From the NCBI GenBank assembly GCA_965655095.1, contig OZ296651.1, forward strand, positions 53,258,001 through 53,322,000: a DNA stretch of 64,000 nt. Reading direction: 5' to 3'. The notes beneath the pieces are model-generated. The model was not told where the DNA came from, searched no databases, and saw only the letters and a list, made by a program, of their open reading frames with translations. This stretch comes from Haplodiscus bocki (lineage: Eukaryota). Positions 1 through 64,000 of this stretch are shown here, in pieces. The first letter of the stretch is position 1. Each line of letters opens with the position of its first letter. The position numbers were made by a program, and so were the translations under genes.

Positions 1-1214
1 TGTGCCGACTGCATTTCATCCATCGACGTCTCAACTGCCAATTTTCTTGTTCAAATTTCAAATAAATGTAGAATTAACTGAGTTTCTATACACTTGTTAT
101 CAGTAGTATTAGTAGTACCGTGGGCCTTTAAAGAATCAGTCATTTTTAGTCGATTTTTTTTCACTAGCATTCCGTTGGCACTTCGCCCAGCTTCGCCTCT
201 GTGTTGAAAATGGTAACCATTCGTCGCGTCTAAATTTTGTTGATTCCCAAAGTGTCGAAAATTGCAAACTATTCAAAGCTTCGAAATTGACCAGTATACC
301 ATTGCCTGCTCCAAATTTTTTTGACGCTTTGAATAGTCTAGTTTTTCGACGCGATGACTAGATTTTCTAAATTCTATTTTTTTACTATTCTAAATTCAGC
401 GCTTAATGCCTTGCACTCTCGGTGTCTGTTTTGAAAAATCATTGGATTTTTTTCAATATGGGAGAACGTAGAATGCTCATAAAAAAGTATATATGTTCGA
501 ATAACGCAATTTTTTTTTCAAAAAACAAATTTTTGACAAAGTTTGGAGGCAGAAAGTTTCCAGATGGTAGTCGGGCGTCTTGATGCATTCCAAATTTGAA
601 TTGATGTTGCAGGCTCTAAACGAAAGGCGTGAACAAATGGGAGATAGTCCTGAGGATGACAATTCAACAGTTGTGGGCGACGGATCCGAAAGAAGTGACT
701 AGTTGAATTGAGTGCACCATATAATTAATCCAAATAAGAGAAAAAACTGCGATTACTTGTTGAACAAGTTATAACTCTGAAGTGCAGTTCGAAGCCAAGT
801 GTTTTCTGAAAAGATGATCGTTTGAATCCCACAAATGTGTACGAGTAAGAATGCTTTGTGGGTTGTGCAAAGACTTACTATGGGATAGGTCGAAACAACT
901 TACTAATACATAAATAGTAAATAGTTGCATCTTTGCCTGTAAAAACTCTACAAGCTTTTTCCGCTCAATGTTTGAGTCGTTGGTTCCATATCTGTAAATT
1001 TCGATTTCGGTTTGTACATTTTCTTAGTTTCTGCGGAATGTTAGTTTATTTATGCCCATCAATATTTCTACTGTTGCACAATTCAAGTTCACTTTCTCCG
1101 TTTTCGCATGCTGAGAAGTTGTGAGATGAGCTGAGCATAAAATTATATGTTCTCAAATGATAGCTTCGTAGAATCGCTTTGGTTTTGGTCGGCGCTCAAG
1201 TAATTTTCGATTGC

Positions 1215-1322
1215 AGTACTTAGTTCCAAAAAAATGGTACTTAGTTTCTCGGAAAATACATTATCTAGTCTCTCCAAGAATAATACTTATTTTCTCGAAT
1301 AATAGAGTACTTAGTTTTTCCA
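1215..1322. repeat. Short degenerate tandem repeat (GTACTTAGTTT-like unit, ~5 copies)
   Basis: gtacttagttcc / gtacttagtttctcgg / atacttattttctcg / gtacttagtttttcc recur at ~20-30 bp spacing. Confidence 0.55.
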
Positions 1323-1480
1323 AGATCGCTGAGCTTACCCTGTGTGCCTCACTACAGCTATAGATCACCTCCGAATTAGACCACGGGACAGAATTACAAC
1401 AATTTTTCAATTGAAGTGTCTTAGATCAATGCGTATGGAAAAACGCATACTGACATCATGACGCCATCATAACAAGTTTT

Positions 1481-1695
1481 CATGACAAGAAAATGCTTCT
1501 CAAGTTGAAGAACAGAGTTTGAACAATTATCAGACCTGTATTGTTGCGCGGAGCTCAATTTTGGGCTCCAAACCTCTTAGACATGAAGAAGCTCAAAGTG
1601 GCAGAAATGAAAATGCTTCGCTGGTGCAAGGGAAAATGAAATTGGAAGTGTTCCCCGACGATGAATTTCGTTACAGAATGAAAGTTCACAGTATT
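1481..1695 (+). mobile_element. RTE-clade non-LTR retrotransposon fragment (C-terminal RT region), degenerate
   Basis: Translation from 1481 gives HDKKMLLKLKNRV*TIIRPVLLRGAQFWAPNLLDMKKLKVAEMKMLRWCKG. This matches the RTE signature [28 protein letters not shown]...LEVAEMRMLRWMCG; stops and a frameshift are present. Confidence 0.85.
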
Positions 1696-1759
1696 AATGA
1701 AGGATGCAGAGAGTTTTTTTTCATTCAACTACATTTGATCTATTACCAAGGTTTTTCGG

Positions 1760-2810
1760 ACAGGAAAATAGCAAAAAAATGTGTTACTGATTGTCCCTGA
1801 CACTGTATGACGTTCAAAAGAGTCCATGTCTTGTTATTTCTGGCTCTGCTAAACGAAAGGTTTCTCTTATAACGAAAGTATGGAGACATTTCTTTCAGTA
1901 AACCAAACTCTTGGCGCAAAACATTTTCAAGCACGAAAGTGTTTTCCTTCAAAAAATTTGAGCCCTGTGGGTGGCGCAAAATTTGGCCGATCCCAATTGG
2001 CTACAGTTTTAACGTTTTCATTTAATAAACATCCATTTCTTAATTAACGACGATTTTGATACCTGTAATTTTTCAGGCTAATGGAATACTTGATAAGCGA
2101 ATGATACTTCAGTCCTCTTGAGCTCAAGTTTTTTTTGAAAGTCTGGCATTTGAATTTAAGATGATCGTTAAATAATATATAATTGACATTATCTCAGTTT
2201 TTCTCGACTACTACTTGCCCTTTCATAGAGTAATTATAACAAACAATTATCTTCAGGTTCCTGACTCATTCAGAATTGGACAACACTTCTCTCGACACCG
2301 CCCTTCATTCAGCTTTAATATTTCTAGCATCACATGCCAATTTGGTTCTCATGGTGTGTACTGTAACCTTTAGTCTCACAGGCTCACTGTTTGTCAAAAG
2401 CGAATTCTCTTGTTAGTTCTCATCGATACCGGCAACTTATCTTGATATACATGACGTAATTCCTTCATAGTTGTACACCGCAGGTGCTTGCTCTAAGGTT
2501 ATGTACTTGAAGATTTGTCGAAGAAGATCTTGACTCTATGTTTAGATGACTAATGAGCTGATCGGATGATAAAATGACAAAATGACGTCACAAGCTTTGA
2601 TGTTGGTTTTCTGCGGATATCTGAAAGATGCAAATTCATGGAAACGTTTGATCAAACAGAATGTGTGTGTACAAAGACCCGAATATTCAACAGCCCGGTC
2701 AAGTTAAAATTTTCATTGACTTTATTGAGCTTTGCACTGCAGTTCTGTTGCAACTATTCAACTTATCACTGACAACTTGGTTGATTTAGAGACAATATGG
2801 TTCATAAATT
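1760..2810 (-). mobile_element. Possible Mutator/MULE transposase remnant (FLYWCH-like N-terminus)
   Basis: The minus strand gives frameshifted NCSAKL...HTHS (FLYWCH-like) near 2670-2750 and ENTFVLENVLRQE (HPNIFxxIxxLKxEQ-like) near 1910-1950. Very decayed. Confidence 0.3.
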
Positions 2811-4999
2811 GGTAGAACCTATACTAAGGAGTTAGAAATTTACGGCCTTGTTAAAAAGAATCTTTACCATATATGCCTACACTTTGGCTTCTGAAAATTA
2901 CATGGAAAACGAATTGAAAGAAGGTAAATTGTTTTCGACTGATTCTTCAATTCATTTGTTGATAATTTGTATTGAGTTGCTCTCGAGTTTTAATTCAGTT
3001 GTCAACATTCTCTTATTCTGCCGTGGAAACACCAGCTTATTTAAGCGTTTCATTAAGCGAGCGAAGCCTATTGAGATACTTCATGGGAAGTTCTGCATCG
3101 CAAATCGGGTTTTTAGACGAGCTAAGCGAATCTTACTGAGGCGCTACCAAGGGATTATCTAAATGTTGACTTTCTTGTCCTAGATTTGCGACTATCATAA
3201 CTTCCAGTTTTCTTCAACTTTGACGCCCAAGTACTTACCTATTGATCCAGTTGCTCTGATTTTCTGAAAGAAATTCGGGAAGGTCATGAAAAACTTTGTC
3301 CAAAGACTTCGGTTGTTGAAAAATTTTCGTTGGTGAAAAATTTGCGGAAGCAAGCTGATAACAGCCAGTGCGTCTATAAACTTTGGCAGTCAATTACTTG
3401 TCAGCTGAAGTCAAATGAAGCTACTTAAAGTACAAAGAGTCGCCCAAAGTTGTTATTCACCATGCCCAGAAGTTTCGGTAGTCAAAAATTTATGGCCGCC
3501 GAAAAACAAGCGCAAATAAATGGAAAATATTGTTTCTATTGTAACTCCATTTTAACGTCTCTTATTGCTGGGTGGTCTCGAAAAGTCATCTAAGCGTTCC
3601 AACGTCAAGAAGGAATTAATTGTTCCAAAAATTTCAGATATATTCCGCCGGACATTTGGCGTAAACTTTTTCTAGGAAAACAGAATTGTCAGCTTTACCA
3701 TTTTTTTCATCAGGATTAAGGCCTCCAATTACGTTGGTTGACTTGCGTCATTCGTTATATGATCAACATAGGACCACTAGATCAAATAGAAAGTGATAAA
3801 GTTTTTTTGCTGTTCTTTTCGATGGTGTTCTAGAAGATTTTGCTCGAAAAAAGTCGAAAAACAATTTTCTGCATTTTCGTCAAGGTCCTGGCCTTCAAGT
3901 ACCTAACCCTAAAAAATACCTCATTCATTGAGTCCTGGCGGACTAGTTAGTCACAATGGAGGTCAAGGAAAAATAACCGATTTTTAATTGCTACGTCTGT
4001 GGCGGACAAAAAATCTATAAATGGACCTTTCATCTTTTACCTTCTTTCCTCACAAAATGACAAAACATGTGAACTGAAAAGTTCTTGAACAGTTGGAATC
4101 TTCTAGATTAAAGCAGTTTCGGGCAGTAAAACCCGAAAACGTTCCAGCGCATAGCCTACGTGTGAGGGTACCAGAGTGAGATTTAGCTGAAATTTCAGTG
4201 GCAAAAATCAGAACTTTCGTTTTCAATGCGGAAGAGTTAGTTTTCCATCTCCGATCTCTTTTTGTTTTGCTATCAAAAGTAATGACTACCGCACAGAAGA
4301 AAAACAATTGTTGTGGTGAAGTGTGTTGGTTGTGGGGAAAACTGCAAATCCTCCACTTGCGTTTTTGTACAATAGGTATCAAAAAAGCTGAGTTTTCTCC
4401 AACTAGTTTGATTATCAAGCGCCAGAATTTAGCAAAAAACTGCTTCCAATAAAACTCCGGAAATTGCGCAACCAAAAGGTATCGTGTAGTGTTTAAGAGC
4501 CGTGTGCAAAGTACCGTTCGCTTACGTTTTGTTCTCCCTTAACTTCCTTCGAGAAAATTTTTTCGAGAGGAAGTTCTTCACTTCAGTAGTCGGAGTTTTT
4601 TTTCCATTTCCTGACTTTGCCCATGACGCGCAGAATCAACTGCAGAGCAGTCCTTGTCCTGTGTAACACATCTGTGGGGGATCACTGCAGTGAAAACGAC
4701 AGAGAACGCGCGTCCGAGTCTCGCTGTTGGTCTTTTTTTTAAATAACTTCATATACTCGTTAACACAATCCGAACTTTCAATAGTAAAAAAACAGTTATT
4801 CATCGACAAAATGTAGGGTTTATTAACAAGTGGGCTTCTTTTTCTCAAAAGTTACCCGTTCTCCAAAGTAAAAGGAACTATCCTTTTTTGACGGTTTTCT
4901 GGAAAAATGGAAAGAGAACTGCTCTTCCAAAATTATCAAAAATTTCAAAGTGTACAATTCTGTGGAACAACTTTTTTTAGAGATGCTAATAAGTGAAGG

Positions 5000-7900
5000 A
5001 ATTCTGTTAGTTCTCAGGTACTAGTATCCTAGTTTTTCTGGGGTCAAAGAACACGATTTTGCTTGGAGAGTACTTCTACTGGAATACGTCGATCTCTGAT
5101 CCCCACTTTGAGGTAATGAAAAAATGCGGAATTAGCATTGAATTTCCTTGAAGTTGCAACCCACTTGCACAAAAAAACAAGGTTCAATTCTCTTATTTAT
5201 GTGGCAATCGGAATTCTTTTAGTTGTACAGTAGTTTTTAGGAAAATTGGTCGTTTTGTGCCTTGCGTCAAAATCTTGATGGCACAAAATTTCGAAAAAGT
5301 GTTGGGAAAACTGATGTTACTCGAGATTCAAACTCACTTTGTTAATCAACTACAAGTTTGAATTCGTCCATCAGGGTGTAAATTGAAACTTTCAAACTTG
5401 TAGAGAAGTTTTTTATATGCGAGATCTTTGTTTCGATACTTGTGTCAATATCCTGGCCGTCTGAATCTCCAGAAAAAAAATAAATATAATATTTTCTGGA
5501 ATTACAAATACATTTTATAAGAAACTTGGTTTAATTTGTTCCATCAAGGTATCATTCGAAAGTTTTAGACCCCTGGGAGGAAAATTGACCTGGAAGTCAT
5601 TTACTGTGTTCCTTGGATAAGAATTCTGATAGTCCCAAGCTTCTAAAATGAGCTATTTTTTTCGACTCATCATGAGATACGAATTTTTTCTCTGAAACTT
5701 CCAGCTCCATTTCTTTTGTCAATGTCCCAAATCAGAGAGTTTTAGTTGTAGCGGACTTTTGATTGAAATTTTTCAGTAACTGGCTTTGTTCTTTGCGTTG
5801 GAGTTTTAAAAGCTCTAAAATGCCAGACAACTGCTGTTAGTTTTGACATTCTTTCTGTATTCTAAATCAAATTTCTCCATATTAATTGACTTCATTTCTT
5901 GTTTCATGTTCTGAATCTGAACCTTTTCTTCTTTGGTTGACTGCTTGGTGTCTTTGTTTTTGAATTTGTGTTTTTTTGCGTCGGAATGTTGATAGATCGA
6001 GAATCCCAAAGTGCTTTTAAAATTGCTGAACTTCTTTTTTCGTACTCAGATTTCTCCATAACTCTCTATTGAAAAATTTTTCTTGGTCGGTTCAAAAAAC
6101 TGTGAATCCCATTTTTGCAATGTAATCGTGGTAGCTCAAAAACGCCAGAAAAATTATAAATAAGACTCGTCTCAATTTTGAAACTCGTCCAAAATTACAG
6201 ATTTGATTTTTTTCTTCAAGGTCTCAATCTTAAGGGTCGTTTTCTTTGACGTATCTAAACAAAAATCAAAATTGTTTTTTTGTGTAATAGAATGCTGATG
6301 GACCAGAAAAAAATAAAGTTCTGTCAGTCTTGACATGCCTCGATATGTAAAATCATATTCCTTCAGCTCTACCTGCTTCAATATGCCGTCAAAGTATCAG
6401 TCAATAGCTTCTTACTTGAGGAGGACGATTCAATTTCAAAAGTCATCTATTTTTCCTATTCATCGCAATTTGAGTGCTGATGGAGGAATAGCGGCAAAAG
6501 TGCCAATAATATTGAATTATCTCGATAATCCAACTCGTTTTTCTCGAAAACTATAGATTTGAATTCTTCTATCAATGTCTGAATTAACGGTAATATACTT
6601 TCAAATTTTTTTTCGACGAAACATTCGTTGATTTTGTCCTTTAGATTGGAAAGTTCATAAGCTCAACATGCGAAAAATTCCAACTATTAATCCCATTTCG
6701 TCGATTTCGAAGCCTATAATTCTCTAATGATATCGGCTTGAAATCTACAGACAAAGTTTCCATCAAGATGTCTTTTGTCATTATTGGGTTACCTGTAGAA
6801 GTGATTGGCTTTGATATTGCCAAAACATTTTGCGCCACACGGAAAACATCAGAGTTCGACAGCGCCTCTTGTAGGGTTTCAACTGAAATGAGAATGCCAT
6901 ATAGTCGACGTTCTTCATAGGGTTTAGAATGCAGGGAATATCATCCTCCGATCAAATGATACTTCCAAATACTTTCGGGGCTTGATTCAATTTGCATCAG
7001 CTTACATGTTGCAACAATTTTTTCAATGGGTTTGCCTTAAAGGAGTGGATGGCTAAAAACGGTATTCCCACACAGAGTTTTCCATTGTACAATAATATGT
7101 TGGTTTTAAAGTTCTCTCAGTTTCGCTTCAACGGGTGGAAAAACAAAATTCTTCTGATGAACGTTTTATTGGCAGTTTTTTTATTGGAACCACAAGCGCA
7201 ACGTGGCGAACTTCCGACTACTTCTGGATCTAAGAAGATTTTCCAAAACAATTCACCGTCAAGGTTTTTCTGCGACGAATCTTTGTGAATAATTGCGTTT
7301 GTACCTCGGTTGTTGACACTTATGCCCTAAAACTACTTCTTTCTGCTTCCTGGACCCTGGGATTTACGTAAAATGCATGCTACTTGAGTTCCTGGTGGAC
7401 AGTTTTCTTGATTTTTCTTTTTCCACAAAACTGTTTGCTTCACACTGAAACGCAGTGTCTGATCATCTATCTCCGAATTGTTTGGGATAACTTTTTCCTC
7501 AGATCATACAGGGTCATGAGAGGAATAAAAAAGAGCGAAGTTTTCTTCTCCGCTTGACATCAATTCCAGCGATTTTATTTCCGATACCTGAATGCAGCAC
7601 AAAAGACCATGATGGTTTCTGCTCGCCGAAACAAGGTGAAAGACCTAAGTTTTTACTAAGTGAATGGTATTTTTTTTATTCGCGTAGATCCACAGCTCAT
7701 GAAGTTGCATTGAAGGGGTCTAACGATTTGTATTTTGTCCCGGGGACCATCGCCAGGTGCAGAAAGTTTTTAGAGCGGAAGGTTCGCTCAGAGTCTGGGA
7801 TTATCTGTCGCAAGATGTTGCCTTGGAGTAAAATTGCTTACGTGTTTAGGAGCCTACAATGGTTTCGAGTGATATTATTTGGAAATTTTTGCACTACAAT

Positions 7901-9600
7901 TCATATGTGGTCCTCATACCGAAAAAAACGTCTGGAATGTCATCAATATCTTTTTTCCGTACCTTCTTTTTTTCTGTAACTTTACTCTGATGGAGACGCT
8001 TCAATGAAATATCAACAAGGATTGTCGTTTTGAGAGAGCTTTCAACGTTGTAAAATCTGAAACTCGTGAGCAACGCTAGTTGCGCCTATACTTTTTCTTT
8101 CTTCATCTCCGATATTTTTGACAAGATCTGAGCGTTCCGCGATCTTGAAGAGTTATGCTTCACAGCGTATTTTTCTGAACTTTCTTGCTTTTTGGACAAC
8201 TTGCTTGTAGGGTGGTTTCTGAGCTTCTCCCAACTTTTCGGTATCCGAAAAAATTCCGCCGAAAAGTTGTTGAGTAATATGAGTTGAAAAAGACCAAAAA
8301 CTTCAGGACAAAATGTTGAGTTTCTTTGGCGTCAAAGCCGTATGATTACAACAGAAGTCTTTGGTAATAAATTTAGTTCATATTCGTTGTTTATTTATGC
8401 CACAGAAGTTTTGAAACAATTAGAACTTCTTGCTGGAGTTTCGGCGCAAAAAAACTCCAAAAGTGTGAAAATTTTCCCTCATTGCTACCACTTTCAAGCA
8501 CTACTATCACTTTGGTTGATATTAATTATTTGTTTAAAGATGCCAGAAGACAAGTAGACTTTCCACTGAGTTAGAGTGTTTTTGACGTTTCCCTGCTTTG
8601 CCATTGTTTCAGTGGAAAACCTCGGTCTTTTATCACTGTGGAGGCATGCAAATGGCTTCGACTGTATAATGAACTGGTTGGTAGAGTCTTAGCCGTCCAT
8701 TGCGCACTAGCGTGAGTCAAACAAAGATTATGCCACTCTTTTATTAACATTGACTGCCAGAAAGGTACAAAACAATCTAGATAATTTTTCAAAATTTTTT
8801 CTATTGATTGTGGTTTCTGTTTGGAAAGGCCTGATTTTTGAACGTACAATTAAATGCTGTATCAAACAGGTTCACTAAAGTGCCTATATTGGAAGGGTAG
8901 ATCTTTAATGCTGATGAAAAACTTGTCGTTCTGCCCGAATTTGAGTAAAATCGAGGGAAATTTTTTTGTTTGTGGATAAATTCGTCTTTTCGCTTGGCTT
9001 CCTGTTGTTTTTTGTGGGTCATGTGTCCTTCTGATAAAAATTTGAAGCGCAACCTTCGCTAAGGAGCGGGTTTTTTGGAGAATGTATTCTATCTTTTTGC
9101 CAAATGGTTGCAGAAACTGCTAGGATGGCCTAATATTTTGCCAAGATTGCAATTCATTGTAGGCGCCAAATTTAAGATTCGAATCATTTACGTGCAGTAT
9201 TCTTCTCTGAAGTTATCTTTTGCGTGAATTTGGCCATTAACCACTCAATTTGGCTCCGATTTCGCCAAGTGGCAGCGCGCAAAAGCTTTGAATTGATATA
9301 CTCTTTCCTGACGGGGAATGTTTTTGACGTCAAGTTACTCTTGCTAACTTGTAAAAAATCATGAAGTCACTGGAATTGCTTCCCAGAGTGTTTTCGGGCA
9401 AGCTGACTGAGCAATTTTTTTCCGGAATAAATTTTGTTTTTGGCGTTAACCAATGCTGAGTTTCAACTGTTAATTCCAAAATCATGTTTTTTTAAAGTAA
9501 AAGGGACGAAAACGAAGTCCCTGTTCTGATGAAAAAACCTATAGGACAAAGTTCCAAAAAAATCAACACCCATTGTTCGCAAAGTAGTTTTCATGATCCA
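5000..9600 (-). mobile_element. Probable Polinton/Maverick (adintovirus-like) remnant, including a decayed A32/FtsK-like packaging ATPase at ~8400-9000
   Basis: The minus-strand frames 8801-9052 (NSGRTT, Walker-A-like) and 8571-8849 (…KEWHNLC…, resembling the GRH…KHNLF motif) lie in the expected order. The surrounding DNA is coding-like but broken. Confidence 0.35.
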
Positions 9601-9620
9601 ACTGGAGCCCTGTGAAAATT

Positions 9621-10085
9621 TCTTGTACTAACAAGGAAAACTTGCTCCAACGTTTTTCAGCCTAACCCTTACTAGTTTTTTCAAGTTCATTTTTCTCAAT
9701 CAAAACTACTGTTTTCGATTACTCTCCAGTAAATGAATAACTTGAAAGTCTCAAAATTTTAGTACAACTGACGGACAAATATCGACAACCGAGAAAGTAC
9801 TAAATTCATCTGACAAGGTCCAACAGAAGTCTTGAAAGGAACAATAATGCATTATCAATGTATGGTTGTCTACAAAGATGGAGAACCAATAATTGGAGGG
9901 ACAATAGCAGGTAATTTTAGAGGGCATGTTTTTGTAAGTTCAACGAAATTAGGAAATAGGAAAATCTATGTCCCTCACTGGAAATATAAACGATATCAGG
10001 TCGGTTCCAAGGCGCACACATTACCACTAAGTCAATCTGGGCCGGTTGGACCGGAACGAAAGTACGAAAATCTTCAAAAGCAACA
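9621..10085 (-). mobile_element. 3' LTR-like unit (~465 bp) directly downstream of BEL/Pao pol
   Basis: On the minus strand it begins TGTTGC right after a PPT-like GGGCTCGAATTA, ~110 bp past the pol stop, and ends ...GTACAAGA (decayed ...ACA). It aligns by eye over ~380 bp with 18230-18705. Confidence 0.6.
9970..10042 (-). other. tRNA-derived (Pol III A/B-box-like) segment inside the LTR; not a functional tRNA
   Basis: Minus strand: GCCCAGATTGACTTAGTGGTAATGTGTGCGCCTTGGAACCGACCTGATATCGTTTATATTTCCAGTGAGGGAC. The A box TGACTTAGTGG is good, the B box is decayed, and it is homologous to 18591-18662. Confidence 0.5.
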
Positions 10086-10194
10086 TAATTCGAGCCCAAA
10101 AGAATGCAAAAACTGTAGAAAGCAAAGACTGCGTGACGTTAAGATTATTTCAGAAACTCACAGAGACTAGAAATAAACCACATGAAGTGTTTCA

Positions 10195-13100
10195 GTCGGA
10201 TAAAAGAAACGGGGCGAGTTTTAGAAGCGGAAGGACAAGAATTCCGGACCATGTTTTCCATTCAGCTGAACCCACGACGGCGTCATTGCCGAAGTGTCAT
10301 TTCATGATTCGTGCTAGAAATTAAAGTCCTCCACGAACGGTTGAGTCTACAATCCAAACAAGACGGCTGGTTTTCGAGTCTCGTTCTCTGTAGTTGACCA
10401 CTATGATGGACGAATCATAATGAGAATGTACTCCTTCATTTATCTGGTCCAAATTGCACAGGAGTAGGCCTCTACGTGGACGTATTGTTTCACGTGATCG
10501 CAGACGCTTAGAAAGTGAAACGGTGAACTTGAACTCGATGATCCGAGAAGAAAAACGTTTGGAGTCAATGCCTGGAAGTCAGTTATACCTGAGCCTACTG
10601 GAACTAACGGACGAGAATTGAGGTTCTGCTCAACTCAACAAAAAGTTGTGTTGGGTGTTTCGTCAGTTTGGCGTCTGTTTTAAAAGATAGCGCAGAAATC
10701 ATGCTTCGAACTTCTCATAAAACTTCCTCGCGACCCACTATGATGTGGCGAACTGAGGGGGTTAATTTTCCAGAACATACACTTTTTTTACGTGAAGTGT
10801 CAACCCTAACATCTGGATCCGGCTTCGAATGTTTTAGAAAGCTGTTTTACTGGAAAAGGACATAGTCCTGTTGTTAGACCAAAAGACTGATGGAACGCCA
10901 CGATGTGAAGCAAATCTCTCAATCCCTATGACGCAAATTTCAGTGACCATTGATGGCAATACTTCAAAATGATCTGCACGGGGGTTTGACAGGTGAGATA
11001 AGTTTCCACCGCTTCTCAGTACACCGCTTGACGTCACGTAAAATGTTCCTCGGTTGTCAACTCCGGTGTTTGTGAATGGAGAACGGAATACTGAACGTTC
11101 ACGTGGAAGGTCTGCCATATATGGATTGACAACTTGAGATTCACGGTGACGTCACAAAACGCAATTAAGCAGAATGGATCTCCAAGTTGTTCAGAGTCAA
11201 ATATTCAGATGCTTTTGCTATATCAAGGCTCAGATATTCAACGCCTTGATGACAATATCTGTCGCGAAGTTGCCCAAGGTCAACCGACCAGCACGCTAAT
11301 TGCTGTCCGACAAGCCGGGTTGTTCTACATCAAGGTTTTTTCTCAAACTGCTTAGTTTTACGCATTTCACAAATGGAACCGCTGAGTCTTTTGGTCTATT
11401 GAAGATGGAAAAGTTAGGTACTTTTGAACACCTGCTGCTGAAGAGTTTCTCAAGAAGCATTGTTTCTCTGCGTTGAAGGGCCGATGTTGTATCTGAAAAA
11501 AAGTTTCTGCCTCTGTTCTACGATAAGTTCTTTCTTATCGGTGATTGACGCATTTGTTGTTCGGTTACCACTAATTTTTGGCAAGCCACACAAAATATGC
11601 ACCCCAGTGTGCAATAATTTTTCATATGAACTAGATTTTTGCCACTCGAAAAATAATACAGAAATGGTGACGACCACCGCGAACGCTTAAGCGTGGCAAT
11701 GTGTCCAACTTGGTTTGGTTTCCGGAGCTAGCTTGGTCAATTGATTCTTGCTTGAAACAATTCCAGGTGGTTTAACAGGCCAACTGGTTGATCCGAGAAA
11801 GTCGGGACCTTTCAACTAACTGTTTTGCAGAAGAGCACTAGCTGCAATACCACGTGTAGACGCGTTGGCCGGACTGTCAGTGGGTTGAACATGGTCGCGT
11901 TCATCTATTGTTTAAAAGTCAAGAAATTCAGCGACGTTGCTTGCGAAAAACGGGTTGTTCGTTATTAGAGTTTAGCCACTGATTGATGCTTGTGCTGTCG
12001 CTCCACAAAAAAGTGCTGTGAAAGTGCATCATAGAAGTGCCATGAGCTTCAACTCCAGGACTTGAAACCAGCATAACGGCTTGCAACTCCAGCTTTAAAA
12101 TTGCCAACGCTTCTATACGTTCAACACGTGCGTTGCTTAATACAAAGTGACGGTGGTTTAATCTGCTTCGAATATACTGCGGAGAGAAGCAACTGCACTG
12201 GAGACATTATGAGAGCGGTTGCCACATATTTGCTACACTAAACGGTGAATTTTTTGTCAAAGGAAGCTCAATCGGGTGACTATTGAATTCAGTGAAAGCA
12301 ACTCTTTGCTCCATTTGGAGAACCGTTGGACAAAATCATCGGGTTTTTCAGCGTCCTACTGCTGGCCACCGAGATTCCAGTTTTTTCTCACCAGTAAACG
12401 AAGATTCTACTGCATGGCTCTCTCTTCAAGGCCAACGGGGTCGAATAGGGCGGCACCAAACTCAGCAATGTTCGTTGCGTTTTCAACGTTTTAGGTTCAG
12501 CATTTGGTTTTCGACTTATGATTGAAGCGTTTTAGCAGCGACTGCACTTCAGACTCAAAACATGCGCAACGTCGTCACCGCTGATAAGTACTCTAACTAC
12601 TTTGACTTCCCTGTTTCTGTTGAAGTAGGTGACGGCTGACATTCTGTATCAAACCAAAATTACCTAAACGTAATATTCCGACGCAATGCTGGGCTTTTTG
12701 ATTTACTCTCTGAATATTTCCACAGGACTTTAAAAGACCGTCGATGTAATTTTTTTGTAGATGCTGCGAGCAACTTCGGGAACTTGTGCTGGATTTTCTG
12801 AGGCAACTCTCTGCAGCGCGTAGTTAGCGCATGTCGACGAATCTTTTGCGGCAAAAAATTGTCGAGTGTTTTCAGATGATGATACGTATAGTGCTGGGTC
12901 TTCCCACCACAAGAAACAAAGACACAGGTGGTCCATCGAAAAAACTCCGACTTGTGGGAACCTTCCCTCGGTGACCGTGAAGAGCGCGTATTGATGCTGC
13001 CGAAATTGATGAAGAACATGATTTTGATTTTGTAGTAACTATGGCCCTCTCAAAAGAACGGAATTCAACGAAAGCCATAGAACTTACGTACGCCGTTATA

Positions 13101-16100
13101 AACACGTTCCAAGTTTCCAAGTTTATGTGGGTGAAGAACGGAACGATGCGGCAGGTACCACTCGTGTGGGTTTTTTTGCACTGAAACAATGAAACTCTTC
13201 AACGAGTACGATGTAACTCTTCGAGAAACTTTTTTCAACTGTTTTTGATAGGTTACTTCCAAAGTCGGATCTTTCCCAAGACGGTATTCTGACAACTTCA
13301 ACTGTCAAAGAGCGGAGAAATCATTGTTTAGCAAGTTACCCTCATTATCGGCCCATAGCACACCGACGTAACAACGCGACTCATCGTGGTAAGCTGAATC
13401 TTCCAGAATGCGGAGTGTTTGTGGCCTGACTGCGGAGCAGAGATCGACAAGTTTGTTCTTTCCGTACGACTCTAAGTCGTCTCACTGACAGAGCTGATAG
13501 GCCAAGTCAGAGTCATTATCAGCTCAAGCAAGTGTCCTAAAACATGTGGACACTAGACCTGCAGCCGAAGGAAGCGACTTCATCAACACTCTTTTCAACG
13601 ATAGGCAGTTGGCAAACGGAGTATCTTTGCAGTCGGTGTCAGTAAACACCAGTAGATGGATGAGGCGGATTGAGTCTTGACCAAGTAACATTTCTCCATT
13701 GGCGTAGACGTACTCATTGAGTGTAAACGGCTGAAAAAGTCATCACTGCTGTTTAAGTTTGTTGACAAGCATGATGGATGGTGCCAATGTTGCGGTCTTT
13801 CCTCACGTAAGGCGTAATGTTGAAATTTGAACAGGTGTCACCCAAAACTAGGGGGTTCACTCGAGCACAACAATCTGGGTGTGGATGGTCTGCTGAGATT
13901 TATTACCTTAATACCTGGTACATGAGTTTCGTCGGAGCACCCTGTAGTTTGAGCCTTTTAGTCAGTTTCTCACAAATCCCAAAGTGACTGCAGGTTGAGT
14001 CACAAAAATTTAACTTGCTCAAAACAGTCCGAAGAATGCACGCCTACCGTTTACTTCCGCGATTTGCGGGAAGCCATTTACATTTGTACCGGAAGACATT
14101 CCGGAGCTTTCTGCTTCTTGATTACTATATACTGCAGCTGCCCTAACACGAGTTTTCATGCAATTGCTTTTCTGCTCAAATGATTTGTGTTGAAGGATGC
14201 GGTTTGCACCATGAAGCAGGGTGTTTTGAGATATCTTACAAACTTTTCTTTGCCATTTATACAAGGTATTGGCCATCGTCAGAAAAGATGTTGCCGCTGA
14301 AAGCAAAATAAACAATGTTTATGGGCTGCTACAGCTTTTGTTCGTCCGCTGGTTGTCTTTTCTGGGAAAACAGCATGTTTGGTTTGCATACCACAAAATA
14401 TGACGTTTTACTGAGGGATAATTTGTTCTTGTTAGCGGGACTACTCAGAAAATATGGTGCCCGGTTTCGTTCAGGTGGCTTTAGATGCACTGTTGTCAGC
14501 CGAAATGCCTTTGTTAAATGATCTTCGCATTCAATCTCGTCCTTGAGTCCTCTCCTTATCCAATCATTGGAGTCAGTCAGTTGCGTCGAAAATTGTGCAA
14601 GGGCAACGCTGCCTTCTTATTGAGCGTGAGCTTCTGGAAAGCTTAGTTGGGCAGTGGTGCACTTGACACATCGTATTTGTAGTTTAATGAACGAAATATA
14701 CCAAGTAAACTCGAAAATGTTCCTGAAAGAATGAATATATGGTTGCTCTTGTGCATTTTCACTGGTGATGAATTGTTTCATTTGTCCTGATGGGTAATAA
14801 TGACTGCTTGTGGTTGCTTATATTTACGCTCAAAAGTCTCCAAAGCATCTCTATAGATCAAACTGAAATATGCAAACTCAGCAATATGTTTTTGTTTTTC
14901 CTGTGACTAAAGTTTTGAAATAAGTCGGCTTGACATCATCCGTGAGTGCTGCCGAGTCAATGACGATCTTGAAATGGCCAAAGCATTTTCTCAATTTGAG
15001 AAGATCGCCAATAATTCGGGCCAATTACCTTTCGGGAAGGTCGTCTTTTTTGGTAGCAGCTACCAGCTGGACAAGGTCATTCGAAGAGACTAAAGCTGAG
15101 GAATCACTGTGCGTAAGGTCGGCAGATGGAAAGTTTTAAGGTGGCTTGAGGAAACTGATTCAACGGCAGTTGGCATGGAAATTAAGAGGGGCGTTGCTAG
15201 GCTTGGAGGAGGGACTACAGTAGTGAACGGTACCTGCATCAGTTATTGGAAAAACCAGCAAAGTTCTTTTCGTAGTCTGCTTTTTTTGATGAAACGTGTG
15301 TTGCAAAGCTATGGGCTGCTGAATATTGTGAGACTGAAACAGATTTCCGATGACTTGTTGCTTGTACCCGAAATTTCCAAACACCCAAGATTTGTAGAAT
15401 GTTGTTCGCAGGAGTTGCTGCAGTAAAAATTGTTTGCGGTGGGTAGGTTGGTTGCTCCCCGCCTATTGAGAGTGTGACACTTACAGAATGTGATGAAGCA
15501 TTTCTGGTTCTCCGAGATAAACTGACGGTCTACTGCTGAAGTTGTGGAATCTCGGTGCATCAGTTTTTGTTTGGTTTGCAACAGACGTTCGGATCTTGGT
15601 GCAACAACAAACACTGACGCTGCAGTAATAAAAAAAACTGAGTGGGTGCTGCAGGTGAAACTTCAGGTTGCATTGTTTGAGGTTGTGACTGTAAGAACAC
15701 TAACTCGTTTTTTGCCAGTGGCATTGGTGGTGGTTTGTCAATTCCTGTCGCAGCAGCTTGTGTTTCTTCCTCTGCTTCTGTATCACCGCCCAAAAGAAGC
15801 AGATCAAATTTTGACAGTGAGCCATGTACACACTGCTCTCACCGATTCCTCTCTGTGTCTTCATGCAATTTGGTTTGTGAGACTGGATGCAAAAACTCTT
15901 GACTAGCCTGAAAAGTCTTCCGTCTGTTCTTTTCCGTTCAGCTTTGTTTCGGCTAACCTCCTGTTTTCCCCAGAAACTTCTTCCATTTCAAGACTTTGCT
16001 TCTTATTAACAAAACGTAATGCTTTTCATTTTGTTTCTGAAATTCATTTTGTGTGTAATTCCTCGTGGCGATATTTGGCCAGCAAAAGTTCCTTTTCTCA

Positions 16101-16472
16101 TCAACTACTACACGTTCCGGAAATTGTTTTTGTTCAGCGGTAAATGTGATTTTTTGAAGACATTTAGAACTGAATTTCCTTGGGATACCGCGTGTTAATG
16201 CAATGCTAGGCTTGGCGGAAAAACTCTTCGATCGCGACAATTACGGTTTTCAACCAGTCTTCCAACCGATTTCTAACAGTTATTTTGTCGTTTTTTTCGA
16301 TGGTTTTGGCCAATACCGTTTGGGAAGTGCTGATTGATTTGTCCACACGCACGCGCCTATCAGGCACCTTGACGTTGCCCTGGATTCTACATTGCAGCTC
16401 GTTCATTTCTGTTTCGGGTGTTAGTGGATTCTCGAAAAGCTTAGTATCTTTGTCAAGAGGAGCTTTGGTCAT
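10195..16472 (-). mobile_element. BEL/Pao LTR retrotransposon internal region (gag-PR-RT-RNaseH-INT), pseudogenised
   Basis: Motifs in order: gag knuckle CKISQNTLLHGA (~14200); RT EWYLPHRSVLHPHKLG..RVYNG (~13100), FLWWEDP and AKDSSTCANYALQR (~12850); integrase MADLPRER..PFTNTGVD..G.FYV and RFASHRGVPSVFWSNN (~10850-11118); DUF5641-type end LVWIVD...LARIMK.HFGNDAVVGSAE.KT.SG.L..PLLKLAP (~10200-10370). Many stops and frameshifts. Confidence 0.92.
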
Positions 16473-17449
16473 TTCAGTTCTCTCTTAGTGTTAAAAAATG
16501 CTTTACTAACTTACTAACCAAAAAAGTTCACTGAGACAGGACAGGAACAGTTCAAGTGCTAGCAGTAGCTGAAAGTGTAGCAAACTTTGACCAGAATCAG
16601 GCAATTAAGCCCGGACACCGTCAAAAGGGACAAAGGTTATTTAATTTTCAACTGTACAATTACGTTGATGCACCGATCAAAACAAGATTTTTAAGACAAC
16701 GAAACACTGTTGAGCAGACTTCACAGTCAAAAAAGAGTTCTGTGAGGTTTTTTGTACGCGCTTCGAAAGGCGTTTAGGTGGGATTTTTCTGAACATGACG
16801 ATCAAATCTTTCTGTTGATTAACAAGTACTAAGAGTGGTTTCCTTTCTTGCTCGGGGCTGTTGTGTACTGCTGGCTTTGCATTGCCGCGAAACATCAAAA
16901 ATTCTCTCTTTCTAGCAAAAAATCAGGTCTTTTGCAGTAATCATAACTCTTGTCGTTTCAAAAAATCAAAAACGTATGAGGTACGATCGTGTTGACAGTA
17001 CATCAGAGCTCGGAGTTGGTCTTCACGACAAATCAGTTTTCTTAGGTTCGCAAAAATGCTAATGGGAAAGTTGCCGTTGCCTGCGTGTAGAAAAATTGAG
17101 TTTATCAGCAAATTGAACCAATATTCCAGCTCGATTTCATCTTTCAACTCTTCTTAAGGAAGATTTTGAACCATGTTATAAGAGTTTTTCGCACTTTACT
17201 TCAATCCAAGTGAAGTGAGAATGTAGTTATTTATCAAAGTTTTCCTCCTTTTTTTGAAGTTTTTATCAAGCTGAGCGTTTCAAGGCCGCGATGTATTCTC
17301 TTTCCACCGATAATGAACACCACTCAATATATTTCCGTTTTTTGATAACATTTATGACAAAACTTTTAAGGGGTGGGGCTCCCTATCAGTTTTACCCAAA
17401 CTAATTTATTGTTCAAACTACCTTTTTGAGAGTTTCACCATTTTCTGTA

Positions 17450-18200
17450 AAGAGACTATCCAGTTTTGGACATTATTTTTCAACTCGTACACTCTCGGAT
17501 TAATCGCGGGGAACGGGTTGCACCTGAACACGAAGAAGGGGTGATGTCACAATATAAGACTGTTGTTGAGCTTTCGGGGCAACTCGGGTTGATTTTTATT
17601 TTCCGATAAATTGGATCAAGGAAGACCACTTTGACAAATCCGTGGCCGAAATTACTTTGCTCCTCGCTTTTGTTTTCTTTAAGTTCTTCATTGAAAGCCC
17701 AAGTTGGCGAACTTTCTGGGCCACAAGACTTTTTCTTAGAGTATCGTATATAGCATGGAGATATATAAACAACTGAAACATACCACGATCTGCTTCGGAC
17801 TTCAACAATGATATGAGGAAAAGTTTGTTTTGATTTCTGTATCCACTGTACATTTTCTTGAGGTCAGTATCAGTTGCAATCATTTTCAGTCTGTCTACAG
17901 ATTTCCCACTCAAAAAGTTGACTTTTCCCGGCGGGTTTCCCTGCTAGTGAGCAATGAAATCAATCCAAAATCTGTAAACTGAAAGTATTCGATCAGTTAT
18001 GGCGAGTCATAACTTTTTTGCTTTTTCAGCTGAAAGAGAACTCAACCTCTCATCATGAAATATTCACCGGCGTGAATTGTCTAATAAAGATTAATAACTT
18101 TCTGCAAGAACTTCCGTTTTTGGAGCAGCAAGGAAATAAGAAATGAGAGCGTTGTCGTGAAAGCAGAAACGTCAGACACAGGAAAGAAATTTTTTTCTGG
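17450..18200 (-). mobile_element. Ty3/Gypsy pol fragment (RNase H end and integrase)
   Basis: ORF 17596-17913 contains LRKSLVAQKVRQLGLSMKNLKKTKARSKV (cf. LRxxILxxLHxGHxGIxKMKxxARSYV). Downstream VLYCDITPSSCSG resembles LLxYRxTPHSxTG. Confidence 0.45.
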
Positions 18201-18229
18201 TCATTAGCATACCGATCAAAACTCATCAT

Positions 18230-18705
18230 TCTTATCTCTCGGGGGATAGAACGGCGATTTCGACAGATTGGGGTCTACTTTCTGAGTTTAACACAACCAT
18301 TAGGCTATAAACTACTTCTCTGTGGCCAACTTTTTTTGATGACACTCCGTTCAACCAATAACGTAAAATTCTCAACAAGGTAATAACACGGACTAACAAA
18401 TATAGGTGGCCGAAAAGGTACCAAAATCATCTGCTAAAATCAAACAGAGGTTTCAAAAGAACAACGATGCGTCATCAATGTATGAATGTCTACAAATATG
18501 GAGAAACAATAATCGGAAAGGCAATAGCATGTAATTTTAGAGAGTTTTCTATTAGTAAACGTAGAGAAAATAGGAATTAGGAAAAACTTTGTCCCTCACT
18601 CGGAATTGAACTGGTATCAGGTCGGTTGTAACGCGAACACGCTACTGCTAAACCATTCTGGCCCTGTTCGACCGGAACGAAAGCATAATTTTTGCATACG
18701 CAATA
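18230..18705 (-). mobile_element. LTR-like unit (~476 bp), diverged relative of 9621-10085
   Basis: Same orientation and collinear similarity, e.g. tcaatgtatg..tgtctacaaa.atggaga..caataat and gtccctcact.g.aa...tatcaggtcggtt...gaccggaacgaaag. The minus strand starts TATTGC and ends GATAAGA (decayed TG...CA). No TSD seen. Confidence 0.6.
18591..18662 (-). other. tRNA(His)-like segment with Pol III A and B boxes inside the LTR-like unit
   Basis: Minus strand: GCCAGAATGGTTTAGCAGTAGCGTGTTCGCGTTACAACCGACCTGATACCAGTTCAATTCCGAGTGAGGGAC. It is collinear with the metazoan tRNA-His pattern (GCCGTGATCGTATAGTGG...GCGTTGTGGCCG...GGTTCGAATCCGAGTCACGGC). The stems do not pair fully. Confidence 0.6.
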
Positions 18706-19399
18706 ACTACTTCACTAAGAAATTTTGGATCGTATTACTACGGTCTACTGAAAACTGAACTCTTTACTAGCTTGAATTTTTCTTGAGTGACGGGGGATTG
18801 CATGTTGCATAGTTTTTGTGAGAATTGAATTGCCTGGCCATCTTTTCGGAAATACGAAGAATTCTCAGTTGCGTTTTCTTAAGAATTAGTTTTCTCAAAA
18901 ACTACTGGTCAGATTGGAACACTTTGGTATTTAATTGATACCATACAAAACAGTGAATCTGCTGATTGGAATTTTTAAAATATATCTCATTTTTTGCCAA
19001 AAGTAACATCAGAAAATGGAGAAACAATTTTTAACCTTCAAATTTCGTGGAAATTGTTTTGAAAATTTTTCGTTGGACAGAGAATATAAACTAGTCGTTC
19101 AAGTATTCGCGAAAGGATGATTCTGCTGAACGACAAGGAATTCTGCGTCCGGGTTTTTTCCCAACTTAACGCATATCCAATTGGAAATTCAAAAATGTTT
19201 TCTCTTGAGTATGTGTTCCGGAAAACATTCGATCGAGCTGCCCCTGTCCATTACAATCTCAAAAAAATGGGGGAGAAAAAAGTACTAAAAGACGGCGGAA
19301 AAGCAACCCCTTTTCTTCTTGACTATCGAGCCAGATATCATATATTGGTTTTTGAATTTGGAGACTTTTTATAATTCTTTAACATAAATTTTTCGCATT

Positions 19400-22000
19400 T
19401 GTGCCGCAAAGTCATTACTTGAGAAAATTGACCGCATTTTATTGCTGGTTTTTAGGCCTATTTTTTACGAACAGAACGTTTCAACGTTTAATGTCATAGC
19501 TCAAGTTTTCTGTTGATGTGTTGAATATTGTTTGCCATACTTTGTGACAGTTTGACTCAAGTTTCAAGTACTAAGTTATCGACGTTTCGTGTAATTTTCA
19601 AAAACCTTAGTTCGATTTCTCAAAGAGTTGGATCTTTTGATATTGCTAGGTTTTTGGAGGTCCACTTTGTATTAGTATCTGAGTTACATTTGGTACACAT
19701 GCTTTTGATCTCATGTTTACAGGTTGTTTCAAATAACTTTTCGGTTCTCACGAGATTGTATCTCGAACTGTCGTTATAAACTAAAAGTGATGAAGTTGGT
19801 TAGAAAAACATTTTCAAAAAGTTTTTGCGGGTTCAAATGGTAGCTTTCACAGACATTTGATAGTCATTGCTAAGGTTCTTTCGAAGAATAAACATTTGTT
19901 GTTGTCTTTTTGCACAAATTTGACTAAAAATAAGAATGTGTATTGAAACAGGTTTTTGTTCAGTTGTTTCTTCTTCTACAAAGCTTGAATTTTTTATGTC
20001 ACCGAAGAGATTAGTGTTGCAGTGCAAACGGTCAGAAACGACTATTTTGAGATGTTTGGCAGGTACTTGTCTCTTTTTGCATTTTAATAAAAGGTAGTTT
20101 TGTTGAATATTGGTCCAAAAAAAGTAAAAACAACGTCCTAAAAGCTCAGGTTTGAGATGTCAATATTTAGGAATGAAAAAGTGTGGCCGATATTTTTTAG
20201 TTTTCACTTAAGGGAATACGCAAATAGTTTGAATAATTGGGAGTAAAATGGCGTAACCTAAAAAGACATTGACAGATTAAATATATGAGTTTCAGACACT
20301 CTGACTGGCTCTAGTCTCAATTTGATTTTTACGAACAAGCGTTTGATTGACTGCTCGAGTAGTATTTCCAAAAATGTCAACCACGTGTCCGATTATGATT
20401 CCAAATATCTCTCACATTTTCTTATCTTCTTACCTCTGATGTTAATTGACCAGTCGAGATGTTTTGCCACATTCTGTTTCGCTTCTGTGTCAAGTGATGT
20501 CCTCAGAATCTATTGAGAGAATTTTGAAAATATTTTGCTGGTTCGACTACTCTCTAGTTGAAAAATTTGTTGAATCATATAGTTTTGCATTTTCTCTTTT
20601 CCTCAAGAAAGGCTCAAAATTTACTACGATCATCAGAAAATTTCCACTAAAATGCTTTTTAATAAGACGCCGAAAGTATTCGATAATATGGGGTCAATCC
20701 CTGACAATTTTTAGACATATCTGCCGTCTAAACTTTAGCAAAAATGTAAAGTTGTAAAATTTTCTCAGCTGTCTTTCTTTGGCTGATTGCCTTCAATAAA
20801 CTGAATGCTTTGTTCAACTGACGGCTGATTTTCATCATGATCATTACAAGTTTGAGGAAAATTCACGGAAATGAAAAAATTTTGCATGAGCCTTTCGTGT
20901 TTTGACAAGGCAAACTTGCTAATATATCAATTTTTATCGATTTTTGGTAGTCTGACCTTCGAATCATGTTTCTAGAAAAAGAAAAAAAACAGAAATTGCA
21001 ATTTTTGGAACTTTTTGGTCTTTTGTTTTTCAAGTTAGCTTTCTAGCCACTAAATCTTTACTCAATCGTTATTAAATTACAGTTTCCAATGAAATTCACG
21101 GGATCATGAAATTGTTGTTGTAAGATTTTTTTTGTGTTCTCCAAAAAGAGAAAAACGCTAAATAATCTCGAAATTCTTTGGGTACTTTGCACTTTGCCCC
21201 CCTCCCCTCTCAGGAAGCTTTATTCCTACCAATCCATACTCAAAAGCTGCAAGTTCAGTCCTTTCTGTGGGTCGCCGTAGAATGATTGTTCTATATCTCG
21301 TTGTTCAATATTTTATTAATGTTGTCTGGTCCAAAAGCTTTGAGAAGTTTTCGATTTCATTTGAAAGAGGGATAGAATTCACTTTTTGTAGAAACGAATT
21401 CTTTTGGATAAATCGATTTTGTTTTTAGAAACCGAAGAAAAGAGAATTTGTAGAATCATTTACGTTGATGTCCGAACCCCACCACTGGTCGATTTTTCAA
21501 ATATGACTTTCGCTAAAACTCATTTTCAATCAGGGCTCAATCGAAATTTACTGAAATGTAACTCGATTGAATCAGTGCCGATTCCTTTTCGAGTAAATTG
21601 CTCAAGCGAATTCGTGTCAGTACGTACTTCAAGAACTCGCTTTCACATGAGCGAAAAAAAGGATACTTTTATCGTTTTTCTTTAGCTTTAGCATTGGACC
21701 ATTAAGTTCCTTGGATATTTTTTGACTTTTCTAAATTTTATTATTAGGCGTAGATATATGTACAGGTTATTCAAGGTAAAATTTCACGTCTTCTGTCTAC
21801 TACTTTCTCTAAACCTAAAAATTGATCTTGCTGTTTTTGACTGTTGAATGTCTCGCAATAATTTACAGGTTTGACAAGTCATCCTTCGCTGACAAAAAAT
21901 CCTTTGGTCGTATGCAAGAACAATTCTGGCTCTGGTTTCATTTTTGTTATAAATTGATGTTTTTAACAAGGCAAAAACTGTTCTTCTCTAAATTCTTTTG
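19400..22000 (-). mobile_element. Possible Polinton-type protein-primed DNA polymerase B remnant
   Basis: Heavily decayed minus-strand coding-like DNA. The best anchor is SDRLHCNTNLFG (~20000-20040), resembling DGFCxHCNTVFEAxG of Polinton pPolB. Catalytic motifs were not recognised. Confidence 0.3.
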
Positions 22001-24299
22001 TCGACCCCTACAAACATTTTTTACAATCAAAATGGCATCATTTACCCCTACGAAAACCGCTTTCAGAAATTTTTGATAAAAAATAGACTTATGAATTCGG
22101 AAAATGAGGCTATTCAGGGTGTTATAGATTTTCTCTTGAAAAACAACCTAGTTTTTTGTAAAACGTAATTCAGTTTTACATAATTATTAGAGTTTTCGGT
22201 TGTGTGCTGATCGACACTGGCAATTTTGACCGTCAAAATTATGTATTATTAGCGAGCTGACCTAAATATAATGAATTGAATATTGCATTCAAATACTTGA
22301 ATTTACTAGTATTGCTACTGCATCCCAACTATCTGAAACAATTTTACCATACTAAAACAACTGCTTTCCGCAAAATGAGTTAAAGGAGATTCATCTGATC
22401 ATGATATTGAAGATTTTGTCAAATGTTGCCAAGGAATTGTCAGTTTCCTTCAACTGACTAAAATTCGCTGGGGGATATAAGTGACAAGGTACCACTGGAA
22501 GGATAAATTAATAGGTCCGAGATTTCGAGTCGCCTTTATTATGCTATACAGAGATTGGACCATGTTTGTTTTACAATCCCCCCCTCCACCCAAGTGCACC
22601 AAGTTTCTTTCTTCCCCCTAGCTGTGAGTGAAAATACTTAAGAATCTAAGTTTTTTTATTCATTTGGGCTTCTTCATCAGACATTGTGATGATTAGAACA
22701 CCCATTGTACAGATTTTAGTTTCGTGTGAAACCTTTCCAAGTAAATTTTGTAGCTTCATTGATTTTAAAAAAGAGTAAAATGCGCCATATTTTCAAAATT
22801 CTACTTTAATTTTCTTTGTATGATCTCTACGACAAGGCATCTCTGAAGAGAATACATTACTTTTGTACACGTTTTTAGGATATCGATATAATTTTCAGTT
22901 GATTTTACAGTGATGTCAACATGAGTTCGTGGTACTTGACACTTTATTATTTTCCACTCATATTTAAATATGGAAAGATAATCATCCACTCAACGCTTGC
23001 GTTTTTGTTTTTACGTTTATTAGCCAACTACAAATGTCCGAATGTCCTGAATCTGAAATTTTTTCATCACCAATTTATAGCAAATTTGCCTCAGAATGCG
23101 ACTGAATCGGAAAGATTTCTCAAACACGTATGCGATTAAGGGTCTTTGGAAGAAGATTTTTTGACAAAACCTGGATTTTTCAAAATCGGCAAAAGTGGCA
23201 AAATTGCTGTAGACTGCGTATCAAATTACATAGTTTTCAAATGTTTTTTCTCCACACAACTTGAGGTTTTCCAAGAAAATGAAAAATTTTTCAAAAGTTC
23301 GGAAAGTAAAACAATTTCATGAAGTTTTTTTCCAAAAATAACGCTTTCATCCTTCTAAAACGCAGCTTCCACAAAGTTTGAGGGCGTAATTTTTTATTTG
23401 GTAACCATGTGTTTTGCTTCAAAATTCGCCCCAGATGAGTATTTGTTTTTTAGGGGGGATGAAATAAACAGGATCCCAGAGATTTTCCCATGTCAAGAGT
23501 GTTAGATAGTAAATATTTCCTAACAGTGGTAACTATGTTTAGAGTACATTCATAAATATAGGTGTCAATCATTTTATGCCGTCAAATCAGTTCAACTTAT
23601 AGAAAGGTTCCAATATTGTTGCTCATTATAACTTGATCAGCACTCTTAACCAAACCTAGAAAAAAAATAGAAACGCTGTGAATGGTAAATCAAATTATTG
23701 GCAACGGAAAGGCACTTGCATATCGCTTGAAAATTTTTTTATCAATTCTGCTGATTACCAACTTTTAGCGGATATCGAAACGGCGATGAAAGCTAACGGA
23801 CTTCGGTAATCATATGCTTCAAGCGGATCTCCACTATATACGGATCTACTATTCGGAAACTATCGTAATTGTTACTTTCTGCCCGTATTTCAATATGGAA
23901 GGAAAATCAACCACTCTCCTTAAGTGTGTTTTCACGTATACTTACGTTGCAGGATTTCTGACTTCGAAAGTGCATCATCACTAAATTATATCGTCGTTGC
24001 AGTGAAGCGTCTAAATGGGTTTAAAATGGCATTAATTTCTCGAAACGCTTTTTCCGGAGAAAGTTTACGACATTTTAAAAAGAAACTTTGATTTTTTTCA
24101 AAATAGCAAAGTTGCAAACTTACAGTAGAAACAGTTTTTCTTCTGAAACCCAAAAAAAGTCGAAAAGAAGAAAATATCCCTTTTGTAGTCGAACATTTTG
24201 TTAACTTAGCCATCCACAACTATGGGAAGTTCCACTAATTGCCACTTAACGACACTTTCTTGCTACATGGTCATTTGTTTTTTTGACAGAGCAGGTTGC

Positions 24300-25500
24300 A
24301 TTTTGATTGATACTCATCGGTCTTTTCTAACAAAGATGACACGATATCCACCCGCATCAATACAGAAGCGGAGTGGAGCTCCGCAGAGCTGGCAACCCAA
24401 AAGAATCCAATCTTTTCAAAATTGGAAATATCAGTATTGAAAACTAACGCAGAAAAATTTACATTGAAAACTTCCCAAAGTATCATGAAAAACCATATCT
24501 GCAATTCTGTCAGAAAAAAAATGGTGACACCAATTCTTGTAGATTCAGATTCTTAGACCATCAAAAATTTTTCCATAAATTATGAAAGCAACGTAGAGAA
24601 AACTTGTGAAAAAGACCAATGTGAATTTCTTGTGAAGCTCAAAAGTCATTGCTAGCTTATTAGAACAAAAAAACTACTAAAACAAAAATGAAATCAATAA
24701 ACCACTTTAACTTCAGTACTTAGCGAGAGGCTGAATTATGACTAGAATTTGCTACCAGACTGGTATTCATCCGAGAAAAAACGACCGATGAAATATGCAA
24801 GTCCATTTCTTTAAAATTTTCCATCCAAATCCGAATGGTTCTGTTATAATCAATGAGGAAGGAAAATCATGCCCAATTTACTGCCTAACAGAAAACTTTT
24901 TTGCGAGAGACTGGAAATGTGCACTCAATGCTCTAAATCCGACATCCAATCATTATGAAAAAGTGCAAATCGAACATTTTTTTTTACTTTCGAAGTAAAA
25001 TTCGGGTCAAAATTATCGGACACCGTTAGGGCAAAGAGTGGCTGTCTTGCGAAAGTGCAAAAATAGCCAACTTGTCAAATGAGACTCAATGGATGGACAG
25101 TTCTGAAGGTAATTCGAAAGTCAATTTTTCACCAGGTGTTTTCCCGGATATTTTTTGAGCAAAAAAAGCATCCAACCGCCTGATTGTGGAACCAAGAAAA
25201 TATGAAGCAAGCCATCTGTTGCTGCACAGTTTTTTGCACTTGACGGGATGGTGAAAGTTCAATGGATGACTTCAATCTAACTTACGTGCTCTGACAAAAA
25301 CAGATCTGGAAAATCCTGAAACTTTCACGAAAATCAAGTTTAAAGTAAGTAGCTTTCTCCCAGTAAGCACCTATTTATTTAAGCGGAAACTAGTCTTGTT
25401 TCAAAAAAACGGGTGAATAGTTTCATGACAACTGAACGGCAGACACTACTGATAATATTTCGCAAACTGGCTAGTGAGTTCTTTACCGAAAACAGTCTTT
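24300..25500 (+). mobile_element. Possible MULE transposase remnant
   Basis: ANLSNETQWMDS…FHQVF at ~25065-25145 resembles the MULE first-Asp block L..A.TWFMDGTF…FxQVF. Frameshifted. Confidence 0.3.
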
Positions 25501-26569
25501 TTCTGGCGCTTTAACCTCATAAGAAGTGATTTTTGAAATTTGGCTCGTCTCAGGAAAATGTACGTAAAATGAACAAATTCACGAAGGTACTTGGATTGGA
25601 AATTGAGGCGAGAATCATTAAAAAGCGAGTTCTTGAATATATGCGCAAATTCCGCAAAAAATGCGACTTCCGATAAAGACAACAAAAAAACGTGGGTTAA
25701 TCATCAAAATTGGCTATTTTTTGACCTAAAAAAGATTTTGGCAGATGGTTTGATCAACTTGAAATATAAAAAGTGATCCTGCACCTCGTCTGGTTATTAA
25801 CTAACATAAATTTTTCTCGGAACAACTTTTTTTGATGGGAAATGTGCAGAGATAAAATCTTGATGGCAACTGTCGCGCAGGGTTGAAAAGTGAGAAATTA
25901 TCGATTAAATTCTGAACTGAAATGTTAAGTTCATCTCCATGGTTTCGATTAACCAAATTAATTCAGCTGACGGCGTGCGACGACCGGTACTAAGCAATTA
26001 ATCTTAAGTGTCAAAGGTTAATATGCGATTCAATATTGCTGACTTGCGAAGGGAACAAAATGGTCTGCGTGACTTCGCAAGCAAGGACTTTGAATGTAAA
26101 TAAACAAGGGTCTAGTAATTGTTGCAGATTTTTTTTCAGTCTCGGAAAGTTTACCATTCAATGTTTGTCTGAACTTAGCCCGATTTTGATAAGCAAGGGG
26201 TCAAATTGAAAAAAGATTTTGGAGGGGGTATCTTGGATCAAATTTTCAATTTATTCCAGCTCGAATCAAAGTAGGCTGAGCTTGAGATTTCACTCAGTTT
26301 AATTTTTTTATTTCTGGCTCAAATTTTGTATGAAAGATCAGAAACTCTTCCAGTTTTACGGGCGTTTTATATGTAAAAAAAAGAACATTCTGACACACCT
26401 GTCAAGAACTTGAAACAACACTGCTGCAATTACAATATAAAAATAGCTCATGCATTACTGAATTTTACAAAGCGCTCCGAAAAATAAAAGGTAACTTAAG
26501 TTGGGAACCTAGATGATTTGTTTGATCATTTCTTCAATTTTGGCTAGGCGGAGAGTTTTATCAATTGCT

Positions 26570-27499
26570 TTTTCTAGCACTCTTCGTACCTTATTTTGAT
26601 CTCTAAGTATGTTTCAGCAATGACTAGGTGTTTGGCTTGACTAATGAACCCTGCGAAGAAGTTTCTTACTTTCCATGGACATGGATAGAAAGATGATTCA
26701 CACAAAAACACTGTTTCGAAGGCAGCTTGTTGTAGAATTTTCTGAAGAATAAGCAATCCGAATATTTCTAAGACTTTTTCGAAGTCTTTGTGATTAAGAA
26801 TATTTCCAAGAAAAAACAATTCGAATAATTCAAAAGATGTTTGGATGGCAATTTTGTCTGAGAATAATATCAATAATAGGAGAAGAATGGTTTCTAAGTT
26901 TTAGGGGAAAGGCAAAGCTTCCTGAAAATAATAGAAGTAAGTTGGTGGTAAGAAAGTGGCATGTCCAGGAAGTGGTTCCTGTTAAAAGAGAAAGAATCTT
27001 CTCATATTTTTAGGTTGCGCCTGGAGACTCTAGAATTCCCACTTCAACCAGCCGACAGGATTTTAGCGCCTAGCAACTGCGTAAGAAGCATCAGGATCAC
27101 AAGCCAAGGAATCAGCAAATAGAATGGTGGGAAATTAGGGATGGTCACTCGTACTATGTGTGATCAGAGGTATGGTGGTAGCAAACAGGAAATTTTACAT
27201 ACCAACCATGTTGGTAGCGTGTATAACGCGTATCAGGCACGGTGTCGAGTTTTTCAAACTTTAAAATGTACAATTCCAATTTTGTTAGTCCTCTTCGCCC
27301 ACTCAACTCCTCAAAATTGTAACTCATATTTTTTTTTGTTTTATTACTGCACCGTTTAGCGTTATGCTAACGCGACACCAATTTCAATTTGCAAGTCGTT
27401 TTGCTCAGTCCCTGCTCTTGACTAATTAAATAAACGCTTAAGTACGATTATAATTGCGTCCTACGTTCGGTCACGTAACACACGAGCCCAGGAATAACA
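26570..27499 (+). mobile_element. Ty3/Gypsy 3' remnant: integrase C-terminus, PPT and 3' LTR (27142-27499)
   Basis: A decayed integrase-like frame is followed by the purine-rich GGTGGGAAATTAGGGA and then TG at 27142. The unit contains AATTAAATAAA and ends GGAATAACA at 27499. Confidence 0.5.
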
Positions 27500-28891
27500 T
27501 CTAAAGAATTACGTCTAAATTCATTTACGGAATAACTTCTAAGGCCATGACATGCTCTTTCCGTATATTAAAACCTTGAGTTTTAGACACTATTCTTGTA
27601 GACAATATTTCTGAGGGATTTTCAGACGTTAGTTTTAGATGGTATTACATCACCTTGACGACGTGAACCTTGTGCAATCAGTAACCATTCTCGCTTGCTG
27701 GCTGTGAAGTACAGCAGAGGACATTACTTTGTAAACCTATCTTTTTGTAAATCTGTCGCATCTAAAAAATTGAATTCGTTTTCTTTTCCTTCAGATTACA
27801 AAATGTCAGTTCAATTTTTCGTAGATTGTACCCCATGATTTGTAAGGAAATCGTTTCTTAAGCGCAAAACCAACTGTAGTTTCATCAAGAATCGCCTTTG
27901 GAAAAAGTCTGTACTTGGCAAAAAGATTGAACAATCAGCACTCGATAGTCGGGAAATTCACAGAGAATGAGCTTGAGATTTCAGCTCATTAGCACGTTTT
28001 TCACCAAATAAAATCTCAGATGAATCTGTTTCATCAGAAGTAACGTCTGCGATACAATTAATTTAACAAATACTGAATCTCAAATCCATGAAAATCCAGC
28101 TCAGCTTCTATTACTAGACTCTCTCGTCCGATGATGACTGTGTCTTAGTTATTGGCATCAATAACTCTTTTCTGATTTTAATGTGAGTATGAACTTGATG
28201 CTTTGCTTGCCTTTGGGTTGTCTTTGATTCAGGATAAAAAGGTAATTGGCCTGGTATTAGAAGGGACCATTTTTGAATGGATCTGTAAAGAAATCAATCC
28301 TCTTAGTTCGCAAATCTATAGGCCGATGGAATTACAACTGTTTTTGATGCGGTGATTTGCGGTCTTCTTCAATTTCAAAGAACTTCTAAGCACCTTCTTT
28401 ATGCGTAAATTGATCATCAGGTCAAAATTTTTGCCAATGGACTCTTATGATCAAAAGCAATTCTGACCAATTTAAAGTGATTACATTTCAAAAAAGTGTT
28501 GGTAATTGTTGCAAATCAAAGATGACTTTGATGTGTTGAAACAAAATAGCCAAACTTTTTCTAGAAATCAAAACCCAGTGTTTTTTGAAAAGCGGGAAAA
28601 AGTGCCTCCTAGGGTGCCTTTCTGGACGCACTAAGTCATGCTTTAGTTCACACCAATATAAATTATGCTGTTGGATGAAAAGAAATCAAACAATTTCTTA
28701 GGGTAGCAGGAAGGGGGTATTTTCACTTCTAATCATTGTTCAGACGTCGACCCTTAGTTTCCTTTTCCAGCTTGTCTCTCCACTCACTCTCCGTTGTCCG
28801 TAAGACGTAAACAGAATACTTCTTGATTTGGCTGATATTGAACTTGAGCATTTTCCACTGTTTCTCAAATCGGTGCACATTAACAACATAC

Positions 28892-28922
28892 ATGGATGAC
28901 GGCTCCAGCTCTAATCAGTCAG
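28892..28922 (+). CDS. Putative first coding exon of the Sushi-domain membrane protein gene (MDDGSSSNQS, phase 1)
   Basis: ATG at 28892 and donor G|GTAAAGT at 28922/3. Phase 1 joins in frame to exon 32937 (G+AC = Asp). An in-frame stop lies upstream at 28808; the exon may extend 5' (see findings). Confidence 0.55.
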
Positions 28923-31504
28923 GTAAAGTTAGTGCAACCTCTTAAACCCTGCGTGCTATTTACCCTACCCTCCGAATTATCCACATTTTCTCCAAATCCA
29001 GAACACTTCTTGGGAATACTTGTTACAACGTGCGTGGATTAAGCAAAAATCTCACCTGATTAGAATCTGTGTGTTCTGTTGAAAGGAGACGAGACTAACA
29101 AAAATGGCCGCTCTACATCCGTATAGCGATTTGTATATTGGCACTGTTCCCATACATATAGAATTTGAACGCAGCGCGAATATACAGAATATACAAGTAG
29201 CCCATTGCTTGAACATACAATATAAAGAGAGTACCATCAAATTAAATTTTATTGCGATACCTTGGCATACTGCTGGATTAACACCCATTCCCTCCGTTTT
29301 TCAGAGTGTTCCAACAATTAATCAAAGGCCACTGATATCCAAACGTTTTATCCAACGCACATAAGGCGCTATTCAAACAGTTTTTTTTAATGTGGTTCCC
29401 AAATCTGGCCGTAAAATGTCATTTGGGCCTGGAAATTTTTGTCTTTTATTTTGAATCTTTTCACATTTTTTATTTAATTATCAAAGAAAGGACATTTTCT
29501 ATTGCTTCTCACAAACTATGACTCCAATTAGAAAAATGGTTCTGAGCTAACAAACTAAAAACGATTTTAGTTTTCGAACCAATTTCCGCAATTTTTATCT
29601 TGATGAGCGCATATCCGCAAACAGTTTAACAACAAATCGATTTTCAATCTGCAAACGGAGCTATCACGAATCAGTTTTTTGACTTCTCTAAACTCAAATT
29701 TTTCTGTTTGTGATAAACTTTTCACACACCACGCGGCGATTGAAGCCATGACAGGCTTGCCATGATGAAGACAAACAAGCCATGAATGGATAGAGTCGGT
29801 TCCGACTGTAAAGCTCAATATACGCTTATACTGACTCGGGGAGCTCTTGTTGTTTTGAAGAGTTTTCCTAAGAGAATTTTGTAGACGAAAGAAAAGTATA
29901 GTAATCCCTCTAGTTTTCACGATCGTTCGCGCAGCATTTTGGGTGGATAATTGAGAGTGGGCCCGAACTCAATACTCAATTATCATTTTTCAACAATGAA
30001 AAGTCCCATGTCCAATCATTTTGCCATGATTTGCGTATAAAAGAGGTTGAAGGTATATTTACCTCAGTCAAAAAGCATGCATGGTAAGCTGGCTGAACTG
30101 GCGGATATTAGAGTGACGGATGATTGAGTTATAGCTGGAAGGTATCACGAATTTTTTTTTATCCTTTATGTCGAAAAAAAATTGGAATCAAAATTTTGGC
30201 TGTTTTCCGAGAAAATTCAGTATATCAACATTAAGTTTAATAATCAGTTGATTTTCCGCCAGTAAGCGGAGAAGGTTTAGGCGGATAATCGAGGGTGTTG
30301 GCTGTCCAAGAGTGGGTCTCAGCTCGATTGTTTTATTTTCAAAATTGAAACGTCAATATTATTGTAACCGTTTTGTTGAGGTTGGCGCATAATCGAGTTT
30401 TCCGGCTTTTTACCTCAGGCAAAAAGATGCTGGCAAAGGTGGCGTATTGTGGATTTTTGAGTGGCGGATATTTGAGGGATACGTGCATCACAATTTTTTT
30501 TCGAATTTGTAAATTTTGGGAGGTGTGGTACAATTCGTAGTATCAGTACCTGCAGTTTGACCCATTTGACTAAATTCTGTACAAAGTCAAATAGACGTCG
30601 CACGTTCAGCTCAAAATACCTATGGGGATTTTTTTTTGCTATCATAAAATTCGACAATTTTTGTTCCATGTGTTTGAAAAGCTAAAATTCATTTATTTAG
30701 AAACAAATTCGACATCTTGTCTCGAGCCCTTATCTATGGCTTAAAAACCTTTTGTTCTACCCTCTAGACCACCCGGGCCTTCGAAGGTACCAATCACTTT
30801 GGCTTGAGAGTGTAGAAATTCTGTGAAGCTACATCGTTTTCGACGTACTTGAAAAACAAAAAGAACCAAAAGTCACTGTAATAGTCGGGAACTTTTTCTT
30901 CTACAAAGAGCCGACTAAAAAGTGCTTCTTCTTCTGATACCAGCGAACGGTCGTCTGATAAGTTGATCAGTTTTTCACTCGAGATTGCCGACACAGTCCT
31001 CATCATGGATCTTTATGACAACTTTACTGAGCTTGGCATGGCTTCGTTTCGATCACTGGGCTGTTTTATCATCGTGCTTGTTTGTTCATAAATTAAAGAT
31101 TCATTTTCACTGTATTGTCAGAATATGAACTTGTAAACCTCACTAAAAATGGTAATAAAACAATCATGTTTTGAGAGTCTTCATTTCTTGTTTTTCAATA
31201 GAATCCATACATTCATTTATTGTAACGTTCGTACGGAGAGACACTTTTCCTTAAAACAAAGCATAATCATTTTTACACGCTTCGAACAGCTCAGCTCAAA
31301 CTCCTTCCAGTTTTCTGAGCTTATTCCGGTTAAGTAGCTCTCTGAAAGCATTTCTGGTGTTTCTGTTGTTCCATTTTTGAATGAAACAAACTTTGAATCT
31401 GGTCTTGGGCCAAAGTTTCAACATTTTGTACCATCATTTGCCTTCACGGGTTCGGCGTCTTTATTCTCAGAATAAAATTAAAATTTTGATCTTTTCTGGT
31501 AACT

Positions 31505-31630
31505 CCCCCTTCTGATTTAACTCCCTCTACACTATAATGGATATGCGAAATAATAAGCGGCGTAATGGTTTAACTCAGGCTCGAGTGAATCTTAGCAAAT
31601 CAGCGAAGAGTTTGCTTCTGCGTGGGGCGG
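31505..31630 (+). repeat. Dispersed repeat, related copy at ~45135-45265
   Basis: cggcgtaatg.tt.aa.t...gtga.t.ttag..aatcag..aag..tttg.tt.tgcgtg is shared by both loci. Confidence 0.6.
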
Positions 31631-31684
31631 GGGCAGGGTAAAATTCTGGTTACTGCTGTACTACTGGTGGGGGGGGGGGGGGGG
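31624..31684 (+). repeat. G-rich tract with a G16 run (G-quadruplex potential) in intron 1
   Basis: GGGGCGGGGGCAGGG at 31624-31638 and 16 consecutive G at 31669-31684. Confidence 0.8.
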
Positions 31685-32936
31685 TTAACAGAAAAGATCG
31701 CAAAATTCGATCATGATGCTTCTATGTATAATATTAAATGGGATCTAATTGCGCTCTTTTTTAAGATTGACAACAACTTCCGAGATATGAAAAAGGTAAA
31801 AATTGCAAAATTAGGTCTATTAGCAATTGTCCCGTACAATAATGTTACAATTAATGTTACATTAAGGGTACAATTGTTCCCTTCATCTCAATACATTCAC
31901 TGCATTAGTAATTTTATTTTATTGGCATGCCATACTCAGTTATGACCTCTAAATGTTTTGACATTGCCTTTCTGACAAATTAAAGTTGCTTCCGGTAGAA
32001 ATGAAATTAAAACTACATGTAGATCAAGGAAGCATATTATTAAATAGTTATATCAGAAACTTTGAACCGATTTCTTAAAATGTCACTTTGGATAATGAAA
32101 TTTCGGTAGACAACCAAATTTGATGAACGAATCCTATTATCTGTCAGCCACCTGACTAATTTTTGGAAGAATTTTCCGTATGACCTAATTTTTTTTCTCA
32201 TTTTCGTTCACAACCTGAAATATGCTTAAAGACTATTTCTATTAGTGATTGAAATTTTTTGAAGCTAGTGCAATTTTCGATAACAGCTGTAATCAAAAAT
32301 TACAAGACTCAAAACACCATACAGTTACAGTTTTTTCAAAGATATTTAAAAATCTTTTGGGTTTTCAACAAAAAATGTGATGATTTTCAAGAGTTTTCAT
32401 CAAAATAGATTTGAGGAAATTCTCAACTTTCCTCGAACTGATATCGGTAATTGAACCTGAAAATCACCTCATCGTCATTATCACGACGGACTCCGATCGC
32501 CAAAAATTGAGAAATGTGAAGAGTGATCGTACTATTCACTAGTAAACACATTTGAAGATGAAAAATTTGTTTAAGCTTTGATTCCCCAAAGGTGTAAATT
32601 CCCAAGATCGTTTTCGATCTTTCAAAATTGGGGTATAAAATTTTGTAAGTAATTTTGCCGAAAAATCGGGAACTTTCTGAAACCCACTTTTGATTTCTCA
32701 AAATCTAAGGTCCTCCCAAGGGTCACCAGATTCGAAAATTTTTCCATGGAATTTTATTTTCATCTCAACTGTGGACAACGTATACATTATCCGGAATCCA
32801 GAAAGCTGTTTGTATTTTTTTAAAGTGGACAAATTTGACTGTTGGTATTTAAACGCGTCTGGTTAGATGAAGCGTCACTTACTGGCCTGGTTACGATGCT
32901 TGATTTACAACAGGATCAATTCCTCTTCTATTCCAG

Positions 32937-33158
32937 ACACGATTTGCCACCGTCCCAACTTGCATACTTCTGTGGTCGTGAAACCCAATCTGGAAACATA
33001 TCCCAATGGCACCCAAGTTACCTTCTTCTGCAAGAGTCCCTCTGATGCAGGCACCAATGTGCCCCTCAGGTTATTTGGCTCAGAGTGGGCACGATGTTGC
33101 TCAACCTCCTCTCAGTGGAGCTATCAGTTTGACGGGGTGCCTCCCTACTGCGAAACTG
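32937..33158 (+). CDS. Exon encoding one Sushi/CCP (SCR) domain
   Basis: Acceptor tcctcttctattccAG and donor G|GTGAGT give a symmetric phase 1-1 exon, typical of CCP modules. Translation DTICHRP...YPNGTQVTFFC...LFGSEWARCC..SSQWS...PPYCET fits the C-P / Y..G..V.F.C / G...C / W...P.C pattern. Confidence 0.88.
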
Positions 33159-35599
33159 GTGAGTTATGAACATCAGTTAGTTATGAGAAAATTAAGCCAG
33201 CCTGAAAATGGCAGCGAGTACAAAGGTGTGGGTATAAGTCCGATTGATCATGCGATTTTGAAAAGGAACACTTGAATTTTTAGTGTACCTGTCCTTTCAA
33301 GAATACAAATACCATAAAAAGACAAAAGAAGGCAGTACAATAAGTAGAAAAATCTCTCGAAATTTGCTTCGCTCTCGTTGGGTTTAGAAGAATACTTTTT
33401 AGACTTTAAAGAGTAGTCTAGTGGTTGATACTTTTATTTATTTTATTTTCGGAAATGTAGCTACTGATAGCTACAAACAACAAAAAGAAGAACAAATGAT
33501 TTCAACGAAAGTGATTCCATTTTCAAATTGCTGGAAAACGTGCGTTCGACAGTCGCTAGTACATTGTAAATATTATGCTTCTAAAAATGTCTGCAAATGG
33601 TTCTGCAGCAAAATACTGAAGGATCAACAGATAGTGATTTTTGCAGGTGTTGATTACCTACAGTTTTTGCTTAAAATTTCCCGCAATATCTCAAGCAAAT
33701 TAGGAGCAAAATTTACTAAAATGAAGTTGTTATGAGTACAAAACGCCCCATACTCTGAACTTTTTCAGGCGAGTGAAGCAAAACCTTTTGAGGCGTTCAT
33801 GGGCTTCTGGGATCGGCTAGGCCTATTTTTTTTGTACATCCTGTGCAGTATGTGTGGTCTACAAAGAAAACGTCTTTCGCCCACTGCGTTTTTCAAGATT
33901 CACGCGCTGTATCTCACAGGGTATTGCTCAAAGCGTTCTAGTCTTCTAAAAACCTGCACGGCAAGGTCTTAACTGATCATATACCAAACCTTCAGCGTCC
34001 GAATTTCTTTTGCTAAGAAGTTATTGAGCAAAAATCAGTCGAATACGCCAAAAAACTTTAGGGACAAATCATCAAATTTGATGATATCAATAAAAAGTGC
34101 ACATGGTGGAATTGACATGAACTCAAGTTATACTGTTGTTATGTTACTTTTCAAAAATTTTCCACTTTTGTCTGTCGGAACATTCTACGTAAAACATGTG
34201 AAAATTTAGTTTTCCGACATGTCCTTCGCAAACAGATTTGTTAAAACAGTGGTTGGTTTGAATCCCTCATTGATTGATTCTTAGGGGGATTTGGACAAAA
34301 TGGCGTGTCAGATTTGGAGCGTTTTTGTTGGCGGCGTTTCCGCGGAAAAAATTTGCGTAAAGCTCCAAAATCGTGTTCTGTGGTAATTTCATCAACTTTA
34401 AGGTCGTCAAATGGCTTCATTGACGTAATTTTTTTGTTGATCAAGCGGCTAGAGACATAACACAATATCAAGTGTTAAGCACTCTTTCCTGGGTTTATTT
34501 GACGATGTTTTAGTGGTGAAATTTTGACAGAGTTGCAGTAAGTGTTGCAAACGTTTCTAGGAATGTGCAGTTTTTTCGATATGATACGAAAGTGCTAGCT
34601 TAAAGATCTATCAAGATGCCAACCCAGATGTCTTTCTCTGCCTTTTACGAGGACTGGTGGTCAAGGAAGTTAGTTCCGGCTCAGATGACTTGTAAAAATT
34701 ATGGAAAATACTTGCAAGAAATTTTTGAAGGTTTCTTTCATTCTTCGCACACCCTGCAGCCTCCAGGGACTGCAACGAATCTCCCTGATCGCTAAGTTTG
34801 TCGCAGGCTGGCGACTTGGTTTTCATGGGCCGTGCGCACAGCACTTTGCGTACATGTTTTTAATTGAATTCAAACTCATGTTTACTGCAGTTTTCTACCA
34901 AAAAGTTTCTGCTCGCCCTTATTGGACAATGACAAAAAGGTAAACATACTTTTGACCAAGGAAGTAGATTTTATTGGAAAGAAGCCAAAATCAGTCAAAG
35001 TTGGTGTTGCATGTAAAGATCGAAATACTTGAAAAGGAGCCGTTGACTTCCTGTCAGTTTTGCTCGTCCCTTCACGGAAATTTAATCCAACAACGAGAGA
35101 CAATCGAGAGTGAATAACTGAGAGTGACAACAATAAAGCCACAACAAGTGTCGCTTGTCACGCAGACTTTAGTTTACGTAGCACACTTTCAGCCTCCTTC
35201 TGCGTTGCCAGTTCCCATTTTGAGCCTTGCATAATACAAAAATGTGTTTTCACTGCTGCGAGTTAGCCAACTCCGAGAGTTCGAATCCCTCTAGGAGTTG
35301 TTTCTCTTAAAATGAGTCTAGATATTCTCATGCATTTCCTGATTTTTTCATAGAAACAAAAACGGTGTTTTGGATATTGTTCAAGATTTTTTGATACATG
35401 GATTCAGTAAGTACGGGTAATCTCGATTGAAACAAATGGCCCTTTTCCAAAATTCTTCCAACAAGTGTCGGTTTTTTCCTCTCCCCTGCAAAGCCGAATA
35501 CTTATGAATACTTTTACAAAAAAAATATTATGATTTTGAATAAAGATCGTTTTTCGAGAGTTCAATATCCCGTTTTTTCGCCATATTCCTGTTTTTTTT

Positions 35600-37450
35600 T
35601 AATAATCACTAAAACACCCGTACATTGATTAGATATTGTTTGTTTGGATCAGTAGTTGCGATATCACTATACTGTGGGAGTGCGATGCGGAATTAAATCT
35701 CAATTTTTTGCACACAGGTACCGGCTGGATTATTTCCGACAAGTTTCCGATGATTTACCAACATTCAAAAAACCGTTGATTTTGTAGCTGAATTCAAAAT
35801 CCTAATGTGCCAAAAACGTCAGAGATAGCAACTAGTTTTGACTTCTTGCTGTTTTTTCAGTCATTTTGCCAAAACTACCGACTAGATTGCATCAGTTGAA
35901 TTTCAGTCATCAATTTTTCAATTTTAAAAGCAGTGCATTTGAAGACTATAAAAGTTTTGTGTGAAAATGCCAGAATTATTTTACGTAATGTTTCTCACTG
36001 GTTTTCATATTATATTTTCACCATATTTATGGGCCGGATTACCTTCATTAAGGTCCTAATCAACAGTGTTTCACTTGGAGAGGCATTTCTAATTACGTCA
36101 TCGCTTATTATCCGTCTTCCATAGGAATCCTGATATGCCAAAAAATCAAACAGTGCAAATAATGTTTTTTTTTGCCGAATAAGACCTCCTTTTGATTCAT
36201 TTACAGGCTGGACTTCTTCAATGCATTTCTCAAACAACAGTTCTTTTTACCTGTAGGGGAACAACAACTTCAGAAAATAATTTTTTACGTCGAATTCTTG
36301 CTAGGTGGAAAGTTTCGTTGGTCACCATAACTGGTATCTGAATTATATCCATCAAAATCTCAACTAACCGTAATTCAATCGTAGAAAAGTCTTGTACTAT
36401 TTCAATGTGACTTTGGCATCGAAATCGGAATCTTGACATGTCCAATGTGCACAAATGGCAGAAAGAACTGCCAACTTTCGAAAGTCAAGCTCGTTTTTCA
36501 CCCCATTTACCGTTTTATTTTCATCCATCCAAATTTTGAATCGCCAGCCTGCTTTTTCTATAAGAAGAACTTTCTTAGAAAATCCTGTTTCTAGGTTCTC
36601 AGCATCGAAATCCTGAGCTACCGAAAATGGCAGAAAGTGCAATCAGTAGTAATTTTCCCCGATTGTCAAATTCAAACTTCGCCATAATTATCGGCTGCAT
36701 TACTTCCATCAAGTTCCCAAAATCACCAAACTCCTAGTAGCAGAACTTTTTCAACGATACCACCTGCAAATCTCCGTCTTGCATCGGAGTTCTGAAATGC
36801 AGAGCATGCCAAAAAAAATTGCTATAGTTTTGTTTTTCCATAATACTCAAATTGTTTTTTTTCGGTATACTACCGGCTGAGTTGCATCGATCATTGACAC
36901 AATCAATTATTCTCTGCTTTCAGAAGCTTTTGCATTTAAATGTTTTCTGATTTTGGGTTGCCCAAGGAATGTTAAAAGGTCAAACTTTCACCAATTGCTT
37001 TTACTTTTCTCGTTTTTGAAACTCAAATGTCTCCCAGTTTACCGGCTTGATTGCTTCTATCCAGGATGAATCTTTAGCTTACTATTTGCAAACGGTTGTT
37101 CAATTAAAAGTGTTGAAGTTTTCGTTTTTTTTCAATATCGTGTGTACCCAAAAGTACTGGTTTGATATTCTCCATCAAAGTCAGAAATATATGCGGTGAG
37201 TTTCCTCCCATCGGTTTCATGGTAGCCCCACCATGCCAAATTTTACAATTAGTAATGACCTTCCGTCATACCCAATTTCATTTTCCTCATCGGCTTGGTT
37301 TCAACCACAAAAATTTTCATGGACAGAAGTTTAAGAGGCAACTGCTCATGAAAGGTACCTAGTTGAATAATTTTGTGCTGGAAGCCTCATAACTCGCAAT
37401 AGCCAAAAACTGATTTTTTTATATTTTTGGAGCAGCCTTCCATCCAAGGT
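35600..37450 (-). mobile_element. Probable Polinton/adintovirus-like remnant: integrase, then minor capsid (penton), then major capsid start; lies in intron 2
   Basis: Minus strand, in order: integrase-like FWLLRV..LPAQNYSTRYLS.AV…FLWLKP (~37300-37420); penton-like DGDLQVVSLKKFCY (cf. GEWEVALxEISYP, ~36740-36790); ETFHLARIRRKKLFSEVVVPL..KRTV (cf. FHSIxIxLRxxxGExVPF…T, 36230-36330). Broken by stops and frameshifts. Confidence 0.4.
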
Positions 37451-38335
37451 ATTGGAATCTTAGTCAAAATTATCTGATGTATTTCTGATCACTCCCTTCC
37501 TTGCTTCGTTGACAGAAAATACCGCCGTTCCACGGTGCCTCTTGTTGATGATTAGTCTATGTTGTCAAGCGGTAGATACGGTTTCAAATTCAATCTGGAA
37601 CACATTTTTCGAGCTTTAAAAATGAATCTGCCTGTTGAAAAGTTGATTACCTTTTGTGCGGCTGCAATGTTAATTTCCTGCTTTTTGTAAAAATTCCTCT
37701 ACGAATTCCCAACATTTTGAGAACTTTTCATGAAAAATCCATTTGCTGTCTTGGATATAATTTTCAGTGTCAACCAAAAATCTAAAGCTTAATAAGTATG
37801 AATTTCTCGACACATAAAAGTTTTGGTTTTTAAGGTGTTTTTAGGTCAGTGTAAAGATTTTTAAGAAGCTTTAAGGTTTCTGGAAAACTTTGTTTTCATG
37901 GAAAAACTTCGTTTTTGTGTCACAACTTCGTTTTTTTCGAAATTATCCCGCAATAGCCAAATGGCGAGTTATGGAACGTTTCACAGAAAAAATTTTGGCA
38001 TCTTGCAGGTTGTTTTGAGAGTTTCAAGATTTTGGAGGTAAATTTCCAGTTTGTAGAAAAAGTGATCATTCAGTAAAAATTTTCAATTTAAAAATTAGTC
38101 CGAGATTCTACAGTTGAAAGGAAAGTCTGTTTTTAGCTGTCTTACAATGAATATTTTACAGTTGTTCAGGAAACTTTTTACAAGCCAGTGGACTCTAACA
38201 GGGAGAAAATTTACTGGGAAGTTTGTTTCAATTTTGTTTCATCAATCAATATATTCATTTTTTTCAATTTCTATGTTATCCAAACAACCTTGAGATTGTC
38301 ACTGAGCAAAAATTTTTTGCTGAAGTATTGAACAA

Positions 38336-39192
38336 CCCGGTTTAAAGTTCCAATGATAATTAGCTGTTTCAGAGATTTGACGTTTTTGAGCGCAGATTTA
38401 GAGAACATCAAAAACATTAGCGTTGATCAGCGCTGTTTTGGAGCTGATCAGTATTGATTTTTCTCTGCAGAGGGCTGCTCAGAAGTGAAAAGTTCAGCGC
38501 TGATTTTCTTACCTCTGAAAAATAAGTTTTCAGCACCAAGCAGCACTGATTTACTTTGAATCAGCTCTGATATTTACACATGTAGATGAGAATATCAAAA
38601 TGTGATAACGTAGTCAGAAGTGATGAAAAGGCATGAAGTAGTCATTAAAATGGCATTCCTTTATGGGATTGGAAATTTCAGTAAAATGGTATCTGAAAAA
38701 ATGTAAATTTCTCCATTTTTTGCAAAGACAGCAAAAACCCAGATTTCTGGGAATAATCTTTAAATAAATTTCATCCCACTAAACGTGAAAATGATTGCGA
38801 AAATTTGAACCATTTTAATTTTATTACTTGAACAGTAACCATAAACCCAAAAATTTGGTTTTTGCGTGATATCATGGCCCGTGGGAAGATTTAATTTGTT
38901 GTTTTTCCTTTTCGTAGAATGGGGCGAAACTAACAACTATGTGCCTCGAAATTGATTTTAAATATGACAGAAAAATGAACGAAAAAATGTCATTGCGAAT
39001 CAGCTGTGTTAGCGTTGTTTCAGGAAAATCGGTGCCGATTTTTGGCTCTGAAAATTTTCGTTGTCAGCGCTGTTCAGAGCTAAATCACCGCTGTTTAAAG
39101 ACTTTCAAGTAATGAATAGCGTTAAAACAGACCTGAAGTTATTCTGAATCAGAGCTGATCAGCGCTGAATGTCTCTGAGACGTCAACCCGGG
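38336..39192. mobile_element. MITE / non-autonomous DNA transposon (~857 bp) in intron 2
   Basis: The imperfect TIRs CCCGGTTTAAAGTTCC and GAGACGTCAACCCGGG are flanked by AA on both sides. Many subterminal TCAGCGCTG(A)-type palindromic motifs occur at both ends, and there is no ORF. Confidence 0.65.
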
Positions 39193-40117
39193 AAATGTTT
39201 ACGGAAAATATCGCAGTGGTATTGGACATTTCTGTTTAATATTCCAAAGATCGTGGTCAGTTTCTATCACTGAACTCGTCATTAGACAACGGAGAAAATT
39301 TTCTGTGGAAAAAATACACATCAATTTTGTTCCTTATACCCAGTTGGGCAACTTTGTTGACGTTACATCACCAGTAGGCTTAACTCTCACTTTTTACTTT
39401 TTGATTCTTTGGGAGGACCACAAAACGTGCAGGAATATGACTTTTTCAAAGTTTTCAGAATATTTCATATCCTTGCAATCCAGCCAGCATAAAAAGGTAA
39501 GAAGTGAAAATAATGGACTTTTCTGCAAAGCGTGAAGAATCACCTTTACCAGCAAAGAAACGTTCATCGGCCATTACCTAAAGTACACTATTCCGTGATC
39601 ACGTCTGGTGCTTACCGAAAAGTGAAGACATGGCAAATTCCAGACACAACAGTGTTGTTTATTCTCCAATTAATCAGTTCATCAGAGATTATTTTAATTA
39701 CCAGAATTATTATGATAGGCGTGCAAAATACCGGAAATGATTCGAATTACAATTCGTTCGAAATAGCTTCATAATCTCTTGTACTATAATATCATTTCTT
39801 GCCCACTAACGGTATTAAAAAAACATTTAGATTGATGTGATAAGGACAACATGAAATGTCTGTAGTTGAAGATTAATGTGTAAAGATCGTTAATATTGTC
39901 AAGTCTGTTCAAATTAGTTCAAAGACATATGCCAACATGCATGATAAAACCCATTAGACGCCCGGAATATAAATTAGAGTGTATCTTATTGCTTTTCACA
40001 AAATTGTGAAACTCATTTCCAAAATCACGAAAATCAGTTGTCGGATAAACCTGATGAGATTAAATTGGACAGGATCGGATTGGAAAGGATCATCGAATTG
40101 AGACTTGTTCGCTTCAG

Positions 40118-40254
40118 ATAGCAAAGATTTTGAGAGCAAACTTCAAGTTGCAGTGACTGTTTTTGCGTGCACCCTCATGGCCTGTTTAGTGTTCCTTATG
40201 TTCATTCTTGGATTCAAAGCTTACAATTACCGCAAAGAATACAAACACTCCCAA
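40118..40254 (+). CDS. Exon encoding the transmembrane helix and basic stop-transfer region
   Basis: Acceptor ttgttcgcttcAG (phase 1, G+AT = Asp) and donor CAA|GTTAGT (phase 0). Translation DSKDFESKLQVAVTVFACTLMACLVFLMFILGFKAYNYRKEYKHSQ. Confidence 0.85.
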
Positions 40255-40730
40255 GTTAGTGTATTGAGTGGTCATTCCTTGTGTACCCGGAGGATTTAAA
40301 TGATTAGATTCACTATAATTCATAAATATTACATTATGAATTACTATAAATTAATGTATACTGCAAAGTAAAAAATATAAATTAAGTTCGTAATTGTAAA
40401 GCTTTAACTTAGTTGAAGTATCGTTCTAAATTCGACTGTGTTAAAAACTTAGTTGCGCATGGTGAATTATGAGGTAACCTATGAAAACAATTCCAAAAGG
40501 TGGCGAGAAGATACATTTTATTCAGTCATTTCCGTTTTTTTTACTAGTGTTTTATCCAGTTTCCAGCAGCGACCATCCTTGGTTCATAATGCATTTTTGG
40601 ATCTTAAATTCATACTTGAAGTTTTAAGAAACAATTACCCGTTTATTGGAGAACTCTTCTAACTCTAGACATATCCTGAATCTGATATTTTCTTCGATAA
40701 GTATCAAGTAGCGTAAACAATGTGTTTCAG

Positions 40731-41117
40731 TCTCGGCCAGAAGAAATTGGCAGAGTGATGTCAAATCCAAATGCGTACTTGGTGAGTCCGTCGAAAAACG
40801 TGTTAGTCACTGAAGACCGTGACAAACCATGTGGTCTGAAACCAGCAATATCAAAAACAAATTCATTATATTCCAGTGAAGCATCTATGCACCGAACATC
40901 TCCATGCAGAGTTTACCCTCCTCGCATCAAAAAGGTTTCATTTAGTGACGAGGTTTCATCTTTGGAGGCTGAATCGCCCACTGATAAACGAGTTTTTTCA
41001 AAATTTCGAAAAGACTCTTGCAATCGAGGCTCTGACATGCCAAAACAATTCTCGTGGAGTAAAGACTCATGCCCTAACATCAACGGACGATCCCATCTAC
41101 TTCAAACTCTTGTTTAA
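40731..41117 (+). CDS. Terminal exon: Ser/Pro/Lys-rich cytoplasmic tail of a single-Sushi membrane protein (SUSD3-like architecture, ~258 aa total)
   Basis: The acceptor tgtgtttcAG is phase 0, matching the previous donor, and the frame is open to TAA at 41117. The four exons sum to 777 nt (259 codons including the stop). Confidence 0.85.
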   Translation, partial: SRPEEIGRVMSNPNAYLVSPSKNVLVTEDRDKPCGLKPAISKTNSLYSSEASMHRTSPCRVYPPRIKKVSFSDEVSSLEAESPTDKRVFSKFRKDSCNRGSDMPKQFSWSKDSCPNINGRSHLLQTLV

Positions 41118-41210
41118 AGTTTATGCAACATACTAAAATTTTATCCGCATATTTTTGTAGTTTAGCATGCCGTTCATTTTTAGCTTGCTGAAAAGCATTT
41201 GTCGCTCTGC

Positions 41211-41216
41211 ATTAAA
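41211..41216 (+). terminator. Candidate polyadenylation signal ATTAAA
   Basis: ATTAAA lies ~95 nt after the stop codon. Confidence 0.45.
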
Positions 41217-42112
41217 TTTTGTTACATTGCTCTCACCAGCAATACACTGGAAATTTAACTAGAAAGTGTTTTCACTACTTGATGCAATTCAGGTAAATCG
41301 TTTGCTTTACCTGATTTCTTTGGTAGCTTTCAGCTCGGGTATCAGTTATCTGAGAAGTACTGAGGTGGATTGGGTGGTGTGCGTTAGGTAATGTAATCAA
41401 CGAAATACTATAACGTTGTTCAGAAGCAAAAATCATCAACTTTCTGGCTCAATAGCATCTCTTTTCATAGTTTTATCAAAAGCATGGAACCCTGTTAAGC
41501 AGAAGTTAATTGAACATGTTTTCGTTGCAGATTGTAACTTTTGAGAAATTGGTTGATGGACACATTTCACGATACAACTGTAGGATAACTTTAGTTTTTA
41601 ATTTATATTCCCTTGCTATCAACAGAGAAGTCATGAAAAATTTGAAACTCTATGGGCTGAAATGGCAAAAAATATTTATGAACTTTAATAGAAAAGTCTC
41701 TGACGAAGAGACCCGAACAAGAAAGTTTTGAGAAAGACGAAAAATGCTCATTTCTCAATAAGTTAATCAGATGAAGAGCTCAGGTAAACACTCATGAAAA
41801 ACTAACTTACATTTCACCTGAAAGCTTTGGTAAAAATACATGAGAACTGATTCGAAGTGCGTGAAAAAATCAAACTAGTTGCGTGAATTCTATTCATAAA
41901 AAACCATCACCATGCGCCCTTCTATAATTTTCATATTATCCGAAGATCATCAGGCGAGGGAAGAGAAAAATCTGCGAAAGCGTACGAATCAACTCGTTAG
42001 GCAAGTAAATGGGCGTCTATTAAAACTTTCAAGTTTCTGTCAATTTCGATGCTTATTCACAGATTAGGGCAAGTTAAATGGAAAAACTGAAAAAAAATGG
42101 GGTTTCATTAAA

Positions 42113-45100
42113 CGGTGACACGACAATTCGGACCAACTGCCAAATTCGGACCGGCGACAGATTTGGACCGCAGTCAAATTCGGCCCAAAATTTTGATTAC
42201 TTTTCATTGGGAGTAATCAGTGGCGGTAACTAAAATCTCGCTAATTTTCGATCATTGTATTGATGAGAGCTAATTAGAAGTTTAAACTATTACCAAGCGA
42301 AATACAATCCTTATTACTCAAGCGCTTCCATCTGCCAACTTTCAAACTTTTGGAATTCGCCAAAAAGCCTGAAAATTTTGCTGGGATAATTTCAATTTCC
42401 AATTTTGTGGAAATGCGTCAAAGACAAGAAATAAGACGCCAGTCCACCATCTTAAAATAATCCGTCGTGCAACGTCTCAAAGTACTTTATAAAAAGAAGC
42501 GTTTCCCCGGAAAAAATACCGTTCTATGTGCTTCATACAGCAATTTGTTTCTCAAATTCAGCAAAATTGAGTTGATTTTTTTTTGTTAGAGCATCGTTTA
42601 GTGTTGCTTCGGTTGCTAACTCTAAGGACTGAAAAAGTTCTATGGCCTCCTATCACAAAAAGTTTTGAGAAATATAAGAGTTTGGCTTATTGCCTTAGTC
42701 GACAACTGAATGGCCGCAAGTGATTTTTCAGGAGGTGTTCGAAATCATTGAACATGTCTCTGCTGCCTCTGTACGTGGGTATTTGCATAAGTAACTAAAC
42801 GAGTATTGTGTTTTTGGCTTGAATTTGGGTTGGAAATGAGGTGATGGCGTTCAAAATGTGGTAGCAGTGCTCGGCCAAATCTGTGGTCGATGAACTTAGT
42901 CGTCTCCCGTGGTTGTTGTTTGAAGTTTCGTCGTAGGTTTTGCATGTGAGATGTCTTGTTGTCTCCTGCTCGTGGTTCGAGAATCTACTGACACCATATA
43001 GGGAGACGGACCAGCTTTGCTAAAACTAGCAATTGTACCGGTCCTTTGGGAAAAATTTGGCCGGCGAGCAATGGACTTTGCCTAGATTTGGCCGGTGAGC
43101 AATGCACCTTCGCTGAATGACCCGAGTCAAATCCTCTAAATGTCTAGTCAGGGAAATAAATTCCTTTTCTCCTCGTCGACTTCTTGCTGACTTTAGAAGC
43201 GTGCTTCGGAAATGTAACTAACGTTGTCCTCGTGGGAGCTCATGTTGACGTTAGTTTTAGAACTACTGATTCCACTCATTTTGATAATTCCATGTATTAA
43301 TTCTAAGCTTAACGTTTGTGAGAGTGGTTCTGGATCAACTTCAGGTAGTAATGCTGATGATTGGGCAAGTGATTTCACTTCTTCTGATTGCGCTATATTT
43401 GAATGGGGTCTTGAAGGATTCGATTGGCAAATTGTCAGGTGACCGATGGACAGACGCTTTTCTCAATATCAAGAATATGTCATTGGTTCATAGATGCCAT
43501 GCTAATTTTATAAATATAACTAAATAAAATGTGATGGCAAATCAACCGTATCTATGGTGGCTCTAGTCATGCAACATGACATTTATTTAAATTTAGCATA
43601 TTTAATTAGGGTAAATTTTTTGTGGCGTGATTCATATGAAAAAAAGTAGAGTGTCAGGATTTTGCACTGTGTTGATTTCAAGGGAGCTTAAATTTCGTCG
43701 GATTTCATCTTTTTGCTCGGTTCAAAGTTTCTGATGAGCTGTCATTGCTATTCCTTTGCTAGTTAGAATCTGTTTTTTAGTTTTGGGTGAGTTTCGCTTC
43801 AGTTCAAAACTGATGCATCTCAGTCACTTTAATGTAACTAATGTAGTTTGGCAGTTGGGCAGTTTAAAGCAAAGTCTACAGTATAGGTGATAAATTTTAC
43901 TGAATTGCCAAATTATCATCTGATTTCGGATTGTGGCTTTCATCTTCTTCATGAAAACCGATGTTGTTTCAAAACGCCTAGAAATGTAAATTAGAGTCGT
44001 TTTCAACCTTCTGATGAAAACCAACGACCACAAAATCATTGTTTAAGTCATTGCTGAACGTTTTTGTCATAGAGATTAAAACCGAAAATTTTTAAAAACC
44101 AGTTACGGTACTGTGAGTAGCGTATAGCGCTCAGATGCAAAGCGACGATTTTAATATTGAATTTTAATCTTTTATGTCATGGTAATTATGCGCGTGGATG
44201 TTTCATTTTCAATGAGATTCAAGTTGAATGTTGTGCAGAATAGACAAATGTGAAGGAAACATCGAACGGATATTTTTTGATGAAAATGTATTCCGGCCCC
44301 TTTATGGTTCTGTCTGTCGGGCTGTTGCAGAAGGCGCTTGCACTATCGTTTAGTGTTCCGGTTGGAGCTAATCGATTTTTTATTGTCTCTTATAGTATGT
44401 TTGAGCCTTCATCTGTACAGTTCATTTTCACGGAACGGATTTGTTTCAGCACTTTGGTGTTCAATGGATGAGTATATCGTTAAAGGCTTAGCAATACCTT
44501 CTAGGTAGTACATATGGTGGATTGGAAATTACATAGTCTGGTTCATACCGAAGAAAGGGAAATAAAAAGACATAGTTGCTTTTATACCTTTATTCGATTG
44601 GTGGCTACAGAACTTGCATCAAGATCTTAGCAATAATATTGGCTTGATACATTTGTAACAAAACGTAGTTTTAGGGATATGTAGATATCTGATATTTCCC
44701 TCATCCTGGAATGACATTTGGTGAGGAAAAGTTACTAAGTCAAAATAGCTCAATTCCGCCTGCATCGTGCAATTGGCAAATCTACATTAAAAAACGCTCG
44801 GGATGAATGTATGTTTTTTTCTGTAATCAAATTCACCATCATCATGCGCCCCCCTTTGCATTTTATAAAAATTGTTCCCATACCAAATTTTGTATAACAT
44901 CAAAAAGTCCTCCCGCAATTGCTTTGAGGCTTACCAGTACCGCTGATTTTGGCTGGTCAAAGCTGGCCTAAAATATTGGAGAACCAAACTAGCATAGGTT
45001 TATCTTTGTTAATAAAGTAATTAGGCTAACTAGGGAGATAATTTGGGCCGAATTTCAAGTTGGGTCCAAATTTGTTATAGTCTGAGTTTGGCTTTCGTTC

Positions 45101-45125
45101 CGAATTGTTGAATTGTTGTAGAGCC
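42113..45125. mobile_element. TIR DNA transposon (Mutator-like termini) with a nested Gypsy remnant
   Basis: The left end CGGTGACACGACAATTCGGACC…CAAATTCGGCCCAAA (42113-42190) and the reverse complement of 45040-45125 (…ACAATTCGGAAC…AAATTTGGACCC…AAATTCGGCCCAAA) form ~80-bp imperfect TIRs built of ~17-bp subrepeats. No clear TSD. Confidence 0.65.
43170..44760 (-). mobile_element. Ty3/Gypsy pol remnant (RT-RNaseH-INT, internally deleted)
   Basis: Minus strand, in order: IFDLVTFPHQMSF (RT; cf. IDLxxAYHQI), TLNDS (RNase H; cf. SRTLxxxE), KMKATIRNQMIIW…YCRLC (integrase H2C2), SKGIAMTAHQKL and LLFSYESRH (integrase core). Confidence 0.6.
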
Positions 45126-46099
45126 TCTTTTAACGCCCCCTTTCACACTAATTAAACGGGTCCGACGCACTAATAAATGATCGAATTACTGAACGGCGTA
45201 ATGTTTGAATTGATGTGCTGGTGACTTTTAGACAATCAGACAAGGTTTTGTTTATGCGTGATGGGAAGATAAATTTACAGACAGTATGCTGGAGGCGTTA
45301 AAAATTACCGATATCCCGAAATTTTCGTTTTGTCAAAAAAAGTCATGTTTTCCTTCTGTATACCCGAGCTTGCTAACTTCCAACTACCGATTTTCATCAC
45401 AATTTTCCTTCTTTCCACCTTAGTTTTTTTCGAAAAGTGAGGCTATCACCGCTGTCGGGTCACAAGTCTAAAAGCAGTAAAAACTAGTTTTGCTTTAATT
45501 TCAAATCAACCTATCAAGTTCAAGTACTTTACATGCACGCACATCTTCAAACCAGTTATAATAACTTAGTGAGACTTTTAGTTAAAATATCGAATTATTA
45601 CTGAGGCGTTACTAAATTATCCCCGAGCGAAGAAAGGGCACGCATGCAGCACACGAAGTTGATGGAAATGAGATAATGTAAAGGTGCTGAAGACACCGGT
45701 TTCAATACTGATCAGTATTTTAATCCAGATAAAAAATTTTTGAACTGGTGGAACTCAGATTTATTTTCAGACCTGCGAAGAGCCGCTGCTATCAACTGCT
45801 GGTCAATGGAAAGCGAGCTTTGTGATGTCAATTCAGTGACAATATCGAATGCCTTTCAATTAGGCAACCGTTCCTTTGAAGGTTTTTCTCTAAATTCACT
45901 GCGCTCATTTGGCAGATGCTTAAATTGCGTTAGACAAAATAGAAAAGTTAATTTAATTGGGTATTGTAGAAATAACAAATTGTTCCTGTTTATCATAAAA
46001 TCATTATATAACCCGATATAAGCAACAAATGGGCACTGGTGGTCTTCTAGGTCTCGCTCTTGAAAAGCAACAGAAGCACATTTACATGTTTTTAATGTG

Positions 46100-48250
46100 A
46101 TCTTCTTCATGATTGTTTTGCCGTGATTACAAATTAGTGAATTAGTAACACCTTGAGAAAAAATGCCAATTGTCTATGACATATAAGGAAACAAAATTTG
46201 GTGGTTTTACCTAACTTTTGATTTAGTCATAATTTTTAACTCTGAAGACAACAATTTCTCTTTCGTCAGCCAAATATTGGTTTTTCGACGTGAACTTTCA
46301 ATCGATTTCCGTTTTATGATAGTTCGGCAAATTTTGGTTCTAACAGACCTTTCTCTTTTGTTCATGAAACCGATTGGTTGTTTTTCAGTGATGATTGCGG
46401 CAGATAATCATTTGAGACTTCGAGGCGTAAATATCCAAACAGATCACTTACGAATTCAACAAAGTATAACTCGAAGGCTGTCAAAAGGCCAATCTTTATC
46501 AAAATTTTAGCCAATGAATCATGTATTTTCTTGAAGCATTTTCGTCTCAATATTTTATGCTGCATATTTTGACGTCTTCTATGTTTGCTGTAGCCACTGA
46601 GACGTAAACGAGAACACCATATCTATTCCAGGATTTGGCATAAGCGTGATAGAACAAAAGAAAACAGTTACGAGAGTACAGATTGTCAGTCAGCCCACAG
46701 AACCTATTCTTTGACCAAAAAAACCAATAGGTTGGTTCAACCGAAGCCATTTGTCTACGTGTGCACCCAAATCTTCAAAATAAGTTTTGTATTCCAGACT
46801 TTTTTCTTGAGTTTTCAAATTTTCGGGTTCCCAGAACCAACAAATGTTACTTTACAATTATCTACGTTCATTGTTGCTTTGTTATTTACTTAGCAGCTTG
46901 AAACGGAGTCAGAATCTTTTTGTATTGAAAAGTATTTTATATTTCTTGCGTCCTTCGGGGCAGTATCATCTGCAAAAAAGGTTATGCCACTTTCGTCACT
47001 GCAGGCATCCAAGTTGTTGATGTAGATGACAAAAACAAGCCTTAATATTGAACCATGAGGCGTATTAGACCCAATTTCTTCATGATCTTTGTAAATTCGG
47101 TCTGAATCGAAATACTGCAACCTGTTATTCAGGAAAATAGCAGTCATTTCATGAATGGGTCTCCTCTGGCCGTATCTTTCTCCTTACTTTTCTAGCGTAT
47201 TCAGCAGTATTGTTTTGTTTGAATGTGTCAAACATTTTTTGAAGATTTACGAAGCATGCACGTCCCGTTGATTTTTTACCTACTTGTAATCTCTTATATT
47301 CAGTAACCAATGCTATTGCGTCCATGAGGAAACTGCTTTGGGTCTGAATCATTTGGATGATCGGACGAACAGACTGAGGATCCCACTTCAGAATGAGGAT
47401 CATTCTGGGAAGGATTCCCATTTAGTTCCCAGTTTTCTACATCTTTAATCTGGAATGCTTCGGGAACACTTCTTGAGTGTATTCGTACCTGTGGGTTCAA
47501 TAGATGGTCATCCATTTCAAACAGAGCACCAAAGATGCTGGAATTTATTTTGTTGAGCTGTTTTTTGTGTCAGTTTTTTGTTGACAGTTTTTTAGTGTTA
47601 GTTTTTCAGTGACCTTGCCTTCAATCTCTTCAGAAACTTGTCTCATATATTTTTCGTTGATTTTAGGAACGGACTTTTTTCGTGGCTGGCCATTCCTATA
47701 GGACGTTCCTGTTGTGCTTCTCTTGCAAAGTCTGCCAACTTTTCTTTGTTTGTCAATGTTGCCACTTTTTGACTGTAGAAAATTCCCAAAAGTAGTGAAG
47801 ACTGAATTGTTTTGTATTTTTTACAAACTCGATAGTACGACAAAGTGTTAGCCCTCTAGCAAATAACTAGTAACAATTTTGACAGTCAACTAACGAAATG
47901 AAGTAATGAAAAGACTCTTGAAAAGAAGTTTTCTCGTTCTTCTTATTGATACCTTTTCCTTGGTGGGAGTCGAATTTGCACACTTGCCATGTCATGGTAC
48001 AAAAGGGAAAATTACTTTATTTGTAGAATCTATAAAGTCAAAATGCCAAGTCTGCCGGAAGTAAACACCTATCCAACCATTTCTTTCTTCATAGGCCACC
48101 TCTTTTCTATCTTTCGACGGCAATTGTACGGGCTTATTGTACGTGGGAAACGGACATCAAAGTGCTTATTCCTGCATTGACACGATAAATTTCAGTGGAA
48201 ACATAAAGATCGAAAGGTTTTCCGTAAATGGAAATTTTTCATAAATTTCA
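46100..48250 (-). mobile_element. CR1/L2(Jockey-group)-type LINE remnant (endonuclease traces and RT)
   Basis: CFVNLQKMFDT (cf. FIDLQKAFDT), TPHGSILRLVFVIYINNL (cf. VPQGSILGPLLFLIYINDL), FFADDT, then LGAHVDKWLR and LLFYHAYAKS..YG downstream. Confidence 0.88.
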
Positions 48251-50061
48251 TTAGAGAAGATAATATTAATAACATGAAATTCAGGATTTTTTTTACTTAA
48301 AGGTACATGTCAGCTTACTGCGCTTCATCCGAGATGCAAAATGAACTGGAAAGAGGATTGTTCTTAGTCCGTTCCTCATTTCTACTCATCGGTGCCTTGT
48401 TTCAACCAGGTTGTTCCGGAAAAGTTCTGTATTCGCCTATAGCACTGTTTGTAGCAGTGCTGTTGAATGAGTGAATTGAGTGAATACTGAACTAATCCGT
48501 AATTGGCTGAAACAACACTGCATCATGGGACAGTAAATGGAATGATTTCTAGTGACACAACCAGATTGGTAGCAACGGAACAAGTACGGAATGAATAGCC
48601 ACTTTTGAAGTCAATTTTTTTCACGCGGCAGTTGCGATTAATACAGCTCATTGACAATGTCATTTTAACCTGATTACTGCAGTCTAGCCCTCTGAAAAGG
48701 TGGGTTTACATTAAGTAATTACATGAAATAATATGAATATAGCGCCTTTTAAACTGCAAATGAACTATTAGGTGACTATCCGTTTGTTCCGCTACGGTTC
48801 CGGCACAATCCGGATCAGTACCATAGGATAATACTTCTATGCTACGGTTCAGTTACATGATATGAAGTTAATACATACATAAAACATAAAGTTCATTGTT
48901 TTTAGTTTCCGTCCTTCCCTTGACGGTCCGGTACACTTTCTTTCCTTTCTTTTGGCTACACTTGCCCGCAGGTTTCGCAAAAATGCTGCAACAGCGTCTG
49001 CATAGAATCTTTCTGATCGCAAATCATATTGGTTTTTAGTGAAGATAAAATTTTTTTCACAGAATTTTATCTTTCGCTTTGAAATTAACATCTCAAAAAT
49101 TTTGCTTAAAGAGCTAAAATTGGCATTCCTACGTTGAAGGAACGCTTTCGTATTAATAAGTTTCTGAATGACACAGTTAATTAAAGTTATTAGCGGCGAA
49201 TTGCTACTGGCGTTGCCAGGTAAAAACTGCTAGTGGAACAAGAACACGCTGTCGCAGCCTGCCGCCTGTGACGGCCTGAATTACTCCGTCAATTATAATG
49301 GACAAGACTCGGGCATGCAGGGGTACGCATTGCCCCTATTCGAAGATTAAACTGACAAAACTCTCAATAAAAAAATTGCTGGATGAATTTCTTCCCCCCT
49401 CATTTTTATAAAATATGATATATATTATTATAATAATATATATACAAATAGAGTCCTACGAACATTTATATATCTATGTGCATAATCCCTACCAATAGCA
49501 AACAAGCTAGTATCTTTGGGGAACGGATATAGACAAATGCTTATAGTGCTCAATTAACTTGCAGTCTTATACTCAATTCTGATTGGTCGGAAATAGTACA
49601 CTTGTCGAAATTTTGACCAAGCAACAGCGTTGCTGGGGAGTGGTCAAAAGCTGGTCACAAGGACCTAATTTTGACCACTTTGCTCAAAACGAGTGGTCGC
49701 TTCTAAACACAAGGCGAAATACGGCAAATTGAAGTCGAAAATGCCAATCTATGACCATATTCAATTAAAAGACGTTGCTATGTAATTGTATAAGTATATT
49801 TTCATTTATTATTTGATGCTAAATTGTCCGCTACTTATTATTAATAAATCCCAAGCGAAAATTCGTAGTTGGTCATAATGCCCACTTTTGACCACCATAT
49901 TTTAATTTGAAGCCAATTTTGTGTATGAAACCTAATATCAACATTCTAGTCATATTCACTATATTATAACGGTAAATGACCACCGATGATATAAAAAAAT
50001 ACATGCAAACATGATTTGTTGACCTTCAGCATTTATCCAGATTTCGTAGCCATATTTTGAT

Positions 50062-51019
50062 TGTCATGATTTTTTGGCATTCCCCCTTTGATGTTTATTT
50101 TGTTAGTATTTTTAAAATGACGCCATATTGTTGATATATAAGATTCGGGTTAAGCCTTTTGATGTTTTGATTATAAATAGAATTGCGAACATGACATCAT
50201 TAGATTGTGCCACCCAATTGGCCGACGAATGTCATGTCAAACGAAGAAAAGGGTGACCCACAACTGCCAAAAAGCCTCCACCAGAAGGAAGATTGTGATT
50301 CTGAAAGACAGCTCAATAAAACATTCATTCTAAACTGATACCATTTTTCGGATTGTGTAAATACCTATCAAGTTTTGTTTTATAAATTACCATCACGTTC
50401 TTTTGTTGCTGTTAATATTATAATCTCGAGTACAATTGAGTTTTTAAAATAAACATGGTTTCTACTCGCAAGAAAAGACAGTCAAACAGAAGGCTCCTCA
50501 GCCAATTAGATGACTTCGATGAAGATATGGTTAGTGGCAACGCTGCTAGTGAAAGGCAACGAAATATTGTGGTCAGTGAAGGCACTAATGACCGAGATTT
50601 TACTGTTGGTACTTTTAGTAATAACATGGCGTCTAATGAAAGTACGGTGAATGTGAAAACCTTGGAAAGGTGTTTTAATGAGAGAATTGAAAGGGAACTG
50701 AGCAATATCGTTGATACAGTTGAAAACAGGATACAGAATGCGATTTTGACCGCCATTGATAACATTGTTGCACCTAAAATTGAATTAGCGATCAGGTCAA
50801 TAAATGCATCTTCTGGACGGGATGTGACTAGTGTGGCCGCGAATTCAGAATGTGGGGAACATGTGGGAATTATTGCTTCTTTTGAAAACGCATCTGGAAA
50901 CAACAATATACTACATGCATCGATTGTAAATGATGAGACTCTTCATAAAAATCTGGACGAGATAAGTGAGTTGTCGTTCCCGGAAACACAATTTGACCGG
51001 CAAGCACACACTCATCTCA
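50062..51019 (+). mobile_element. Solo-LTR-like unit (~958 bp) carrying an ORF
   Basis: The imperfect inverted ends are TGTCATGA and TCATCTCA, with an internal AATAAA at ~50316. ORF 50455 starts inside the unit and exits through the right end. No TSD found. Confidence 0.5.
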
Positions 51020-51078
51020 CACGCATAGCACAACCGATAGAACGGACAATGTGGATGTTCCGAATACACCGCTCTTAA
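50455..51078 (+). CDS. 207-aa repeat-associated ORF (basic N-terminus, helical core); probably retroelement-derived
   Basis: Longest ORF in the window, with an ATG in an AAACATGG context and a basic RKKRQSNRR segment. A diverged homologue at 51957-52256 shows it is multicopy. Confidence 0.6.
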   Translation: MVSTRKKRQSNRRLLSQLDDFDEDMVSGNAASERQRNIVVSEGTNDRDFTVGTFSNNMASNESTVNVKTLERCFNERIERELSNIVDTVENRIQNAILTAIDNIVAPKIELAIRSINASSGRDVTSVAANSECGEHVGIIASFENASGNNNILHASIVNDETLHKNLDEISELSFPETQFDRQAHTHLTRIAQPIERTMWMFRIHRS

Positions 51079-51956
51079 TGATAAATCGGTCCTCAAAATT
51101 TATTTCGGCTGTTACTTATAATCCTACAAAAAATTTGTTTAGTCAGGCTGTATTCACTTTTATTCTAAAGGTTTTAATGTCATTTTGGTATGCAATCATT
51201 TTGGTCTGAACATTAGCGTCACTAAAAGATGAAAAGTCAGACCTATAGAGAGGAAATGATGATGATGTTATTACTTGGTGCACTGAAAATTTACGTCGGG
51301 TGACTTGCACGCGAGACCCACCCCCCGGAGTTTCTCCGAAACTCAGGTAAATCAAGTCTACCGTAAAAATCAACTGAAAGTCACTCAAAAGAATTGGCAT
51401 GAAGAAGCGCAGATGACATAAATCTCAAATTACAGTAACATAGTCCTGAAACTTAATTGAGAAGTTCTCTGCTTCTCTTAAAAACGTAACAGCGGCAGAA
51501 AAATAGTAGTCAGCATCTATCTGCGTTTTTTCGAAATGTCTGGGGTGCAATAATTCGCGGTTTGTTTCATCTTATGAGATTTGGGACTCTTCAGTTTATG
51601 TAAATACCATCCGAGTGAAAGTCCGGACTAGGTTTAAATAAATCAGCCGCATTCCTCCTTCATCACGTTGGCGAATTTAGAATCGACTCTTGAAAAAGTA
51701 CAGCCAATTTCAAACTTTCCGAAATTTCAGATAGCGAATCCTCGATTCCTAGATTGCTGGCTGTGGTATCAGGGAAAATAACGACAACCTTAAAAAAATA
51801 CCGCTGATGAAAAACCGAGATGGTAGATGCTATGCGTGAGTACTTGCCGGGCAATGTTTTTTTCGACCGATATTTCACTTGCGTCAACAGTAGTACTGTC
51901 ACGAGCCTCGTCGATCCATTGTAGCCCTGTTTTTGAGTTCGAACTGCTTGAAGCGG

Positions 51957-52256
51957 TCATTTAAAGGTTTTCATTATTCCAAATGACATCCATCTAGCCC
52001 AAGTCGAGTACAACATTACCAGGGTGATAGCAGAGGACGAATTGACTGATTTCAAAGCTAGTTCCACCCTAGGTAACACTAAACTATCCATTGTTGCTGA
52101 AAAAGCGTCATATACTCTGGTCTCGACCCCAGCAACGTTATCCACTTCATAGCTTACTCTGTCAGAAAACATTCTATCTGATGTTTGCTTATCATCTTGA
52201 GAGCCAAAAACGGGAACCAAGTGGTTCACGTCACCAGAAACAACATTTTCACTCAT
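51957..52256 (-). pseudogene. Diverged, truncated homologue of ORF 50455-51078
   Basis: DKQTSDRMFSDRVSYEVDNVAG-VETRVYDAFSATMDSLVLPRVELALKSVNSSS aligns with NVKTLERCFNERIERELSNIVDTVENRIQNAILTAIDNIVAPKIELAIRSINASS. Confidence 0.7.
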
Positions 52257-52994
52257 TGCATGATTGGGGAATCTTCTACTTGTTCGGCAACTTTCTGAAA
52301 AGTTGCTGGTTTATCGAGGCAACTTGAACGTTTAAAATCATGGGGAGTGGCAATAAACTGGCAGCAATTAACGCGGACTTGTAGTCTTCATTTGAACTGA
52401 AGAACCACTTTTTTGCTGCGCGTTGTGTTTTCTGCAGTTTTCTCAGAATGTTTTTCACAGAGACCCGTATTGAACATGCATTTGCTTAGATGGGCCAAAC
52501 TTACTTTTTCGAGGCATTTTATCTGGTTTTCTTTGAGCTAAGATCGGATACGTTCCGTTTAATTGTGAACAACGGCTTGAGTTTCGCCTTGGTTGTCTGA
52601 TGTTAGTTTTCATTCTAGCTGAAAGTTGCACAGAAAACCAAGCCAAGGTATGTTCAGCCATTTGTAGGTAGGATGTCTTTGCTGTTGGTTTCGGAGATCA
52701 AGTTTTCTTCAATGATAAAAAACAGCCGGTTTGTTTCAATAAGTAAGATGCCGTTCTCAATGAAGAAGTTTTGTTGATTAAAGACACTGTGTTGTAGTCA
52801 AGTTTTTCATTAACTATAATTGAGAAGTCAATTGCAAATCCAAAATAATCGTCAACTTCAACTCGGTTGGTGTCAAGCTCGCATGAGGGGTTAGTGAGTA
52901 CATAAAGATTTTTTGCCTTTAGTTTTTGTCCATTGTTGAAGTCCTTACACCTATCTTGTGTCACCTAATAAGTGGGAACTTATGCACCATCATA

Positions 52995-53942
52995 TATGAC
53001 TGTCATTTTAAAGTTTCACTTTCTTTCTCAATGATGTAAGCGCGAATATGTAAATTTTATACAAACTTAAATAGATACTAATTACACTGCACGGCTATTC
53101 AGACTACGCACCATAACCCATATCTTATACAGTCATTTGTAATTGAGCCACAACACACCTCAATTCACAACAGCTAAACAGTATATCTGCACTAATCTTT
53201 TCAAGAGTGAGCCGCAACACACCTTATTATAGCTCAGTACATTCAAATCATCTAAAATCAATATCTGAGAATAAGCTGTATCACGCACCATTATAGTGCT
53301 TCTTGATTCAACCTTCAACAAATTTAATCAATCTGAGTTGAGACATACCATGTAACCATTGCAGAGCAATTACTACAAAGACTTCAAAATTCTTTGTGAA
53401 TCGTGAGTTGTCATACACCTCACTCAAAGGTCCTGTTAGAATTTGCTATCAGGAAACAGGAAAGTCAATGTTTGAAGTCAACCGTCACTCACTTCACTCA
53501 AAGGTGACGTTAAAATCTACAATCTTGAAATTTCATCACTTGGAGTGAACCATACATCACCTCAATCAAAGGGCAGGCAGATTTTACCATGATACAAGTT
53601 TCATCATTGAGAGTGACCATACCACACTTTTTTCTCGATTGCCCGTTGTCCACGGCAGCAATATTTCTGTTTGAGATTGAGGTCTACCGGAGCTGACTGT
53701 AGTGCAATACAAATAAATAGGCGCGGAAACAGCTTAGAAAAACGATAAGTGTGAAGTCAGCTTCATTTCAAGTGTTTATTCACTCAGTGCTAAATAAACA
53801 TGATCATTCAGAGTGGGCCGTACACTAGCTCACCTTAGTCAAATATTCAAATTATGAGCGATGGTACCCAAAGGTTTAAAGTAAAGAAATAGATACACTA
53901 TGTGACTAGTGAGACACTTATGAGATCACCAGTGCTGTCACA
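52995..53942 (+). mobile_element. Putative 5' LTR (~948 bp) of the downstream Gypsy element
   Basis: The ends TATGAC…GTCACA are a decayed TGTGAC/GTCACA pair, with AATAAA at ~53712 and ~53793. It is followed immediately by TGATGTAG (possible decayed TGGCGCAG PBS) and then gag-pol. Confidence 0.5.
53141..53630 (+). repeat. Regularly spaced array of ~8 GAGTGAGCC..ACACACCTCA-like motifs (~62-72 bp period)
   Basis: Motif copies start near 53143, 53205, 53268, 53333, 53402, 53474, 53543 and 53611, with an outlier at 53811. Confidence 0.7.
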
Positions 53943-54429
53943 TGATGTAGTTCAAAAGAGAATAATGTGATGCAACACAAGCGCCTCAATGGTAAGGGTG
54001 ACTGGTGTTAGCTGATGATGTAAACTACAGGTGTGAAAAAAAGCTCCAATGAGAAGCGCTGAGTTTATCACGTGACTATTTTTCGTCCGCATAAAAGCCT
54101 CAAACACTCGGTGGTAACAGTTTCATCAAAATTGCGCTCCGCCTCTGTAACGTACACTACTCCGTTTTACGCGGCTGCAGTCACAACGTGACGCAGACAA
54201 TCAACGCCTTAAGGTTATTACGAAACGACTACTACTACTACCGTAGATGACAATGAAATCACGTCCACCTCACTGTCAACAAACAAATTTAAGTATTAGC
54301 GTAACTTTACCATTTCCTTTTAAAGGAACAGCAGAACAGAAAAAGCACACACATAAACTACGACATACACATAATCGAACTACGACACACATAAACCACG
54401 AGGGAATTCGTTACTAAACTACGTCTCCG

Positions 54430-57400
54430 CCATGAATCAGAAACTGAACAAATGGAACTGGCAACTGAGCTGATTTTCCGGCAACTCCAAAGTTTATGCG
54501 AGCCATTGGCAAATCAAATTGAGTTGGATACCACTGGAAAAGGCGACGTTAACGGTTCAAGACGTGATGAAACATCCGCAAGTTCAGAGGAAAGCTGGTA
54601 GGGAACGGTAATAGGAGTCAACCCGAACCCTCGGAGGCGAAACCGAGCACCGACTTTGGACAACATCATGTACTTTGCCGCGGCCAGACCGAGGACAGCA
54701 AAAACCAACCTTACATGACGCAATTGATGATTGCAATCACCACCGTCCTCAGCTGCATCCAGAGGACAACACGAAAACGCAAGCTTCTCCGAAACCACGT
54801 ACCGACATTCCAAGGAAAAAAACAGTATAGCGAGTTCGAACACCTCCGACTGAATCAAATACGACCATTCTATCACAAAATCACAGAAAAAGAGAAGCTC
54901 CACTTTTCAACCAGCCTGCTTCCAGAGCAAAGCAAGCGAATTCTGGAAACAACCAAAGTAACCCAAGGCAAACTTTACTCGACATACTGACAATGTTCCA
55001 CAGAGAGCACCCCTGCGGCAGCTTCATGGAATTGTCCAGGTACCAATAGGATGAACTATAGTACAACCGCCACCGCGAATTATATTTGAGTTTCAGAAAC
55101 CCATCAAATGAAACCGCGAAACAAGCCGTATACCCAAAAACTAAAGAATATGTCAAAGCTCTCTCCATCAGCAAAATACAGTTGCCATCCAAATTGACCC
55201 CAGTGTAGCCTGAAAACAAGACGCAACAGTAGACCAAAGCAGAAATATCCAAAAAACAAATCAGTACCAACAATTGAAGGGTACCCATACTCTACAACCT
55301 TTCAATGAAAAGTTTTTTGGTACGGGCGGACTTCAAAATCAAAAGCTAACCCGTGCGAACAAGTACCAGAAACGGAAATTCAGTGAACATGTTCGCAATG
55401 GAACAAAAAAAGCCGCCAAACAATGGATTTTGCAGCCTGCAAGTGAAAAATAGCCCATTTTGAACGACGAAACAAAGATTTGGGAATCCAACAGCAACAT
55501 CGCACACCAGTTCAACAGGCGCAAGACAGATCGAACTACATCATGAAGATGGTTTCTCAATTTTGCGGACGAACAGGACACTCTTTGCTCACTTGTAGGC
55601 ACCGTAATATGAATACCAACGCACACAGCAGCATACCCCACCAGAGACAAAATCCAGATGAGAACCGAGCTTTTATAAAAGAAATCAAACGTGCACATAA
55701 ACGATAGTTCTAATTGAACTAACGCACTGAAGCAATCAGTGACGCATCCCATTCTGAGAAGAGGCGGTTCAATCCGATTCTTCAAACAAATAAAACCCAC
55801 GTTATCCAAAATCCAAACGTGAACGACCGCCATATGTCAAATATAGTTCATGTAATTATTCAACTACTGACACTACGAAAGAACTGAAAGAAAATGAAAA
55901 ACCAAAATGATAAAGGCTTTGGAAATTCGGCAACCTTTGTCTGGCCACAATACCTAAAAAACGTTACTATGAAACGAGTCTCAAGCCAACAATCATCCTT
56001 GTGCACGCAACAGCAGAACAAGGGAATTACATACAAATGAATGAAACACTTAGGACAGCAATGGTATAAATGACGACTCATAACTCAATCAAGCTTTCAA
56101 CCTTGAGTGTCAAACAACCGCCAAACCTGATTACAATGAGGCACGGAACATTCCACTATTGGAGAGAACGACATCGTCTGGAAAGACACAAACACCACCA
56201 GTTGTTGACTGCTTCGGCTCAATTGAAACAACGTGACCGACATATGTATAGACACCTGGACTTTCAAAATACGAAAAAAAAGCTCCACAAGGTACTGGTT
56301 CCATTGGGAGCGCCATTTGTGAATCGGAATTCCATCGTTTCCTAGTCGCCCAACCTACGCTTCTCATACAAGATGTGACTGTACCAGACAAAAACGTTCA
56401 GAGTTCAAATGGCCAACGAAAGCACGATCCCCCTCACAAAAAGCTCCCATGTTTGTTTTTCCACAGTCGGAAAACAATTTGAGGAGACCTTCAAGATCTA
56501 GCCAACAATGGGTAGCATTTTGAAAACAATGTGTTTTTTCGAGGAGTACTCAGTGACGTTGGACAACCTCAACCGTCCGATATATTTCCTCGGTGTATCA
56601 CTCCAACTAGGTCAAACCAACGGAAAAGGAAACTGTGACTTATGGTCCAAGCTCCCAGCTGCACAGAGGATGGTGGTACTGCCCTATCAGCCACTTATGT
56701 TCTCAGTGTGCAACAACGCTGAAATTGTTTCAGACACTAGTACACCCGAACAAACAACAACCATCACTAAGTATGAAGCCTTACTGTTTACTTCTGCAAG
56801 CTCGAAAAGTTAGTGATCAACCCACATGGTAACGCCCACATGTTCAACGCTGGTGCAATCGCCCAACTTCACTGCACTGGCACACAACTAGGCAAGACCT
56901 GTGGAATCCAATGCACCGGCGATTTTGAGCCCTAAGACACTTCACCCCAAAAAGATTACAGCCAAAGTAAACCAAACAATCCATGATGAACCCAGAACGT
57001 CCAACTGGAAAAAAACACACCGTAAACTTGTCAAAACACTCAGACGCTCAACCCACTATAACGACGAATCTCTGACGCCATTTTCACCCTAAGAAAACAG
57101 AAACATCCGGATCCCAAAACGTCAGTTGAGCAGCGAAAGACATTCTCGGTGGAAACAAATCGAATTTTTCATAACTCACAACTAGGCAATGACAAAAAAC
57201 CACAACTACAACGTTTATTGGTCAAATTTTATAACATTTTATCACTTCACTGTACAGATAAGAGTGTTAACACTGAGTTCAAGAATAGGCATACACCTAG
57301 GCACAACAGCACGCTGTACGCCCACAGTCTGTCTGAACCAATCAACCTCAAAGACGGAACACTAGTCGAACTGGCATTAATGGAATAATTTGATGTTTTG

Positions 57401-59800
57401 ACAACGTTGCCTCTCAGCGAAAATTGTTCACCCATTATGACACAGCGAAAACCTAGTTGTCGACTCGAGCTGCTAGTGAATTAACGGCAGATTGACAACC
57501 TCATTAAACAGAAATACACAGAACATGATCATCTGGTAACACCCATAGCAGACTTTGCACTTTGCACATTACATGGCAGAGAAGGTGTTTTTTTAAGCTT
57601 GATTGCTCACAAGCGTGTGATTGCCTTTAGATGGCAGCTGAGCAAGCAATCCATCTCTTGTCGTTCAATTTTGTTTCTAGCAATTTTGCAGGAAAACGTC
57701 TCGTTTAAGTGATATACTGTTCCCTAACTCCATTCTTAATCGACAGTTTTTTGTTCAGGCGGTCAAAAATTGAAGTTTTGGGAAAGACGATTAGAGCTAA
57801 TGGAGTCAGTCCTGTATAAAAATCAACTTTTCTTTCAAAAATCGCAAAACATCTGTCTCAGCCTAATCACTGCAGCAATGCCTAGGTTTTGTTAAATTTT
57901 ACAGACCGTATCTAACTAAATTAGTTGAAAACCCTTTCCAATTTCAAACTCTTACAAACGGACGCTTTGTTTGAACTCACTGACTCGCTAGGTGACACGA
58001 TGCTTGAGATCAACAGAAACTTAGCCAAGGCAATTACAGTGTTCATTAGATGAATTCTCTTGGAGAGGCAGTTAGTCATAATGTGTGAACCCACTGAACA
58101 AGCAGCCGGTTACAGCCTCGTGATGGAAAACTTCAAGAAACCAGCCGGTGGTTCGATCATATGCATCGGTTGCATTTGGTTTTCGTAGAGCCATAAATAG
58201 CCCAATGTCAGTCGTTATGTAAGCTAACGAAGTCTTATCCTTGCAGTTCATTGTTGTTGAGTCTGGCCACATCTTGTGAAACGTCAGAAAACCCACGGTG
58301 GTAATGATTGATAACAGGGCTCTAACTAAAAAACTTTAGACAAAACAGGTTCCACTGAAATAATGGAATTCTTTCGACCAAACATTGCAGTTTAGTTTTG
58401 TTTAACTACATGAACCATGTACGATAATCGTGTTCTTGATCATGCATCTCGTTCAGACGGAAAACGCTAGCATTTCATCAAACTCGAATTCACGGTTAGC
58501 GTACCTGTGTACCGCATTGACAATTGGGCTCGCCCTAACACGCGCAAGAAAAACCAGGAACATGCGCCAAAATTGAACGAGCTGACACCTGAAACACAAC
58601 AGACATTCGGTGCCGTAAAGAAAATGCTCTCGCAGAACCGGGGTGTGACGGAACAGCACCTTGTGCAACGCAAACGCAACCAGCAGCGCTGTTGTCAAAC
58701 AGAACATCACGTGATCAATGTCAACACTTCATCATGTTTCAACCTCGCAACTCACTACTGTAACCACAATTAGGTCAAGTAAGCACGCAGGGGACACTAA
58801 TTTTGGACATTTCTAGTTTAACGACCCCAACATACAACAAATGATACGCTGCTTAGGTGCTTACGAGCTGCATCCGAACAACAGAAAAAATTACCAATCA
58901 GCTGTGACGAAAAATTAACAAAAATTAACGTATTGCTCTGTTCGTCAACGACCCACTATATCGTAAGTTCTCATACCTTTTAGACAAGGAAACAAACAAA
59001 CTAGTTGTGAAACCAGAAACAGCAATGGAGAAATTCGTGAAGTCAGTGCATTGAGACCCTATGCAGAGACACCCTGGTTCTTCTGAAAGACTGCTAGCCC
59101 ATCGCCAACAGTTTCAATCACCCAAAAACGCTGAAAAACATCAACGCGTCGTAAACAACTGCAACAATTCTATTCAGGCCAAATTTTACACCACAAGTAA
59201 ACTGAAACCGCCGTTATAACGGATCTACAACACTTCCGACGGACAAGCCAATATCAAGTCTGAAATCGGTCTGATCGGAAAATTGCCTCTTTTAAACGGT
59301 TGCACACACATCCTAACTGCAACTGACATCTTTTAGCGCTACCTGTTTGTCGTTGCATTAGAACACCATTTTTTTCATCCATGGCGAAATTTCTCAGGCA
59401 GATATTCACACACCCAGCGTTTGTGCCCTGCCCTATACTTGGCGGCAAGGTCTGCACGTTTAGTTCAAACGTTCAAATTGATCCCGTGGAAGTCTCAGGT
59501 ACCGACATTGAACATGCTACCACTAAGCACACTCAGAAAATGTATTACGTGTTTGATGTGCTTCCCATCAACAAACACCTAAAACACTACCATCTTTTCT
59601 ACACAACCCATATCTTTCTCTTTAGCTGAGCAACAACTCATCATTTAGTACCATTCCACAGAACATACCTCAACTCAGCATCCATTACGCCACTATCAAG
59701 ACGGCACCCTTCTTAGAAGTCAAAATTCTAGATAATAGCTCCGTAACAACCCTGCTCCGAAAAATTAGCTGGAGTACTTAATTGTGCATTTGATCGAAAC
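54430..59800 (+). mobile_element. Ty3/Gypsy LTR retrotransposon internal region (gag-PR-RT-RNaseH-INT), pseudogenised
   Basis: RVQMANEST (protease region, ~56400); LVELALME*FDVLTTLPLSENCSPIMTQRKPSCRLELLVN*RQID and FKLDCSQA..CL*MA (RT, 57360-57690); SYASVAFG and KPTVVMIDN (RNase H); ILTATDIF*RYLF and EHATTKHTQ (integrase). Confidence 0.88.
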
Positions 59801-60999
59801 ACAAGCCCTTTCAAAATTTTTTCTCACTGAACCTAATTAACGAAGAGAGCCTCACTCAAACGTTTGATGGCACACTCCTTGATCATGCTGTTGTTGTTTG
59901 TTCAATCGCCTCTTTACATTGCCCGCCGGTCCCCTCGGGATTTGACAAAATGTCAATCATTCAGTTCAATTTACAAAGAACCAACACACGACATCTTTAT
60001 TTTGCATCCCGTGCGAAGTTCTTCTCACAAAAAGAATGACTGACAATCTAAACGCTGTGAAAGTGAAACTTACCCCACTAGATGGTACAATGTTTAAACT
60101 CTGCTCTTCTGCTGTTTGAAACAACAGCTCATTCGACTTTTCCTTTAGCACGCACCATACACACACTTATTATTGTGACGTATTTAAGACTCAGTAATCA
60201 TAGCCTAAACCTTTCACAAAGCAACTTGTTCCACCAGCAGATGCAAAAAGATTGGGCTTATAAAAGTCTGACTCTCAAACGAGTCCCCCAAAACGCCGCA
60301 GCACATTTCGCACCCCCTGTTGATTAACAAGTTAAACTTTTGATATCGAGACCTCTTCAACTACGTTTTCCATCTGTTTTTCTAAAGATACTACTGCTAC
60401 TTCACAGCTGTGCAAGTTCCCAAAGTACTCTGTGACAAATGTTACATAAACAACAGTGTGGGTTAATGAAAGAACTATTTTACAGATAGTGAGGTACCCA
60501 CTGCTTTACCGCAAAAACCAACCAAAAACAAGAAATGAGGTGTACTATCCATCACTGAACTTCAAATTTAAATATAACATAATTGCTCCCTTCGTGCTTC
60601 ATCCTTCCCCATCCGCAAGATGTGTCCGTCTTCACACTGTCCAGTTTCAACTCATCTTTTTCCTTTCTCGATGAATTTTCCAACTCTCTCGCGACCCAAA
60701 CAAAGTTTCGTCCCAATACGTCTCATTTCAGGCTACCTACTCCTCTTTTTAGTATTTTTTCTCCAGCTCCTCAAAGTACCGCGAACGCGGACCTGCACTC
60801 AAAGAACACCATTCAAGGGATAAAGAAATCAATTGACAGAGTTGCCAACGAATTCTCTCACCAATGTTTTCTCTCAACTGCTTTTTCCGCCAAATCTAAT
60901 GTAAATTGTTTTCTCGTTCTTGTTTTTTTTTTCATTTTCGCCTTCTATCTGCTCGAAACAACTTCTAGTGGTTTGCAATACGTAATACAATAAATATTT

Positions 61000-62250
61000 A
61001 CGGTTAATTAAAAAAAACAGTCAGAACATATATGAGAGAAGCAAAGAACATTTATGTATATAAAAATATGCAGTCAGGGTCAATCACTGTGTGTCTACAC
61101 ACGATCATTGAGTTCCTTTCAATCTGCGTCATCAGCGTCTCATCAGTTCAATTCAAATAACCTGCGAAGTCTGAGTCCAACAAAAACAACCTCCATCAAT
61201 GTCTCACTAGCATCAGTTGAGACTGGAATCGCGACCTCTTCGTTGTCTCCTTGCGTTTCGAGGGATCCCTCGACCTCTCTTTAGTCTGACGCTTCAACGG
61301 ACTTGTTTTTCTGCTTCCGCCTCGAGCTTGACATCAGTTCCGAAGTATAGGTATCCGGAAATCACGGCTCTCTGAAAAGCCATGACTTGAACTTGTTGCT
61401 AATGTAGCCCTCTTTTAGTGCACAAGAAGTGCACAAAATTACTCACACACAGACACTTCCAACCACGAAAGTTTTCGCCTCGGTACAAACAACCTCTTGC
61501 AGAAAGCCACTGATTCCTGTTTTCCTTTACAACTGAAGTCGACATGTCAGCAGAGGCTAGTTGACCCTAAATAGAGAACCGATTACAAAAACAATGCAAC
61601 ACAGAAGATCTCTCTTTCAAGTTTAGCACCTCTGCGATCACAGAATTGAAACAGCCGAGTGTGTAGTTCTTCTTTCCCGCAGTCAACAACAGCACCTCAA
61701 CCATCAGTCTCAATTCCGCTGATCCGTTCCACTTGTCCGATCCGAGCTAAAACCACTTCAGATCTCCAACAATTTCGACATTGTTGCCATAGCCCCACCG
61801 TATTCTCAATATCTTGACAAAAACATCATGGCGTTTTGGCACATTCCGAGACTCCAACTCGGTAATAACGCCAAATTCCGGGCGGTAGACATTCAGTGGA
61901 ACACTTCCTCATTGAGACGATCTGCTCTTCCCTCCTGGTTGATCTGCAGCATCAGAAGTCACAACATCACGCTGCTGGACAGAAGTGTTCGCATGGTTGG
62001 AACTAACCCCACCACCAAATGCCGCAAGAGACTCAAGGCAACAGTGAAGAACTGCGTTTTTGTCTATTGACTGAGCGCCACAAAGAAGCGTTCCAAATGC
62101 GCTTCCACAGCGCTACTTGCAAGATGATGCTAGGAAAAGTGTCAAATCACATTTTGAACCTCTTCTGGGCCCGTTTCTTGAATTGGTCTCCGTACAACAT
62201 TTTTCAAGATTTCCGACAACTTCAAGATTCATGCGGAGCTTCTTCTTCCT
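61000..62250 (-). mobile_element. Ty3/Gypsy integrase-region remnant
   Basis: Decayed minus-strand frames include a C..C knuckle end (~62200) and DKWNGSAE…LLLTAGKR (cf. WDxxLP…LxxGRE, ~61680-61740). Confidence 0.45.
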
Positions 62251-62299
62251 CAACTTGACCTGAAAACTCGCAATCGTTTTTTTGTAAGTTGAACGTGAT

Positions 62300-62880
62300 G
62301 GCTGTTGGTTTATCGGTCATATGTCGTAAAAAGTTCAAACTGCTTCCGGGAAGCAAGAAATTTTTTCAATTTTTGAAAGAAAAACATTTCGCTCTAAACG
62401 ATCATCGGGACAGGGTGCTATATTTACAACACTATCATAAAATTTTTTCGCAGAATTTTTACTTTCGGACACATGGAAAGCGGTTTAGAGGACACCAGTC
62501 AAGAATCTATCCCCCGTGAAGAAAAAAGTTCCAAATTGTTGCAACCATGTGAGGTCTTTTGACCAAGATGTAACCCCAGACACGTAGATTTGACAACACC
62601 GGCCAGAAAATTTTCGCCCTGAAACTGGAAGAACTTATGAAAGTTCAAACTTTCCTGTGAATGTTCTCTAATTAAAGGTTCTCCCGGTCAGGTAGAGTGC
62701 AGTTTTGTTCGTGCCAACTTGTTCGGCAGAACTCCTTTAGAGACTACCTGTTTTTTAGGAAGGTTTTGAATTTTTTTCTTGCAAATTTTTCTGTAAACGC
62801 TTAGAATTCACGTTAGGTGCCTCAAACAAAGTGAACAAAGGTAAAGTTGGGCCATATTACAACATAAAATCAACCCAAAG
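62300..62880 (+). repeat. Copy 1 of a ~580-bp direct repeat (copy 2 at 63410-63990; offset ~1106 bp)
   Basis: Collinear matches include gctctaaac..tcatcgggaca, ccctgaaac.ggaagaa.tt.tgaaa, aattaaaggttc.cccggtca and gcctcaa.caa…ggcc.t.ttaca. Confidence 0.85.
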
Positions 62881-63409
62881 AGTTTATAAAAAGCAATTAC
62901 ACCAGCCAAGTGGTATGTGATATAAAGAAAACATGACAATTTGATGATGGATAGAAAACTTTTCTGGAAAATTCAACCGCCTCAGAAATTTTCCGTATCG
63001 AAATGGTCCTCGGCGCCAGTTTAGAATCCTCAGATTGTCTTTTACCAGTTTTGTTTGTCCTTTGGTTTTCATTTGAGGTTTTGGTTTTGAGTCTTACGAT
63101 TTGCATTAAGCTGTATCAAAATTGTACACGTATTGTCATTTTGTCCAAGTTATACCAAAACGTAACCGAGCCCCGACAATTAGCCAAAACATTGAAATTC
63201 AAAATTTCAAAGGCACCATCTGTAACAGAACGCTAGGAAGACAGTCGATTTTTTTTATATATCTCTTTTTGGCTCTCTTCTTAATTTTGTCTCGTAAAAT
63301 GCTTTTCAAGTTTTCTGCCAGCTTCAAATTTCTTGCGGAGCACATTTTATCTCAACCTAACTTGAAAACTTCCCATCGCTAGTTTTTAAGATTTGCAGGC
63401 ATTGAAAAA

Positions 63410-63990
63410 TGATGTATAGGTCATCAGTCGGAAATATTTTGCTCTAACTGGGAAAAGCTCGAGGTCTTTCCAACATTTGGAGCAAAACTTTTTTGCTCTA
63501 AACATTCATCGGGACAAATAGAATACATCTACGATAGAGAATTTAAACTTTTTGCACGAAATTTTCATTCCGGGACGCATTGAATACAGTTTTGAGGGCA
63601 CCAGCAAAAAACCTGTCCCCCATGAAGAAAGAATCTGCATATTCTCGTAACGTTGTCAGAACTTTCTGACAGAAGTGTTTCCTGGACGCATAGTTTTGAC
63701 AACAGCTGCACGAACATTTTCACCCTGAAACCGGAAGAATTTGTGAAATATCAAGCTTTCCAGTGAATGTTTCTCAATTAAAGGTTCACCCGGTCAATTG
63801 GAATGAAGTTCGATCCTAGCCAGTTTGTTTCGCAGAAATCCATGAATGAAAAATTTCTTTTTGATAAGATTTTGTAAAAATTTGTCGCAACTTTTTTCTG
63901 TGGACGCTTGAAAATCAGCTTAGTTGCCTCAAGCAAGATAAACAGAGGTGAAAATAGGCCTTCTTACAGCGTGACACAAACTCTGGATGA
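63410..63990 (+). repeat. Copy 2 of the ~580-bp direct repeat
   Basis: See 62300-62880. Contains internal ggac.c.tag…gttttga subrepeats. Confidence 0.85.
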
Positions 63991-64000
63991 AAAGCAATAA

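What the first reader, a model, noticed from the sequence alone, without database searches (positions are those of the whole stretch)
9621..10085. BEL/Pao-adjacent LTR that embeds a tRNA-derived Pol III cassette
The unit starting TGTTGC just after the PPT-like sequence of the BEL/Pao pol contains, ~45 bp from its 5' end and in sense orientation, a ~73-nt tRNA-shaped segment with an A box. The second copy (18230-18705) has the cassette at the same position, so it is part of the LTR family rather than a chance SINE insertion. Plant Cassandra elements carry 5S rRNA Pol III promoters in their LTRs; I know of no tRNA-based equivalent in animal BEL/Pao LTRs. It could drive Pol III transcription, recruit TFIIIC as an insulator, or supply a self-encoded primer.
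Basis: partly seen in the sequence, partly recalled or inferred. Interest (0 to 1): 0.8.

Follow-up and report, generated by a model that had tools for sequence, protein, structure and literature searches.

The report
tRNA-derived block inside BEL/Pao LTRs
Both end-repeats of an old, broken BEL/Pao retrotransposon carry a decayed piece of a tRNA gene. Younger relatives keep its Pol III 'B box' intact, so a feature recently described in miniature elements (Helenus) also occurs in full-length ones.

Summary
The structure is real. A degraded 8,996-bp BEL/Pao provirus lies on the minus strand (18705->9710). It has 375/376-bp TG..CA LTRs, a 5-bp target duplication (GTAGT), a PBS and a PPT.

About 43 nt into each LTR, in sense, lies a ~73-nt tRNA-related block. 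Universal tRNA residues and the A/B boxes sit at canonical spacing, and a T-run follows. It is not a tRNA: ARAGORN and Rfam find nothing, a tRNA covariance model built here gives at most 12.6 bits against 37-58 for true tRNAs, and the cloverleaf stems do not pair.

The block is part of the LTR in all 51 aligned copies and is not a free SINE. Within this dead family it decays like the rest of the LTR, and both window copies have damaged boxes.

Eight other BEL/Pao lineages were examined, four of them in another species and some of them young. Including the window's family, the B box is exact in 5 of 9 lineages. It is the most conserved stretch of the LTR.

The most likely role is a DNA-level TFIIIC/Pol III site in U3. 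It is not a primer and not the genomic promoter.

The closest known elements are the Helenus TRIMs (Kojima 2024). This scan reached the same reading before on other DNA (s1-376473).

The parts
18706..18710 (-). Target-site duplication, 5' side (GTAGT)
   Evidence: Read directly from the sequence. It is identical to the 5 bp after the 3' LTR. Sister elements have their own 5-bp TSDs: TAAAT in L031 and GATAT in L032.
18331..18705 (-). 5' LTR, 375 bp (TATTGC...AAAAAAA, decayed from TGTTGC...AAAACA)
   Evidence: nhmmer with the LTR profile covers 18706-18326, E 1e-96. Boundaries come from the 51-copy alignment and the motif positions.
18591..18663 (-). tRNA-derived block in the 5' LTR. A-box remnant TGGTTTAGCAG at 18655-18645; B-box remnant AGTTCAATTCC at 18612-18602; T5 run follows.
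   Evidence: The block profile hits 18665-18577, E 1.8e-21. Motifs were located.
18315..18330 (-). Primer-binding site, decayed (GTTGGCCACAGAGAAG; family form TGGTGGCCATAGAGAGG)
   Evidence: The same motif follows the 5' LTR in at least 15 family copies, and in L107 and L108 from another species.
10102..18314 (-). Internal region: degraded gag-pol of a BEL/Pao element. No frame longer than 120 aa.
   Evidence: GC is raised to 0.43-0.45. It is collinear at 70-72% with L031, L032 and L033, whose ORFs hit DUF1759, Peptidase_A17 (Pao) and DUF5641. The window's own ORF pieces gave no Pfam hit.
10086..10101 (-). PPT-like stretch before the 3' LTR (TTTTGGGCTCGAATTA; relatives read TTGGGCCCGGAGGA)
   Evidence: Conserved in the 3' LTR copies and absent before the 5' LTR copies. 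The same motif occurs in sister families and in another species.
9710..10085 (-).
   Evidence: The LTR profile covers 10086-9707, E 2e-85. Genome matches to this unit typically span query positions 24-376.
9971..10043 (-). tRNA-derived block in the 3' LTR. A box TGACTTAGTGG at 10034-10024 (10/11); decayed B box at 9991-9981 (7/11); TTTT follows.
   Evidence: The block profile hits 10045-9954, E 2.3e-18. No tRNA was found by ARAGORN or Rfam.
9902..9922 (-). Conserved promoter-like block CTCTAAAATTAC-CTGCTATTG (also in the 5' LTR from 18542)
   Evidence: It is the best-conserved part of the LTR within the family (0.77). The TTGCTAT part is the second most conserved window across lineages. Its function is inferred, not shown.
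9705..9709 (-). Target-site duplication, 3' side (GTAGT)

Best explanation
The finding is the 3' LTR of an ancient, dead BEL/Pao LTR retrotransposon. Its partner at 18705-18331 is the 5' LTR.

The U3 part of the LTR contains a relic of a tRNA gene or of a tRNA-derived SINE head. This relic entered an ancestral LTR and has since been inherited as part of the LTR by a whole clade of full-length BEL/Pao elements in at least two species.

What has been kept is the DNA-level Pol III promoter skeleton, above all the B box (GGTTCGATTCC), and not a foldable tRNA.

Most likely mechanism (inferred, not shown): in active copies the block is a TFIIIC-binding, tDNA-like site. It lies about 60-80 bp upstream of the LTR's conserved core-promoter-like block. 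It may also give a short, roughly 90-110-nt Pol III transcript that ends at the following T-run. It would act on the element's chromatin or promoter environment as an insulator or opener.

It is not the promoter of the 9-kb genomic RNA, and it does not supply the primer. The two copies in this window have mutated boxes and are decaying neutrally.
For: Anatomy of the window element:
- TSD, LTR ends, PBS and PPT are all present.
- Direct-repeat pairs 7-8.7 kb apart recur at other places in the genome. L031-L033 have homologous internal regions that carry Pao domains.

The block is part of the LTR:
- It is in register in 51 copies.
- The block alone finds only about 49 genomic candidates. Of the 29 fetched, nearly all extend into the LTR.

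tRNA origin:
- T8, A14, G18G19, A21, U33, R37 and G53-T54-T55-C56-R57-A58-C61 are in register, and G19 to G53 is 34 nt (read).
- The block profile aligns collinearly to this genome's tRNAs, best to tRNA-Lys, E 0.006.
- The weak hits of the tRNA covariance model fall on the block, in sense and over the full model length. The young L106 copy scores 18.8 bits, E 8e-4.

Selection on the B box:
- Eight other lineages have the block at the same LTR offset. These are L101-L104 in this genome, at 53-58% aa identity in DUF5641, and L106, L107, L108 and L110 in another species.
- The B box is exact in 5 of 9 lineages and within 1 mismatch in 8 of 9. Shuffles give means of 0.01 and 0.39.
- It is the most conserved 11-nt window of the first 200 nt of the LTR: 0.82 against a mean of 0.31.

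DNA motif rather than RNA fold:
- With the cloverleaf imposed, 51.9% of cells pair against 50.1% in shuffles. There is no covariation. Only G52-C62 and G53-C61 are kept.

Not a primer:
- The family PBS is unrelated to the block.
- The L101 family's PBS is the exact complement of the tRNA-Lys(UUU) 3' end.
Against: - There is no transcript or binding data. No RNA run holds the sequence.
- Within the window's family the block is no better conserved than the rest of the LTR: 0.70 against 0.69. The between/within-element divergence ratio is 1.38 against 1.44.
- Only 4 of 51 family copies keep both boxes.
- Rfam RF00005 and ARAGORN are silent on every copy, the young ones included.
- A boxes are exact in only 3 of 9 lineages. 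L109's LTR shows no clear block.
- T-runs are common in AT-rich LTRs, so the 'terminator' is weak evidence.
- The multi-lineage alignment is anchored by MAFFT on the most similar words. This inflates the apparent peak at the B box.
Confidence: 0.6

Rival explanations
1. Neutral passenger. A tRNA or SINE2 fragment landed once in an ancestral LTR and is carried along with no role. The B box looks conserved only because the lineages are related and the alignment anchors on it.
For: - There is no excess conservation within the family.
- Box decay is widespread: the A box survives in 14 of 51 copies and the full B box in 9 of 51.
- Covariance-model scores are weak.
- The cloverleaf is not maintained.
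Against: - Lineages whose LTRs otherwise barely align (0.1-0.5 identity outside the block) still keep an exact or near-exact 11-mer at the same offset. This holds in two species, including young copies with 96.5-98% identical LTRs.
- U3 normally turns over fast.
Confidence: 0.25
2. RNA-level element. Because U3 is part of the 3' end of the genomic RNA, the block acts as a tRNA-like structure (mascRNA-like or T-arm mimic) in processing, packaging or priming.
For: - Several lineages can form a hairpin around the TTCGATT loop. L101 has an 8-bp stem, and L108 has a 5-bp anticodon-like stem and 5/7 acceptor pairs (read).
- There is a weak Rfam mascRNA-menRNA hit on L108: 15.3 bits, E 0.87.
Against: - The cloverleaf pairs fare no better than shuffled ones and do not covary.
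- In the young L107 copy only the two B-box pairs can form.
- The Rfam hit is at noise level.
- Cleavage at a tRNA-like structure in U3 would remove R, which strand transfer needs (established retroviral mechanism).
- The PBS does not match the block.
Confidence: 0.08
3. Chance resemblance. The block is not tRNA-derived, and the motif serves some other factor or none.
For: - No tRNA call comes from ARAGORN or Rfam anywhere.
- ARAGORN with relaxed thresholds does no better than on shuffled copies until the 70% threshold.
Against: - Twelve universal tRNA positions are in register, at the canonical 34-nt G19-G53 spacing.
- The anticodon-loop-like CTTTGAA is in the right place.
- The tRNA model's weak hits fall repeatedly on the same block, in the same orientation.
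- L106's D-arm matches this genome's tRNA-Lys at 15 of 18 positions (read).
- The same motif set defines Helenus (PMC10886601).
Confidence: 0.07

Closest known systems
Helenus (TRIMp3) non-autonomous LTR retrotransposons, Kojima 2024 (PMC10886601)
   Same: - There is a tRNA-like sequence inside both LTRs.
- Conservation centres on box A (TRGCY..YGG) and box B (GGTTC).
- It is usually not a functional tRNA.
- The PBS and PPT are ordinary.
- The proposed origin is a SINE2 or tRNA insertion into an LTR.
   Different: - Helenus elements are 311-1263 bp and non-coding. Pol III is thought to transcribe them whole.
- Animal Helenus make 4-bp TSDs and are linked to Gypsy.
- Here the LTRs flank about 8 kb of BEL/Pao gag-pol, the TSD is 5 bp, and a T-run follows the block. 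Pol III therefore cannot make the genomic RNA.
- The paper argued that autonomous partners should not share such LTRs.
Cassandra TRIMs of plants (5S rRNA-derived Pol III promoter in the LTRs)
   Same: A small-RNA gene relic with an internal Pol III promoter sits in both LTRs.
   Different: Cassandra is 5S-derived, not tRNA-derived. It is a plant element, non-autonomous and short, and its Pol III transcripts have been shown (as cited in PMC10886601).
tRNA-derived SINEs (SINE2)
   Same: It has a degenerate tRNA head that keeps the A and B boxes but has lost the acceptor and anticodon pairing.
   Different: - There are no free-standing copies, no LINE-derived tail and no high copy number.
- The roughly 49 genomic candidates to the block lie within LTRs.
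tDNA / ETC (extra-TFIIIC) sites that act as chromatin boundaries (established knowledge from yeast and mammals)
   Same: The B box is the best-kept part, and the A box is often poor. This is the signature of TFIIIC binding without a need for a functional tRNA.
   Different: There are no binding data here, and boundary activity is inferred only. Known ETC sites and tDNAs are host loci, not parts of a retrotransposon LTR.

Membership tests
BEL/Pao LTR retrotransposon | Paired LTRs with TG..CA ends flanked by a short (4-6 bp) target duplication | tested here: met
   The family LTR reads TGTTGC...AAAACA. The TSD is GTAGT, 5 bp. L031 and L032 have the TSDs TAAAT and GATAT, and L106 has CGCAT.
BEL/Pao LTR retrotransposon | PBS after the 5' LTR and PPT before the 3' LTR | tested here: met
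   PBS-like at 18330-18315; the family motif occurs in at least 15 copies. PPT-like at 10101-10086.
BEL/Pao LTR retrotransposon | Pao-type gag-pol (DUF1759, Peptidase_A17/Pao, DUF5641) | tested here: met
   The domains are found in L031-L033, whose internal regions are collinear with the window's. The window's own short ORF pieces gave no Pfam hit, so this is met through relatives.
tRNA gene (Rfam RF00005) | Cloverleaf fold, with a score at or near the family threshold (29 bits) | tested here: not met
   No RF00005 hit at E<=10 on narrow ranges. ARAGORN finds none. The tRNA model built here gives at most 12.6 bits for the window's family and 18.8 bits for L106, against 37-58 bits for true tRNAs. 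The stems are not paired.
tRNA-derived Pol III promoter module | Box A (TRGCNNAGNGG) and box B (GGTTCRANNCC) in sense, 30-60 nt apart | tested here: inconclusive
   Met in some copies: both boxes in 4 of 51 family copies, and exactly in L031, L107 and L108. Not met in either window copy, which have 1-2 A-box and 1-4 B-box mismatches.
Helenus / TRIMp3 | Miniature, non-coding element (about 0.3-1.3 kb) between the LTRs | tested here: not met
   The element is 8,996 bp with gag-pol remnants. LTR pairs elsewhere are 4.2-10 kb apart and none is short.
Helenus / TRIMp3 | tRNA-like sequence in the LTR, conserved around boxes A and B | tested here: met
Helenus / TRIMp3 | Animal members make 4-bp TSDs (Gypsy-type integrase) | tested here: not met
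   The TSDs are 5 bp in four elements.
SINE2 | Free-standing short copies with a tail, independent of LTRs | tested here: not met
   Searches with the block alone return only LTR copies, about 49 candidates. One caveat: the genome search skips very common words.
Functional Pol III unit / TFIIIC site | Pol III transcript or TFIIIC occupancy | not testable with these tools
   No RNA runs were found. The four runs that hold the sequence behave as DNA.

The most novel reading that the evidence does not exclude
A clade of autonomous BEL/Pao retrotransposons keeps a working TFIIIC-binding, tDNA-like element in U3. It serves as a built-in chromatin boundary or opener, or as a short Pol III unit, for a Pol II-driven element. 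This clade would also be the kind of source from which Helenus-type Pol III TRIMs arise.
Probability: 0.35. Interest if true: 0.65.

Novelty: new variant of a known kind. Interest (0 to 1): 0.45.

Why it matters
LTRs that carry small-RNA-gene relics were known only from miniature, non-coding elements: Cassandra, Helenus and Ajax. In those, the relic is thought to be the promoter of the whole element.

Here the same kind of relic sits in full-length, protein-coding BEL/Pao elements that Pol III cannot transcribe. Even so, its B box is the best-kept part of the LTR across lineages and across two species. That points to a different use of the Pol III machinery by a Pol II-driven retroelement, most simply TFIIIC recruitment. 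It also offers a plausible parent stock for TRIMp3 elements.

Such LTRs will also seed tRNA-like false positives and possible TFIIIC sites across the host genome.

The window copy itself is a dead relic. The interest lies in the clade, not in this locus.

Tried and rejected
- ARAGORN at default and relaxed thresholds on the window, 34 loci and 51 LTR copies: no tRNA. Relaxed runs did no better than shuffles until the 70% threshold.
- Rfam at gathering and E-value thresholds: no tRNA anywhere. Only noise-level hits appeared, including mascRNA at E 0.87.
- Hammerhead ribozyme or Penelope pseudo-LTR idea: considered from the CTGAT..GAAA motifs and dropped. No Rfam hammerhead hit was found, and real TSD, PBS and PPT are present.
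- Pfam on the window's own ORF pieces: nothing. Relatives were used instead.
- Source isotype: tRNA-Gln was suspected from the CTTTGAA loop. This genome's tRNA-Gln genes were fetched and do not score best. The weak best matches are to tRNA-Lys. The isotype remains open.
- Self-primer idea: rejected.
- Excess conservation of the block within the family: not found.
- Expression: no RNA run holds the sequence. The laid runs are DNA, so they showed only copy number and LTR ends.
Both were done in other ways.

Full report
**1. What is at the coordinates**

The unit is on the minus strand. It starts TGTTGC at 10085, directly after a PPT-like stretch (10101-10086), and ends ...AAAACA at 9710, a length of 376 bp. 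The partner runs 18705-18331 (375 bp, its ends decayed to TATTGC...AAAAAAA). A PBS-like site, GTTGGCCACAGAGAAG, follows it at 18330-18315. The same 5 bp, GTAGT, lie at 18710-18706 and 9709-9705. The whole element is therefore an 8,996-bp provirus with a 5-bp target duplication.

The ends (9621, 18230) overshoot by 89 and 101 bp. The two LTRs are only about 75% identical, and the internal region has no open frame above 120 aa. The element is old and dead.

**2. It is a BEL/Pao LTR family**

The genome (1.5 Gb; the window is C4:53,258,001-53,322,000) holds at least 40 matches to the unit, most of them spanning query positions 24-376. Several lie in direct pairs 7-8.7 kb apart. Five such pairs were fetched. 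All show direct repeats of 190-370 bp at 75-84% identity.

Three of them (L031-L033) have internal regions collinear with the window's at 70-72%. Their ORFs hit DUF1759, Peptidase_A17 (Pao) and DUF5641. L031 and L032 have their own 5-bp TSDs, TAAAT and GATAT. The window's own ORF pieces are too decayed for Pfam.

An alignment of 51 non-redundant LTR copies has sharp edges at TGTTGC and AAAACA: mean pairwise identity is about 0.7 inside and about 0.3 outside. At least 15 copies are followed by the PBS TGGTGGCCATAGAGAGG.

**3. The tRNA-related block**

The block lies at LTR positions ~43-115 in every copy, in sense. A well-preserved copy (L031) reads TGGCTTAGCGG (an exact A box), then 32 nt, then GGTTCAATTCC (an exact B box), then a T7 run.

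In register with a tRNA are T8, A14, G18G19, A21, U33, R37 and G53-T54-T55-C56-R57-A58-C61. The G19-G53 distance is the canonical 34 nt, and an anticodon-loop-like CTTTGAA is in the right place.

It is nevertheless not a tRNA:
- ARAGORN finds nothing in the window, in 34 loci or in the 51 copies. At relaxed thresholds it does no better than on shuffles.
- Rfam gives no RF00005 hit at the gathering threshold or at E<=10, even on 251-701-nt ranges.
- I built a tRNA covariance model from this genome's Lys, Arg and Thr genes. It scores heterologous true tRNAs at 56-58 bits (Gln) and 36.8 bits (Gly). The family's blocks score at most 12.6 bits (E 0.14-1.6). Those weak hits do fall on the block, in sense and over the full model length.

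A profile of the 51 blocks aligns collinearly to tRNAs, best to tRNA-Lys, but only weakly (E 0.006).

Among the 51 copies:

| Feature kept | Copies of 51 |
|---|---|
| A box | 14 |
| GGTTC | 26 |
| Full B box | 9 |
| Both boxes | 4 |
| T4 run after the block | 49 |

None of these motifs occurs elsewhere in the LTR. Neither window copy keeps both boxes.

**4. Not a SINE, not a primer, no constraint after insertion**

Searching the genome with the block alone returns about 10 and about 49 candidates. Of the 29 that were fetched, nearly all extend into the LTR.

The PBS is unrelated to the block's 3' end.

Within the family the block is as conserved as the rest of the LTR: 0.70 against 0.69. Within-element LTR divergence is about 0.21-0.22 and between-element divergence about 0.29-0.32. 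The ratio is 1.38 for the block and 1.44 for the rest. The family went through one old burst and has decayed neutrally since.

**5. The block is a clade feature, and its B box is under selection**

A DUF5641 piece finds 150 scored BEL/Pao matches in the genome. Among them is a family with 2137-aa open frames at several places.

All four show the same layout:
- the PPT GGGCCCGGAGGA, then TGTTG or TGTCG;
- after about 50-110 nt, a collinear block with TAGCGGTAGCG-like and GGTTCGATTCC-like motifs;
- a T-run in three of the four;
- in L102-L104, the conserved ...CTTGCTATC block.

A gag search found relatives in ENA assemblies. Contigs from ERZ25074608 gave four more elements:

| Locus | LTRs | Other features | Block |
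|---|---|---|---|
| L106 | 394 bp, 98% identical | TSD CGCAT | B box GGTTCGATTCC; 18.8 bits, E 8e-4 |
| L107 | 373 bp, 96.5% identical | same PBS and PPT as the window's family | exact A and B boxes |
| L108 | 5' LTR only | same PBS | exact A and B boxes |
| L110 | LTR start uncertain | none noted | GGTTCGATCCC, then T8 |

L107's 4.1-kb flank has no long match in the window's genome, so this is another species. L109 shows no clear block.

Over nine lineages the B box is exact in 5 and within one mismatch in 8. Dinucleotide shuffles give means of 0.01 and 0.39, and none of 300 shuffles reaches the observed counts. In six lineages it sits at LTR offset 87-100. It is the most conserved 11-nt window of the first 200 nt of the LTR: 0.82, against 0.66 for the next best (TTGCTAT) and a mean of 0.31.

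When a cloverleaf is imposed on the same alignment, 51.9% of cells pair against 50.1 +/- 2.0% in shuffles. There is no covariation, and only G52-C62 and G53-C61, which are part of the B box, are kept. Rfam and ARAGORN stay silent on the young copies too.

What is conserved is therefore a DNA motif, not an RNA fold.

**6. Mechanism**

Shown:
- the anatomy of the element;
- inheritance of the block with the LTR;
- B-box conservation across lineages;
- absence of a tRNA fold;
- a PBS that uses another tRNA. In the L101 family the loose ends of DNA contigs give TGGCGCCCCACAAGGGAC, the exact complement of the 3' end plus CCA of this genome's tRNA-Lys(UUU).

Inferred: the block binds TFIIIC in active copies and perhaps supports a short Pol III transcript. 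It acts on the LTR's chromatin or on its Pol II promoter, which lies about 60-80 bp downstream.

It cannot drive the genomic RNA. A T-run follows the block, the element is 9 kb long, and Pol III processivity is limited (the argument made in PMC10886601).

No RNA data exist to test any of this.

**7. Comparison with the known**

Kojima 2024 (PMC10886601) described Helenus, TRIMs with tRNA-like LTR sequence in fungi, plants and six animal phyla. Their conservation follows the same box pattern: TRGCY..YGG and GGTTC. The paper noted that 'not a few' Repbase LTRs contain tRNA-like parts.

Animal Helenus make 4-bp TSDs and are tied to Gypsy. The paper argued that autonomous partners must use Pol II and should not share such LTRs.

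The present case fails the TRIM and the 4-bp tests and meets the box test. It is a new variant, an autonomous BEL/Pao clade, of a known kind.

Further literature searches found nothing on BEL/Pao LTRs with tRNA-like parts.

This scan's notes hold an earlier follow-up on another piece of this genome with the same reading (s1-376473). I saw that note after I had reached this interpretation and had found the paper, and I re-tested its claims here.

**8. Verdict**

The locus itself is a dead relic. The clade-level B-box conservation is the interesting part, and it remains without functional data.

Natural copies and profiles were used instead.

Noticed in passing
G000 C7:23.68-23.78 Mb, C4:107.93-108.14 Mb, C11:32.11-32.18 Mb, C5:31.75-32.15 Mb (loci L036-L065, L095-L100): There are very large tandem arrays of near-identical tRNA genes: Arg-TCG, Lys-TTT, Thr and Gln. 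The tRNA-Gln 3' half alone gives 254 pattern matches. Many array members carry point changes, including anticodon changes.
   Followed up: partly
L101 (G000 C4:79961900-79963250) and the places listed: A young BEL/Pao family has 2137-aa open frames at several places. Its LTR is 665 bp (L101 1319->655). LTR depth is 12-24x that of the unique flank in four DNA runs. Its PBS is the exact complement of the host tRNA-Lys(UUU) 3' end.
   Followed up: partly
L085 / L086 (G000 C11:63.94 and 63.95 Mb): Two stretches 9.9 kb apart are identical over 1,081 bp, including the flanks of a solo LTR. This is a segmental duplication or an assembly duplicate, not an LTR pair.
   Followed up: yes
L035:1121-2342: The 5' LTR of this family member is interrupted by a roughly 1.2-kb array of ~25-bp tandem repeats, which also has inverted copies. 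The LTR end and the PBS resume at about 2454.
   Followed up: no
L106:17389-17469 and 17647-17727: Two tRNA-like genes lie 258 bp apart, each with 10 extra nt after the anticodon (a possible intron). They score 39.6 and 36.3 bits with the tRNA model built here, and ARAGORN cannot assign an isotype.
   Followed up: no
L110:1-2901: In the other species' contig, an ORF with the Pfam family Monjiviricetes_fusion follows directly after a Ty3/Gypsy pol. It may be an env-bearing Gypsy element.
   Followed up: no
window 54000-62000: A stretch with GC 0.42-0.43 has strong negative GC skew and positive AT skew, unlike its surroundings. It is probably another retroelement. Other first-reader notes exist near 50-54 kb.
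   Followed up: no
window 9832-10170 (+): A 112-aa ORF runs antisense through the 3' LTR. The equivalent frame in the 5' LTR copy is stopped early, so it is most likely a chance ORF (read).
   Followed up: partly

Follow-up and report, generated by a model that had tools for sequence, protein, structure and literature searches.

The ends of an LTR are usually treated as being set by one PBS and one PPT, and the 3' end of U5 is fixed by the position of the primer in the established steps of reverse transcription. In HIV, nef, a sense ORF located after pol, ends inside the 3' LTR. For the other end of the element, the available parts of two papers on Ty1 give a 53-nt 5' UTR and a PBS at RNA nt 95–104, inside the GAG frame, so that GAG starts in the LTR (PMC5454406, PMC4974528); going by the same text, Ty1 is a published exception to the rule, invoked in the first-pass annotation of the DNA studied here, that gag lies after the PBS in standard elements. 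Other sources, again as far as their available text goes, describe two primer sites, one at either end of the genome, in Drosophila gypsy (PMC1635307) and rodent MT/ERVL solo LTRs that can give a start codon to flanking DNA (PMC5538554).

The window, a 64-kb stretch of DNA from Haplodiscus bocki, contains an ORF that consists of the first 188 codons of gag, about a third of Gag, within a solo LTR. Taken as a whole, the reading that these codons start in a Ty3/gypsy LTR and are read through the PBS, and that the LTR edge likely slides by use of a later PBS, is very probably correct.

Structure and class of the element

The ORF encodes 207 aa (ATG at 50455, stop at 51078); nine ATG-started ORFs in the window reach 100 aa or more, and it is the longest. 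It had been singled out as the only long intact repeat ORF; its rank in the window stands, but 15 of 61 and 11 of 55 copies are likewise open over the LTR-coded part. The genome searched amounts to 1.5 Gb, and positions 50000–51150, used as the query, gave 3,781 candidates, 40 of which were scored and 30 loci fetched. The right edge of the repeat falls at 51019–51022 in 29 of 29 other loci (three of them 3–5 bases short), and the ORF does cross this boundary into the flank, as first described: 565 nt (188 codons plus 1 nt) lie within the repeat and the flank supplies 19 codons. The left edge fared differently. It had been placed at a TG at 50062, about 390 bp before the ORF; this position is internal and was rejected, as none of the 29 other loci begins there and 26 of them begin at about 49250, which puts the ATG 1,205 bp into the LTR. 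The LTR reads TGTCGCAG...CATCTCA over 1,770 bp, with TG...CA ends, and CACGC is present on both sides as a perfect 5-bp TSD (Table 1). Read depth rises from tens to thousands in bins spanning both LTR edges in DNA contigs from four public runs, which belong to one study and come possibly from the same sample as the source. No empty-site joint was found among the 15 listed of 18 joints in these contigs, a result that carries no weight either way. About half of the LTRs of the family have an additional 120–130 bp at window positions 49980–50000, giving length classes near 1,770 and 1,900.

Table 1. Features of the window LTR and of related remnants, in window positions
Feature	Positions	Strand	Basis
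Left TSD, CACGC	49245..49249	+	Flank comparison
Solo LTR, 1,770 bp, TG...CA, Ty3/gypsy family A	49250..51019	+	Locus alignment, TSD, depth
Last 32 codons and stop of the sense ORF entering the 3' LTR in full elements	49252..49350	+	pN/pS
Gag residues 1–188, LTR-encoded	50455..51019	+	Frame continuity, selection
Conserved amphipathic helix, residues 67–119, predicted parallel homo-oligomeric coiled coil	50653..50811	+	Conservation, models
Right TSD, CACGC, in place of the PBS of a 5' LTR	51020..51024	+	
Chance read-through tail, 19 codons and stop, flank DNA	51020..51078	+	ORF against LTR edge
Old decayed LTR remnant, sister subfamily, same gag N-terminus and same end point in the protein	51833..52310	-	Right end by eye from translation
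Decayed remnant resembling the family B gag N-terminus	47384..47697	-	E 1e-8

Eighteen of the 30 loci are of the solo type, with both flanks readable and without PBS or PPT-side sequence; their TSDs are perfect in 12, with one mismatch in five and two mismatches in one. The remaining 12 comprise five loci without an identifiable left end, one running off the locus edge and six 5' or 3' LTRs. Paired LTRs, which the first-pass annotation had proposed to look for together with TSDs, were found about 11–17 kb apart and are 89–98.5% identical; among the four pairs with both outer flanks readable, the TSD is perfect in three and matches at 4/5 positions in one. The window copy would have formed by LTR-LTR recombination, since a single LTR lies between two TSD halves. 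It is a solo LTR decaying in the ordinary way; what is unusual is the gag fragment built into it, the long form of a known layout. Elsewhere in the window, decayed RT, RNase H and integrase pieces at 57155–59536 (+) are 25–43% like the pol of the same family, and there are old direct repeats at 62160–62861 / 63263–63968 (69% identical) and 9708–10062 / 18329–18683 (74% identical).

The window family (family A) belongs to the Ty3/gypsy LTR retrotransposons. Two natural copies (L125 and L127) have the domain order PR, RT, RNase H, integrase, preceded by a gag with zinc knuckles, and the best RT matches in a PDB sequence search are foamy virus and Ty3 RT structures. Membership of Ty1/copia was rejected, as integrase does not precede RT and the element is Ty1-like only in the start position of gag. 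In Gag, PF00098 scores above the cut-off and capsid-type families below it; the top Foldseek rows are retroviral and PNMA capsids, none of them at E 0.001, for a full-Gag model with a mean pLDDT of 42. Five copies close gag with TTTAAAC-TAA, the TTTAAAC before the stop being, from its sequence, a probable -1 slippery site.

A sense ORF located after pol starts upstream of the 3' LTR, and its final 32 codons lie within the first 99 bp of the LTR. Over this stretch, pN/pS in 36 copies is 0.26 (0.10 for shared alleles) as against 0.88 and 1.30 in the other frames, with non-coding controls at 0.5–0.9. Because purifying selection acts on these 99 bp in one frame only, that of the sense ORF, the LTR is coding at both ends. 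The 3' LTR of family A is preceded by a C-run and then GGGAG, without a purine-rich tract (L002, L007, L150–L155), and these bases fall in the frame of the sense ORF. No env family was found in the post-pol ORFs of broken copies, which gave no Pfam match and no clear membrane helix (highest 19-residue hydropathy of 0.5–1.7 in four pieces). Antisense ORFs of several hundred codons are present between pol and the 3' LTR (L031, L040, L047, L126, L128) and are common to diverged families; one has a CxxC...H zinc-finger-like motif, and none has a Pfam family above the cut-off. PPT-side sequence lies left of the LTR in 8 of 60 junctions (L167–L226), which are tandem elements with a common LTR. No TATA or poly(A) motif is conserved enough to place the transcription start or poly(A) site; the best AATAAA is at 50799 in 28 of 36 copies, but lies within gag codons.

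The start of gag and the primer-site arrays

The 5' LTR is followed by TGGTGACAGGA, which is complementary, over 11–13 nt, to the 3' end of a tRNA-Leu(CAG) present in the same genome. The TGG-type PBS and the continuation of the frame into gag, both of which the first-pass annotation had suggested looking for, are thus present: the LTR-PBS junction CAC A|TG GTG ACA GGA translates as H-M-V-T-G, and the frame continues into gag in 60 of 60 sampled junctions (the first distinct places on contigs C1 and C2, leaving out two second matches 72 bp away and L151). The exact LTR end plus PBS occurs 341 times in the genome, and one copy (L052) has an uninterrupted frame of 588 aa that begins at the LTR ATG and takes in the capsid and knuckles. 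Among database proteins, 508 longer ones match the ORF, and 37 of the 120 listed carry the zinc knuckle PF00098. The LTR-coded part itself gave no Pfam family, and when its N-terminal model was compared by fold with viral structures, nothing was obtained at E 0.001. Transcription would start upstream of 50455, in which case minus-strand strong-stop DNA would be longer than 565 nt. The tRNA-Leu(CAG) 3'-end pattern has 818 matches, against none for the control, with tRNA calls by ARAGORN at two of eight fetched loci. An array with a period of about 424 bp and carrying this pattern is located at G000:C1:161,094,000–161,151,000 and beyond, and the 818 matches lie mostly on one strand, the primer tRNA or a derivative being highly amplified.

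Exact LTR ends without a PBS number 1,728 against 268 in the control, i.e. roughly 1,460 above background. The read-through tails of solo LTRs have a median length of 25 aa and are different at every locus; the 19-codon tail of the window copy is accidental. The diverged homologue noticed nearby was recovered on the minus strand at 51960–52187 (30% identity, E 5e-10), and its relatives are old remnants that end at the same protein point and continue into unrelated DNA. The separate old protein family that had been proposed on this basis is the N-terminus of Gag instead.

Tandem units composed of PBS, spacer and LTR end lie between the LTR and unique gag in 21 of the 60 family A junctions, and 13 arrays were present among 30 other loci. 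Each unit opens with a PBS-like word, and CA closes 42 of 43 units, as it closes the LTR. The units are 30, 33 or 42 nt long and all 21 arrays are multiples of 3, lengths that would preserve the gag frame. In five insertions, the LTR ends after the last unit, in CA, with a perfect TSD directly beyond: four full elements with an extended 3' LTR (L149/L150, L161/L151, L164/L155 and L165/L160, which contain whole arrays of 2, 1, 2 and 4 units, respectively) and one extended solo LTR with one unit (L152). Unit ends without a following TG gave three matches (against 77 with TG) and a second pattern gave one more, the fifth case coming from the TG list; ending at the last unit is therefore partly built into the four cases picked by unit-end patterns. 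A partial duplicate of L155 (L156) and tandem or segmental duplicates (L153/L154, L157/L158) were dropped. Such ends are rare (1 of 61 sampled ends, and 1 of 22 among those with arrays), and the LTR ends at the first PBS in elements on C103, L141 and L145 despite their arrays.

The age of these extended ends can be judged from the two LTRs of each element. In three of the four pairs the units are no less diverged than the LTR body (differences at 3/66, 8/66 and 5/159 positions, as against 23, 48 and 18 per 1,000), so that the extension is at least as old as the insertion. In L165/L160, an altered first end and an altered first PBS are common to both LTRs. The fourth pair, L161/L151, is 99.9% identical over the 3' 1.2 kb and 92% identical at the 5' end, and looks like a case of later homogenisation by conversion, or an assembly effect. 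With the end of U5 set by the primer and the extension as old as the insertion, these observations point to priming at the last PBS. Most likely, judging from these sequences, the right edge slides by occasional priming at a downstream PBS. The first PBS would be the normal priming site; priming at a later one would copy the upstream units into U5, each unit end would provide the CA required by integrase, and arrays could grow and shrink through out-of-register second-strand transfer. In work on engineered HIV primers, the available text describes an upstream-primed strand that destroys the template for the downstream one (PMC3832253), and the rarity of sliding would fit, by analogy, such a loss of template. 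A search for tRNA helper boxes near the last PBS gave 7-mers only, at chance level.

It is also conceivable, but unlikely, that the same element, with the same Gag N-terminus, acquired its extended ends after insertion, by conversion from the 5' LTR or by deletion within a tandem element, joined at the 8–10 nt that unit ends have in common with the LTR end. Tandem elements are common, as seen in the junctions with PPT-side sequence, L161/L151 appears to have been recently homogenised, and the solo L152 is explicable by crossover at short homology. The divergence of the units in the other three pairs argues against this account, as does the altered state shared by both LTRs of L165/L160, which indicates that it was inherited; moreover, 1.8 kb of full homology should be favoured over 8–10 nt. 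Sliding is not established as the route by which gag came into the LTR, because a search of the upstream part of the window LTR gave no relic PBS (the best match has 5 mismatches of 14).

A second family, family B, has a Gag about 32–38% identical to that of family A, with 133 codons in the LTR and the same PBS in the same phase. Arrays are present at all of its junctions; of 47 units, 44 measure 30 or 42 nt and the other three differ by slippage of a GA repeat, two of them being out of frame. In the place of a polypurine tract, beside the 3' LTR, it has AAAGAGGGGGAG. A pattern search found no extended ends in family B; one element (L140), with a single unit, a further 11 nt of PBS and a 4/5 TSD match, was left unclassified. 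The pN/pS ratio in family B is 0.80 (0.44–2.15), the family being too young for the test. Elements L140–L145 of this family are about 7.1 kb long, with LTR pairs 94–99.5% identical; they carry gag, and no pol match was obtained by tblastn in the three tested. From this gene content, they are presumably gag-only elements moved by the pol of another family. At L111, the sequence after a family B LTR has a translation ending in ..RRTHAHH, like a family A-type LTR end, as if the family B LTR had been inserted in a related one.

Outside the PBS, the 30-nt units of families A and B are 89% identical (9 by 7 units), and the four-fold sites of their capsids match at 14/41. This similarity suggests that units may have been exchanged between families at the common PBS, constraint on the peptide being the alternative. 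A joint ratchet, in which later-unit priming would make the LTR take in gag codons, the former end would decay, repeated rounds would put a third of Gag inside and units would pass from one family to another during second strand transfer, can be put forward only tentatively, as a reading somewhat more likely to fail than to hold.

Selection on the LTR-coded part of Gag

Over the LTR-coded part of gag, pN/pS is 0.41 (bootstrap 0.35–0.48) in 62 copies, falling to 0.29 for alleles in at least three copies and 0.23 in at least six; the values for the remaining sense frames are 1.07 and 0.75. This set leaves out L029 and L060, whose partners were already counted, as well as two of 64 copies that failed to align over 520 nt. 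An antisense frame with a low value (0.47) was set aside as a mirror of the gag frame and not a signal of its own. At 55 of the 60 junction loci, the ratio is 0.31 (shared 0.22) for the LTR-coded part and 0.26 (shared 0.14) for gag just past the PBS, and a codon model of 35 copies gives 0.44. The selection ratio among copies, proposed at first pass as a check, is thus well below 1 in both samples. Private changes behave differently, with pN/pS of 1.41 and 1.18 in two samples and 11 private stops observed against 13.4 expected. Purifying selection acts on the replicating element, and solo copies, including the one in the window, decay neutrally after insertion. With six private changes, the window copy is expected to have kept its frame open even in the absence of host selection.

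Constraint is centred on residues 65–122, and the helix has a pN/pS of 0.11 for shared alleles. Structure prediction, which had also been proposed for the core, gave one long helix at residues 67–119, with a pLDDT of 72–90 over 71–120 and below 50 for the remainder. Three copies of residues 58–125 were modelled as a parallel bundle with a score of 0.63 (best of three controls, 0.02), with at least 80% contact agreement between runs and a pLDDT of at least 76. Of the solved homodimers, 21 of 30 attain the score mark, as do 0 of 23 single chains; the figures are 17 of 29 for eukaryotes and 7 of 16 for animals, with 0 of 30 single chains; three copies fall outside this calibration. These models support the LTR-coded helix as a putative Gag oligomerisation domain.

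The first-pass annotation saw in every solo LTR an ORF cassette and a potential source of new genes. Each does have a gag fragment entering the flank, but a role as a source of new genes is unsupported and the tails are short. That the host keeps the solo-LTR ORF, for instance as a truncated Gag that poisons full Gag by co-assembly or to serve new genes as a first exon, would accord with the excess of LTR ends lacking a PBS, with the fifth to a quarter or so of copies that are open, with the location of the predicted oligomerisation helix in the fragment and with the rodent gene founded by an LTR-supplied start codon, as presented in the available part of its description (PMC5538554). It is nevertheless very improbable: no host gene is indicated, because the private changes look neutral; in the window copy, the four classifiable private changes all alter amino acids, and the tails are unlike at every locus. 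A domesticated gag-derived host gene was looked for as purifying selection after insertion, and none was detected in the private ratios or the stops. A separate accessory protein encoded by the LTR, with Gag proper starting from the ATG at the junction (CA|TG), draws on the in-frame ATG formed in every unit and on the lack of Pfam or fold matches, and has next to no probability, as open copies have no stop or frame change between the two parts and all arrays are multiples of 3, although a start in the last unit would free the upstream units of frame; an additional shorter Gag may be made from the junction ATG.

Comparison with known systems

The new part consists of the PBS arrays with alternative LTR ends backed by TSDs, gag starting in the LTR being already known from Ty1. 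In the literature searched, which was mostly open-access and without Repbase or supplements, no description of a tandem PBS array or a sliding LTR end was found, and the gag-in-LTR layout of family A is absent from the available parts of PMC3601003, PMC5408684 and bioRxiv 2022.12.06.519325. In family A, the position of the right edge differs from one insertion to the next by steps that the repeated primer sites dictate, as the TSDs prove; genome data can thus be used to test how the primer is chosen, how integrase recognises the ends and how gag-in-LTR layouts arose. If true, the ratchet would be a natural, datable record of LTR boundary evolution and primer-site choice. The database homologues (2,622 matches in one search and 1,838 clusters in another, those sampled carrying no name) also acquire an explanation: thousands of orphan gene calls of 190–250 aa are gag fragments of solo LTRs with random tails, and not a host family.

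Family A resembles Ty3/gypsy (Metaviridae) in its domain order, CCHC knuckles, TG...CA LTRs, 5-bp TSD, tRNA PBS and probable TTTAAAC slip site, and differs from it in having a third of Gag in the LTR, coding at both LTR ends, PBS arrays, a variable right edge and no purine-rich tract. The post-pol sense ORF is like HIV nef in layout, although it has no Pfam match and no env was found. Ty1 has the copia order and tRNA-iMet, whereas the families described here use tRNA-Leu, with the order PR-RT-RH-IN in family A. According to the available parts of the Ty1 papers, about 14 LTR codons (by subtraction) can be counted in Saccharomyces cerevisiae, against 188 in family A and 133 in family B, and tandem PBS-plus-end units such as those forming arrays in both families go unmentioned in that text (PMC5454406, PMC4974528). 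In rodent MT/ERVL, as far as the available text describes it, the LTR provides a short first exon and a splice donor, whereas here it provides 188 gag codons with no co-option indicated (PMC5538554). Drosophila gypsy and the multi-part PBS of Ty3 likewise have more than one site for the primer tRNA; in the available parts of these papers, the sites occupy opposite genome ends or pair with other parts of the tRNA (PMC1635307, PMC4974528), whereas those described here are whole acceptor-stem sites arranged in tandem, and a copy of the LTR end precedes each of them.
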